This document shows, in pieces, positions 1-64,000 of a stretch of 64,000 nucleotides of DNA. The notes below the pieces were generated by a model. It was not told the origin of the DNA and ran no database searches. It saw only the letters and a list, made by a program, of their open reading frames with translations. Positions within the stretch are counted from its first letter, which is position 1; each line of letters starts with the position of its first letter. The translations under genes were made by a program, and so were the position numbers. This stretch comes from Mustelus asterias (Eukaryota): contig NW_027590175.1 in the NCBI RefSeq assembly GCF_964213995.1, positions 62,001 through 126,000 on the forward strand, in the 5' to 3' direction.

Positions 1-381
1 ACTTTTCTAAACTGTTTTTACAGGATATTGGAAGTGAAAGATTGGCAGACAGAAAATTCAAACCGGACATCACATCTGACAAAGTCATTCAGTTCCTTCG
101 GAGCTGAATATCATTGGTCTTTGAATATAGAAAGAGAAATATTTGTCTGTTCTGCCTGTGGGCAAAGAAATTAAACATCAGTGTGACCGGAAAAGCATCG
201 AGACAAACACACACCCGAGTGAGAGTGTTCCAGTGAACTGAATGTGGAAAGAGCTTTAACCAGTTACACAGCCTGAAAAAACATCACAGTTCACAGCAGG
301 GTGAAACTACGTGTATGTTGTGTGTGTGGATGAGGCTTGAACTGATCATCCAACCTGGAGAAACACAAGGACACCCGCACC

Positions 382-1362
382 ATGGAGAAACCGTGGAAAT
401 GTGTGGATTGTGGGAAGGGATTCGGTTTCCCATCACAACTGGAAGTTCATCGGCGCAGTCACACTGGGGAGAGACCGTTCACCTGCTCCGTCTGTGGGAA
501 GGGATTCACCCATTCATACAACCTTCTGACTCACCAACGGGTTCACACTGGGGAGAGGCCGTTCACCTGCCCTGTGTGTGGGAAGGGATTCACTCGCTCA
601 TCCCACATTGTGACACACCAACTTGTTCACACTGATGAGAGAATGTTTACATGTTCTGACTGTGAGAAGAGTTTTAAATGCAAAAAGGATCTGCTGACAC
701 ACCAACGAATTCACACTGGGGAGAGACCGTTCACCTGCTCTGTGTGTGGGAAAGGATTCATTCAGTCATCCCACTTGCAGACACATCAACTTGTTCACTC
801 TGATAACAAACTTTTTAATTGTTCCCACTGTGAGAAGAGCTTTAAAAATAAAAATGATCTGCTAACGCACCAATATGCTCACACTGGGGAGAGGCCATTC
901 ACCTGCTGTGTGTGTGGGAAGGGATTCAGCCGTCCATCTGCCCTATTGAACCACCAGAGAATTCACACTGGGGAGAGGCCCTTCACCTGCTCAGACTGTG
1001 GGAAGGGATTCACTCGTTCATCCAACTTATTGAATCACCAGCGAGTTCACACTGGGGAGAGGCCGTTCACCTGCTCTGTGTGTGGGAAGGGATTCAGTCA
1101 GTCATCCAACCTGCTGACACACCAGAAAGTTCACAGTGCGGAGAGGCCATTTACCTGCTCTGTCTGTGGGAAGGGATTTTCTCATTTATCTTATCTTCTG
1201 AAACACCAGCGAGTTCACACTGGGGAGAGGCCGTTCACCTGTAATGTCTGTGGAAAGGGATTTATTCAGTCATCCCACCTGCTAACACACCAGCGAGTTC
1301 ACAAACGACTGCAAGGTTTGGATTCTACTCTTAATGATGCTGTTAATCATATCCAGGACTGA
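382..1362 (+). CDS. C2H2 zinc-finger protein, 11 fingers, no KRAB domain visible (ZNF copy A)
   Basis: Open ORF with 11 C-x2-C-x12-H-x3-H repeats and TGERPF linkers; strong Kozak accATGg; acceptor tttttacag at ~14-22; ends ...AVNHIQD*. Confidence 0.9.
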
Positions 1363-2292
1363 ATCGTGTTCACTCTGACAGTCTTCATCCGTTGAGGTTT
1401 AATATTCTGAATAAATATGAAATAGACCAGCTTTGTTTTTTAAAATTGTTGTCGATTTTTGTCTTTCCCACCTGACCCCACATCACCAGGCTGGAGCTCA
1501 GAAAGGACAATCGGGGGAGGATCATATGGCAAACAGGACGCAGTCCTTCAGGGTCACAGAGAGGGACAAACAGCACTTTGCTCTTCCTCATCTCTCTTCA
1601 CGACAGCAAAGTACCCGTGTGGTTTAATCCTGAGATGTGCAAGAACCTCAGTCGCTCCCTTCTATGTTTCAGCGCTCCTAGACCAGGAACAGAAGTTCCT
1701 TTACAACTGTGTTTAGAGTCAGGAAGAACAACAGTGAATGCTGGTAGGATGCTGCTAAATCAGAGATTGGTGCAAAACTCGGATCTGTTCCTGACTGAGA
1801 GTGAAACGGCAGGATTAGATTTCCAGACTGAAAATGCAGAAAAGTCTAAAATATTTTAATGTGTTTGTGTCAGTGCCAGTTTATTGAACAGAAACCAGTT
1901 TAAAATAAATTGGTTAAAGTCTGCATTAAAGTAGCAGCTGGAGAGTTCAAAGGAACCTGTTATCTGCTGGGACAATTAGACAACAATTTGATTCCCAGAT
2001 AAAAAGGAGCTACAGCGTGTCCAAGAATTCCCAGTTTTATTGATGAGGCTTCCCACACACTGTCCTTTTAAATAAACCTCACTCCTATCAACCTTTAACC
2101 ATTATAAACAGAATAGAGAGAAGAGTGAAGCTGTGCCTGTCCCTTTAACTGGAAACTGAACAGCATCAAGCCCCAACTGTCCCTTTAAGAATGAATGATG
2201 TGTTCAGCTGAAGATTCCTATTGGTAGTTTTCTGGGTGATCTCCTTATTTTGGATTATTCTCAGTGATCCTCAGTTGTGTGAACCTCTTCTC

Positions 2293-2660
2293 ACTCACTT
2301 AATATCTCTCCTCTCTGTCAGATACTCACTTAATATCTCTCCCCTCTGTCAGGTACTCACTTAATATCTCTCCTCTCTGTCAGATACTCAATATCTCTCC
2401 TCTCTGTCAGGTACTCACTTAATATCTCTCCTCTCTGTCAGATACTCAATATCTCTCCTCTCTGTCAGATACTCAATATCTCTCCTCTCTGTCAGATACT
2501 CAATATCTCTCCTCTCTGTCAGATACTCACTTAATATCTCTCCTCTCTGTCAGGTACTCACTTAATATCTCTCCTCTCTGTCAGATACTCAATATCTCTC
2601 CTCTCTGTCAGGTACTCAGTTAATATCTCTCCTCTCTGTCAGATACTGACTCACTTAACA
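2293..2660. repeat. Minisatellite, ~12 copies of alternating 31/27 bp unit actca(ctta)atatctctcctctctgtcag(a/g)t
   Basis: Direct reading of tandem copies. Confidence 0.95.
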
Positions 2661-2949
2661 TCGCTCTCCTCTCAGACACTCATTTCACTTACCTTCCACC
2701 TCTACACTCAATTAAACACGCTCCTTTCACTCCCTTACCTCTCTCTCAAATACTGTCTCAGTCACGTAACCTCTATCTTTCTCTCAGACACTCATTCATT
2801 TAACTTTTTTATGTCAGATAGTGCTGAAACTCACTTAATTTTTTTATTCTCTGGTTATCTCTCTCTAAAAAAGCACCAAACACCTTCAATCTCTCTTCTC
2901 TGTCTGAGACAACATCGAATTTACAGAGACTCAATCTTCTCTCTCTGTT

Positions 2950-3298
2950 TTTTTTATTCATATGTGGGACACAGGTGCCGCTGACTGGCCAGCATTTATT
3001 ACCCATCCCTAGTTGCCCTTGTTCAGAGGGCAGCTGAGAGTCAACCACATTGCTGTGGCCCTGGAGTCACATGTAGACCAGACCGGGTAAAGACAGCAGA
3101 TTTCCTTCCCTAAAGGACATTAGCGAACCAGATGGGTTTTTCTGACAATGGTTTCATGGTCATCACTCGATTCTTAATTCCAGATGTTTTGAATTGAATT
3201 CAAATTCCACCATCTGCCATGGCGGTATTCGAATCTGGGTCCCCAGAAAATTTGCTGAGTTTCTGCATTAACATCTAGCGATAATACCACGAGGCCAT
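2950..3298 (-). mobile_element. tRNA-derived SINE (family 2, tail gggcaataaatgctggcc...cccacatatgaat)
   Basis: Reverse complement matches the copy at 40228-40560; tRNA-like head with B-box-like ttcgaat. Confidence 0.8.
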
Positions 3299-4229
3299 TG
3301 TCTCCCCACTTCTCTCTCCCACTTCCTCTGACAGGCCCTGACTCACTCTCATTTTCTGATCACCCTCTTTGGGGGAAACTCATTCCTTTCTATAATTTCC
3401 CCTCATCTCTCCCAGTGATGACCCTCAGTCCATCTCCCAATTCATTGACTGTTAAAAACCCAAATAATCTTTGTTTATTGTTTAACATGGGAATGGAGAT
3501 GAATGTAATGCTGAGAGCGGCAGCAATCTGTGTGGTTGTTCTTGATGCTGTCAGAGTGAGTTCACCCTCACAGGCAGGAAGAATATTCACGGTGATAACA
3601 TCTCAAACTGATGTCGCCTGTTTCACTCTCAGGAAATACAACTTCCTGTTTCTCTGCTGCCGGTTGCAAACCGCGCATCTCACTTCTGGGCAAAAAATAA
3701 ATCCAGGGGCCACAATCTGGTGAGAACATGTATCAGTGCGGCCTATATCCATCCACAGAGACAGGGCAGAGTCACACAGGATCACATTGCAGTGACATTT
3801 ACAAATGAGTCTGTTATTTCTGTTCAGAGTCTCCATTCCCGGATATAACGAGCTGTATTTGTGGATCAGTCACTGAGTTCCCTCTGCTCCCCATAGCTGG
3901 GGACTGATAGCCTGCTCCCTTATATTGTATATCATTCTCTCTGTATTGCTTGTTTCCTCTGTTTCTCAGCTTTTATCTCTGACCACCTCATCTTTCTGTT
4001 TTTTAAAATCTCTCTCAATGTTTCTGTCTCTCCTCTGTATCTCTCTCAGTCTCTGTGTGTTCCTATTTAACCGAGATGTTCAGCATCATGAAGGGTTTCT
4101 GATTGATTATAGAAGGAAAAACAGGGAAAAAAGCAGAAAAACTCAGCAAGTCAGAGAGAAACAGTTAACATTTTGAGTCCATATGATTCTTCAGGGCAGG
4201 AAAAACATGGGCTTTTCTGTCTTAGGTCA

Positions 4230-4520
4230 GGGTACGTGATGGGGAGGTTTAATAGAGGTGTTTAAAATGACAAACGATTTATGATAGTGTCAATGGAGAG
4301 GAACTGTTTCCCAGAAGCAGGAGGGTCTGTCGATGGGGAGAAACTTTCCCAGGTGCAGAAGGGTCTGTCGATGGGGAGAAACTTTCCCAGGTGCAGAAGG
4401 GTCTTTCGATGGAGAGAATCTATTTCCCAGGTATTGGAGGGTCTGTCGATAGGAAGAAACTGTTTCCCAGGTGCAGGAGAGTCTGTACACAGAGGGGATA
4501 CAGAGATTTAACATAATTGA
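4230..4520 (+). repeat. Degraded CR1 3' fragment containing ~5 tandem 38-40 bp copies
   Basis: Unit ggagaaactttcccaggtgcagaagggtctgtcgat at 4294-4485; flanks resemble the CR1 ORF2 end. Confidence 0.65.
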
Positions 4521-4621
4521 CAACTTAACTGGAGAGGGTGATGAGGATGATTTTTTACACAATAATTTGATGCAATCTGGAATGTACAAACTGACAGGTG
4601 CGAGAAGCAGATTTCAAGTAA

Positions 4622-4882
4622 AGTTTATTGGTCACAAGTAAGGCTTACATTAACACTGCAATGAAGTTCTGTGAAATTCCCCGTGTCACCACAGTCCGGC
4701 ACCTGTTTGGGTCAATGCATCTAACTAGCACGTCTTTCAGAATGTGGGAGGAAACCGGAGCACCCGGAAGAAACACACGCAGACACGGGGAGAACGTGCA
4801 AACTCCACACAGTGACTCAAGCCGGGAATTGATCCCGGCGCTGTGAAGCAGCAGTGCTAACCACTGTGCCGCCGTGCTGCCC
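4622..4882 (-). mobile_element. V-SINE/HE1-type SINE, tail variant B
   Basis: HE1 head (gcacggcggcacagtggttagcactgctg) and V-domain on minus strand; tail gtaagccttacttgtgaccaataaa. Confidence 0.85.
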
Positions 4883-5649
4883 AGCCACCGTGCTGCCCAA
4901 TTTAATAGTAAATTTCAAAGAGAATTGGATAAATACTTGCAGAGGGAATTTGGCAGAACGATGGTAAATGGGATTAATTGACAGTTCACTCGTCTCTGTG
5001 ACATTCTGAATGTTTCTCTCCTGAGGTTTTAACATTTGATCTTTTCACAATGTGTCTCAAACAGAAGATCAAAACATTGGGTTTGATGAGCTGTCAGATC
5101 TGTTTCCCATGTGACTGTAACTCAAGAATTGCAGATAAGCATGAGAAGGAACTGATTATTATTTTCAGTTCCTCTCACAGGTGCACCTCAATATCAGAAA
5201 TCTCTGGAGTTCCCCATGTCCTCATTATTCTCCCCTTGAGCATAACAGCTCTCAGTCAAGTAGAGTCAGTAACACATGTCTCTGCCATGATGTTTGCATT
5301 CCTATTTTACCACTCACCTCCCAGTGACACTCAGCATAACACACAAACCTCAAACTATCATTGCCCCCTTACATCTTGTCCTCCTCTTACAAGCAAATAT
5401 TTGTTGGGCCTCTTGTCTCCCTTAATGTCAGGTTACCTGCAGGCAAAATGACCTCAGCGACACTGGAACCGATCTTTGTGATTATTATTGTTACACCAGA
5501 TTCCAATCAGCCCCAGGACCTGCAGTTGTAAAATGCAGTAACATTTTAATATCAGGCAGGTTATTGTCAAATAGTAAGTGGCAGAGTGACAAATAACAGA
5601 ATTGGAATATATTATATCAATAGACCATGACTCACTCGCTATCAAATGA

Positions 5650-6893
5650 GACCCAAACTTTGGTTATGGTGCACTCGATACTGACTGTATTATCATTACA
5701 TTGGATCCCCGGGCCTAGAATACCCGACGCTAAAATGCCACCCTGACTACCTTCCATGGGAGTTCACCTCTGTTAGCCTGACAGCAGTTTACATCCCACC
5801 CCACGCAGACGTGAAGACGGCATTGGATGAAATATACACCACCACAAATAGCCTTGAGACGAGGCCTTGTCCTGAGGCCTTGTTCATCGTAGCCGAAACT
5901 TCAATCAGGCCAAGCTCAAGGGTGTTCTACCAAGGTACCTGCAACACATCTCCTGTTCCATCAGAGGCCCAAACACCCTAGACCACTGCTATACAAATAT
6001 CAAAAATGCCTACTGCTCTATCACCAGTCCACACCTTGGAAAATCAAGTCTGTGCTCCTGCTCCCAGCTTAAAAGCAAAAACTGAAATGGGAGAATCTGC
6101 CAAAGAAAGTTGTGCAATATTGGTCTGAGGAATCGGATGATCTCCTACTAGACTGCTTAGAGTCAGTAGATTGGTCAGTATTTAAAAACTCTGTGACCAG
6201 CCTGAATGAGTCCTCCACCACAGTAACTGACTCATTAGTAAGCGTGTAGAAGACTGCGTGCCAAAGAAGCAAATCCATGTGTTTCCCAACCAGAAACCAT
6301 GGATGAACAGGGATATCCACTGTCTGCTGAAGTTTAGATCTGAGACGTTCATGTCAGGCGACACTGACCTATACAAGACAGCCAGATATGATCTATGAAG
6401 ATCCATCAAAGATGCCAAAAGACAGTACCGGATCAAGCTAGAATCCCAGGCTATCCACATGGATTCCCGTCGACTATGGCAAGGTCTGCAAGACATAAAA
6501 GGCTACGAGATTAAGGCAGGTAAAATCACCGGCTCCAATGCACCCCTCCCCACTGAGCTCAACACATTCTATGCCCGTTGTGAGCAAGAGGTCAGCGAGA
6601 GCACACCCTCCATCCCAGAAGCCTCGAATGATTCTGTATGTTAGGTCACCAGTGCAGACATCTGAGTAGCCTTCTCAAAAGTCAACCCATGGAAAGCAAC
6701 TGGCCCAGACGGGGTACCCCAATGAGCACTGAGGTCCTGCGTGGATCAGCTGGCAAGGGTATTCACAGACATGTTCAACCTCTCATTACAACAATCTAAG
6801 GTCCCTACCTGCTTCAAGAAGAGGACCATCATCCCGATACCAAAGAAAAGCCAGGGCAGCGTGCCTTAATCACTATCATCCGGTGGCTCTGAC
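5650..6893 (+). mobile_element. Degraded Rex1/Babar-like LINE fragment (endonuclease C-term to RT start)
   Basis: Translated motifs [35 protein letters not shown]; stops and frameshifts. Confidence 0.7.
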
Positions 6894-6972
6894 AAACCAT
6901 CTTTTTGTGATTCATGCACAAGGACACCCAGGTCCCTTTGCGCAGCAGCATGCTGCAATTTATTACCATTTA

Positions 6973-7280
6973 AATGCATGGTTGGGGACCCCGCGCACCC
7001 CCGACATTCTCTCTTCCACCTTCTTCCATCGGGAGGGGGATGCAGAGGTCTTGGGGTCGCGTGCCGACCGACTCGAGAGCAGCTTCTTCCCGTGCTGCTG
7101 TCGGACTTTTGGGTGGGCCTATCTTGCATTGGGTTGGTCTTTCTCTGCACCCTAGCTGTGGCTGTGGCACTGCATTCTGCGCTCTCTCATTTCCTTCTCT
7201 ATGAACGGTATGTTTTGTCTTTCTAGCGCAGAAGAAACAATACTTTTCATTGTATGCTAAAACATGTGACAATAAAAAAA
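6973..7280 (+). mobile_element. Short retroelement with Rex1-like 3' tail inserted in a minus-strand CR1 fragment
   Basis: Tail aacaatacttttcattgtatgctaaaacatgtgacaataaa; same family at ~47785-47885 (-) and ~63825-64000 (-); CR1 sequence at 6895-6970 continues at 7280-7345. Confidence 0.6.
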
Positions 7281-7423
7281 ATAGTCCATTTTGCTGTTAT
7301 TCCTACCAAAATGGATGACCTCACATTTACCAACATTGTACTCGATTTCTGTTGGCAAAATAGGTTGCATGCTTACTTTTTAATTATACAATGTTCAGAG
7401 CACTAAATTTGACACACACAATC

Positions 7424-7690
7424 ATAGAATCCCTATAGTGCAGAAGAAGGCCATTCGGCCCATCAAGCCTGCACCGACAACGATCCCATCCAGGCCCTAT
7501 TCCTGTAATCTCATGCCCCAACATGAAAGGGGCAATTTATCATGGCTAATCCACCTAACCTGCACATCTTTGGACTGTGGGAGGAAACCCACGCAGACAC
7601 AGGGAGAATGTGCAAACTCCACACAGTAAACTGAGGCTGGAATTGAACCCAGGTCCCTGGCGCTGTGAGGCAGCAGTGCTGACCACATGT
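7424..7690 (-). mobile_element. HE1 SINE (tail A, HER1/CR1-like)
   Basis: V-domain plus tail gggccgaatggcc...ctatagggattctatg on minus strand. Confidence 0.85.
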
Positions 7691-7814
7691 GACCAATAAC
7701 CAAGGACATGGCAGACATGACCAGTGTGTGAATTGCTGATGAATGGTCTTGTCCCTGTTGTTCCAATCTGTGTCCACAAAGGGACAATCCAATGGCAGAG
7801 CCATTACCCAGCAT

Positions 7815-8185
7815 TCACTGCGGGGGCTGCTGCGCATGCGCACTGTCAGGCTGTGATTGGAGCATGCGCAATGCAGGTGCTGCAGCTTGACGGAAGCGTG
7901 AGGAGCTCGTGTGGCTTTCGCAACGGGTGAAATAAAACACCGAGTGTGGATGGGGAACGGAGCTGGTGGGTGGAGAGATTTCATTAACACCGGACTCGGC
8001 TCGCAAAGTTCGAGTAAAAATCTAACGGTCCCCCATTTGGACCGAGACGGTTGTTCTCTCGGTGTCGGGCCGGGCTCGCCGGCCGCCATCTTTATAAGGG
8101 GCAATGTTCCGGCAAGGGCGCTGCCATCTTTATAAGGGGCAATGTTCCGGCAAGGACGCTGCCATCTTTATAGGGGGCAATACCA
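7815..8185 (+). promoter_or_regulatory. CpG-rich promoter region of ZNF copy B
   Basis: NRF1 palindrome tgcgcatgcgca (7831-7842), CCAAT (attgg), ETS cggaag, YY1 gccgccatcttt in a 38 bp tandem repeat. Confidence 0.7.
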
Positions 8186-8499
8186 GCAGCAGGACAGAGC
8201 TTTATGCATTTCTATGTTAAAAGCAAAATTCTGTGAGTTCTAGAAATCTGAAATAAAAACCGAAAATGGTGGATTGCTAACCTGGACTGACAGTAATGTA
8301 TTTACAGGATACTCGGAGGAGAGAATTCACAATTCAAAACATTGTATCTAGATTCAGTCGATTCATCAAGATCATTGACCTTTGAATGTGTAAAGAAGCT
8401 GTTCTGTCTGTGGGAAATGATTTCAGCTATCAATGTGTCTGGTATTTGGATATAAGACTGATAATTTCAAAACCAGGACTCTGCTTGACTGGAAATCAT

Positions 8500-8622
8500 G
8501 ACAAAGTACTGCAGATGCTGAAATCTGATGAAGGGTCATCCTGACTCGAAAAGTTGGCTCTATTCTCTGTCCACAGATGCTGTCAGACCTGCTGAGAGTT
8601 TCCAGCAGTTTCTGCTTTTGTT
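8500..8622 (+). mobile_element. Penelope-like pLTR fragment with hammerhead-like motif
   Basis: ctgatgaa-gggtc-atcct-gactc-gaaa at 8525-8551; same motif ends the Penelope fragment at 61228. Confidence 0.65.
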
Positions 8623-9167
8623 GTGACTGGGAATCAATGTGGGTGAGCAGGCACTGAGGTCTTGGGGCTAACTGGACTTGCTGTCATAGAGTCACACAGC
8701 ACAGAAAGAGGTCCTTCAGCCCATAAGTGAACAAGCGAGGAAAAGATGTTCCACAGCATCAGAATTGTCTATTTAGAATTTCTGTCCTGTACTTACGAGG
8801 ATTCATTTTATAAACTCCTTTTACAGGCTATGAGAAAGGGAGGAATTCCAAACAAGAACATCAAACCAAACATGACATCCAACATCTACTCACTTGATTC
8901 ATCAGCGCTTGAATATTGTGAACCTTTGAATGTGGAATGAGAAATGTTTCTCTGTTTCTGTCTGAGGATTTCAAACTGAAAGTTTTGAAACAATTGACTG
9001 GAAAAGCACCGAGTGAGAGTGTTCCAGTGAACTGACTGTGGAAAGAGCTTTAACCAGTTATACAGCCTGATAAAACATCACATCATTCACAGCAAGGAGA
9101 AACCATACAGTTTGGACAAGGTTTCAACTGATTGTCCAATCTGGAGAGTCACAAGGACACTGGCATC

Positions 9168-9838
9168 ATGGAGAAACTGTGGAAATGTGGGGACTGTGGG
9201 AAGAGCTTCAATTACCCAAAGCTGAGAAAACGTTATCATTGTCACACTGGGGAGACACCATTCACCTGCTCTGTATGTGGGAAGCGATTCACTCAGTCAT
9301 CCCATCTCACTGACCATCAACTTGTACACAGTGATCAGAGACCTTTTAAATGCTCTGATTGTGAGAAGAGGTTTAAAAGCAAGAAGCATCTGGTAGCACA
9401 TCAGCTTGTCCACACTGGGGAGAGGCCGTTCCTCTGCTCTGTGTGTGGGAAGAGATTCAATCGGTCATCCCACCTTCTGACACATCAGCAAGTTCACACT
9501 GGGGAGAGACCATTCCTCTGCTCTGTGTGTGGTAAGGATTCATTCAGTCATCCCAACTTCTGAGACATCAGCGAGTTCACACTGGGGAGAGGCCATTTAC
9601 CTGCTCTGAGTGTGGGAAGGGATTCAGTCAGTTGTCCGACCTTCTGGTACACCAGCGAGTTCACACTGGGGAGAGGCCATTCACCTGTTCTGTATGTCGG
9701 AACAGCTTTGCTCAGTCATCTACTCTTCAGAGACACCAACGAGTTCATACTGGAGAGAGGCCATTCACCTGCTCTGAGTGTGAGAAGGGATTCATTCAGT
9801 TATCCGACCTTCTGAGACACCAGCGAGTTCACAAATGA
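9168..9838 (+). pseudogene. C2H2 ZNF copy B, frameshifted near 9535, first finger degenerate
   Basis: atcATGg start (MEKLWKC); fingers continue in another frame (9632-9838); a 1 nt loss could also be an assembly error. Confidence 0.75.
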
Positions 9839-10357
9839 TTGTAGAATTTGGAGTTTGTCATTGCTGCTTTTAGTGACATCCCGGACTGAACATGTGGCTG
9901 TGTAAGCTGAGGTGTGTAAGGAATGTGTCCCAGCCACGCTCTTCCATGATTCAGTGGTCCTGGAGGGAGAACAGAAACTCCTTTACAACTGGGTTTAGAG
10001 TCAGGAAGAACAACGGTGAATATTGGAAATGTGATGTCAAGTCAGAGATTGGTGTTAAATTGGGATCTGTTCCAGACTGAGACTTTGAGAAGAAATAGAA
10101 ATGTGGAATGAACATTTAAAATGTTTGTGATATTCCTGATCTATCATTGTCAGACAATAACAACACTCTACATTTATATTGTCTCTTTAACAGAGTAAAT
10201 GTGAAAACTGACACTGTTTTCAGATGTTGTCACTGATGGGAATATGTTGATAAGAAATAAGAGGCCAAGCCTCTGGAGACACCAGAGGTAAGTGTGGGAA
10301 TGGGAAGGGAAGATATTATAAGTGATTCTCTGACTCTGATTGAAGAGAGAAGAATAG

Positions 10358-10633
10358 GTTTAAAGTTTAATGTTTATTTATTAGTTTCACAAGTAGGCTT
10401 ACATTAACATTGCGATGAAGTTACTATGAAAATCCCCTAGTCGCCACATTCCTGCGCCTGTTTGGGTACACTGAGGGAGAATTTGGCATGGTCAATGCGA
10501 ACCAGTACATCTTTTGAACTGTGGAGGAAACCAGAACATCCGGAGGAAACCCACACAGACAGTGACCCAGAATCGAACCCGAGTCCCTGGTGCTTGAGAC
10601 AGCAGTGCTAACCACTGTGCCACCGTGCCGCCC
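10358..10633 (-). mobile_element. V-SINE/HE1-type SINE, tail variant B
   Basis: Head gggcggcacggtggcacagtgg; tail gtaagcctacttgtgaaactaataaataaa. Confidence 0.85.
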
Positions 10634-10639
10634 ATGTAG

Positions 10640-10895
10640 AACCAGAAGAGAGTAGCCCCACCCAGCTGGACGACAGTGGAGAGGGATGGAGCAGAATGAT
10701 GTGGGCGACCTTGCCAAAGGCTGCAAATAGGTCGAGGATAAAAAGGGAAAGTTCATTTTTGTTGCAGTCACATAGGATGTCAGTGCGGACTTTGATAAGA
10801 GCTGTTTCAGTAATGTGGCAAGGCAGAAACCTGATTGAAGAATTCAAATATGGAGTTCTGGGAAAGATGGCCTTGGGTTTTGGGAGAAGGCAAAA
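10640..10895 (-). mobile_element. L2 LINE RT fragment
   Basis: Translation TETALIKVRTDILCD...LDLFAAFGKV resembles the L2 RT motif ETALxKVxND...LDLSAAFDTV. Confidence 0.7.
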
Positions 10896-10899
10896 CATT

Positions 10900-11850
10900 C
10901 AGTGTGAATGAGGGGGCGGGGCTGGAGGACCGAGCGAGAGCGGCTGGTCCTCCAACCAATCGGAGTGAATGAGGGGCGGGGCTAAGGGCGAGTTGCCCTG
11001 TGGTGATCTGGAGCATGCGCAGTGCCGATCACTGGGGATTGAGGCGGTTGCGGAAATATTCAGTCCGGGCGATAACACCGGGTAAATCAGGAATGAGTGA
11101 TGGAGCCGGTGGGTGGGCGGACTTCGAGGCTTCATAAAAGTCCCGTGTAGGCCGCAAGCCCCCAATAGGAAGCTCGGATTCGATATTTGAACCGTTGAAA
11201 GGTTGTTCGGGCTTTTCCCCCGATTCGGGCCCGGGTGAACGATCGCAATCTTGACAGTGTGCGGCCGAGCGCACGCGCAGACAGATGGGAGCTCCAGGCT
11301 CAGCCCCCTCCCCCCCCCATTCAGTCTGATTGGTTGGAGGACCAGCCGCTTCTGCTCGGTCCTCCAGCCCCGCCCCCTCCTCCTATTGGTCCGGAGCTGC
11401 TGTCAATCAGTTCCCGGGCATTGTGACGTGGAGCATGCGCAGTGTCATTGCTGTCCTTGGCGCTTGTTTGTCCCGGAGAAGCGGAGTCAGCGTTAGGCGG
11501 TGGCTGCGAGGATTTGGAAACACTTTGTGGATCCGCAAACCCTTCAGAATCATTGTCAGCTCCCTGGTTTGCAGCTGCGGGGCTTCTCCCTCCCTCCCTC
11601 CCGGGAACAGGCCCAGGTTAACGGCCCCATCCTGGCTCAGCCACTGGAGGATGGTTCACATCAGAGGATGGGGGAGGGGGACAATAAATAAGAGGTTACA
11701 CTTTGGCCTCAAATCAATGAGGACTCTGATCTCTGGGAAGGAAGGAAACCCTGGGAGGTGGGCGGGGAGGATTCACAAACACCCGCTGGAGGCACCAACA
11801 CCCCCAGTAAAAAGCTGCAGCTCCCGGGTTTGCAGCTTTTTCCCGGGAGA
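10900..11850 (+). promoter_or_regulatory. CpG-island promoter(s) upstream of ZNF copy C
   Basis: GC boxes, CCAAT boxes, two ggagcatgcgcagtg NRF1-like sites (~11010, ~11430), tgacgt, inverted duplicated module. Confidence 0.7.
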
Positions 11851-13049
11851 GAGTTGGGGAAGTTTTGTGGAGACAATTCCCAGCTGGTTCAGTTAGTGGT
11901 CAATGAAGCTCAGAAACCCTGAGTCAGGATCCTCATTGGGTGGTTGTTTTATTAAATTATTATTATTCATCTGTTGAAGAAAATATTAATTTTTTTTGAA
12001 AAATCATTTTTATAACGTTTGTGAAAATGTCCATTAAAATAGCCGTTTTTCCAATGTATTTCTGATGAGAATTTTCATATTACTGATTTGGGAATTGATT
12101 CTCGGGAATGGTCATTCTGAAAATGATTATGTTTTAATTTACTCCATAATGCCAGAAGTCAGTTTGTATTTCAAATGTAATTTAGAATGTCTGGGAGCAA
12201 ATGTTAAAATGAGGTTTGAGACACCAGCTGCAATTATTTTCTGTGACTGATGATACCTTTGTGCCTGTGCAGGAGGTAATTCCCCTGGTGCTGTGGCACA
12301 AATAAAATGGAGCCTTTCCTCGGAACAGGTCCGTGTTAACGGTCACCGTGTTGTTTCAGTGGTGAGCAGGGGACGTGTGGCCATTGTGGTAACAACAGAG
12401 TCGGTGGAACTTCATGTCCCCTGACCTTAAAAGAAAATAATTGACTCCTTGGTTGTACAGTCAATCTGCACATGGTCTGGAGAACTGAATCCAGCCAGAG
12501 TGACAAGGCAGAGGGAGCTGGTCTCAGAGTGGAGACATGAAATGGTGGAGATGGGGCAAGGAGTTTGATTTAGACCAGGGACAAGAGAGAGTGTGTGGGA
12601 TGGAGATTATAGCTCAAGATAAATGAGATGAAGAAGTGTTCCATGGAAACTCGAATTGTCTGTTATGAATTCGTTTTTTAAGCTCTTTTTGCAGGGAACT
12701 AGAAGAGGAGGATTCACAGACAGGAAACTCAAACTAAACTTTAGGTCAAGGTCTGCAGAACCATTTGATTCATCATGACCTCAGTATGATTGCTTTTTAC
12801 AGTGGAGGGAGAAATCATTGCCTGTTTTGTCAGTGGAAGAAAATTTTAAAAATTCAATGTGGCAGAAAAAGACCCGAGACACACACCCCCGAGTGAGAGT
12901 GTTCCAGTGAACTGACTGAAAAGAGCTTTAACCGGTTACACAGCCTGAAAAAAATCACACCATTCACAGTGAGAAGAAACCATAAACGTGGTCCGTGTGT
13001 GGATAAGGCTTCAACTGATCATCCAACCTGGAGAGACACAAAGTCACCT

Positions 13050-13934
<885 letters not shown>

Positions 13935-14802
13935 TATTCTGACAATATTGGTTTGTTTCTGCTGACATTAACAATCCCTACAACTGGAATTCTGCTTTAA
14001 TATTCTGAGATGTCACTGATTTTCAGGGCTGTTGTGTCCCCTTTTAAACGTACTATCTGTGATTTTTTTTTTGTTTTATTCAGGAACTTGTTTATAATAC
14101 ATTTTCCTTCAATCTGAAATTGACATTTGGTACAAACTACAATTCAGTGTCTGAAAGATTCCACTGATTAAGATTTCCAATGAGAAAATGCTGACAATTC
14201 TTACTGACTTACACATTCTTCACAGTGACACTTCCACGATCACATTTAATTATCAAGGAACATAAAACAATGCACAGATACTTGTTGGTACTGAACTTGA
14301 ATATTGCTGACAAGAGAGACATGTTGCTGAATCTTTTCAGCATGCACTCATCAGGACAAACGGAAGAATGCCAAATTTTAAATGATTGCAATTTATACTA
14401 CAGGAGAAAAGGGTGCTAATTGGTGGACTCTCATTGACTTGAAGCTTTGCCATGGAGAAACCAATAGGAGACTGTAGGTTTCTCAAGCTTCTGGGAAATT
14501 CAAAAAAGGTGCAAGGCTTTTGTTTGCAGGGAAAGGATCGCTGCGTATGTATGTATGTCACTTCTCGCAAATATAACTGAGCCGTATTATGAACTCGACT
14601 GATTATCTTCAATTGATTGAGTGTAGCTATTGGCACACTCAGGATTGTTCAGCAAGTGCTGCCCAATCTGTAATCACAGTAAACATTGTATTTTTGGTTT
14701 TGTGAGTGTGGGCTGCTGAAAAGGAAATCACGACCCATTATGAACAAATCAAGGAATATGCTGTTTTATTCTGTCAGCCATTTACTGGGCGAGCCGGCAC
14801 TG

Positions 14803-17398
14803 TAATGTTCACCATTTTATATTCAAATCTGGGGGGGATAATGTTCACTGTTTTATATTCGGGTCTGAGTGGGATAATGTTCACTGTTTTATATTCGGGT
14901 CTGGGGGGGATAATGTTCACTGTTTTATATTCGGGTCTGGGGGATAATGTTCACTGTTTTATATTCGGGTCTGGGGGGGATAATGTTCACTGTTTTCTAT
15001 TCGGGTCTGGGGAATAATGTTCACTGTTTTATATTCGGGTCTGGGGGATAATGTTCACTGTTTTATATTCGGGTCTGGGAGATAATGTTCATTGTTTTAT
15101 ATTTGGGTCTGGGGGGGATAATGTTCACTGTTTTATATTCGGGTCTGGGGGATAATGTTCACTGTTTCATATTCGGGTCTGGGGGTGATAATGTTCACTG
15201 TTTTATATTCGGGTCTGGGGGGGATAATGTTCACTGTTTTATATTCGGGTCTGGGGGATAATGTTCACTGTTTTATATTCGGGTCTGGGGGGGATAATGT
15301 TCACTGTTTTATATTCGGGTCTGGGGGGATAATGTTCACTGTTTTATATTCGGGTCTGGGGGGGATAATGTTCACTGTTTTATATTCGGGTCTGGGGGTG
15401 ATAATGTTCACTGTTTTATATTCGGGTCTGGGGGATAATGTTCACTGTTTTATATTCGGGTCTGGGGGATAATGTTCACTGTTTTATATTCGGGTCTGGG
15501 GGATAATGTTCACTGTTTTATATTCGGGTCTGGGGGGGATAATGTTCACTGTTTTATATTCGGGTCTGGGGGGGGATAATGTTCACTGTTTTATATTCGG
15601 GTCTGGGGGGGATAATGTTCACTGTTTTATATTCGAGTCTGGGGGGGATAATGTTCACTGTTTTATATTCGGGTCTGGGGGAGAATGTTCACTGTTTTAT
15701 ATTTGGGTCTGGGGGATAATGTTCACTGTTTTATATTCGGGTCTGGGGGTGATAATGTTCACTGTTTCATATTCGGGTCTGGGGGTGATAATGTTCACTG
15801 TTTCATATTCGGGTCTGGGGGGGATAATGTTCACTGTTTTATATTCGGGTCTGGGGGGGATAATGTTCATTGTTTTATATTCGGGTCTGGGGGGGATAAT
15901 GTTCACTGTTTTATATTCGGGTCTGGGGGGGATAATGTTCACTGTTTTATATTCGGGTCTGGGGGATAATGTTCACTGTTTTATATTCGGGTCTGGGGGA
16001 TAATGTTCACTGTTTTATATTCGGGTCTGGGGGATAATGTTCACTGTTTTATATTCGGGTCTGGGGGTGATAATGTTCACTGTTTCATATTCGGGTCTGG
16101 GGGTGATAATGTTCACTGTTTCATATTCGGGTCTGGGGGGGATAATGTTCACTGTTTCATATTCGGGTCTGGGGGGGATAATGTTCATTGTTTTATATTC
16201 GGGTCTGGGGGGGATAATGTTCACTGTTTTATATTCGGGTCTGGGGGGGAGAATGTTCACTGTTTTATATTCGGGTCTGGGGGATAATGTTCACTGTTTT
16301 ATATTCGGGTCTGGGGGATAATGTTCACTGTTTTATATTCGGGTCTGGGGGGGATAATGTTCACTGTTTCATATTCGGGTCTGGGGGTGATAATGTTCAC
16401 TGTTTTATATTTGGGTCTGGGGGATAATGTTCACTGTTTTATATTCGGGTCTGGGGGGGATAATGTTCACTGTTTCATATTCGGGTCTGGGGGTGATAAT
16501 GTTCACTGTTTTATATTTGGGTCTGGGGGATAATGTTCACTGTTTTATAGTCGGGTCTGGGGGGGATAATGTTCACTGTTTTATATTCGGGTCTGGGGGG
16601 GATAATGTTCACTGTTTTATATTCGGGTCTGGGGGATAATGTTCACTGTTTTATATTCGGGTCTGGGGGGGTGATAATGTTCACTGTTTTATATTCGGGT
16701 CTGGGGGGGGATAATGTTCACTGTTTTATATTCGGGTCTGGGGGTGATAATGTTCACTGTTTTATATTCGGGTCTGGGGGGGATAATGTTCACTGTTTTA
16801 TATTCGGGTCTGGGGGGGATAATGTTCACTGTTTTATATTCGGGTCTGGGGGATAATGTTCACTGTTTTATATTCGGGTCTGGGGGGGGGATAATGTTCA
16901 CTGTTTTATATTCGGGTCTGGGGGGGGATAATGTTCACTGTTTTATATTCGGGTCTGGGGGTGATAATGTTCACTGTTTTATATTCGGATCTGGGGGATA
17001 ATGTTCACTGTTTTATATTCGGGTCTGGGAGGGATAATGTTCACTGTTTTATTTTCGGGTCTGGGGGGGATAATGTTCACTGTTTTATATTCGGGTCTGG
17101 GGGATAATGTTCACTGTTCTTTATTCGGGTCTGGGGGGGATAATGTTCACTGTTTTATATTCGGTCTGGGGGATAATGTTCACTGTTTTATATTCGGGTC
17201 TGGGGGAGATAATGTTCACTGTTTTATATTCGGGTCTGGGGGATAATGTTCACTGTTTTATATTCGGGTCTGGGGGGATAATGTTCACTGTTTTATATTC
17301 GGGTCTGGGGGGGAAAATGTTCACTGTTTTATATTTGGGTCTGGGGGGGATAATGTTCACTGTTTTATATTCGGGTCTGGGAGATAATGTTCACTGTC
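14803..17398. repeat. Minisatellite, roughly 70-75 copies of ataatgttcactgttttatattcgggtct(G)n, 34-38 bp
   Basis: Direct reading; no unique spacers; copy number estimated from length. Confidence 0.97.
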
Positions 17399-18725
17399 TG
17401 GGGTTTGTGAGCTCGGGTTGATTCTGCCTACGGTGCATTCTCGGTTATCAGAGCTCTCATTAAAAGCCCTAATTTCCAGTCAGTGACTGAGTTGTCTCTG
17501 ATGGGATGGAGAATCAGAGTGGGGGTAATGTGCTTCATGGACAGCGATGGGTGGGAGTGAGTATTAAATAAACCAGGACTACACCAAGTAATTTTGAGAA
17601 CATTGAAACCATCACAAAATATCACAGCATCATGTTGGAAAACAGAATACTTTATCTGAATCTTTGATCAATTTTGTTTGATTCAATATTGTGAGTGACT
17701 TGTTGGATTGCTGGTTATTTTCTAAAGGCAGCTCAGCACCATCATTTTGACCATCAACTCGGCCCTGGTAACTGCTGTTTTTTCTCTGTACCTTCTGTTT
17801 TAATTTTAAGTGGAACCTTAATATTTGCTTGGTCCACCAGCCGATTGATCTTTCCAGGGGTGTGTGTCTGAGAAATATACAACGAAAAACATTCTCTATT
17901 TACCTCCTGCATTGCTGCAGTAAATATACATTGTTCTGACTCTGCCAGCAGGGCTGTGGAATTAATTGGATCGATCTTAAAGAGAGCCCGGCTGGGCAGG
18001 ATAGAGTCACAGAGGTTTACAGCATGGAAACGTGAGCCAAATGGTTTCCATCTGTGATGTATCATTGCATAAAACAGAATATTCAGTCTCAGGAGAAAGA
18101 AAGTGAAATAAACCAGTTTCTGGGGGATTTACCCAATCAGTATGAGCACCTTCAGGAGAGCAGAGAGGGGGGGGAGGGGGGAAACCAGTGAGAAATGTTT
18201 TAAAAACTCGGGGTATTCCCACAGGAGAGCACTGGTTTAAATCAATTTTAGAAATAGAGAATGGCAGTGCACAAATTCAGAGGAATGTATTTTTAAAAAT
18301 TAATTGATCTCAATTGCACAAGATAATTTTCTAATATGTCTTTGATTGACAATGGCGCTGTTAATTCCCAGGTGCCCCTGCGGTTGTGAACGTGCCCTAT
18401 TCTTCCGGTGAAGCGGGCAGAGAGGGGAGTGATTTTTGGAGGGCAGAACTGGAAGATAAGCTGAATTTATTTTTACTTACTTTTTTCGGAGTTGTTTTTT
18501 TCCTGAGAAACAGGAAACCGGAAGTCAGCCGTAGGGAGACCTGGGACGGTTTTTTTTTGCCCACTAAATTTGAACGGGGAGGTAACCCGAGACTCTACAC
18601 GTGTAGAGTCTCCCACCCTCCCTCCTCCTCTAACCTAAAAAAAAGACTCGGTGTGAGAGCAGGTGAGCTTTCTTTTTCTTTTTCTTCTTTTCTCTTTCGT
18701 TTATTAGTTCGGGAAGTTAGCAGGG

Positions 18726-19649
18726 ATGTCAGTGCAGGCAGTGCAATGTTCCTCCTGTGGGATGTGTGAGGTGAGGGACACCATTAGTGTCCCAGCTGAG
18801 TACACCTGCAGGAAGTGCACCCAATTCCAGCTCCTTGAAGACCGTGTTAGGGATCTGGAGCTGGAACTGGATGAACTCAGGATCATTCGGGAGGCAGAGA
18901 CAGTTATAGATAAAAGCTACAGGGAGGTTCATACTCCTAGGAATGAGGATACTTGGGTGACTGTTAGAAAGGGTAAGAAGCAGACAGTGCAGCGATCCCC
19001 TGTGGCCGTTCCTCTGTATAACAAGTATACCGTTTTGGATACTGTTGGGGAGGGCGACTTACCAGGGGTAAGCCATGGGGTACAGATCTCTGGCACAGAG
19101 TCTGTCCCTGTTGCTCAGAAGGGAAAGGGGGGGAGGAGTAGAGCATTAGTCATTGGGAACTGCATAGTTAGGGGGACAGATCGGAGATTCTGTGAGAGCG
19201 AGAGGGACTCGCGGCTGGTGTGTTGCCTCCCAGGTGCCAGGGTCTTTGATGTCTCGGATCGTGTTTTCAAGATCCTTAAGGGGGAAGGGGACCAGCCCCA
19301 AGTTGTGGTCCACACAGGCACCAATGACATAGGTAGGAAAAGAGATGGGGATGTAAGGCAGAAATTCAGGGAGTTAGGGTGGAAGCTTAGAGCGAGAACA
19401 AATAGAGTTGTTATCTCTGGTTTGTTACCCGTGCCACGTGCTAGTGAGGAGAGGAATAGGGAGAGAGAGCAGTTGAACACGTGGCTACAGGAATGGTGCA
19501 GGAGGGAAGGATTTAGATACCTGGATAATTGGCGCTCATTCTGGGGTAGGTGGGACCTCTACAAACGGGATGGTCTTCACCTGGACCAGAGGGGTACTAA
19601 TATCCTGGGGGGGAAATTTGCTAATGCTCTTCGGGAGGGTTTAAACTAA
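18726..19649 (+). CDS. CR1 ORF1: Cys zinc finger, leucine zipper, SGNH-esterase-like domain
   Basis: CSSC...CRKC, heptad Leu repeat, IGNCIVRG (GDS position), HTGTND, DGLHL. Confidence 0.85.
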   Translation: MSVQAVQCSSCGMCEVRDTISVPAEYTCRKCTQFQLLEDRVRDLELELDELRIIREAETVIDKSYREVHTPRNEDTWVTVRKGKKQTVQRSPVAVPLYNKYTVLDTVGEGDLPGVSHGVQISGTESVPVAQKGKGGRSRALVIGNCIVRGTDRRFCESERDSRLVCCLPGARVFDVSDRVFKILKGEGDQPQVVVHTGTNDIGRKRDGDVRQKFRELGWKLRARTNRVVISGLLPVPRASEERNREREQLNTWLQEWCRREGFRYLDNWRSFWGRWDLYKRDGLHLDQRGTNILGGKFANALREGLN

Positions 19650-22525
19650 TTCGGCAGGGGGGTGGGAACCTGGATTTCTGCTCCAGTGTACAGGAGGATG
19701 TGAGTGGTGAGGTGATGAATAAGATTTCAAGGTCGCAGGAGTGTACCGGCAGGCAGGAAGGTGCTTTGAAGTGTGTCTACTTCAATGCCAGGAGCATCCG
19801 GAATAACGTGGGTGAACTTGCAGCATGTGCTGGTACCTGGGACTTCGATGTTGTGGCCATTTCGGGGACATGGATAGAGCAGGGACAGGCATGGTTGTTG
19901 CAGGTTCCGGGGTTTAGATGTTTCAGTAAGATCAGGGAAGGTGGTAAAAGAGGAGGAGGTGCGGCATTGTTAGTCAAGGACAGTATTACGGTGGCAGAAA
20001 GGATGTTTGATGAGGACTCGTCTACTGAGGTAGTATGGGCTGAGGTTAGAAACAGGAAAGGAGAGGTCACCCTGATGGGAGTTTTCTATAGGTCTCCGAA
20101 AAGTTCCAGAGATGTAGAGGAAAAGATTGCAAAGATGATTCTGGATAGGAGCGAAAGTAACAGGGCAGTTGTTATGGGGGACTTTAACTTTACAAATATT
20201 GACTGGAAATGCTATAGTTCGAGTACTTTCGATGGGTCAGTTTTTGTCCAATGTGTGCAGGAGGGTTTGCTGACACAGTATGTAGATAGGCCAACAAGAG
20301 GCGAGGCCACATTGGATTTGGTACTGGGTAATGAACCAGGCCAGGTGTTAGATTTGGAGGTAGGTGAGCACTTTGGTGATAGTGACCACAATTCGGTTAC
20401 GTTTACTTTAGCAATGGAAAGGGATAGGTATACACCGCAGGGCAAGTATTATAGCTGGGGGAAAGGAAATTATGATGCGATTAGGCGAGATTTAGGATGC
20501 ACAGGATGGGGAAGAAATCTGTAGGGGATGGGCACAATTGAAATGTGGAGCTTGTTCAATGAACAGCTACTGCGTGTCCTTGATAAGTATGTACCTGTCA
20601 GGCAAGGAGGTAGTGGTCGAGCGGGGGAACCGTGGTTTACTAAAGAAGTTGAATCTCTTGTGAAGAGGAAGAAGGAGACTTATGTAAAGATGAGACGTGA
20701 AGGCTCAGTAAGGGCGCTTGAGAGTTACAAGTTCGCCAGGAAGGAGCTGAAGAGAGAGCTAAGAAGAGCCAGGAGGGGACATGAGAAGTCTTTGGCAGGT
20801 AGGATCAAGGAAAATCCTAACGCTTTCTACAGGTATGTCAGGAATAAAAGAATGACTAGGGTAAGATTAGGGCCAGTCAAGGACAGTAGTGGGAAGTTGT
20901 GCGTGGAGTCTGAAGAGATAGGAGAGGCGCTAAATGAATATTTTTCGTCAGTATTCACACAGGAAAAAGACAATGTTGTCGAAGAGAATACTGAGATACA
21001 GGCTATTGGACTAGACGGGATTGAGGTTCATAAGGAGGAGGTGTTAGCAATTCTGGAAAGTGTGAAAATAGATAAGTCCCCTGGGCCGGATGGGATTTAT
21101 CCTAGCATTCGCTGGGAAGCTAGGGAGGAGATTGCCGAGCCTTTGGCTTTGATTTTTATGTCATTGTCTACAGGAATAGTGCCAGAAGACTGGAGAATAG
21201 CAAATGTTGTCCCCTTGTTCAAGAAGGGGAGTAGAGACAACCCTGGTAATTATAGACCAGTGAGCCTTACTTCTGTTGTGGGCAAAGTTTTGGAAAGGAT
21301 TAGAAGAGATAGGATTTATAATCATCTAGAAATTAATAATTTGATTAGGGATAGTCAGCACGGTTTTGTGAAGGGAAGGTCGTGCTTCACAAACCTTATT
21401 GAGTTCTTTGAGAAGGTGACCAAAGAGGTGGATGAGGGTAAAGCAGTTGATGTGGTGTTTATGGATTTAAGTAAAGCATTTGATAAAGTTCCCCACGGTA
21501 GGCTATTGCAGAAAATACGGAGGCATGGGATTGAGGGTGATTTTGAGATTTGGATCAGAAATTGGCGAGCTGTAAGAAGACAGAGGGTGGTGGTTGATGG
21601 GAAATGTTCATCCTGGAGTTCAGTTACTAGTGTACCGCAAGGATCTGTTTTGGGGCCACTTTTGTTTGTCATTTTTATAAATGGTCTGGATGAGGGCGTA
21701 GAAGGATGGGTTAGTAAATTTGCGGATGACACTAAAGTCGGTGGAGTTGAGGACAGTGGAAGGATGTTGCAGGTTACAGAGGGACATAGATAAGCTGCAG
21801 TGCTGGGCTGAGAGGTGGCAAATGGAGTTTGATGTGGAAAAGTGTGAGGTGATTCACTTTGGAAGGAGTAACAGGAATACAGAGTACTGGGCTAATGGTA
21901 AGATACTTGGTAGTGTGGATGAGCAGAGAGATCTCGATGTCCATGTGCATAGATCCCTGAAAGTTGGCACCCAGATTGATAGGGTTGCTAAGAAGGCGTA
22001 CAGTGTGTTAGCTTTTATTAGAAGAGGGATTGAGTTTCGGAGCCATGCTGTCATGTTGCAGCTGTACAAAACTCTGGTGCGGCCGCACTTGGACTATTGC
22101 GTACAGTTCTGGTCGCCGCATTATAGGAAGGATGTGGAAGCATTGGAAAGGGTGCAGAGGAGATTTACCAGGATGTTGCCTGGTATGGTGGGAAGGTCTT
22201 ATGAGGAAAGGCTGAGTGACTTGAGGCTTTTTTCGTTGGAGAGAAGAAGTTTAAGAGGTGACTTAATAGAGGCATTCAAGATGATCAGAGGATTAGATAA
22301 GTTGGACAGTGTAAGCCTTTTTCCTCGGATGATGATGGCTAGCACGAGGGGGCATAGCTTTAAATTGAGGGGTGATAGATATAGATCAGATGTCAGAGGT
22401 AGGTTCTTTACTCAGAGAGTAGTAAGGGTGTGGAATGCCTGCCTGCAACAGTAGTGGACTCGTCAACATGAAGGGCATTTAAAGGGTCATTGGATAAACA
22501 TATGGATGAGATTGGAATAGTGTAG
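19640..22525 (+). pseudogene. CR1 ORF2 (APE endonuclease + RT), disrupted
   Basis: NARS, GDFN, SDH endonuclease motifs; [27 protein letters not shown] motifs; in-frame TAG 20522-20524, frameshifts near 21750 and near the 3' end. Confidence 0.9.
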
Positions 22526-22614
22526 GTTGGATGGGTTTAGATTCGTTTCACAGGTCGGTGCAACATTGAGGGCCGAAGGGCCTGTACTGCGCTGTAATGT
22601 TCTATGTTCTATAG

Positions 22615-23025
22615 TCATTCCACAGGAGCCTATTGCGCAGGCGCAGTGCTGTATCTGGGGCATGCGCAGTGTCACTGCTCAGAGTCCTGAATGCGGGAGA
22701 CGCTTTTTTCAGCGGGTGAGTCGGTTGGGCTGCGGGAGAAGTGGAGCCGGGAGTTGGGGTAGGGAGGGAGCGAGCGGAGGCTTCACAAACATCCGCTGTA
22801 GGCTGCACGGCCCGAATCAGACCCTGCAGGTCCCGGGTTTACAGCTCCCAGGCTTTTATCTCGGGAACAGGCCCCGGTTATCGGCCGCCATCTTGTTTCA
22901 GCGGGGAAGGAGGGCACATGCGCTGCTGTCTGTGACGGGTCACAATGGGCGTGGTTTCGGGGGCTGGTTCAGAACCTCTATCTTCAGAGGGACAATAGGT
23001 AGCAGGGCGCATGCGCAGCTATCCA
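22615..23025 (+). promoter_or_regulatory. CpG promoter and first exon of ZNF copy D
   Basis: NRF1-like tgcgcaggcgca and gcatgcgca, YY1 gccgccatcttg, donor cgg|gtgagt at 22716. Confidence 0.7.
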
Positions 23026-23361
23026 AGAACATCGGAATAAGAATTCGAAACAGGAGCCCGTCATTCGGCCCATCGAGCCTGCTGCATCATTCAATAAGAT
23101 CATGTCTACTTTGCTACCCCCAGCCCGTCCATACCCTTAACTCTCTTGTGGATCAAAACCTCAGCTTTGAATATATTCAATGACCTGCCTCCAATCCTCA
23201 CTGGTGAAGACAGAGTTCCAAAGATCAACAACCCGCTGAGAGAAAAGATCTCTCTTCATCTTCATCTTAAATTTGAGATCCTTTATTTTTACTTGATTCC
23301 CACACCTGAGGAAACATCCTCTCAGCATCTACCTTGTCAAGCACCTTATATCATATGAATC

Positions 23362-23657
23362 ACAGAATCCCTACAGTGCAGAAGCAGGCCATTTGGCCCA
23401 TCGAGTCTGTGCCGACCACAATCCCACCCAAGCCCCATCCCCACAACCCCATGCATTTGACACGAGGGTCAATTTAGCATAGCCAATCCACCGAACCACA
23501 GTCTTTGGACTGTGGGAGGAAACCAGAGCACCTGGAGGAAACCCACACAGACAGTGCACAGAAAATGTGCAAACTCCACACAGACAGTGACCCAAGGCCG
23601 GAATTGAACCTGGGACCCTGGCGCTGTGAGGCAGCAGTGCTCGCCACCGTGCCGCCC
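23362..23657 (-). mobile_element. HE1 SINE (tail A) nested in a minus-strand CR1 3' fragment (~23045-23810)
   Basis: HE1 head, V-domain and tail; CR1-like sequence on both sides. Confidence 0.85.
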
Positions 23658-24212
23658 TTAAATTCCCAGATATTTCAATAGGATTACTTCTCAGTGTTCA
23701 AAACTCCAAAGAGTACAGGCCCAAGCTGCTCAACCTGAAAGATAAAACTCCTCATTTCAGGAATCAACCAACTGGATCTTCTCTGAACTGCCTCCACTGC
23801 AATTTTGTCCCAGCTAAAGTAATTCTGTGCCAGGTTAAAGGAGGAGGGAATGTTTGGAATTTCTGTTCTGGACAGATGCTGATGGATTTTGGAAACTCCC
23901 TTTACAGGGGGTTAGAAGGGAAAGATTTACACACAGCAAACTCCGACCAAAAGAAATGTTTGTCTGTCTTGAATTTCTAACCTTGAATTACACCTATAAC
24001 TTTCCTCATTTACAGGGACAAGATTTGAAGATTGCAACATTTTTCCCGGACACCAATCTCTCTGAGATCTTTGCAGATGTAGACTCCAGCGGATTTAAAA
24101 TGTTGAAAACAGTGAAATGGTTTTGGGGTGAGTGCTACTGAGCATTAAGTTAAATTTAGAGCATGCTCTGATTCCATGGATCTCGGGCTACTGTGACTCC
24201 TTTACCATGGAT

Positions 24213-24428
24213 GAGGAGGCAATGGTGCAGTGATAGTGTGATTGGATTAGTAATACAGGGATCCAGGGCAATGCACTGTGAACCCTGAGTTCGAATCTCA
24301 CAGTGGCAGATGTTGAAATTTGAATTCAGTAAAAATCTAGAATTAGAACTCCATTGATGACAATTGTTGTAAAAATCCATCTGATTTAATAATGTCCTTT
24401 AAAGAAGGAAATCTACCACATCTACCAC
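24213..24428 (+). mobile_element. SINE family 2, diverged and interrupted by a CR1
   Basis: Homology to 40228-40440. Confidence 0.65.
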
Positions 24429-25180
24429 GGTGGTGACATTCACGAGGGGTCATAGGTTCAAGGTGAAGGGGGGGAGGTTTAACACAGATATCAGAAGGAC
24501 ATATTTTACACAGAGGGTCGTGGGGGCCTGGAATGTGTTGCCGGGCAAGGTGGTGGAGGCGGACACACTGGGAACGTTTAAGACTTATCTAGACAGCTAT
24601 ATGAACGGAGTGGGAATGGAGGGATACAAATGAGTGGTCTCGTTTGGACCAGGGAGCGGCACGGGCTAATTGTTCCTTGTTTCTCGTTTCAAGGCTTCAT
24701 TCTATGATCATCTTGCTGGTGCCAGTACAGAGCGAGACTGCGGATAGTTGGGAACCTGTCTCGGGGGCAGGGAATTCATATGGTGTTCGTGGAAGTGGAA
24801 ATGAATAGGGTTGGGAAGCATTTTCCGATCAGGGCCAGTGTGATCTCCTGGACTCGTTTCGATCGCCTCAGGGGGTCGGAGAGGAATTTCCCAGATTTGT
24901 TTTTTCCCCATATTGGCCCTGGGGTTTTCACTCTGGGTTTTCGCCTCTCCCTGGAGATCACATGGTCTGGAATGGGGGGGTGGGGGTGAGTTCATAGGTT
25001 GTGATGAACAAAGCATCATAGCTGTGAGGGACAGCTCGGTGGATAGGATATTGGTATGTAGATAGGCTGGAAAATTGGGCGGGGATCCTGGATTCAGGAT
25101 TCAATCCTGGACCGGGGAGCGGCGCGGGCTTGGAGGGCCGAAGGGCCTGTTCCTGTGCTGTATTGTTCTTTGTTCTTTTG
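24429..25180 (+). mobile_element. CR1 3' fragment with a long (~530 nt) 3'UTR
   Basis: TRGHRFKV...FTQRVVGAWN ORF2 end; tail gggccgaagggcctgttcctgtgctgtattgttcttt. Confidence 0.8.
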
Positions 25181-25257
25181 TTTATCCCCCAGCAATGCAA
25201 ACCACTCAGTTCAAGGGCAATGAGTTATGGGCAGTAGATGCTGATGCAGCCAGCGCA

Positions 25258-26860
25258 CAGAGTCACAGAGCAATACAGCACGGAAACAGGCCCTTAGGCC
25301 CAACTGATCCATGCCAACCATGGTGCCCTCCCAGCTAGTCCCAATTGCCCGTGTTTGGCTCATGAATTGGAAAGGATTAGAGGGATATGTACTTATCCAA
25401 ATGCTTTTTAAATGTTTAAACCTGCTGTTTGAACATTCAACCACTTTCTCTGGCAGCTCATTCCATGTACACACCACCCTCTGCATGAAGAAGTTGTCCC
25501 TCAGGTCCCTTTTAATCTTTCCCCTCTCATATTAAATCTATGCCCTCTAGTTTTCAATTCCCCGACCCTGGCAAAAAGACAATGTGGGTTCATCCTATCT
25601 ATGCCCCCCATTATTTAATACACCTCAATATAGTTACCCCACATTCTCCTACATTCGAAGGAATAAAGCCCTCGCCTGTCCAACCTCTCGCGATCACTCA
25701 GGCCCATTAGTCCCGGCAACATCCTCATAAATCTTCTTTGCACTCTTTCCAGTTTATCAATGTCTTTCCTATAACAGGGTTACAAAAACTGTACACAATA
25801 CTCCAAGTGCAGCCTCACCAACGACTCATACAACGATAACATAATGTCCCAACTCCTATACTCAGTGCCCTGACTGATGAAGGCCAGTGTGCTAAATGCC
25901 TTCTTCACCACTCTGTCTACCTGTGACATCACTTTCAACGAACGATATACTTGTACTCCTGGGTTCCTCTGTTCCTCAACACTCCCCAGGGCCTTACCAT
26001 TCACTGTATAAGTCCTACCCTGGTTTGACTTTCCAAAATGCAACACTCACACTTAAGACCATAAGACATAGGAGCAGAATTAGGCCACTTGGCCCATCGA
26101 GTCTGCTCCGCCATTCAATCATGGCAGATATTTTTCTCATCCCCATTCTCCTGCCTTTTTGCCATCACCCCTGATCCCCTTATTAATCAAGAACCTATCT
26201 ATCTCTGTCTTAAAGACAGTCAATGACCCGGCCTCCACAGCCTTCTGCGGCAAAGAGTTCCACAAATTCCCCACTCTCTGGCTGAAGAAATTCCTCCTTA
26301 TCTCTGTTTTAAAGGATCGTCCCTTTAGCCTGAGGTTGTGCCTCTGTGCTCTGTATTATTTGTACTGAAATCCATTTGCCAATCATCGGCCCACTTCCTT
26401 AACCGATCAACTGATGAAGATCCCCCTGTATATATATATATTTCCAGACGTCTCTTCCCTCAGAGGGCTGTTAGTCTTTTGGATTTCTCTTCTACAGGGA
26501 CCAGTGGAGGCTGAGGATCATTGAATATATTCCAGTTAGACAGATCTTTGACTGACAAGGGTGTCAAGGGTTATGGGGAACAGACAAGAAGATGGAGCAA
26601 AAGCTAAGATGTGGGGGGATTTCTTCACTCAAGGATGTGGTAAAGCTTTGGAATTCTCAATCCCTGAGGACAGTGAAACCTCAGTCATCAACTACTTTCA
26701 AGAGAGAGATTGATTGGTTTCTAGATATTGAGGATATCAAGGGATATGGGTTTAGTGTGGGGAGAATGATGCTGAGGTAGATGAACAAATTATCTCATTG
26801 AATAGTTTAAAAGGCTCGATGAGCCAAATAGCCGACTGCAGCTCCTATTTGTTATGGTCT
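25258..26860. mobile_element. Cluster of truncated CR1 3' fragments (minus 25258-26048 and 26050-26350; plus ~26445-26860)
   Basis: [17 protein letters not shown] and FSQRV-type motifs; typical CR1 tails. Confidence 0.8.
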
Positions 26861-27454
26861 CTGTGTCCAGGACAGGAAGCAGTGAGCACGGATCTGTCAA
26901 TCAGCCTCAATCAGCACCTTCAGGAGAATTGGGAGGGTGAATATTAGATACAGCAGAGTGAGAATCGAGGGAGAGTGTGTGGGATGGAGATTTACAGCTT
27001 CTTGGGACTGAAATAGGAAAGAATGTTCGATAGAAACTAGAATTGTCTGTTCTGAATTTCTATCCTGTACTGACACTGATGACTTTTGTAAACTTGTTTT
27101 ACAGGATATTGAAAGAGGAATCACAGGCCGAAATCTCAAACGTTACGTCAGATCTGACAGAGTCATATTCCATGGGAGCTGAATATCATCGGCCTTTGAA
27201 TCTAGAAGGAGAAATGGTTGTCCAGTCTGTTGATTTGAAAAGATTTCAAACATCAGTGTGATTGGAAAAGCACCAACACACGGCCACACTCGAGTGAGAG
27301 TGTTCCAGTGCACGGACTAAAGAGCTTTAACCAGTTACACAGCCTGAATAAATATCACACCATTCACAGCGGGGAGAGACTGTACCAGTGTCCTGTGTGT
27401 GGACAAGGCTTCAACTGATTGTCCACCCAAGGGAGAGGCAAGGACACCTGCACC

Positions 27455-28633
27455 ATGGAGAAACCATGGAAATGTGGGGACTGTGGGAAGAGATACAGAC
27501 TCCCATCCCTGCTGGAAGCTCATCGGCGCAACCACACTGGGGAGAGACCATTCACCTGCTCTCAGTGTGGGAAGGGATTCACTCGGTCATCCATCCTGCA
27601 GTCACACCAGCGAGTTCACACTGGGGAGAGGCCGTTCACCTGCTCTCAGTGTGGGAAGGGATTCACTCGGTTATCCATCCTGCAGAAACACCAGCGAGTT
27701 CACACTGGGGAGAGGCCATTCACCTGCTCTCAGTGTGGGAAGGGTTTCTCTCATTTATCCACCCTGCGCACTCACCAGCGAGTTCACACTGTGGAGAGGC
27801 CGTTCACCTGCTCTCAGTGTGGGGAGGGATTCACTTGGTCATCCAGCCTCCAGAGACACCAGCGAGTTCACACTGGGGAGAGACCGTTCACCTGCTCTCA
27901 GTGTGAGAAGGGATTCTGTGATCCATCCAGCCTGCTGAGACACCAGCGAGTTCACACTGGGGAGAGGCCATTCACCTGCTCTCAGTGTGAGAAGGGATTC
28001 TGTGATTCATCCAGCCTGCTGAGACACCAGCGAGTTCACACTGGGGAGAGGCCATTCACCTGCTCTCAGTGTGGGAAGGGATTCTGTGATTCATCCAGCC
28101 TGCTGAGACACCAGCGAGTTCACACTGGGGTGAGGCCATTCACCTGCTCTCAGTGTGGGAAGGGATTCACTTGGTCAAACCAGCTGCAGAGACACCAGCG
28201 AGTTCACACTGGGGAGAGGCCATTCACCTGCTCTCAGTGTGGGGAGGGATTCACTCGGTCATCCCGCCTGCTGAGACACCAGCAAGTTCACACTGGGGAG
28301 AGGCCGTTCACCTGCTCTCAGTGTGGGAAGGGATTCACTCGGTCATCCCACCTGCTGAGACACCAGCGAATTCACACTGGGGAGAGGCCGTTCACCTGCT
28401 CTCAGTGTGGGAAGGGATTCACTCGGTCATCCCACCTGCAGATACACCAGCGAATTCACACTGGGGAGAGGCCGTTCACCTGCTCTCAGTGTGGGAAGGG
28501 ATTCTGTGATTCATCCAGCCTGCGGATGCACCAGCGAGTTCACACTGGGGAGAGGCCATTCACCGGCTCTCAGTGTGGGAAGGGATTCAGTCTTTCATCC
28601 CACCTGCTGAGACACCAACGAGTTCACGAGTGA
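27455..28633 (+). CDS. C2H2 ZNF copy D, 14 fingers (last one has C>G), highly homogenised array
   Basis: accATGg MEKPWKC; open ORF; acceptor ttttacag at ~27104. Confidence 0.9.
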
Positions 28634-28725
28634 TGACAGGGGTTGGATTCTGCTGTTATTGTTTCTGCTCTCAATTCCATCCAGGACTGCATTTTGTTCA
28701 TTCTCACAGTTGGTCAATGGGGAGG

Positions 28726-29131
28726 ATGCTCTGATTGTGGGAAGGGATTCACTGATTCATCCGACATGCTGAAACACCAGAGAATTCATAATAGGGAGAG
28801 GCCATTTATCTGCTCCGAGTGTGGGAAGGGATTTACTCAGTCATTCAACCTGCTAAAACACCAGCCAAGTCACACTGGAGAGAGGCCATTCACTTGCTCC
28901 AGTTGTGGGAAGGGATTTATTGATTCATCCAGTCTGCGGAGGCACCAGCGAGTTCACACCAGGGAGAGACCATTCACCTCCTCTGATTGTGGCAAGGGAT
29001 TCAGTCAATCATCCAACCTGGTAAAGCACCAGCGAATTCACACTGGGGACAGGCCATTCACCTGCTCCGTGTGTGGGAAGGGATTCACTCAGTCACCTCA
29101 CCTGCTGAAACACCATCAGGTTCACGAGTGA
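28726..29131 (+). pseudogene. Second array of ~5 fingers downstream of ZNF D, in the same frame
   Basis: CSDC...HQVHE*; separated from D by TGA TGA and the tail peptide. Confidence 0.6.
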
Positions 29132-29279
29132 CTGCAAGGACTGGATTTTGCTGTTAATCTCATCGAGGTCCCAACCATTTTCATTGGTGTCTGTTTCTGC
29201 TGATGTTAATAAACCCTGGCCCAGTTGTAAGATTTGTATTGTGGATTGTCTTGTCTGAGTCCTGAACTCGTAAATAAAA

Positions 29280-29447
29280 ACAAGAAGTGCTGTAAAAACT
29301 CAGCAGGTCTGACAGCATCTCTGGAGAGAGAAACAGAACTAATGTTTTGACACTGAAGAAGAGTCACATTCAACTGGAAACATTAACTGTTCCTGTCTTT
29401 ACAGATTCTGTCAGACTTACTGAGATTTTGCAGCAACTTCTGTTTTT
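29280..29447. mobile_element. Inverted Penelope-like pLTR remnant
   Basis: ctcagcaggtctgacagcatct...agattctgtcagacttactgag inverted arms with a degenerate ctgaagaa...gaaac core. Confidence 0.55.
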
Positions 29448-30149
29448 AGAATGACGGTGAATGCTGGATACATGAATCAGAGATTGGTGTAAAACTGGGA
29501 TCTGCTCCTAAATGAAAGTGAAACAGCAGGTTAAAGTTTCCAGTCTGAAAAGTACCATGGTTGTTATACTATATATACCATTTTAAGGCTGGTTTTAACT
29601 CATTTAAAATAAACCTATTTAAAATATATTTGTTAAAGTCAGTATTAAAATACGAGTTGGATGAGTTCACAGGAGCCTGTTAACCACTGGGACAATTATT
29701 CAACAAACATTGGATTTCCAGATAGAGAAGAAGCTGCAGTTTGTTTGCAGGAATTCCCTGTTTTATTGATGTGTGTGTGTTAGACATCAGGATAACTAAA
29801 ACTACACAAACCTGGACATCAATGGTGATCTGATTGACAGTTACTCTGGGAATCACTCCCACTGTGAAACTTCAGCACTGACACTGCTGAATGTTGTAGG
29901 CTCAGGGAGTGGGACCTCCAGGAGTGGACTGTAAGAAAAGCTGGGTTTCAGTATCCTGACTAATATATGGTGAGGAACCAGAAAAATCCTTACTGAGGAA
30001 CTGCCTGGGGTTTTACCAGTGTAGGTTCAGGGGCGAATGATTCCTGACTCCCTGAAATGTCTGATATTGAACCCAGTTTGGAACAAGATTCATTCAGTTT
30101 CCAGGAGAATAGAGAGAAATATCACCCACAACTGAGAGAGAGAAAAACA

Positions 30150-30680
30150 GCCACCTTGATCAATGACTTGGATGAAGCCAGAATTGATGATACAAAGATA
30201 GGTAGAAAAGCAAGTTGAGGTTGTGACAAAAAATCTGTAAGGGACACAGATAAGTTACCTGAATGGACAGAAAAATGGCAGATGGAGTATAGTGTGGGAA
30301 AGTGGGAGCTTTTCCACTTTGGCAGGAAGAATAGAGAAGCAAAAAATTGTTTAAATATACAGAAACTGAAGAATACTGCCGTAGAGAGAAATCTGGGTGT
30401 CCTTGTACATGAATCGTGAAAAAATAGGATGAAGGTACAGCAAGTAAAGAAGAAGGCAAATGGAGTGTTGGACTTTACTGCAAGGGGGTGGAGTTTGAAA
30501 AAGGGAACTTGCTGCACCTACACAGGACATTGCTGAGATAGCAGCTGGAATACTGTGTACGGTTTTGGTCTCCCTACTGATGGAATGACATGCTTTCATT
30601 GGAATGAGTTCAGAGAAAGTTCACCAGGCCCATTCCTAAGATGAAGGTGTTGCCTTTTGAGGAAAGGTTGTGAAGGTGTA
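30150..30680 (+). mobile_element. Degraded CR1 RT/3' fragment
   Basis: WQMEY, HFGRKN and EYCVRFW motifs. Confidence 0.7.
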
Positions 30681-31009
30681 GGGGAGAATTCTCCCATCCC
30701 ACCCACCACAGGAATCGTAGCAGGCCGGGGGGTGCACCACACAAAAATCCTTTGACCTCGCAGAATCCAACTCGTTGTCTTTTGGGGAAGGGTTGCACCA
30801 ATACTCATTGGGTTTGGAAGAATGAGCAGTGAACATTCTGAAACATGAGATTCTCATGGGCAGTTGACAAGCTCGAGGCCAAGAGGATGATTCATGAAGC
30901 AGTCTTGAACTTGGTGCCACAGATCTACAAGGAAGCCAAGGGTATTGTTTCAGCCCTTACAGACACCAATACTTTATCCTCAGTTTTAGTCAGGTTAGTC
31001 AGAGGTTTA

Positions 31010-34000
31010 GTCAGGTGTGGTGAAAGCTTCAACCAATCATCTGGCCTTTTGGAACATGATTGCAGTCACAGGGAGATGCCATGGAAATGTGGGGATTGTG
31101 GGAAGAACATAAGAACTAGGAGCAGGAGTAGGCCATCTGGCCCCTCGAGCCTCATGGCTGATCTTTTTATGGACTCAGCTCCACTTACCCGCCCGCTCAC
31201 CATAACCTTTAATTCCTTTACTGTTCAAAAATGTATCTATCCTTGCCTTAAAAACATTCAATGAGGTAGCCCCCACTGCTTCACTGGGCAGGGAATTCCA
31301 CAGATTCACAACTCTTTGTGTGAAGAAGTTCCTCCTCAACTCAGTCCTAAATCTGCTTCCCCTTACTTTGAAGCTATGCCCCCTAGTTCTAGTTTCACCC
31401 GCCAGTCGAAACAACTTCCCTGCTTATCTATTCCCTTCATAATCTTATATAAGATCTCCCCTCATTCTTCTGAATTCCAATGAGTATAGCCCCAGTCTAC
31501 TCAGTCTCTCCTCATAAGCTAACCTCCTCAACTCCGGAATCAACCTCATGAATCTCCTCTGCACCCCCTCCAGTGCCAGTATATCCTTTCTCAAGTAAGG
31601 AGACCAAAACTGTACACAGTACTCCAAGTGTGGCCTCACCAACTGCAACATAATCTCGCTGTTTTAAAACTCCATCCCTCTTGCAATGAAGGACAAAATT
31701 CCATTTACCTTCTTAATTACCTGCTGCACCTGCAAACCAACTCCTTGAGATTCCTGCATAAGGACACCCAGGTCTCTCTGCACAGCAGCAAGCTGCAATT
31801 TTTTACCATTTATATAAGAGTCCATTTTGCTGTTATTCCTACCAAAATGGATGACCTCACATTTACCAACATTGTACTCCATCTGCCAGACCCTCGCCCA
31901 CTCACTTAGATTATCTATATCCCTTTGCAGACTTTCAGCATCCTCTGCACACTTTGCTCTTCCACCCATCTTAATATCTTCTGCGAATTCTGACACACTA
32001 CACTTGGTCCACAACTCCAAATCATCTATGTAAATCGTGAACATAAGAACATAAGAAATAGGAGTAGGCCATCTAGCCCCTGAAGCCTGCTCCGCCATTC
32101 AATCAGATCATCGCTGATCTGACAGTGGTTTCAGTTCCACTTACCCGCCCGCTCCCCATAACCCTTAATGGTTAAACATCTATCTGTCTGTGACTTAAAC
32201 ACATTAACAAGGTAGCCTCTACTGCTTCATTGGGCAGAGAATTCCAAAGATTCACTACCCTCTGGGAGAAGAAGTTCCTCCTCAACTCTGTTCTAAATTG
32301 ACTCCCCCGTATTTTGAGGCTATGCCCCCTGGTTCTTGTTTCCATTGTAAGTGGAAATAACATCGCTGCTTCTACCTGTCTAGCCCCTTCATTCTCTTAT
32401 ATGTCTCTATAAGATCTCCCCTCAACCTTCTAAACTCCAATGAGTACAGGCCCAGTCTACTCAATCTCTCCTCATAAGCTAACACCCTCATCTCCGGAAT
32501 CAACATGGTGAACCTTCTCTGTACGCCCTCCAAAGCTAATATATCCTTTCTTAAATAAGGGGACCAAAATTGTACACAGTACTCTAGGTGCGACCTCACC
32601 AGTACCCTGTAAAGTTGCAGCATGACCTCCCTGCTTTTATACTCCATCCCTCTCGCGATAAAGGCCAACATTCCATTTGCCTTCTTGATTATCTGCTGCA
32701 CCTGCTTCATGCACAAGGACCCCCAGGTCCCTCTGCACAGTAGTGATCCCAATTGCGGTCCCAACACTGATCCCTGAGGCACACCACTAGTCACTGATCG
32801 CCAACCAGAAAAACACCCATTTACCCCCACTCTTTGCTTTCTGTTAGTTAACCAATCCTCTATCCATGCTAATACATTACCCGTAACACTGTGCACCTTT
32901 ATCTTATGCAGCAGTCTTTGGTGCGGCAACTTGTCAAATGCCTCCTGGAAATCCAGATACACCACATCCACAGGTTCCCCATTGTCCACTGCACATGAAA
33001 TGTTCTCAAAGAATTCCACCAAATTAGTCAAACATGACCTGTCCTTCATGAACCCATGCTGTGTCTTACCAATGGGACAATTTATATCCAGATGTCTCGC
33101 TATTTCTTCCTTGATGATAGATTCAAGCATTTTCCCTGCTACAGAAGTTAAGCTAACCGGCCTATAGTTACCTGCCTTTTGTCATCTTTTTCAAACAGTG
33201 GTGTCACATTTGCTGTTTTCAATCTGCGGGAACCACCCCAGAGTCCAGCGAGTTTTGGTAAATTACCGCTAGTGCATTTGCTATTTCTCCCGCCATCACT
33301 TTTAGTAACCTGGGATGCATTCCATCAGGGCCAGGAGACTTGTCTACCTTTAGCACCATTAACTTGCCCAGCACTACCTCTTTCGTGATAATGATAATTT
33401 CTAGGTTCTCACCTGCCATAGCCTTCCTGTCATCAATTTTTGGCATGTTATTTGTGTCTTCCACTGTGAAGACTGACACAAAATACCTGTTCAATGCCTC
33501 AGCCATTTTCTCATTTCCAGTTATTACATCCCCCTTCTCGTCCTCTAAAGGACCAATGTTTACTTTCGCCACTCTTTTTCATTTTATATATTTGTAGAAA
33601 CTTTTGCTTTCTGTTTTTATATTCTGAGCTAGTTTACTCTCATAATCCATCTTACTTTTCTTTATAGCTTTTTTCGTGGCTTTCTGCTGACCTTTAAAGA
33701 TTTCCCGATCCTCTCGGTTCCCACTTATCTTTGCCACTTTGTATGCATTTTCTTTCAATTTGATACCTCCTTTATTTCCTTCGATATCAATGGCTGGTTA
33801 TCTCTTTTTCTACAGTCTTCTTTATCACTGGTATATACTTTTGCTGAGCACTGTGAAAGATTGCTTTGAAAATCCTCCACTGTTCCTCAATTGTCCCACC
33901 AGAAAGTTTTTGTCCCAGTCTACCTGAGCCAACTCCTCCTTCATCCCTTTATAGTCTCCTTAGTTTAAGTACAAGACACTGGTTTTGGATTTTACCTTCT

Positions 34001-34590
34001 CACGCTCCATCTGTATTTTAAATTCAACCAAGGAAGGAATTCAATTACCCATCACTGCTGGAAACTCATTGACGCAGTCACACTGGGGAGAGGCCATTCA
34101 TCTGTCCCCAGTGTGGGAAGGGATTTGCTCACTCACCTACTCTGCTGAGACACCAGCAAATTCACACTGGGACGAGGCCATTCAACTGCTCTTGTGTAGG
34201 AAGGGGTTCAGTTGGTCATCCAGTCTCCTGACACACCAGCGAGTTCACACCGCGGAGAAGCCATTCACCTGCTCCCGGTGTGAGAAGAGATTCGCTGGAC
34301 TCATCCAACCTAGCAATACACTGGCGAACTCACAAAGAGGAGAGGCCATTCACCTGCTCCCAGTGTGGGAAGGGATTTAATAGTCATCCAAACGAGCAGT
34401 ACACCAGCGAGTTCACACTGGAGAGAGGCCTTTTACCTACTGTGTGTGTGTGGCAAGAGATTCATTGACTCATCCAGCCTAGCAATACACCAGCGAATTC
34501 ACAAAGGGGAGAGGCCATTCACTTGCTCCCGGTGTGGGAAGGGATATGTTACCTCATCCACTCTTCTGAGACACCAGTGAATTCACAAGG
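31010..34590 (+). pseudogene. ZNF copy E (paralog of copy G) split by a CR1 insertion and frameshifted
   Basis: [26 protein letters not shown] continues at 34037 as [11 protein letters not shown]; ends GYVTSSTLL...ELL* like copy G. Confidence 0.85.
31106..34031 (-). mobile_element. Two tandem 5'-truncated CR1 copies (31106-~32040 and ~32040-34031)
   Basis: RT motifs on minus strand, (aagaacat)n tails, ggaag TSD at 31101-31105 and 34032-34036. Confidence 0.88.
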
Positions 34591-34919
34591 AACTATTGTG
34601 ATTGTATTTTCCTGTTGAGCATATTCAGACTAAACCATGTTCCTTTGGGTCTGTTTCTGCTGAATTGAAAAATAACTTCAGCTCTGTTTAGGTGTTCATA
34701 TAGTTGGTCTGAGAAGAGGAGGATTTGGGGTCAGGAAACTTGTACAAAGCATCAGATTATCTGAACAGCAGAGAATTTTGTACATGGAAGGAAACAACTC
34801 CATTCTCAATCACATTAGGGAGAAGCCATGCAACTGTGGAGACTGAAGTGATTGGTGGACCATTTTTTATGGTTTTCTAATTCAGCACATTTCTATTTTT
34901 ATTAGTTTACTATCATATT

Positions 34920-35205
34920 ATGGTGAGCACTGCTGCCTCACAGCGCCAAGGACTCGGGTTTGATTCCTGGCTTGGGTCACTGTCTGTGTGGAGTTTGCAC
35001 GTTCTCCCCGTGTCTGCATGGGTTTCCTCCGGTGCTCCAGTTTCCTCCCAGTCGGAAAGACATGCTGGTTCGGTGCATCGGCTATGCTAAATTCTCCCTC
35101 CTGTGTATCCGAATAGGAGCCGGAGTGTGGCAACTCGGGGATTTTCAGGAACTTCATTGCTGTGTTAATGTAAGCCTACTTGTGACACTAATCAATAAAC
35201 TTAAA
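34920..35205 (+). mobile_element. V-SINE/HE1-type SINE, tail variant B
   Basis: V-domain and tail gtaagcctacttgtgacactaatcaataaa. Confidence 0.85.
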
Positions 35206-35289
35206 CTATTTTACATGTAGCTGCACTGTATCTTTCCAGTCAGAGTCATTACAGCTCAGAAGGAATGCATTGGGTTTCTCAAACCTATT

Positions 35290-35770
35290 TGACTCTTTGT
35301 AGACGAGTTACACGGCCTGAAAAAAACATCACAACATGCAGCGTGGGGAGAAACCGTAGACATGTTCTGTGTGTGGACGGAGCTTCAACCTGGAGAGATA
35401 CAAGGACTCTGGCACCACAGAGAAACTGTGGAAATGGGAGGATTGTGGGAAGGGATTCAATTCCCCATCTGCACTGAAAACTCATCAATGCAGTCACACT
35501 GGGGTAGAGGCTGTTCAGTCGTGCTGACTGTGGGAAGAGATTCACTCAGTCATCTGCTCTGCAGAAACAGCAAGTTCACACTGGAGAGAGACCATTCACC
35601 TGCTCTGAGTTTGGGAAAGGATTCACTGAGGCATCATCTGTGGAGACACCAGAGAGTTCATCTTGGTGAGAGGCCATTTACTGGCACTCAGTGTGGGAGC
35701 AAAAGAATGATTCAACCCCTGTTGAGACATTATGGCAATCACTCAGATTAGACCCATTATCTGCTCCAAC
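35290..35770 (+). pseudogene. Highly degraded ZNF relic
   Basis: [22 protein letters not shown] remnants with frameshifts. Confidence 0.7.
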
Positions 35771-35776
35771 TCTGGG

Positions 35777-38225
35777 TGTTAACTAAATTATTTGAGATTA
35801 AATATATACAAATGGAGGGCATTGATTGGATGAGTGCAAATAAAGAGACACTGTCACAGAGTGGAGTTGGGAGGTATGTACTTGTAATGTTTTACTCTGC
35901 AAATAAATCTATTCCAAATAAAGGTTAGCTTCAGTTTCTTCCTTCACCATAACGCTGTCAGGATTATAACATGGTAACAGGGAATGTTTGTCTCATGGTG
36001 AATTTTAAAAACTAAAGGAAAGTATATTTCAGGCAGGAGCTGACAATCCCAGTAGCTTTTGTGAGAAATGGTTGAAAGGCAGTGGGAATTGTCAGGGTCT
36101 GATTCCCCGCTGATGTTCTTGAAGTCTGAACCACACGATCAATGTAAGAATGAAGTGGAGATGTGGACACGGGTTACATCCCTACTAAGGAGAAAACAAG
36201 GTCTGGCCTTGGCACTGTCACTTCTTGACAAAAAGATGAGAAGCAAAGTATTTTGTGAGCTGGATGTCCATCAGTTGGATACTGATGAAGGTTTGAATCT
36301 TTTATAAAGATTCATTGAGATTTACAAGATAGATGATCTATTGGATGCCTATGAAGCATGATTGGATTTTGACAAGTTTCGTGTGAGGGTGAAAGCATCT
36401 TTAGTGCGTCTGGATATCGCAACAAAAGACAGGATTGGAACAGCGCTAATAGGTGATTGAACGCCAGCAATGACTGGGGAACTATTAACAGGTGTTTCAG
36501 GTCTGAATGAAAACATCATCATGTGATAAACTTTCACAGTGAGACACAACACAGAGAATTCTGAGGCTGAACACAATGATGATGGATATCACTCTGAAGG
36601 AATTGGAATATCATAAGGAATTTGGTCCAGTGATGAGTGTGTTAGTCACAGACTCAGTCACCTGTTCTGTGTTTGATACATACAAGCATATGAGTTAGGA
36701 GCAAGCATTGGCCACTCAGCCCCTCGAGTCTGCTCTGTCATTCAGTAAGATAATGGCTGATCTGATTGTAACCTCAACCCCACATTCCCACTTACCCCGT
36801 TAATCTTTCACCCCCTTGATAATCAAGAATCTATCTCACTCTGCCTTCAAAATATTCAAAGGTGATTCTTACAGCAACTTTTGAGGAAGAGTTCCAGGAA
36901 CTCTCAACCCTGTGAAAAAAATCTTTCCTCATCTCTGCTTTAAATGAACTTATTTTAAACAGTGAGCCCTCATTCTAGATTCTCCTACTCGAGGAAACAT
37001 GCCCTCCACATCCACCCTGTCAAAATGCCTCAGGATCTTATATGGTTCAGTCAAGTTGCTTCTTACTCTTCTAAACTCCAGGGGACAAAACCCTCACCTG
37101 TCTAACCTTGCCTCATAATCCCATTCCACAGTGGCTGCACCTCGACAGTGTGTGGATCAGATTGAAGATGTTACCCAGATTCACCTCATGGTGAAGAGCC
37201 ACACAAGGTTAAGGAGTATGAAAGGTTTCCAGTTGGTGATATCAATAGATTGAAGCCACTAAAGAGAGTGTTGATTCGATGTAAAGTAGCTGGAGTCAGC
37301 ACTCCAGGACTGGTGTAGTCTGGTGTGTCTGACAGTGAACCTCCTCAGTTTAATGTTGAGTGAATCTTCCATGAAAAAGGCACAAATGCAACTGGACATG
37401 GAACAAGGTATGATTGTTTTATTTGGAAAGTCAGTAGATCTGCAGTTTACTCAATCAGGACATTATCGTATCCTCTTAACAAAACCTGATGTTTCTAATC
37501 CTCGGGTTCGAGAAGGATTCATGGCATCAGGTGAAGAGAATCAGAAAAAAATTACAAATTGTCTTAAAGCGACACAATTTGCTCGTCCTATCTAACAAAG
37601 ATTAAAAATCCTGCTAAAAGATGCAGGGCTGGTTGATGAAGAGTATACGAGACTCAGAACAGATTAGTACAAAGTATCGGACAATGCCATTACATCCTTG
37701 GCTCATGAAGAAGTTGCTGTGCATCTAAAGGTATGAGACAAAGACAGAATTATTTTCATTCTACACTTTATCGATATGGTAACCCAACTTAGTCTTTCTC
37801 CAATCATACATGGTAAGGACAAAAGGATGATTCTAGAACAAGTCATTGAGAAGTGGATAGGGACTGGACCTGGGGCACCAGCGAGGTTTCTGACTGATAA
37901 TGGAGGGGAATTTGTTAATGATGAGTTTGGAGAAGTGTGAAAACATGAACATTCTGGTCAGGAACACGGCAGCTGAAAGTCCTTTCAGTGATGGACTCTG
38001 TGAAAGGAATCACACGGTGATCGATGAAATGCTGCAGAAAATCTCAGCTGATCAGCCAAACTGCAAGTTGATAACTGCACTGGCCTGGACGGTTCATGTA
38101 AAGAATTCACTTCAGATGGTTGGAGGGTATAATCCTTGTCAATTGGTTTGGGAGAAATCCCAAATTACCCTCTGTGCCGGGTGATAAACCTTCTGCTTTT
38201 GAAGGGATGACAATTAGCACAATTT
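35777..38225 (+). mobile_element. Truncated Copia-order LTR retrotransposon relic (5' LTR, PBS, gag, PR, IN); CR1 insert at ~36690-37125
   Basis: TG..CA LTR candidate 35777-35971, PBS tggtaacagggaatg resembling the tRNA-iMet complement, SGCTSTVCG protease motif, FLTDNGGEF and SPFSDGLCERN integrase motifs directly after PR. Confidence 0.7.
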
Positions 38226-39442
38226 TTATTCATTTATTATCGAATTGTTTCACTAAAATAATTGCTCGAGCTAAGAAATTGTGGATCCTAGAAGAGCGGT
38301 GTCTTATAATGTAATACTTTGTACAAAATAAAGAACATCATATTTTTCTTCTACGATTTGTTTTGAAATATTGTTGTGTGAGTTGTTACAATTCGGGTTG
38401 GAAACATTATCGTTTCAAGAGAAATTTAAACACCCAGCGATTAACTGAAAAGATTACATCAGAAGATTGCAGGTTTTTAAACAAAAACAAACTTTATATA
38501 TAAAACAAAAGAAATATTAAAAACCAGCATGATCAATTATATTTTATGAAGATTTATGCTGTAAACTCAGTTCTACTTTTCGATCCCTCTTTAGTTCTGA
38601 AGAGTCACGTGGACTCAAAACATGAACTCTATTTTCACTCACCACAGATGTTGTCAGACCGACTGAGTTTTTGCAGTATTTTTCAGCTTTTGTTTCTACT
38701 TTTTACACCCCCCCCCACCCCACCCCACCCCAACAAAAGAGTTCCCTTATATTTAACAACATAGAAACATCGAAACTAGAGGCAGGAGTAGGTCATTTGG
38801 CCCTTTGAACCTGCTCCACCATTTATTGTGACCATGGCTGATCATCGACTTCAATATCCTGATCCCTCCCTGCCTCCCTATCCCTTGACCCTTTTAGACC
38901 CAAGAGCTAGATCTAATTTCTTCTTGAAGGTTCATTCACTTCTGTTCCAGGAACCATCCCAAAGGAATGTCAAAGCTCTCCAAGATTCACTTCAATTCTC
39001 CTCACTTTTCCAGCTATTCTCCAAGCTCCAAGATTTTATGGGGGTCCTTCCATTAGCTTTTGATGAAACAACTCTCCAACTTTCCATTAAGACCTCAAAA
39101 CTGTGGCCTTCTCAGTTCAAGCATGGGCTTCACTGTGTTCTTCCTGAGGGATTTAAACATTGGGAACACCTCTGATTCCTAATGACCTTCTCGGCTCCTG
39201 GTCCCACAGCTGACGGTTTCCAAGCTAACTGCAGACTGCCTGCTTTCTGTGAGAAACACCCAAAATTCCAACCAAGCTCCACCCTGAATCACTTATCCCC
39301 ATGGTAACAGAGACCAATTGGGATGTCCAATAGATGTTTAAATTAATTAACTTGTAATTTCAAAACCAAACATGTAACCCTGAGGTCTGCCTGATGAGTT
39401 CCCCTCTGTAACAAAGGCAGGACGATAAGTGTCAGACGCAAT

Positions 39443-39554
39443 GGCCCTCATTTTACCGGCACGCTCGCCGAGGCTAGCAGAATGGCATTCTCCATTGCCC
39501 TCGGGCACGATCTTACGAGCCTCGGGCGGGCGGGCGTGCCGGTAAAATTCCGGC
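39443..39554. mobile_element. MITE, probably PIF/Harbinger-derived
   Basis: Inverted repeat attttaccggcacgc / gcgtgccggtaaaat; 3 bp aat on both sides. Confidence 0.7.
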
Positions 39555-40227
39555 AATGTCTCCAGGTCTCCTGCTAAAAGAGGCTGAGCCCAGCCCCCTT
39601 TTTACAGCATTAGCTGCTGTACTTTGCTCAATAAGAGCTTAAATGTCCCAAATCTTGCGTTAATTATGCTACTTCCAGCTGATTTGAAAATGTGATTTTC
39701 AGTATCTACAATAATCAAATATCCCGTGGTTGTTTTTTCTGAATCAAATTACTGGCAATCTTCTTGAATGAACATGTCAAAACTGAGGGAATTCCCTCTG
39801 TGTATTTAATTAGAAATGTCTCACTGTGACTCAAAAAGAGGAAGAGTCCAGCTGCCCTTTTACAGTTCTTATCCTTCCAGCTTTGACTCCTTAAATCAAC
39901 ATGGGCCACATCTTGTGATTGCAAAGTCCCTTAGGGTGTTTTTAGCAGATTCTCAACCCAGATTTTTCATTTAAAACTAATTCTCAAGCTCAAAGTTAAT
40001 TTGTAAAACAGGAATGATTAGATAGACACAAACCTCTTCCTCAGGAAGAAATGAAAATGTATCACCATCTAAATATCCTATTTAGAATATTACAATTTTC
40101 TGTACATATTAATAACAGCCATGATCATATTGAATGGCGGAGCAGCTCAAAGAGCATCAGCCCACTGGAAGCAAAGTCATGAGATTGGTCAGTCCAGCAG
40201 AAAGAAACCCTCCGACCGTCCCACTTT

Positions 40228-40560
40228 GGGGAGGCGATGGCCTAGTGGTATTATCGCTAGACTATTAATCCAGAAACGCAGCTAATGTTCTGGGGACATG
40301 GGTTCGAATCCCACCACGGCAGATGGTGGAATTTGACTAAAAAATATCTGGAATTAAGAATCTACTGATGACCATGAAACCGTTGTCGATGGTCAGCGTT
40401 CTTGAGGGAAGGAAATTTGCCATCCTTACCTGGTCTGGCCTATATGTGATTCCAGAGCCACAGCAATGTGACTGACACTCAACTGCCCTCTCGAGAGAAA
40501 CTAGGGATGGGCAATAAACGCTGACCAGCGACACCCATGTCCCACGAATGAATAATAAAA
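40228..40560 (+). mobile_element. SINE family 2, full length
   Basis: A-box tggcctagtgg, B-box ggttcgaatcc, tail gggcaataaacgctgaccagcgacacccatgtcccacgaatgaat. Confidence 0.85.
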
Positions 40561-40766
40561 CTGTCAGAGTGAACATGGTTCAGTTCTGGATGTGAATAAC
40601 AGCAGCAATAACAGCAGTCCCTGTAATCACTTGTGAACTCGCTGGTATCTGAACAGATTGGATAACTGAGTGAATGCCATCCTGCACAGACCCAGTGAAT
40701 GGTCTCTCCCCAGCATAAGACACTGGTGTGTCATAAGGTTGGATGAATCAATGATTGCTTTCTCAC

Positions 40767-41375
40767 TCAGCTGAACAGCCTCTCTCTACTGTGAACTCGC
40801 TGGTGTGTCTGCAAGTGAGATAATCGATTAAATCTCATCTCACACTCTGGACAGCTGAATGGCCTCTCCCCTGTGTGAACTCGCTCGTGTCTCAGCAGGT
40901 CAGATGAAGTAGTGAATGCTTTCCCACACTCAGAGCAGGTGAACGGTCTCTCCCTGGTGTGAACTCGCTGGTGTATCTGTAGGTTGTAGGAGAGAGAGAA
41001 TCCCTTTCCACATTCAGAGCAGGTGAATGGCCTCTCCCCAGTGTGAACTCGCTGGTGTGTCTGCAACTGAGATAACCGACTGAAACTCATCACACACTTG
41101 GAGCAGGTAAATGGCCTCTCCCCACTGTGAATTCGCTGGTGTATCCGGAGGTTGGAAGAGCGAGAGAATCCCTTTCCACACTGTGAACAGATGAACGGCC
41201 TCTCCCCTGTGTGAACCCGCTGGTGTGTCATTAAGTCGGATGAAGTAGTAAATCCCTTTGCACACTTAGTGCAGGTGAATGGTCTCTCCCCAGTGTGACT
41301 GCGCCGATGAATTTCCAGCTCCGAGGGGAATCTGAATCCCTTCCCACAATGTCCACATTTCCACAGTTTCTCCAT
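40767..41375 (-). CDS. C2H2 ZNF copy F, 7 fingers; ~2 decayed fingers follow the stop (to ~40630)
   Basis: accATGg MEKLWKC; open ORF; conserved acceptor at ~41604. Confidence 0.85.
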
Positions 41376-42223
41376 GGTGCCAGTGTCCTTGTATCTCTCC
41401 AGGTTTGCTGATTAGTTGCGGTTGGTGTGTGTGTATGTGTTACACCAATGTTTAAAATCTTTTGAAGCAGATAAAAGAGAGAAATATTTCTCCTGGACTC
41501 AAATGCCGATAATATTCTGGTACCAATAATCGAACAATTCTGTTAATTCTTCACTTGATGTTTCCTTTGAGATTTCAATCTGTAAATCCTTCCCTCCATT
41601 ATCCTGTAAAAGGAGTTGACAAAAGTCATCACCGTCAGTACTGGATAGAAATTCAGAACAGATAATTCTGAATATAACTGGACTAAAAACATGTGGTATA
41701 CAATGCTGCATTTCTTAATTAGATAGGTGATGGGAAGGAGATTTGAGAAAACTATATTTACTCCAAATTTTAAAAGCAATCTTTCTGAATTGTAATGTCT
41801 CTTTGACTGGAACTATATAACATAACTACATGCTATAATTACAAGAATAAAACAATGAATCTTATTACCAAAACATAAATATACCAAATATATGAACACA
41901 AGATATATCTCTGTTGTGACTAATCTAAAAAGTAAACAAATTTCCAGAAAGTTCCAATGGAATACTGAAGGACAAGGTTTCACATTTTAAAAAATACTTT
42001 ACAAATCAATCTAAAACCAGCATCACTAAATCATGCAGAGAGAAACACTATTTGAATGCACAAGATAAATTACACTTTAAAAAGCTCAGACAATAAAAAC
42101 AGGTTTCACAAAATCACAAACATTTCCCCCTCAGTATATTTGGCTCTAATTCCAGTTACAGAACTCTCTGTAATTCCCAGGGGGAGAAAGAAAGTGTTTT
42201 ACTCACAGATGTTGTCCAGAGGA

Positions 42224-42430
42224 TGAAGTTTGAGTCTGTGTGTGAGGTTTGAGTCTGTGTGTGAAGTTTGAGTGTGTGTGTGAAGTTTGAGTGTGTGGTG
42301 AAGTTTGAGTCTGTGTGTGAAGTTTGAGTCTGTGTGTGAAGTTTGAGTCTGTGGTGAAGTTTGAGTCTGTGGTGAAGTTTGAGTCTGTGGTGAAGTTTGA
42401 GTCTGTGTGTGAAGTTTGAGTCTGTGGTCA
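42224..42430. repeat. 17-18 bp tandem repeat gaagtttgagtctgtg(tgt/gt), ~11-12 copies
   Basis: Direct reading. Confidence 0.92.
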
Positions 42431-42499
42431 AGCTACAAACAGAAGCTGTTCTGTTTCAAATCAAACTGCGGGACTTGGAAGAAAATGATGGGAAGAGAT

Positions 42500-43000
42500 T
42501 TTGCAAAGTCCCCTCCCCCACTCCCTCAGCTGGCAGCCCAGCACGCAGGCGCAGAGAGCGCTGCTGAGCCGAGCTGTCCGGAGCAGGCGCAGAGAGCGCT
42601 GCTCAGCCGAGCTGTCCGGAGCAGGCGCAGAGAGCGCTGCTGAGCCGAGCTGTCCGGGGCAGGCGCAGAGAGCGCTGCTGAGCCGAGCTGTCCGGAGCAG
42701 GCGCAGTGCGGCTGCCACCAGCGGTCGCTCTCGATCTCTTTTTGGAGCAGCAGCCGCCGTAGAAAGAGGGGGGAGGGGGAGATCACCGAGCGGCTTCTCG
42801 CTCTGGCCGGAGCCGCCAGCCGGTTGCCCGGAAACCTTGGCTCGAGGAGGTGTCGGGGGAGGGGAACAATAGGTGGGGGCGGGACTCCCGTGTCCGCGCG
42901 CCCAGGCCTGCGCACTGGAACCCGAGGATGTCACTGCGGTGCAGACTGATTCCTATTGGCTGATATAGGCAGGCCTCCATTGACGTCACAATGCAAAAGT
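42500..43000. promoter_or_regulatory. Candidate bidirectional CpG promoter between head-to-head ZNF F (-) and G (+), with 38 bp tandem repeat 42544-42705
   Basis: gcaggcgca NRF1-like site in each repeat, ETS ccggaa, GC box, attgg, CRE tgacgtca 42981-42988. Confidence 0.7.
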
Positions 43001-43900
43001 TTGTTGATGATTTTCAGAGTGAAACTTCCTCCTCTGGACAACATCTGGGAGGAAATCAATGTTTCCCCCTTTCCATTTCTTTTCTCATTCTGGGGGAAAT
43101 TGGGGACTTGCAGCAACTGAAGGGAGAGGAAGTGAATTTAGGGAGGCTGCAGACTGGAACTATTACAGACGAACATCGGGCATTAGGAGCAGGACGAGAC
43201 CCAGGTATATTTTTCTTTCTCTCTCAAAGATATTGACATCTTTTGACTCCCTCAGGATGTCGCACCTATTTATCTGGCTAATAGGATAGCCTCTTACCTA
43301 ATGTTCACAATTAAAGGGGGAGTTTTCCCAGGAGAAGGCTGTTTAAATGAACAGTAAATTCGCTTGGGACAGAGATATGTTTAATGTAGTTATATGGTAC
43401 GTGCTATGTTATTTATGATTCCCTATTTCTTGTCTTGATATATAAAAGGCACTGTGTCAACGTTACCCTATTTCCACTGATGGAGACATTACAACATAGA
43501 AGGAATCCATTTGGCAACTCAAATCCATGCCAACCCTCTTTGGAGCAATTCAGCCAGTCCCATTCCCCCTCTATATTCCCATTCCCCTGAGTTTCACATC
43601 ACAATGGAACGGATGAGAATTCCAGATGAGCTGAGTTTGGGTGGAGCCGGGCGATGTCACTGAGATGGAAATAGTGATGATGATGTGGACATGTGGCTGG
43701 AACCTCATCTTGGGGTGAAATATTTCACCGGGGTTGTGAACAGCCTGGTTCAGGTCAGACATGTTGCCAGCAAGAGGGATAGAGTTGTTGGCGAGCAAGT
43801 GGAGCTTGGAGAGGGGACTGAAGACAGTGGGTTCAGTCTTCCCAGTATTTATATGAAATAAATTTCTGTTCGTTTAGTACTGGAAGTCAGATAAGTCAGG

Positions 43901-45577
43901 ATGGTGTGTGGGTTGGAGGAACTCGGAGGTGATGGGTTGCAAGGGAGTAGAATAGACAGTATTACAGTTGATAAGGAGGATGTGCAGGATATTCTGGAGG
44001 GTCTGAAAATAGATAAATCCCCTGGTCCGGATGGGATTTATCCAAGGATTCTCTGGGAGGCAAGAGAAGTGATTGCAGAGCCTCTGGCTCTGATCTTCAG
44101 GTCGTCGTTGGCCTCTGGTATAGTACCAGAAGATTGGAGGTTAGCGAATGTTGTCCCATTGTTTAAGAAGGGGAACAGAGACTTCCCCGGGAATTATAGA
44201 CCGGTGAGTCTCACTTCTGTTGTCGGCAAGATGTTGGAAAAAATTATAAGGGATAGGATTTATAGTTATTTGGAGAGTAATGAATTGATAGGTGATAGTC
44301 AGCATGGTTTTGTGGCAGGTAGGTCGTGCCTTACTAACCTTATTGAGTTTTTTGAGAAAGTGACCAAGGAGGTGGATGGGGGCAAGGCAGTGGACGTGGT
44401 ATATATGGATTTTAGTAAGGCGTTTGATAAGGTTCACCATGGTAGGCTTCTGCAGAAAATGCAGATGTATGGGATTGGGGGTGATCTAGGAAATTGGATC
44501 AGGAATTGGCTAGCGGATAGGAAACAGAGGGTGGTGGTTGATAGTAAATATTCATCATGGAGTGCGGTTACAAGTGGTGTACCTCAGGGATCTGTTTTGG
44601 GGCCACTGCTGTTTGTAATATTTATTAATGATCTGGATGAGGGTATAGTTGGGTGGATTAGCATATTTGCTGATGACACCAAAGTCGGTGGTGTGGTAGA
44701 CAGTGAGGAAGGGTGTCGTAGTTTGCAGGAAGACTTAGACAGGTTGCAAAGTTGGGCCGAGAGGTGGCGGATGGAGTTTAATGCGGAGAAGTGTGAGGTA
44801 ATTCACTTTGGTAGGAATAACAGATGTGTTGAGTATAGGGCTAACGGGAGGACTTTGAGTAGTGTGGAGGAGCAGAGGGATCTAGGTGTATGTGTGCATA
44901 GATCCCTGAAGGTTGGGAATCAAGTAGATAGGGTTGTTAAGAAGGCATATGGTGTCTTGGCGTTTATTGGTAGGGGGATTGAATTTAGGAGTCGTGGCGT
45001 TATGTTGCAACTGTACACAACTCTGGTGCGGCCGCACTTGGAGTACTGTGTGCAGTTCTGGTCCCCACATTACAGGAAGGATGTGGAGGCTTTGGAGAGG
45101 GTGCAGAGGAGGTTTACCAGGATGTTGCCTGGTATGGAGGGGAGATCCTATGAGGAGAGGCTGAGGGATTTGGGATTGTTTTCGCTGGAAAGGCGGCGGC
45201 TAAGAGGGGATCTTATTGAAACATATAAGATGATTAGAGGTTTAGATAGGGTGGATAGTGATAGCCTTTTTCCTCTGATGGAGAAATCCAGCACGAGGGG
45301 GCATGGCTTTAAATTGAGGGGGGGTAGTTATAGAACCGATGTCAGGGGTAGGTTCTTTACCCAGAGGGTGGTGAGGGATTGGAATGCCCTGCCAGCATCA
45401 GTAGTAAATGCGCCTAGTTTGGGGGCGTTTAAGAGATCCGTAGATAGGTTCATGGACGAAAAGGAATTGGTTTAGGTTGGAGGGTCACAGTTTTTTTTTT
45501 AACTGGTCGGTGCAACATCGTGGGCCGAAGGGCCTGTTCTGCGCTGTAATGTTCTATGTTCTATGTTCTATGTTCTA
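43901..45577 (+). mobile_element. Young 5'-truncated CR1 with uninterrupted RT-domain ORF (to TAG 45475)
   Basis: 524-codon open frame with [21 protein letters not shown]; (tgttcta)n tail; lies in the inferred intron of ZNF G. Confidence 0.93.
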
Positions 45578-46062
45578 TATCCATCTGCTATCTTGGTGGA
45601 GTTGAGGGTTTGTGAGATTCTGTCAAAGTTCTTGTCAAGTTGTAGATGTATAAAATCCCTTGCCTTCACCTCAGCCACTCCTACTTCTCTCTATCTCCTC
45701 CCAAAGTCCTGTGTAGACCCAGGCTGTGTGGCAGGTTTCATTCCCTGAAGGACAATCAGCGAACCAGTTGGGTTTGTGTGACAATCCAGCAGCTTTCCTC
45801 ACGGCAGCTCCACAAATTACCAGATGCATTCAGCTCAATTTCACAACCCACCGTTGTGTTTTTGTGGGTTCTTTCTCACTCACTTTTTTCTGTTTTAAAT
45901 CAATTTCACAGGGGTTTACAAGAGGACGATTTGCAGTTGAGAAACTGAAACAAAATATGATATCAGAACCTGATGGAGTCGGTCAATTTATTGTAACCTG
46001 AATATCATTGTATTTTGAAATTGGAAGAAAAAAGCACCACTCACAGTGGGGAGAAACTGTAC

Positions 46063-46983
46063 ATGTGTTCTGTTTGTGGACAAGACTTCAACCAATCATC
46101 TGGCCTTTGGGAACATAATTGCAGTCACAACAGGGAGATGGCATGGAAGTGTGAGGATTGTGGGAAGGAATTCAATTACCCATCCCTGCTGGAAACTCAT
46201 CGACGCAGTCACACTGGGGAGAGGCCATTCACCTGCTCCCAGTGTGGGAAGGGATTCACTCAGTTATCCAGCTTACATATACACCAGAGGACTCATGCTG
46301 AGGAGAGGCCGTTCACCTGCTCCCAATGTGGGAAGGGATTCAATCAGTCATCCAACTTAGCAATACACCAGCGTGTTCACACTGGGGAGAAACCGTTCAG
46401 CTGCTCTGACTGTGGGAAGGGATTTTCTCACTCATCCACTCTGCTGATACACCAGCGAACTCACACTCAGGAGAGGCCATTCACTTGCTCCCAGTGTGGG
46501 AAGGGATTTGCTGACTCATCTACTTTGTTGAAACACCAGCGAGTTCACACTGGGGAGAGGCCATTCACCTGTTCCCAGTGTGGAAAGGGATTTGCTCAGT
46601 CAGCCACCTTGTTCACACACCAGCGAATTCACACTGGGGAGAGGCCATTCACCTGCTCTGTGTGTGGGAAAGGATTCAGTCGGTCATCAACTCTGCTGAC
46701 ACACCAGCGAGTTCACACTGGGGAGAAACCATTCATCTGCTCTGTGTGTGGGAAAGGCTTCAATCACTCATCCAACCTCGCAACACATGAGCGAATCCAC
46801 ACAGAGGAGAGGCCATTCACCTGCTCTGTGTGTGAGAAGGGATTCAATCAGTCGTCTAAACTAGCAATACATCAGCGGGTTCACACTGGGGAGAGGCCAT
46901 TCACCTGCTTGCAGTGTGGGAAGGGATACGTTACCTCATCGAATCTTCTGACGCACCAGCGAATTCACAACGAACTATTGTGA
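46063..46983 (+). CDS. C2H2 ZNF copy G, 11 fingers
   Basis: Open ORF; first in-frame ATG 46063 (track start 46015 is TTG); acceptor ttcacag at ~45911. Confidence 0.88.
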
Positions 46984-47479
46984 TTGGATTTAAAATTAGG
47001 GAGAAACCATGAAAATGTACAGACTGTGAGGAGAGTTTCAGATACCTGTCAGAGCTGTTTGAAGATGGAGGGTTTCTACAGGCTGCTCTAAGACTTGTCT
47101 TCTCTCTGAAAGCTTCAGGAGTCTATACTCATTATAGCAAGTATATTTATGGTCTCTAACTGTAACTGAAGTGGGATCTACATCTCTGAGGAATGTTGCA
47201 TATTTGGAACTGAAATTGTGCTAAATTAAAAATTAAAGTTGTTTCCTTTCACTGTTAAATATTGTTCAACTGTTAATAGTTAAGCTGCTTCATTTTTTGG
47301 AATTATATTTAAGCTGTTATTAAATAAAGTTTGTTTGACCATGAAAGATTCCTAATTTGTCAGTGGAATTACTCCTGGAGTGAAGCCTCCTATCCTCACA
47401 TTTATGCCAAAATAGAAAACTTTGTTTTGGATCTAATCTGGCTTCTGAACATAATTTATGGGTTCTGGTCCAGGACACT

Positions 47480-47750
47480 TTTGGAAGGGATTCACTCTAT
47501 AATCTCCCCTCCAACCATCCCCGCTTCACACTGGGGAGAGACCTTTTGAATGCCCAGACTGTGAGAACTGCTATAAAAGCTATGGAAAACTGATGTGTCA
47601 TCAACGTGTTCACACTGATGAGAGACCATTCAGCTGCTTTTACTGTGAGACGGGGTTCAGGGAATCATTTCAACTCCCTGTACACCAGCGAGTTCACACT
47701 GGGGAGAGGCTATTCACCAGCTCTGAGTTTGGGAAGAGATTCACTCAGTT
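47480..47750 (+). pseudogene. Degraded ZNF finger relic
   Basis: [24 protein letters not shown] remnants. Confidence 0.65.
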
Positions 47751-49021
47751 TTGAGGTTCGATTTCCAGTATCTACAGTACCTTATTTTGATCTGATTTTT
47801 TGTTTGATTTATTATTGTTGCATGTATTGGGATACAGTGAACAGTATTGTTTCTTGCGCACCATACAGACAAAACCTACCGTTCCAGCATTTTCTGTTTT
47901 AGTTCCTTTTGAAGGGTTCCCCCTCTCTCCTCCATCCTCACCGACAACAACAAGTCTGAGGAGCTCATGGAGCTCCTTTGTCACTAAAATGGAGACAACC
48001 TGATCAGCTGCCTCTGCTGTTTCCCTCCCTTCCACTGGGTCAAACTGTGTCTAACAATTTTCCCAAGCTTAAACTCATCTTTCTTTAGTTTCTCTCTGTC
48101 AAGCAGTTGATTTAGTAATCTATATTTGTATTATTGGATATTAGAAATAAGGTATAGATTTAAGTGAGTTTAATTCGGTGTTTCTGTGTACAGAAGGGTT
48201 AAAACTTTCATAGATTAATGTTAAATAAAGGTGTTTGCATGTATGAGGTTTTGGTTTCATTTCAAACTGTGCCCATATTCTGTTTAGAGAATTTACAATG
48301 TGAAAACACACAAGCGTAAAGAAAGATTAGGTTGTTACTTGGCAACCAGTGGCCATTTTGGGTTCGAAAGAATTTCTGAGTTAGCTGAAGAGGAAACTGC
48401 CAGAAACATGAGGCACAACAATGGAGTAAGGGCAAGAAAGAAAGTCCCAGAAGTTTAAGAACAGATAGTTCTAGAAAAAAGTCTGAGGAAAACTGAAGTC
48501 AAAGGGAATCTGAACAAGATACTGTTCCCTGAAGTTAAAGAAAGGGGCAAAGAGTGGTTTCCAGATAAAGGCAACACACATGGTGACGTTGGCTGGTGAA
48601 AAGCCAGACTCTGAAGTAATCCTAAGGTTGGGGACTTTGGTACCACCTGTGAAACAGTAGTGTTCTGTTGGCATGGCTGGGTACCTGAGAGATTACGTGG
48701 AAGCTTGAATGCATGTGATAATCTAAGGCAGAAGAATAGTGAAAGGAGAGATTGAAATCCTGGAAGTGGATCCTTGCTGAAAAGATCTGAGAGAGCGCAT
48801 TGTTTGGGAGAACATTTTCGAGAGTGGATCTGGTTGATGAACATTTCTGTGCACCAATTTCAATGACAATGTTACAATTCGTGATGTTACACATGACAGA
48901 ATCTCAGTGTGATTACTCAGCATCAGGTTATACTCTGAACCGGTGCAGTGCAAATGTTGGAACTTACTGATCAGGAACCGGTCAGAGATTACATTGAATC
49001 ACAGAGAATTCTCTCATTCTT

Positions 49022-49335
49022 GGGCGACACGGTGACACAGTGGTGAGCACTGCTGACTCACAGTGCCAGGGTCCCGGGTTCGAATCCCGGCTTGGGTCAC
49101 TGTCTGTGTGGAGTTTGCACATTCTCCCCGTGTCTGCGTGGGTTTCCTCCGGTTTCCTTCTCCAGTCCAAAGATGTGTGGGTTAGGTGGATTGGCCATGC
49201 TAAATTGCCCTGAGTGTCAGGGGGGCTAGCTAGGGTAAATGCATGAGGTGATGGGGAGAGGGCCTGCGTGGGATTGTGGTCGGTGCAGACTCAATGGGCC
49301 GAATGGCCTCCTTCTACACTGTAGGGATTCTATGA
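49022..49335 (+). mobile_element. HE1 SINE (tail A)
   Basis: Head, V-domain and ctgtagggattctatg tail. Confidence 0.9.
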
Positions 49336-49544
49336 ATATCCAGACCAGAAAGACATTGTTCGGTTTAACTAGTCTGTGCTGGGGTTTATATTTCACACAA
49401 GACACCTCCCATTCCATCTCCCTCATTTCAGCCTTTCAGCTCATCTTTCTAATCTCCTTTCCCTCATGTACTCATCCCATTTTCTTTTTAAACTATGAGT
49501 TGTCCAGCTAGTTCCTGTGGCAGTGAATTTCACATTGTGATCAA

Positions 49545-49880
49545 TCTCTGAGTATAGATGGTGAGTGACTTGGAGGGAAACGTGCAGGTGATGATGTTCC
49601 CATGCATTTGCTGCCCTTCTCCAAGGGGCTAGAGGTTGCGGGTTTGCAACATGCTGTCAAAGAAGCCTTGGTGAGTGCTTGCAGTGCATCTTGTAGGTGG
49701 TACACACAGCTGCCATGTGAGTCAGTGTTGGAGGGACTAGATGTTTGTCGAAGGATTGCCAATCAAGCTGCTTTGTCTTGGATGGTGTTGAGCTTCCCGA
49801 GTTGTTGGAGCTGCACTAATTCAGAAAATTGGAGCTTATTCAATTGGACACAAGAGTTGTGCCTTGTAGATGCTGGACTT
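49545..49880 (-). mobile_element. Degraded CR1/L2-group LINE 3' fragment
   Basis: Minus-strand CTTYKMHCKHSPRLL-like remnant. Confidence 0.5.
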
Positions 49881-50852
49881 TGGGGAGAAGGATTAAACAG
49901 ACCTTTTAATGGAAAATTCACCTGATCTAGCCCAGATACCACGAGGAGATGGAAATGGGATGTGCTATGATTCTCAATTGAAACCCGACCCAACTGAAAA
50001 GGTGAACATTGAAGAGTTGAACACGGAGGGAGGGATGTCTGTTAGTGTTCTTCAGCAGTGGAAGTGGGGATCGGGATTGTGCTGGAAGAACAGGAGTGAT
50101 GGTGAAATGAGTCAGCAAATAGGGAACGGTTATTTAACCACCAGCTCAGGTTACTGAAGCCTGAATGTTGTGGGAGAGAAAAGGTGAGAGTGTTGCAGAG
50201 TTTAAAGTGGAACAGGAGAGTTTTAAGCTGGTGGAGTCAGTGAAATCTGAGTCTCGGTTTTGTCTGCTGTCATTTCATGGAGGCCCCGTTTTGCTGAAAC
50301 CAATCGAGAAAACGCTGGAAAATCTCAGCAAGTCTGGCAGCATCTGTCAGGAGAGAAAAGAGCTGATGTTTCGAGTCTGGATGACCCTTTGTCAAACCCT
50401 TTTCTCTTTTGGTTTCAGATTCCAGCATCCGCAGTCATTTGCTTTTATCCCATTTTGCTGAAACTCTTTATTTCCACAGTTACAGAATCAGTGAAAAGAC
50501 ATGACACATTCTTCACAGCAGCATCAAACTCACACTGACTGTTTCCTCACTCACCTCGAGATTATCGATTCACCTCCGGCCTCTTCGGTTCACTCCTGCT
50601 TCGGGTGTGGTCTCAGAATGGGGAGAGGGAGGATTAGTGACCACCTCCCCTCACCCCCCTCCCGCCCACAAACACACACAAAGAGGAACGACTCAAACAC
50701 AATCATTAAATAAAGCGAACACACGCACGCACACACCAAACGTGTATGTGCTCGCACACAGGTACACACACACACACATGAACTGAAATGCGTGTACACC
50801 CACACAGACACACACTCACTCATAGACACAAGCGTGCCTGCTCACAGACAAA

Positions 50853-51510
50853 ATCGTAGGATTCCTACAGTGCTGAAGAGACCATTCAGCCCTTTGAGTC
50901 TGCACTGACTCTCTGACAGAGCATCTTACCCAGGCCCTATTCCCGTTACCCCATATATTTACCCCACTAATCACCCTGATCGACATATTTTGTGACATAA
51001 AGCAGCAATTTAGCATGGTCAATCCACCTAACCAGCACATATTGAAGTTTGGGAGGAAACCAGAGCCTCCGGAAGAAACCCACGCAGACACGGGGAGAAC
51101 GTGCCAACTCCACACAGACACAGGGGCGGCACAATGGGGAGCACTGCTGCCTCACAGCACCAGGGACCTGGGTTCAAATCAAGCCTCAGGTTGTGTGAAG
51201 TTTGTGCATTCTCCCCGTGTCTGTGAGAGTTTCCTCCAGTTGCTCCGGTTTCCACCCTCACTCCAAAGACGTGTGATTGAGGTGGATTGGCCGTGCTAAA
51301 TTGCCCCTTAGTGTTGGGGATATGATCAGTGTAAATACGTGGGGTTATGGGGATAGGGCCTGGGTGGGATTGTTGTTGGTGCAGGCTCGGTGGGCCGATT
51401 GGTCTCTTTCTGCATTGTAGGGATTCTATGATTTATCCAAGGCTGGAATCGAACCCAGGGCCCTGGCGCTGTGAGGCAGCAGTGCTAACCACCGTGCCAC
51501 CATGCTGCCC
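50853..51510. mobile_element. Three adjacent HE1 pieces: minus 50853-51120, plus 51123-51432, minus head 51437-51510
   Basis: HE1 motifs in alternating orientation. Confidence 0.85.
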
Positions 51511-51569
51511 AGGTGGGCACACAGACAGCTGCACACACTACACTGTCAATCACCTGCCTCCAGCTGTCA

Positions 51570-51900
51570 GTGCTGAGGAAGTGAAACCAAGCTCCCCCCC
51601 TATCTCACTCACTGCTCTGTCAGGTGGATAGTAAAATCCCACCGCCATTACTGGATGGAGTGAAGGAGAGCTCCCGCTGGTTTCCGAGGGCCGATCTTTA
51701 TCCTTCAAACAGCCTAACATTTGGTGGTTATCCGACAGTTTGTGGGATGTGCTGTGTGCAGTGCCTGCCGGGTTTCCCAGGTGAACAGCAGTGACTGTGT
51801 TTCGGAAACAGGAAGCTGCCGTGTTGATTCAGAGCGCTCTGGAACAGCCCAGAACAAGCACAGGAGCTATATCATTCCCTCCTTTCGATGTTCCCTCCTG
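51570..51900 (+). mobile_element. Ancient Deu-domain SINE relic (SacSINE1-like)
   Basis: tcaggtggatagtaaaatccc...tttgtgggatgtgctgtgtgca resembles the Deu core as recalled; very diverged. Confidence 0.45.
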
Positions 51901-52434
51901 CCATTCTGTAGGAAGAGATGGTGACTGCACAGCAAGATCCCACAAGGCACGATGCAACACACAGCCAGGAAACTTAATTTCAGAGACGGTTTGAGGGACC
52001 CCTGGGAGAACCTGTTACAGCAGCTTGAATCTCAGGAACAGGTTACACAAACCTGTGACCTTCTGACCTGGGTGAGAGAGAGAATGAGAGGCACCAGGAT
52101 AAGCTGGGAATGACTGATCCAGGAACCTCCAGTCCCATCGTCAACTCCCAACAGGTCCCTTATCCGAGGCTCAGCAAAGGGGGTCAACATGATAAACAAC
52201 TGAATCCCCAGTGAAAAAATACACAGTCCCTGCTGTCAATATCTCCGGCCATTCCACATCGGTCACAGGTACACGGGCTAGTGTCTATCTCTGTGTGTGT
52301 GTGGAGGGGACAGTGATGGGAGGGCATGTTACCTACAGAAAGCCTGGTCCCAGGTTAGCCAGACGGCAGGTTGTATCCGGTGTCGATCGTCCTCAGGCCG
52401 TGTCTCAGCGAGCGATAGTAGGAGAGTGGGACCA

Positions 52435-55400
52435 TCACAGGACCAGGCCCCCGCCCGTGTTCTCCACTCTCTGTGTGAAAGAAGAAGGTGGTAAGAATCG
52501 GAGTGGGAATAGCTTCTGTCGAGCCTGCTCCACTATTCATCATCAACCTCATCTCCACTTTCCCTGCAGTCTTCCCAATCCCTCAATTCCCAAAGATATC
52601 CCCACTTTCTGCACACTCCTCCCCATCCCATAATTCCCAAAGATATCCCCACTTTCCCTGCACTCCTCTCCATCCCTCAATTCCCAAAGATATCTCCACT
52701 TTCCGCACACTCCTCCCCATAGATATCCCCACTTTCCCCGCACTCCTCCCCATTCTTCAATTCCCAAAGACATCCCCACTTTCCCTGCACTCTTCCCCCA
52801 TCCCTCATTTGTTTTTGTTCATTTGTGGGACATGGGCGTCTCTGACTGGCCAGCATTTATTGCCCATCCCTAGTTGCCCGAGGGCTGTTGAGCATCAACC
52901 ACGTTGCTGTAGCTCTGGAGTCACATGTAGGCCAGACCAGGTAAGGGCGGCAGATTTCCTGTGGTTGACTCTCAACTGCCCTCCAAGAGCAACGAGGGAT
53001 GGACAATAAATGCTGACCAGCCAGTGGTGCCCATATCCCACGAATGAATAAAAAGAATTGGGCCCAATCTACTCAACCTCTCAGGCTCCACAGCCCTGAA
53101 TGGTTTCCTCTTCCTATTTTCCTGGCTCCCCCTCACATACAGAGTGCGGATCTCACCTGGGGCGGCTGGATGAATGCCAGCCAGTCAGAGGCGTGTGTGG
53201 GCAGCAGCCCCATTGCCTGGCACTTGTAGATGGCCAGGGCCAACCCCAGCAGGTTGCCGATGAAGTAGATGAGACGCTGCAGCCGGTGCTGATTCGAATT
53301 CCCCAGGACCCGAAAGACTGAGAGCGAGAATGGAAAAGCAGGAAATTCAGGAACATGTGAGAACCTTTCCTCATAACACAACACATCCATTTTAGGTATC
53401 AGTGTCTGGTAAACCGTCTCTGAACTGTCTCCAGCATACTTGCACACTTCCTTAAATAAGGTGACCAATACTGCACACAGTACTCCAGATGTGGTCTCAC
53501 TAGTGACCTGTACAACTGAAGCATAACCTCCCAAGTTCTGTATTTAATTCCCATCACAATGAATGATAACATTCTATTAGTTTTCCTAATTACTTGCTGT
53601 ACCTGCATATTAGACTTTTGTGATTTATGCACTCAGACACCCAGATCTTGATCAATTGTGCCAGTGGGCTGACGAATGGCAGATGGAGTTTAATTTAGAC
53701 AAATGCGAGGTGATGCATTTTGGTAGATTGAACCAGGGCAGGACTTACTCAGTTAATGGTAGGGCGTTGGGGAGAGTTACAGAACAAAGAGATCTGAGGG
53801 TACATGTTCATAGCTCCTTGAAAGTGGAGTCACAGGTGGACAGAGTGGTGAAGAAGGCATTCGGCATGCTTGGTTTCATTGGTCAGAACATTGAATACAG
53901 GAGTTCGAATGTCTTGTTGAAGTTGTACAAGACATTGGTAAGGCCACACTTGCAATACTGTGTGCAGTTCTGGTCACCCTATTATAGAAAGGATATTATT
54001 AAACTAGAAAGAGTGCAGAAAAGATTTACCAGGATGCTACCGGGACTTGATGGATTGAGTTAAAAGGAGAGGATAGATAGACTGGGACGTTTTTCTTTGG
54101 AGCGTAGGAGGCTGAGGTGTGATCTTATAGAGGTCTATAAAATAATGAGGGGGCACAGATCAACTAGACAGTCAATATCTTTTCCCAAAGGTAGGGGAGT
54201 CTAAAACTAGAGGGCATAGGTTTAAGGTGAGAGGGGAGAGATACAAAAGTGTCCAGAGAGGCAATTTTTTCACACAGAGGATGGTGAATGTCTGGAACAA
54301 GCTGCCAGAGGTAGTAGCAGAGGCAAGTACAATTTTGTCTTTAAAAAAGCATTTAGATAGTTACATGGGTACGATGGGTTTAGAGGGATATGGGCCAAAT
54401 GCGGGCAATTGGGATTAGGTTCGGGATTTTAAAAAAGGAAGGGCGGCATGGACAAGTTGGGCCGAAGGGCCTGTTTCTATGCTGTAAACCTCTATGACTC
54501 GATCCCTCTGAATCTCTGAGCTCTGCAATCTCTCAAAATTTAGACAAAATGCTTCTTTTTCATTCTTCCTGCCGAAATGGACAATTTCAAATTTGCCCAC
54601 ATTCTACTCCATTTGCCAGATATTTCCCCACTCACTTAACCTTTCTATCTTTCTGTACTCTCTGTATGTCCGCTTCACAACTTACTTTCCATCTATCTGT
54701 GTGTCATCGGCAAATTTGCCAAACATCCCTTCATCCAGTCATTCATATAAATTTGATTCCTTGCCCCAAATTTGATTCCTTGTCCACTATTTAGTTTAAA
54801 ACCGTCTCTATTTTCCTCATCATGGGGTTCGCAAGAACACCGGCCCCAGCACAGTTCAGGTGTTGACTGTCCCAACGGCACAGATCCCACTTTACCCAGT
54901 ACTGATGTCAGTGTCCCATGAACCAGAACCCACCTTCCACACCAGTTAGGGTGGCACAGTGGTTAGTACTGCTGCCGCACAACACCAGGGACTCGGTTCT
55001 ATACTGGCTTAGAATCCCTACAATTCAGAAGGAGGCCATTCAGCCCATCGCTTCTGCGCCGACCATAATCCCACCCCGGCCCTATCCCTGTAACACAACG
55101 TATTTACTCTGTTAGTCCCCCTGACACTATGGGACAACGAACCATAGCCAATCAATTTAACCCGCACATCTTTGAACTGTGGGAGGAAACCGGAGGACCC
55201 GGAGGAAACCCACGCAGACAGACAGAGAACATGAAAACTCCACACACACGGTCACTCGAGGCTGGAATTGAACCTGGGTCCCTGCCGCTGTGAGGCAGCA
55301 GTGCTAACCACTATGCCACCCCTTGGGTCACTATCTGTGCAGAGTTTGCACGTTCACCCTGTATCTGTGTGGGTTTTCTCCGGGTGCTCCGGTTTTCTCC

Positions 55401-57849
55401 CAGTCTGAAAGACGTGCTGGTTAGGTGCACTGGCCACGCTAAATTCTCCCTCAGTGTACCCGAACATGTACTGGAGTGTGGCGACTCGGGGATTCTCACA
55501 GTAACTTCATTGCAGTGTTAACGTAAGCCTACTTGTGACACTAATAAATAAACTTTAACGCAGCCTTTCAGTCACGCATTCATCCCTCCGATCTGATCTG
55601 TCCTATACCTATTAGCATGTGGCTCAGGTAATAATTCAGAGATTATAACCATTGAGGTTCTGCTTCTTAATTTAGTGCTTAGGTCCTCATATCGACACTG
55701 AAAATCTCCTTCTTTATCTCTGTTGTTTATACCTACATTGACGAGGACAACTGGAACCTTCCCCTCCCCACTGAAATTTCTTCTCCAGCCCTGATCAGAT
55801 GTCCTGAACCCCGGCCCCAGACAGGCACCACAGCTGCCTTGATTCACATTCTTTACTGCAGAGAATGTGCCAATCCCTCTCACTATACTGTCCCCCATTA
55901 TCACTGCATTCCTTTTTGCTCCCCTCACTAGAATGGCTTCCTGTACCACAGTGCCATGGGTAATTGGTTCATCCATCCTGCAGCTCCCATTCATCCAAAC
56001 AAGCTGAAAATACCTCAAACTGGCTGGACAATGTTAAAGGCTAAGGCTCCTGTCTGTGAGTTCCCTTATCTGTCTCACTCTCCTGTTCCTGACCACTGAC
56101 CAAATCAGCAGACCCTGTGCCAAGAAGTGTGACTGCTCCCTGATACAAAGAATCCAGGTAACTTTCCCCCTCCCTGATGCATTGCAGTGTCTGTAGTTCA
56201 GCCTCCAGCTCATAAACTCTGAACCAGAGCTGCTTGAACTTCACTTACTGCAGACATGGTTGCCCTGGATCAAACTGACAGCCAGGAGCTCCCACATGCT
56301 GCAGCTGTGACACATCTTTAATGTGTGCGAATAAACTGTTTAATTATTTTACCTAATTACATATTTTATTTTTGTTTTCAAGTATTTTAGTTTTTAAGTA
56401 TTTTATTAACCTTACCACCAGTTGCTGTACTTTTTTAATCCTTAAGAATAGAATAAACCGTAGTCACTTCGCAGATCCTCACCAAAAATCTAGCTTCTTC
56501 TCCTGTCGAAGAGTAAGATCACTTCCTGACGGCTGAGAAAGTTAGAAAGCAAAACAGCACCTCTTTCCCTTTCTTCTCTAACTCCCTTAATTACCCAACT
56601 CCCAGAACTCTATTCTAAGCTACATTCAAGTGATGCCGGTTCAGAGCTGTTTCTGAGCTGCAGATTCGATACAATACTCACTTGCAGACATGGACATCAA
56701 GGCCTGTATGGGTCTCCAGGCCATCATGCACACCATCATGATAGGGAGGATGGAGATGGTGTTGCCAGCCATGTACATGATGAACAGATTCATGGGCAGC
56801 TGTTTCAATGGGCCCAAGGCAATGTCCCAGCAGCGCTGAAAACAGAAAGTGAGCAGGGTATCAGTAAAGGGGGCCGGTTAGGGGAGGCCATATACTGATC
56901 TTATACCCAGGCCTTGAAGTAAGCATGATGATTAACCCTTTATCACACAGGCTGCTGTGGTTCACCAAGGTACTTCACCACTGTGGACAAACCAGGGGCG
57001 TTGTCAGTCACACACTAAAGACACATTCAAATCCAACTTACTTTCTCAACCAGGATCCAGTCTGTTTCTTGGACACAGATGTCTGGCAGCTGTTTGTCCG
57101 AATATGCGACTGGGCATATGGAGTCTCTCTGGCCACACTGTTGATCACGGCTCCTGTGAGAAACAGAAAACACAAATTGGTCACCCTTTCAAGACCTTCT
57201 TTAAAGAGGGAGTCTCTCTGTTGAGGACCCCAACGTGGTGGCAATAGTGCCAGCACGAACTAAAGCTTGGGCAAACCTCGGACACACACTGCCGTTGTGT
57301 CCACTGAACTGCCAGGGGAATGGAGAGATGCAGAAGTGGATTAGTGTCAATTGATAATCAGGGTGCCAATCCACTTGCCCTCCATTTAGGGACAAAGTGA
57401 CAAATCACCAGATGTACCAAATTGTATCTTGAAAACAAACACTGCGGGACATTGAGAGAGATCCAGTTCAGCACCCGGCCCTGGAAACGAGCAATCGTTC
57501 CTCCAACCACCACCGCAGTTGGCACCTGATCAGGTGGAGGGGCTGAAACCAAAAGGGCATCTCAGGGTCATGACCTGGGGGATTTGAGGGGCTGCTTTGT
57601 GCTGAGGAGCTCGGTGAGGGGTAAAAGAGGCGTGAAAAACCCGGGGTTGGGAAGTTTTGGGTTGGTGCCACATCCCCGGGTCAGTGTGCGGTGGCCTCCC
57701 CTCAGGAGAGACGGGCTGACCCGGCTTGCCTCCTTCTCGAGCCCCCGGCTTCCCGCGCGGCCTCCGCACCTGCTGCTGCCGCTCAAGTTAAGCTCGAGGG
57801 TCCACTTGTGCCAGCGCGCGCCGTGGACAAGCCCCGCCCCTGCCGCCAT
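52435..57849 (-). CDS. EMC4: ER membrane protein complex subunit 4; exons 57849-57770, 57153-57042, 56835-56682, 53317-53157, 52470-52435; 180 aa
   Basis: All introns GT-AG with matching phases (80+112+154+161+36 = 543 nt); translation includes [29 protein letters not shown] and [19 protein letters not shown], ending GGGLVL*. Confidence 0.95.
52550..52805. repeat. Imperfect ~40-46 bp pyrimidine-rich tandem repeat in EMC4 intron 4
   Basis: Recurrent aattcccaaagatatccccactttcc. Confidence 0.8.
53645..54498 (+). mobile_element. CR1 3' fragment nested in an older minus-strand CR1 (53370-53645, 54500-54750)
   Basis: [19 protein letters not shown] motifs; tail gggccgaagggcctgtt. Confidence 0.85.
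55010..55557. mobile_element. Back-to-back V-SINEs: HE1 minus 55010-55322 (tail A) and plus 55322-55557 (tail B)
   Basis: Motifs in opposite orientation. Confidence 0.85.
55560..56320 (-). mobile_element. CR1 ORF1 (esterase-type) relic
   Basis: ELEAELQTL zipper, [21 protein letters not shown]. Confidence 0.75.
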
Positions 57850-58040
57850 GACAACGCCGCCGACCGTTAACCGTCCCCCGCTTTCAAATCTGATTCAGAT
57901 CAAGAGAAGAAGCCGCACACTTCCGTCAACAAAACGCTCCCGCTGCAATGCGCGCATGTGCGATCCCAACCGCCTCAGCGTTCTGCGTGCACCGCCCTGC
58001 GTGCACCGCCCAAAGCCCCGCCCCCACATCGTCGTCATCT
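57600..58040 (-). promoter_or_regulatory. EMC4 CpG-island promoter
   Basis: CpG-rich, GC boxes, NRF1-like gcgcatgtgc, ETS cggaagt on minus strand. Confidence 0.7.
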
Positions 58041-58250
58041 TTGTTAGGGGCACATCTGTTCCGACTCTTCACCTTCTGGCCAAATGGAGCACGTTTGCCC
58101 CGCACAAAGATGGACATCACTTAATGTCAGAGATATTTGCAATATTGAGTCCAGATGACCCTTTGTCAAAGCAAAAAGACATAGAAAGTGGAAGATATTT
58201 ATACTGCAGGGTGAGGGAATGAAACCAGGGGAAAATACTGCTCATGGTTG

Positions 58251-58890
58251 TGATGCGCGATATATCACACGGGAGGCAAGATGTACTCGGGAAATAAAGG
58301 CTTTTATTGCCAACAATAACAGAGCTACGGGGCGGCACGGTAGCACAGTGGTTAGCACTGCTGCTTCACAGCTCCAGGGTCCCAGGTTCGATTCCCGGCT
58401 CGGGTCACTGTCTGTGTGGAGTTTGCACATTCTCCTCGTGTCTGCGTGGGTTTCCTCCGGGTGCTCCGGTTTCCTCCCACAGTCCAAAGATGTGCGGGTT
58501 AGGTTGATTGGCCAGGTTAAAAATTGCCCCTTAGAGTCCTGAGATGCGTAGGTTAGAGGGATTAGCGGGTAAATGTGTGGGGGTAGGGCCTGGGTGGGAT
58601 TGTGGTCGGTGCAGACTCGATGGGCCGAATGGCCTCCTTCTGCACTGTAGGGTTTCTATGATTTCTTCTATGATATACAATATACAATCCCAGACTAAAG
58701 GGCCACCAGGCAGAGCAGTGACCTTTATACCTCTCCCAGGAGGCGGAGCCAACTGGTGTGTACCATAGGACTATATTAACAGGTAGAACAGCCCAACCCT
58801 AACCCCAACAGTAACATATCTACAGACTCATAGTACTGGCCAGACCCTGGCTCAGCACTACCTGGTGGCAACCAACAATGGTTCACCACA
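58251..58890 (-). mobile_element. Solo LTR interrupted by an HE1 SINE
   Basis: TG...CA ends, ggttg TSD at 58246-58250 and 58891-58895, TATAAA and AATAAA on minus strand. Confidence 0.7.
58329..58670 (+). mobile_element. Young full-length HE1 SINE
   Basis: Nearly identical to 62096-62430. Confidence 0.92.
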
Positions 58891-59816
58891 GGTTGTCCAC
58901 ATTCTCTCTGTGGACAGCCATTACAGCACCAGGGACTCAGGTTTGTTTCTCGGCTTGGGGTGACTGTGCGGAGTCCGCACGTTCTCCAGGTGCTCCTGTT
59001 TCCTCCCACACATCATCTTTTTCTTCTCATGAAAATCCAGTATTTCCGATCGCTCTGAATAAATTTTGAGGTTCAAGTCAGAGCGAATAAATAAAAGCAA
59101 AAAACTGTGGATGCGAGAATCTGAAACAAAAACTGATAATGAACCCCTGTTCATTATTCAACATTTAACATCAATACATTTATTTATTATGCATCTCCTC
59201 ATTCTGAATTGAATATCTCTGACATATGCAGCATTGAATTGCAACTATAACTGGCCAACAAAACAGATCGAGTCACTGGTTAATGCACTTCCCATGATGC
59301 TTATTTGAGATTGACCATAGTCAGTTTATCAACAAAATCAAATATGTTTAATGGGAAGAGATTTAAGAATGATCAGTTAGTTTATTCTGGGTGTGAAATA
59401 TGCTGGCGCCTAAATCCCATTCATCTATCGGAAAGTCCAGTAGATCTGCAGTGAGCCTCGATTCCCTCAACAGCATGAATGGTTTTCCCTATATTATTAT
59501 GAAAACGATTTTAAAAAGATGTTTCTGTGCAATGTGCACCACTTCCTCTAGTTCAGTTACAGTATCACTTGTGTCTGTCTTTATGAGCACACACTACTAT
59601 TCGACATGTTTCATGGATTGAACAAGTTGCTAATATATGCACGGTGTCAAAATACAAACATTTCTTTCCTGCAACGACATCTTAAAATGCACCATTTCTG
59701 ATTTTCCTGAAAGCATTTGAGACCGAAGTCAAAACAAAGATAACATGGCGACAACATCGAGAATTGGATAATGTTCAGCAAATAACCAAAATCATGCATA
59801 CTTCCTGAAATGATAA

Positions 59817-59889
59817 AGTTTCTGTCTGGTTTTGAACCAGGGACTTCTTACGTGTTAGGCAAACATGATAGCCACTACACTACAGAAAC
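59817..59889 (-). pseudogene. tRNA-Val(AAC) pseudogene
   Basis: 73 nt homolog with mismatched stems and T-loop change. Confidence 0.75.
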
Positions 59890-59974
59890 TACCAGCAGTT
59901 AGGCGCAGCCAATCGACCTGTCTGCAAGGTTCAACTCTGCTGTGTTGCTGCAGGTTCTCATGGTTTGACTATCC

Positions 59975-61262
59975 ACCAGTATCTATTACAAGCCCACCAA
60001 CTCCCACAACTATCTTGACTGCAGCTCTTCACACCCCACATCCTGAAAGGACTCCATCCCATTCTCTTCATTCTTTCACCTCCGCTGCATCTGTTCTGAT
60101 CTTACCACTTTCCTAAATAGCGTTGCAGATATGTCTTTCTTCTTCACCAGTTGTGGTTTTCCACCCACTGTTGTTGACAGGGCTCTTGCCCCTGTCCACC
60201 CATCCCCCGAGCCACTGCTCTCACTCCCTCCCCTTCCTCTCAGAACCAGGACAAGGTTCCCCTTGTCTTCACTTTTCACCCAACCAGCCTCCGCATTCAA
60301 AGGATCATCTGCTGCCATTGCTGCCAATTCCAGCATGATGCCACTACCCAACACATCTTCCCCTCAGCCCCCCGCCCACTTCCCAGCATTCCACAAGGAT
60401 CGTTCTCTCTGGGATACCCTGGTTCATGCCTCCATCCAACCAACATCCTATCCTCTACCCATGGCACCTTCCCATGCCATCGTAGAAGGTGCAACACCTG
60501 CCGCTTTATCTCCTCCCTATTCACTTCCCGGGTTCTAAACACCCCTTTCAAGTGAGGCAGCGCTTCACATGCACCTTCTTCAACCTGGTCTATTCAATTC
60601 GCTGCTGCCAATCCAGTCTACTCTACATCGGAGAGACCAAACACAAATTGGGTGACCACTTTGTTGAAAACCTTCAGTCCATCTGCAAGCAGGACCCAGA
60701 CCTTCCTGTCACTTGCCCCTTCAAAACACCACCCTGCTCTCCTGCCCACATGTCCGTCCTTGGCCTTTTCCAATGTTCTCGTGAACCCCAATGCAAATTG
60801 GAGGAACAGAACCTCATCTTCCGATTGGGCACTTTACAGCCTTCCAGACTGAATATTGAGTTCAACAACTTCAGACCATGATTCTCCCCTCCACCTTCAC
60901 CCCATTTCCATTTATTTTATTTCATTTTGTTTCTTCTTTTCATCTCATTCATCCATTTTATCATATTTCTTTCTCACTTCCATTTTTCAACTTCTTCATC
61001 CCTGCTCTCCTTCTCGCCCACACCCGCCCCCTCCCCCCCACCAACTCCCCCTCCCCCCCTCCATTCAGGGCAAACCATCTGTACCTCTGCTCTACCATTC
61101 TGATTAACACTTTTCACACCTCTCTCAGCCTTCTGCATTCTCCTTTTCATTCCCCTTGTCCAATTACAGCACCCCCCCCTTCCACCCTCATAATATAAAT
61201 CTTGTCTGATTTTCTTTGCCCTTAGCTCTGATGAAGGGTCATCCAAACTCGAAACGTTGGCG
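59975..61262 (+). mobile_element. Penelope-like element 3' part (RT C-term, GIY-YIG endonuclease, pLTR with hammerhead motif)
   Basis: IYYKPTNSHNYLD; LVYSIRCCQSSLLYIGET; ctgatgaagggtcatccaaactcgaaacgtt. Confidence 0.85.
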
Positions 61263-61865
61263 AGTTACTCAATATTTGTTTCGTTTTCAATATTAAATAT
61301 GAATCCATGTATTTAATACATACATCTTCATTCTGAGTTGAATATCTCGGGAATATGCAACATTGCATTGCAAACATTACTGACCAATAAAAGAAATCGA
61401 GTTACTGGGTAATACACATTCCATGGTGCTTATTTGAGACCGTCAGCTTTTAAACAATATCAAACATCCTAAAAGGGAAAAGATTTAATAATGATTTGCT
61501 AGTTATACTTGATCCCTCTTTATTCTGCATGTGAAACATTCTGGCGCCTAAATCCCGCTCATCTATAGAAAAGTCCAGCAGATCTACACTGAGTTTCGAT
61601 TTACTCATCTCCCTGAGTGATTTTTCCCCATTTCTTTATAATGAAGAACAATTTTTAAAATATGCTTCCGGGAAATGTGCGCCATTTCCTCTCGTTCAGT
61701 TACAGTTTCACTTGTGTCTGTCTTTATGAGCACACACGACTATGACACATGTTTCAGATGATGATTAACTATGTTCGTCTGCACTTGTAAAACCATTATA
61801 TTCTGTTATGGACTGAACAAGTTGCTAATATGCGCACAGTGTCAAAATACACACATTTATTTCCT

Positions 61866-62430
61866 AACCTAACCGCACATCTTTGGACTGTGGGAGGAAA
61901 CCGGAGCACCCGGAGGAAACCCACGCAGACACGAGGAGAATGTGCAAACTCCACACAGACAGTGACCCGAGCCGGGAATCGAACCCAGGACCCTGGAGCT
62001 GTGAAGCAGCAGTGCTAACCACTGTGCTACCGTGCCGCGGGGCACACTACAGAACGTGATAACCACTACACTACAGAAACAACTGATAGCATAGCGGGGC
62101 GGCACGGTAGCACAGTGGTTAGCACTGCTGCTTCACAGCTCCAGGGTCCTGGGTTCAATTCCCGGCTCGGGTCACTGTCTGTGTGGAGTTTGCACATTCT
62201 CCTCGTGTCTGCGTGGGTTTCCTCCGGGTGCTCCGGTTTCCTCCCACAGTCCAAAGATGTGCGGGTTAGGTTGATTGGCCAGGTTAAAAATTGCCCCTTA
62301 GAGTCCTGAGATGCGTAGGTTGGAGGGATTAGCGGGTAAATATGTGGGGGTAGGGCCTGGGTGGGATTGTGGTCGGTGCAGACTCGATGGGCCGAATGGC
62401 CTCCTTCTGCACTGTAGGGATTCTATGATT
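61866..62430. mobile_element. Composite HE1 insertion: inverted 5' half (61866-62038), tRNA-Val fragment, full HE1 (+, 62096-62430)
   Basis: Direct reading; atttcct on both sides. Confidence 0.85.
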
Positions 62431-62592
62431 TCCTCATTGCGTCTTAAAACACAGCATTTCTGATTTTGCTGAAAGCATTTGTGGCCGAGTTCAGAGCAAA
62501 GACAACATGATTACAACATGGAGAATCGGACAATGTTCAGCAACAACTACCATGCAAAACTTCCCTCACGCTAAATGAAGAACTATAATTAA

Positions 62593-62665
62593 TGTTTCTG
62601 CCCGGTTTCGAACCGGGGACTTTTCGCGTGTGAGGCGAACGTGATAACCACTACACTACAGAAAC
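62593..62665 (-). tRNA. tRNA-Val(CAC)
   Basis: GTTTCTGTAGTGTAGTGGTTATCACGTTCGCCTCACACGCGAAAAGTCCCCGGTTCGAAACCGGGCAGAAACA; acceptor, anticodon and T stems pair; intact A and B boxes. Confidence 0.93.
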
Positions 62666-63666
62666 AACTGATAGCATAGCGCCGCCAATTGGCCTGGCCA
62701 CAATGTTCAACTCGACTGTGTTGCTGCAGGTTTGAATGGTTATACTGAGAGCCCATGTCACTCAATACAAGACAAAAACCGTTTCTTTCAACCTGATTTC
62801 TCAACTTATCTTGAACTTCAACCTTTAAAAGCGGTCATCCGGCAAATATCTAAGGGAGCAATGATTTCTGCTCAATCATTAATGCATCATTCTCATTTTC
62901 CTTCGAATAATTTCAACCAGTTCTACCCAGTATTTTTTCGTTGTTCAATGTTTAATATTAATATATTATTATTAATTACATATCTCCTCATTCTGAATGA
63001 AATATCTCCGAAGTAGACAATATTGAATTGCAAACATGAATCGAGTCACATGTCACGGTGCTTAATTGAGATTGACCACAATCAGCTTTTAAACAAAATC
63101 AAATATCTTTCAAGGGAATAGATTTAAGAATGACTTGTTAGTTATACTTGATCCCTCTTTATTCTGTGTGTGAAACACTCAGACGTCTAAATTCCACTCA
63201 GCTGCAGGAAAGTCCAGTAGATCCGCACTAATTCTCGATTTCCTCAACTGTCTGAGTGGTTTTCCCTATTTCTTTACTCTGAAGAACGATGTTAAAATAA
63301 TGGTTCCGCGCAATGTGCGTCATTTCCTCTAGTTCAGTTACAGTTTCACTTGTGTCTGCCTTTTTGAGCACACAATACTATTAGACATGGTTCAGATGAT
63401 GATTCACTTTGTTAGTCTGCATCAACAAAGCCATTAAATTCTGTTGTGGACTGAATGAGTTGCTGATATGTCCACGGTGTCAAAACAGGAACATCTATTT
63501 CCTCTCATTGCATCATAAAAATACAAGATCTCTGATTTTGCTGAAAGATTTTGAGGCCGAGGTCAGAGCAAAAATAACATGGCTTTAATATTGAGTTTCG
63601 GATAATGTTCAGCAATAAATTTCAATCATGTAAACTTGCCTCACCTTAACGAACAAATTTTAATAA

Positions 63667-63739
63667 TATTTCGGCATGGTTTTGAACGAGGGATTTTCCG
63701 TGTGTGAGGCGAATGCAACCACCATTACACTACAGAAAC
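63667..63739 (-). pseudogene. tRNA-Val(CAC) pseudogene
   Basis: 73 nt homolog with broken D and T arms. Confidence 0.75.
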
Positions 63740-64000
63740 TGCTGGCGTCCGTAGGACCCAATGGGACTCTCTGGAAATGTTGCAACACTCGTTGGGACTG
63801 CTGTAGACATATTGATCCAAGAATGACTTTGATTTGATTTGATTTATTATTGTCACATGTATTAACGTACAGTGAAAAGTATTGTTTCTTGCGCGCTATA
63901 CAGACAAAACATACCGTTCATAGAGAAGGAAGTGAGAGTGTGCACTTTGCATTGTCACAGTCATAGCTAGGGTATAGAGAAAGATCAACTTAACGCAAGG

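Follow-up and report, generated by a model that had tools for sequence, protein, structure and literature searches.

Judged from sequence comparison, the junction between ORF1 and ORF2 of CR1 LINEs with an esterase-type ORF1 is a real, deeply conserved recoding-type signal, and these elements likely produce their endonuclease-reverse transcriptase (RT) by programmed -1 frameshifting at U_UUA_AAC, which would yield an ORF1p-linker-ORF2p fusion. Frameshifting was the simplest account because an exact heptamer was combined with a closed frame upstream, an open in-phase linker of free length, and no general ATG. Since the slip sequence was identical in every letter between distant families of this widespread vertebrate element, the copying enzyme is likely to arise by ribosome slippage and not by a fresh start. 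These results suggest a known mechanism in a class of elements for which we found no report of it.

Assignment of the CR1 element and its reading frames

The window (the whole 64-kb stretch of DNA analysed) contained a near-full-length CR1 copy, in which the following features were assigned. Families are those of the DNA survey described below.

18370..22612, + strand: near-full-length CR1 LINE copy; the 5' end is approximate (loose end at 18371, contig cover)
18726..19649, + strand: ORF1, 307 aa, with an N-terminal Cys motif, an SGNH esterase domain (Pfam PF13472, E 2.3e-12), and the C-terminus G-L-N-stop
19622..19624, + strand: TAA stop of the -1 (ORF2) frame, lying 5 codons upstream of the heptamer and bounding entry into that frame
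19625..22454, + strand: ORF2 (endonuclease and RT; Pfam PF03372, PF14529, and PF00078), broken
19637..19643, + strand: overlapping second heptamer G_GGT_TTA, modal only where the preceding codon is GGT (4 of 8 families)
19640..19646, + strand: slippery heptamer T_TTA_AAC in the X_XXY_YYZ phase of ORF1 (exact coordinates and phase)
19647..19649, + strand: ORF1 stop TAA, immediately 3' of the heptamer; TAA is modal in three families and TAG in five
19647..19783, + strand: linker, open in the -1 frame, between the heptamer and the endonuclease Asn in the NARS motif (codon of this Asn at 19784)
19657..19667, + strand: conserved G-tract, +11 to +21 after the heptamer, a candidate stimulator without a conserved pairing partner
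19715..19717, + strand: first in-frame ATG of ORF2 in the window's family, with no equivalent in most other families

The element appears to be a CR1 LINE of the esterase-ORF1 type rather than an L2, on the basis of its ORF1 homologues, its 3' tail, and passages of PMC13343379, which describe chondrichthyan L2 as lacking ORF1. Like canonical vertebrate CR1 (PMC13343379, PMC3905857), which is abundant in sharks and rays according to the same two sources, it combined an SGNH esterase ORF1, an ORF2 with an APE endonuclease and RT, and a short-repeat 3' tail (near 22598-22612 in the window). No Rfam match was found in 18300-23700 at E up to 1.

The original prediction placed T_TTA_AAC in exact phase just before the ORF1 stop, and its coordinates and phase were confirmed, the 3' codons of ORF1 being GAG GGT TTA AAC TAA. 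The -1 frame was likewise found to be the ORF2 frame, open to the endonuclease as had been proposed: it opens at 19625, reads FKLIRQGGGNLDF..., and continues into the endonuclease (Pfam PF03372/PF14529). The 7-mer TTTAAAC alone was frequent in the window (10 on the + strand and 14 on the - strand, 24 in total), and the weight of the heptamer therefore rests on its position and conservation. Over 926 codon positions of the element, the only canonical in-phase heptamer was the overlapping one at the junction, with TTTAAAC itself lying at the edge of the scan.

Conservation of the heptamer and of the ORF1 C-terminus

The DNA survey drew 212 loci from seven own-genome searches and one metagenome scan. 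Of these, 195 could be anchored without their last 16 residues, and the 17 unanchored loci were dropped before counting. After exact duplicates had been merged, 152 copies were available in eight shark-genome families whose ORF1 3' ends were 61-78% identical; family F1 includes an indel-bearing copy placed in it by hand, and 20 of its 36 copies were near-duplicates. TTTAAAC occupied the aligned columns in 145 of the 152 copies, a count that carries the shared ancestry of the families and the fact that most retrieval queries contained the L-N end, which favours copies keeping it. The longest run invariant over the eight families was TTTAAACTA (9 nt; the next was 5 nt, among 315 columns).

The heptamer had been expected to be better conserved than flanking synonymous sites, and this was borne out for both slip codons and for the third base preceding them. 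The amino acid was invariant and degenerate at 28 upstream sites; just three of these kept an invariant codon, and none of the eight Leu sites did so. At the junction, TTA and AAC were modal in all eight families, while TTA accounted for only 15 of the 144 Leu codons of ORF1. The codon preceding TTA ended in T in 8/8 families, yet it encoded G, D, S, R, or T; among equally variable sites, the third base was kept at only 1 of 23. The junction heptamer is thus conserved at the nucleotide level, beyond the synonymous background. As to the metagenome loci, which we refer to as bird-type for their resemblance to a named swallow protein, 10 of 30 showed the junction and 20 did not; the heptamer was present in nine of these ten junctions, with TAG directly after it in eight.

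Two protein searches gave 214 ORF1 homologues, and 147 of them were anchored by alignment of the catalytic D-x-x-H to a query cut before its last 13 residues. C-terminal L-N was found in 88 of the anchored homologues, the remaining 59 ending otherwise, and its frequency by identity was 43/50 (50% or more), 12/18 (40-50%), 27/55 (35-40%), 6/22 (30-35%), and 0/2 (below 30%). Named homologues with this ending came from sharks, rays, an eel, a frog, lizards, a snake, and a swallow. The residue before L-N was codable by a T-ending codon in 87 of the 88 homologues; at the two positions preceding that residue, such a codon was impossible in 35/88 and 29/88, respectively. Among the 59 homologues without L-N, nine ended in Q-G-N, which is compatible with G_GGA_AAC (at the protein level only). 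For the Q-G-N group, scans of viral contigs and genome contigs found no relative, and an own-genome search with P0135 led to an L-N family, F19.

Sequence downstream of the heptamer

A tract with the pattern GGGGG-NN-GGGA followed the heptamer in 8/8 shark families, and most bird-type loci had it in an unchanged register. The G at +11 was an invariant third base under differing residues. Since three of the tract's invariant Gs are third positions in the -1 frame, its constraint looks nucleotide-level; GGG accounted for 79 of the 206 Gly codons of ORF1. Contigs from the sequencing runs of other organisms matched the window up to 19666-19672 and then diverged.

The original prediction also held that G-rich segments in this region could pair. 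The two proposed stems were present in the window (GCAGGGG at 19654-19660 with TTTCTGC at 19675-19681, and CTGGA at 19670-19674 with TCCAG at 19682-19686), but they were not conserved: both were perfect only in the 20 near-duplicates, and all 13 other in-register copies of F1 broke at least one pair (three F1 copies with a shifted register were skipped). Taken together as a pseudoknot, the stems would leave a loop 3 of 0 nt. The suggested folding of the segment gave nothing better than shuffled sequences at the window junction (z -0.64), 80-nt downstream folds ranged from z -1.2 to +1.4 (18 of 22 copies), and the RNAalifold consensus of 15 representatives was empty. No conserved stem-loop or pseudoknot was found 5-9 nt downstream of the heptamer. 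Because a conserved, unpaired G-tract stands where such a structure would be expected, the junction is not a coronavirus-type signal.

A heptamer without a stimulator usually shifts poorly. For the G-tract as a quadruplex, G4Hunter scores reached at least 1.2 in 12 of 18 copies and ViennaRNA predicted a quadruplex in 4 of 18, while the conserved core has two G-runs only. Pairing of the tract with a C-rich motif of the 5' UTR (18611-18621) was rejected as a candidate: the best match was found in the window and in one F5 copy, was not common to the families, and was only slightly better than that of shuffled tracts. A family-wide long-range partner was not found in up to 8 copies per family over 1450 nt downstream, with the 3' UTR represented by the window copy only.

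Phase of ORF2 and start codons

Conservation of phase across families, which had been proposed as a check, was observed in that all modal offsets of the endonuclease Asn from the heptamer were multiples of 3 and in the -1 frame: 144 nt in F1 (30/33), 201/204 nt in F4 (5/7), 153 nt in F5 (3/4), 162 nt in F7 (19/25), 144/150 nt in F18 (23/25), and 240 nt in F19 (seven of nine copies). For F6, 14 of 22 hits had the endonuclease in the -1 frame; F3 was too decayed for the phase test. In bird-type loci, the endonuclease was in the -1 frame and the linker open in 4/4. The linker was free of stops in 79 of 83 in-frame shark copies, whereas its other two frames contained a mean of 0.7-5.3 stops. Upstream of the heptamer, the -1 frame was closed at a distance of 5 codons in modal copies (1 codon in F19), and an ATG between this stop and the heptamer was found in only 1 of 97 copies.

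The in-frame ATG at 19715 had been noted as leaving reinitiation possible. It is present in the window, and a linker ATG was found in 29 of 29 F1 copies and 7 of 7 F19 copies, but this feature is not general: most copies of F4, F5, F6, F7, and F18 (5 of 8 families) had no in-frame ATG before the endonuclease Asn. The first in-frame Met lay inside the endonuclease in F5, F6, F7, F18, and three of five F4 copies. A start codon overlapping or adjoining the stop was limited to F3, in the form of TAATG, and to 6 of 10 bird-type loci, in which an in-frame ATG lies 2 nt past the stop; it was absent from 7 of 8 shark families.

Alternative routes to ORF2

After terminating at the ORF1 stop, ribosomes may initiate again close by in the -1 frame, on an AUG or a non-AUG codon, and release free ORF2p, with the heptamer and G-tract as a pause or tethering signal; we regard this, the main rival to frameshifting, as unlikely. 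It has precedents in SART1 and L1 (PMC5972666, PMC3894237), and the near-stop and linker ATGs described above are in its favor. Absence of an ATG is by itself no bar, because L1 tolerates the loss of its AUG, ORF2 being translated without needing it (PMC1965478, PMC5009743). However, no start position was common to the families, and even the sister families F3 and F4 differed. The G-tract does hold UGGGA, the core of TURBS, in 7 of 8 shark families, whereas TURBS is described as lying 40-90 nt upstream of the stop (PMC5972666) and the conserved UGGGA is downstream of it here; furthermore, F19 and most bird-type loci do not have it. Nor would reinitiation require the X_XXY_YYZ pattern to be exact or the T preceding the Leu codon to be invariant. 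Among the points that we count against frameshifting itself are the lack of a conserved stem-loop or pseudoknot, the near-stop ATGs of some lineages, and the 59 of 147 homologues without the L-N end.

The overlap of C-terminal Leu-Asn of ORF1p with N-terminal F-K-L...G-x-G of ORF2p could fix part of the heptamer bases, since dual coding is able to fix third positions, and L306 and N307 were invariant in 36 aligned proteins (chosen for reaching this end). That such protein-level constraint is the whole explanation, and the slippery appearance incidental, is highly improbable. F-K-L is translatable only by -1 entry within 1-5 codons upstream, a region without a start codon, and dual coding therefore itself implies a frameshift. 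L-N also keeps to the stop although the catalytic Asp is 22-39 residues away, tracking the stop and not the fold, and the G at +11 is invariant under differing residues. We gave the lowest probability to an RNA-level route, in which ORF2 would be translated from a spliced transcript (joining a 5' UTR donor to a junction AG) or from one internally initiated at a TTTAAA + G-box promoter. Several families have a splice-donor-like motif just upstream of ORF1, CTAG or CAG occurs after the heptamer, and ORF1-less forms of CR1 exist (PMC13343379). On the other hand, there was no polypyrimidine tract and no junction AG common to the families (TAA is used in three, and F7 and F19 have no CAG), and a transcript of this kind would still require an ATG. 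Contigs of five runs and reads of one run showed no GT..AG joint to the junction; this test is weak, since the donor region had been passed over as repetitive. Neither a recurrent indel nor a splice joint was seen at the junction in sequencing runs, mostly contigs of related organisms.

Proposed mechanism of frameshifting and comparison with known systems

We infer the following course of slippage and fusion, in which the stop and the G-tract take part. Most ribosomes would end at the ORF1 stop and release ORF1p, while a minority, stalled on UUA AAC with Leu-tRNA and Asn-tRNA in place, would slip to UUU AAA and read on, giving the predicted trans-frame sequence ...G-L-N-L-I-R-Q-G-G-G-N...; a high ratio of ORF1p to fusion would result, as in Gag/Gag-Pol. 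The pause would probably come, with no hairpin or pseudoknot involved, from the adjacent stop and from the G-tract at the mRNA entry channel (through a bound protein or a G-quadruplex). Where an ATG is close to the stop, a family may also use reinitiation, and both routes may coexist.

The CR1 junction differs from coronavirus and retroviral signals in having no conserved pseudoknot or stem-loop and in its stop directly after the heptamer, a position that the stop also occupies in RSV and BYDV. In comparison with retroviral gag-pol, the proposed CR1 fusion has no protease to cut it, and the host is a non-LTR element. The tract of the arterivirus PRRSV is C-rich, whereas that of CR1 is rich in G; in CR1 a canonical heptamer would direct a -1 shift, and a binding protein is only hypothetical. 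Common to PRRSV, whose frameshifting is stimulated by the proteins nsp1beta and PCBP (PMC5009743), and CR1 are frameshifting without RNA structure (as proposed here for CR1) and, shortly 3' of the shift site, a brief tract dominated by one base. PMC5009743 places U_UUA_AAC among the heptamers most prone to shifting, and the features that CR1 has in common with the use of this heptamer in coronaviruses and with retroviral gag-pol (PMC5009743) are the identity of the heptamer, the X_XXY_YYZ phase, a structural ORF followed by a -1 polymerase ORF, and a conserved element at stimulator distance. UAAUG coupling in SART1 and unconventional reinitiation in L1 (PMC5972666, PMC3894237, PMC1965478) likewise concern a bicistronic LINE RNA with little ORF2p relative to ORF1p, while a separate ORF2p is made, or thought to be made, in these elements, in contrast to the fusion proposed for CR1. 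For non-LTR groups of Paramecium, a +1 shift or reinitiation was suggested (PMC5405496), as opposed to a -1 heptamer. Passages of these four papers on SART1, L1, and Paramecium do not describe a conserved -1 heptamer in a LINE, the main text of PMC13343379 and PMC3905857 does not contain the word "frameshift", and passages of both leave the translation route of ORF2 unmentioned.

Full-text searches found no paper reporting CR1 frameshifting; since the 1997 descriptions of chicken and turtle CR1 and the Repbase notes were outside their scope, an earlier suggestion is possible. Those 1997 descriptions reportedly noted close or overlapping ORFs.

If frameshifting is used, a non-LTR element makes a Gag-Pol-like fusion, and the actual RT protein bears an esterase domain. 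Annotations of CR1 ORF2 from the first ATG would then be wrong for many families, CR1 constructs would require the native junction, and CR1 would supply a natural signal for frameshifting that lacks a folded stimulator; natural cases of quadruplex-stimulated frameshifting were anticipated, not known, in passages of a 2016 review. A more far-reaching reading, which we put forward only as a doubtful one, is that the dominant LINE clade of non-mammalian vertebrates may use retrovirus-like -1 frameshifting that predates the divergence of sharks and birds, driven by the stop and a short G-tract (protein-bound or quadruplex) instead of folded RNA, and that a distant sister group, represented by the nine Q-G-N homologues, may have swapped in G_GGA_AAC as another classic heptamer.

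State of the window copy

The CR1 copy in the window is dead: its ORF2 frame meets a stop at 20522-20524 and changes within the RT near 21700-21790, and a full ORF2 product is impossible from it. It is one of 24 matches at 99-100% identity on small contigs (40 scored), and lies within a unit that is duplicated on many small contigs. The surrounding region carries C2H2 zinc-finger arrays.

Variation at the ORF1/ORF2 junction

In the shark CR1 family F3 (loci L061-L068), the slippery heptamer (T_TTA_AAC in the window copy) was found together with a TAATG stop-start overlap, and its sister family, F4, had no ATG at this site. The G-tract was lengthened in family F19 (L201-L212), with a three-tier quadruplex predicted immediately 3' of the heptamer.

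Among distant esterase ORF1 homologues, nine proteins (P0112, P0124, P0126, P0128, P0135, P0136, P0138, P0149, and P0210) terminated in Q-G-N, an amino-acid ending compatible with G_GGA_AAC; others ended in F-F-R/H/N, E-N, or K-N. Judged on the proteins, these non-L-N ends may represent alternative shift sites.

5' UTR of CR1 copies

Just 5' of the ORF1 ATG (18660-18720) lay a splice-donor-like CAG|GTGAGC, with a pyrimidine tract and then an AG on its 3' side. Similar donor motifs preceded ORF1 in F3, F5, F6, F7, and F18, possibly marking a 5' UTR mini-intron or U1 site of shark CR1s. The 5' UTR also held a C-rich motif (18611-18621) complementary to the G-tract in the window copy's family; the 5' UTRs of F5 and F6 had one resembling it, and the remaining families compared had none.

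Genomic surroundings of the LINE copy

Repeats and zinc-finger arrays in the window were as follows.
400-1302, 9267-9832, 13062-13790, 27557-29125, 40791-41357, 46066-46884: C2H2 zinc-finger arrays
14803-17397: minisatellite, unit ~35-36 nt, ~73 copies, 93% matches
43937-45564 (+), 32729-33764 (-), 55566-55964 (-): additional CR1 fragments, none of which includes the ORF1/ORF2 junction

A duplicated unit of the zinc-finger gene cluster appears to carry the LINE copy; 24 of the 40 scored hits had 99-100% identity and lay on small contigs.
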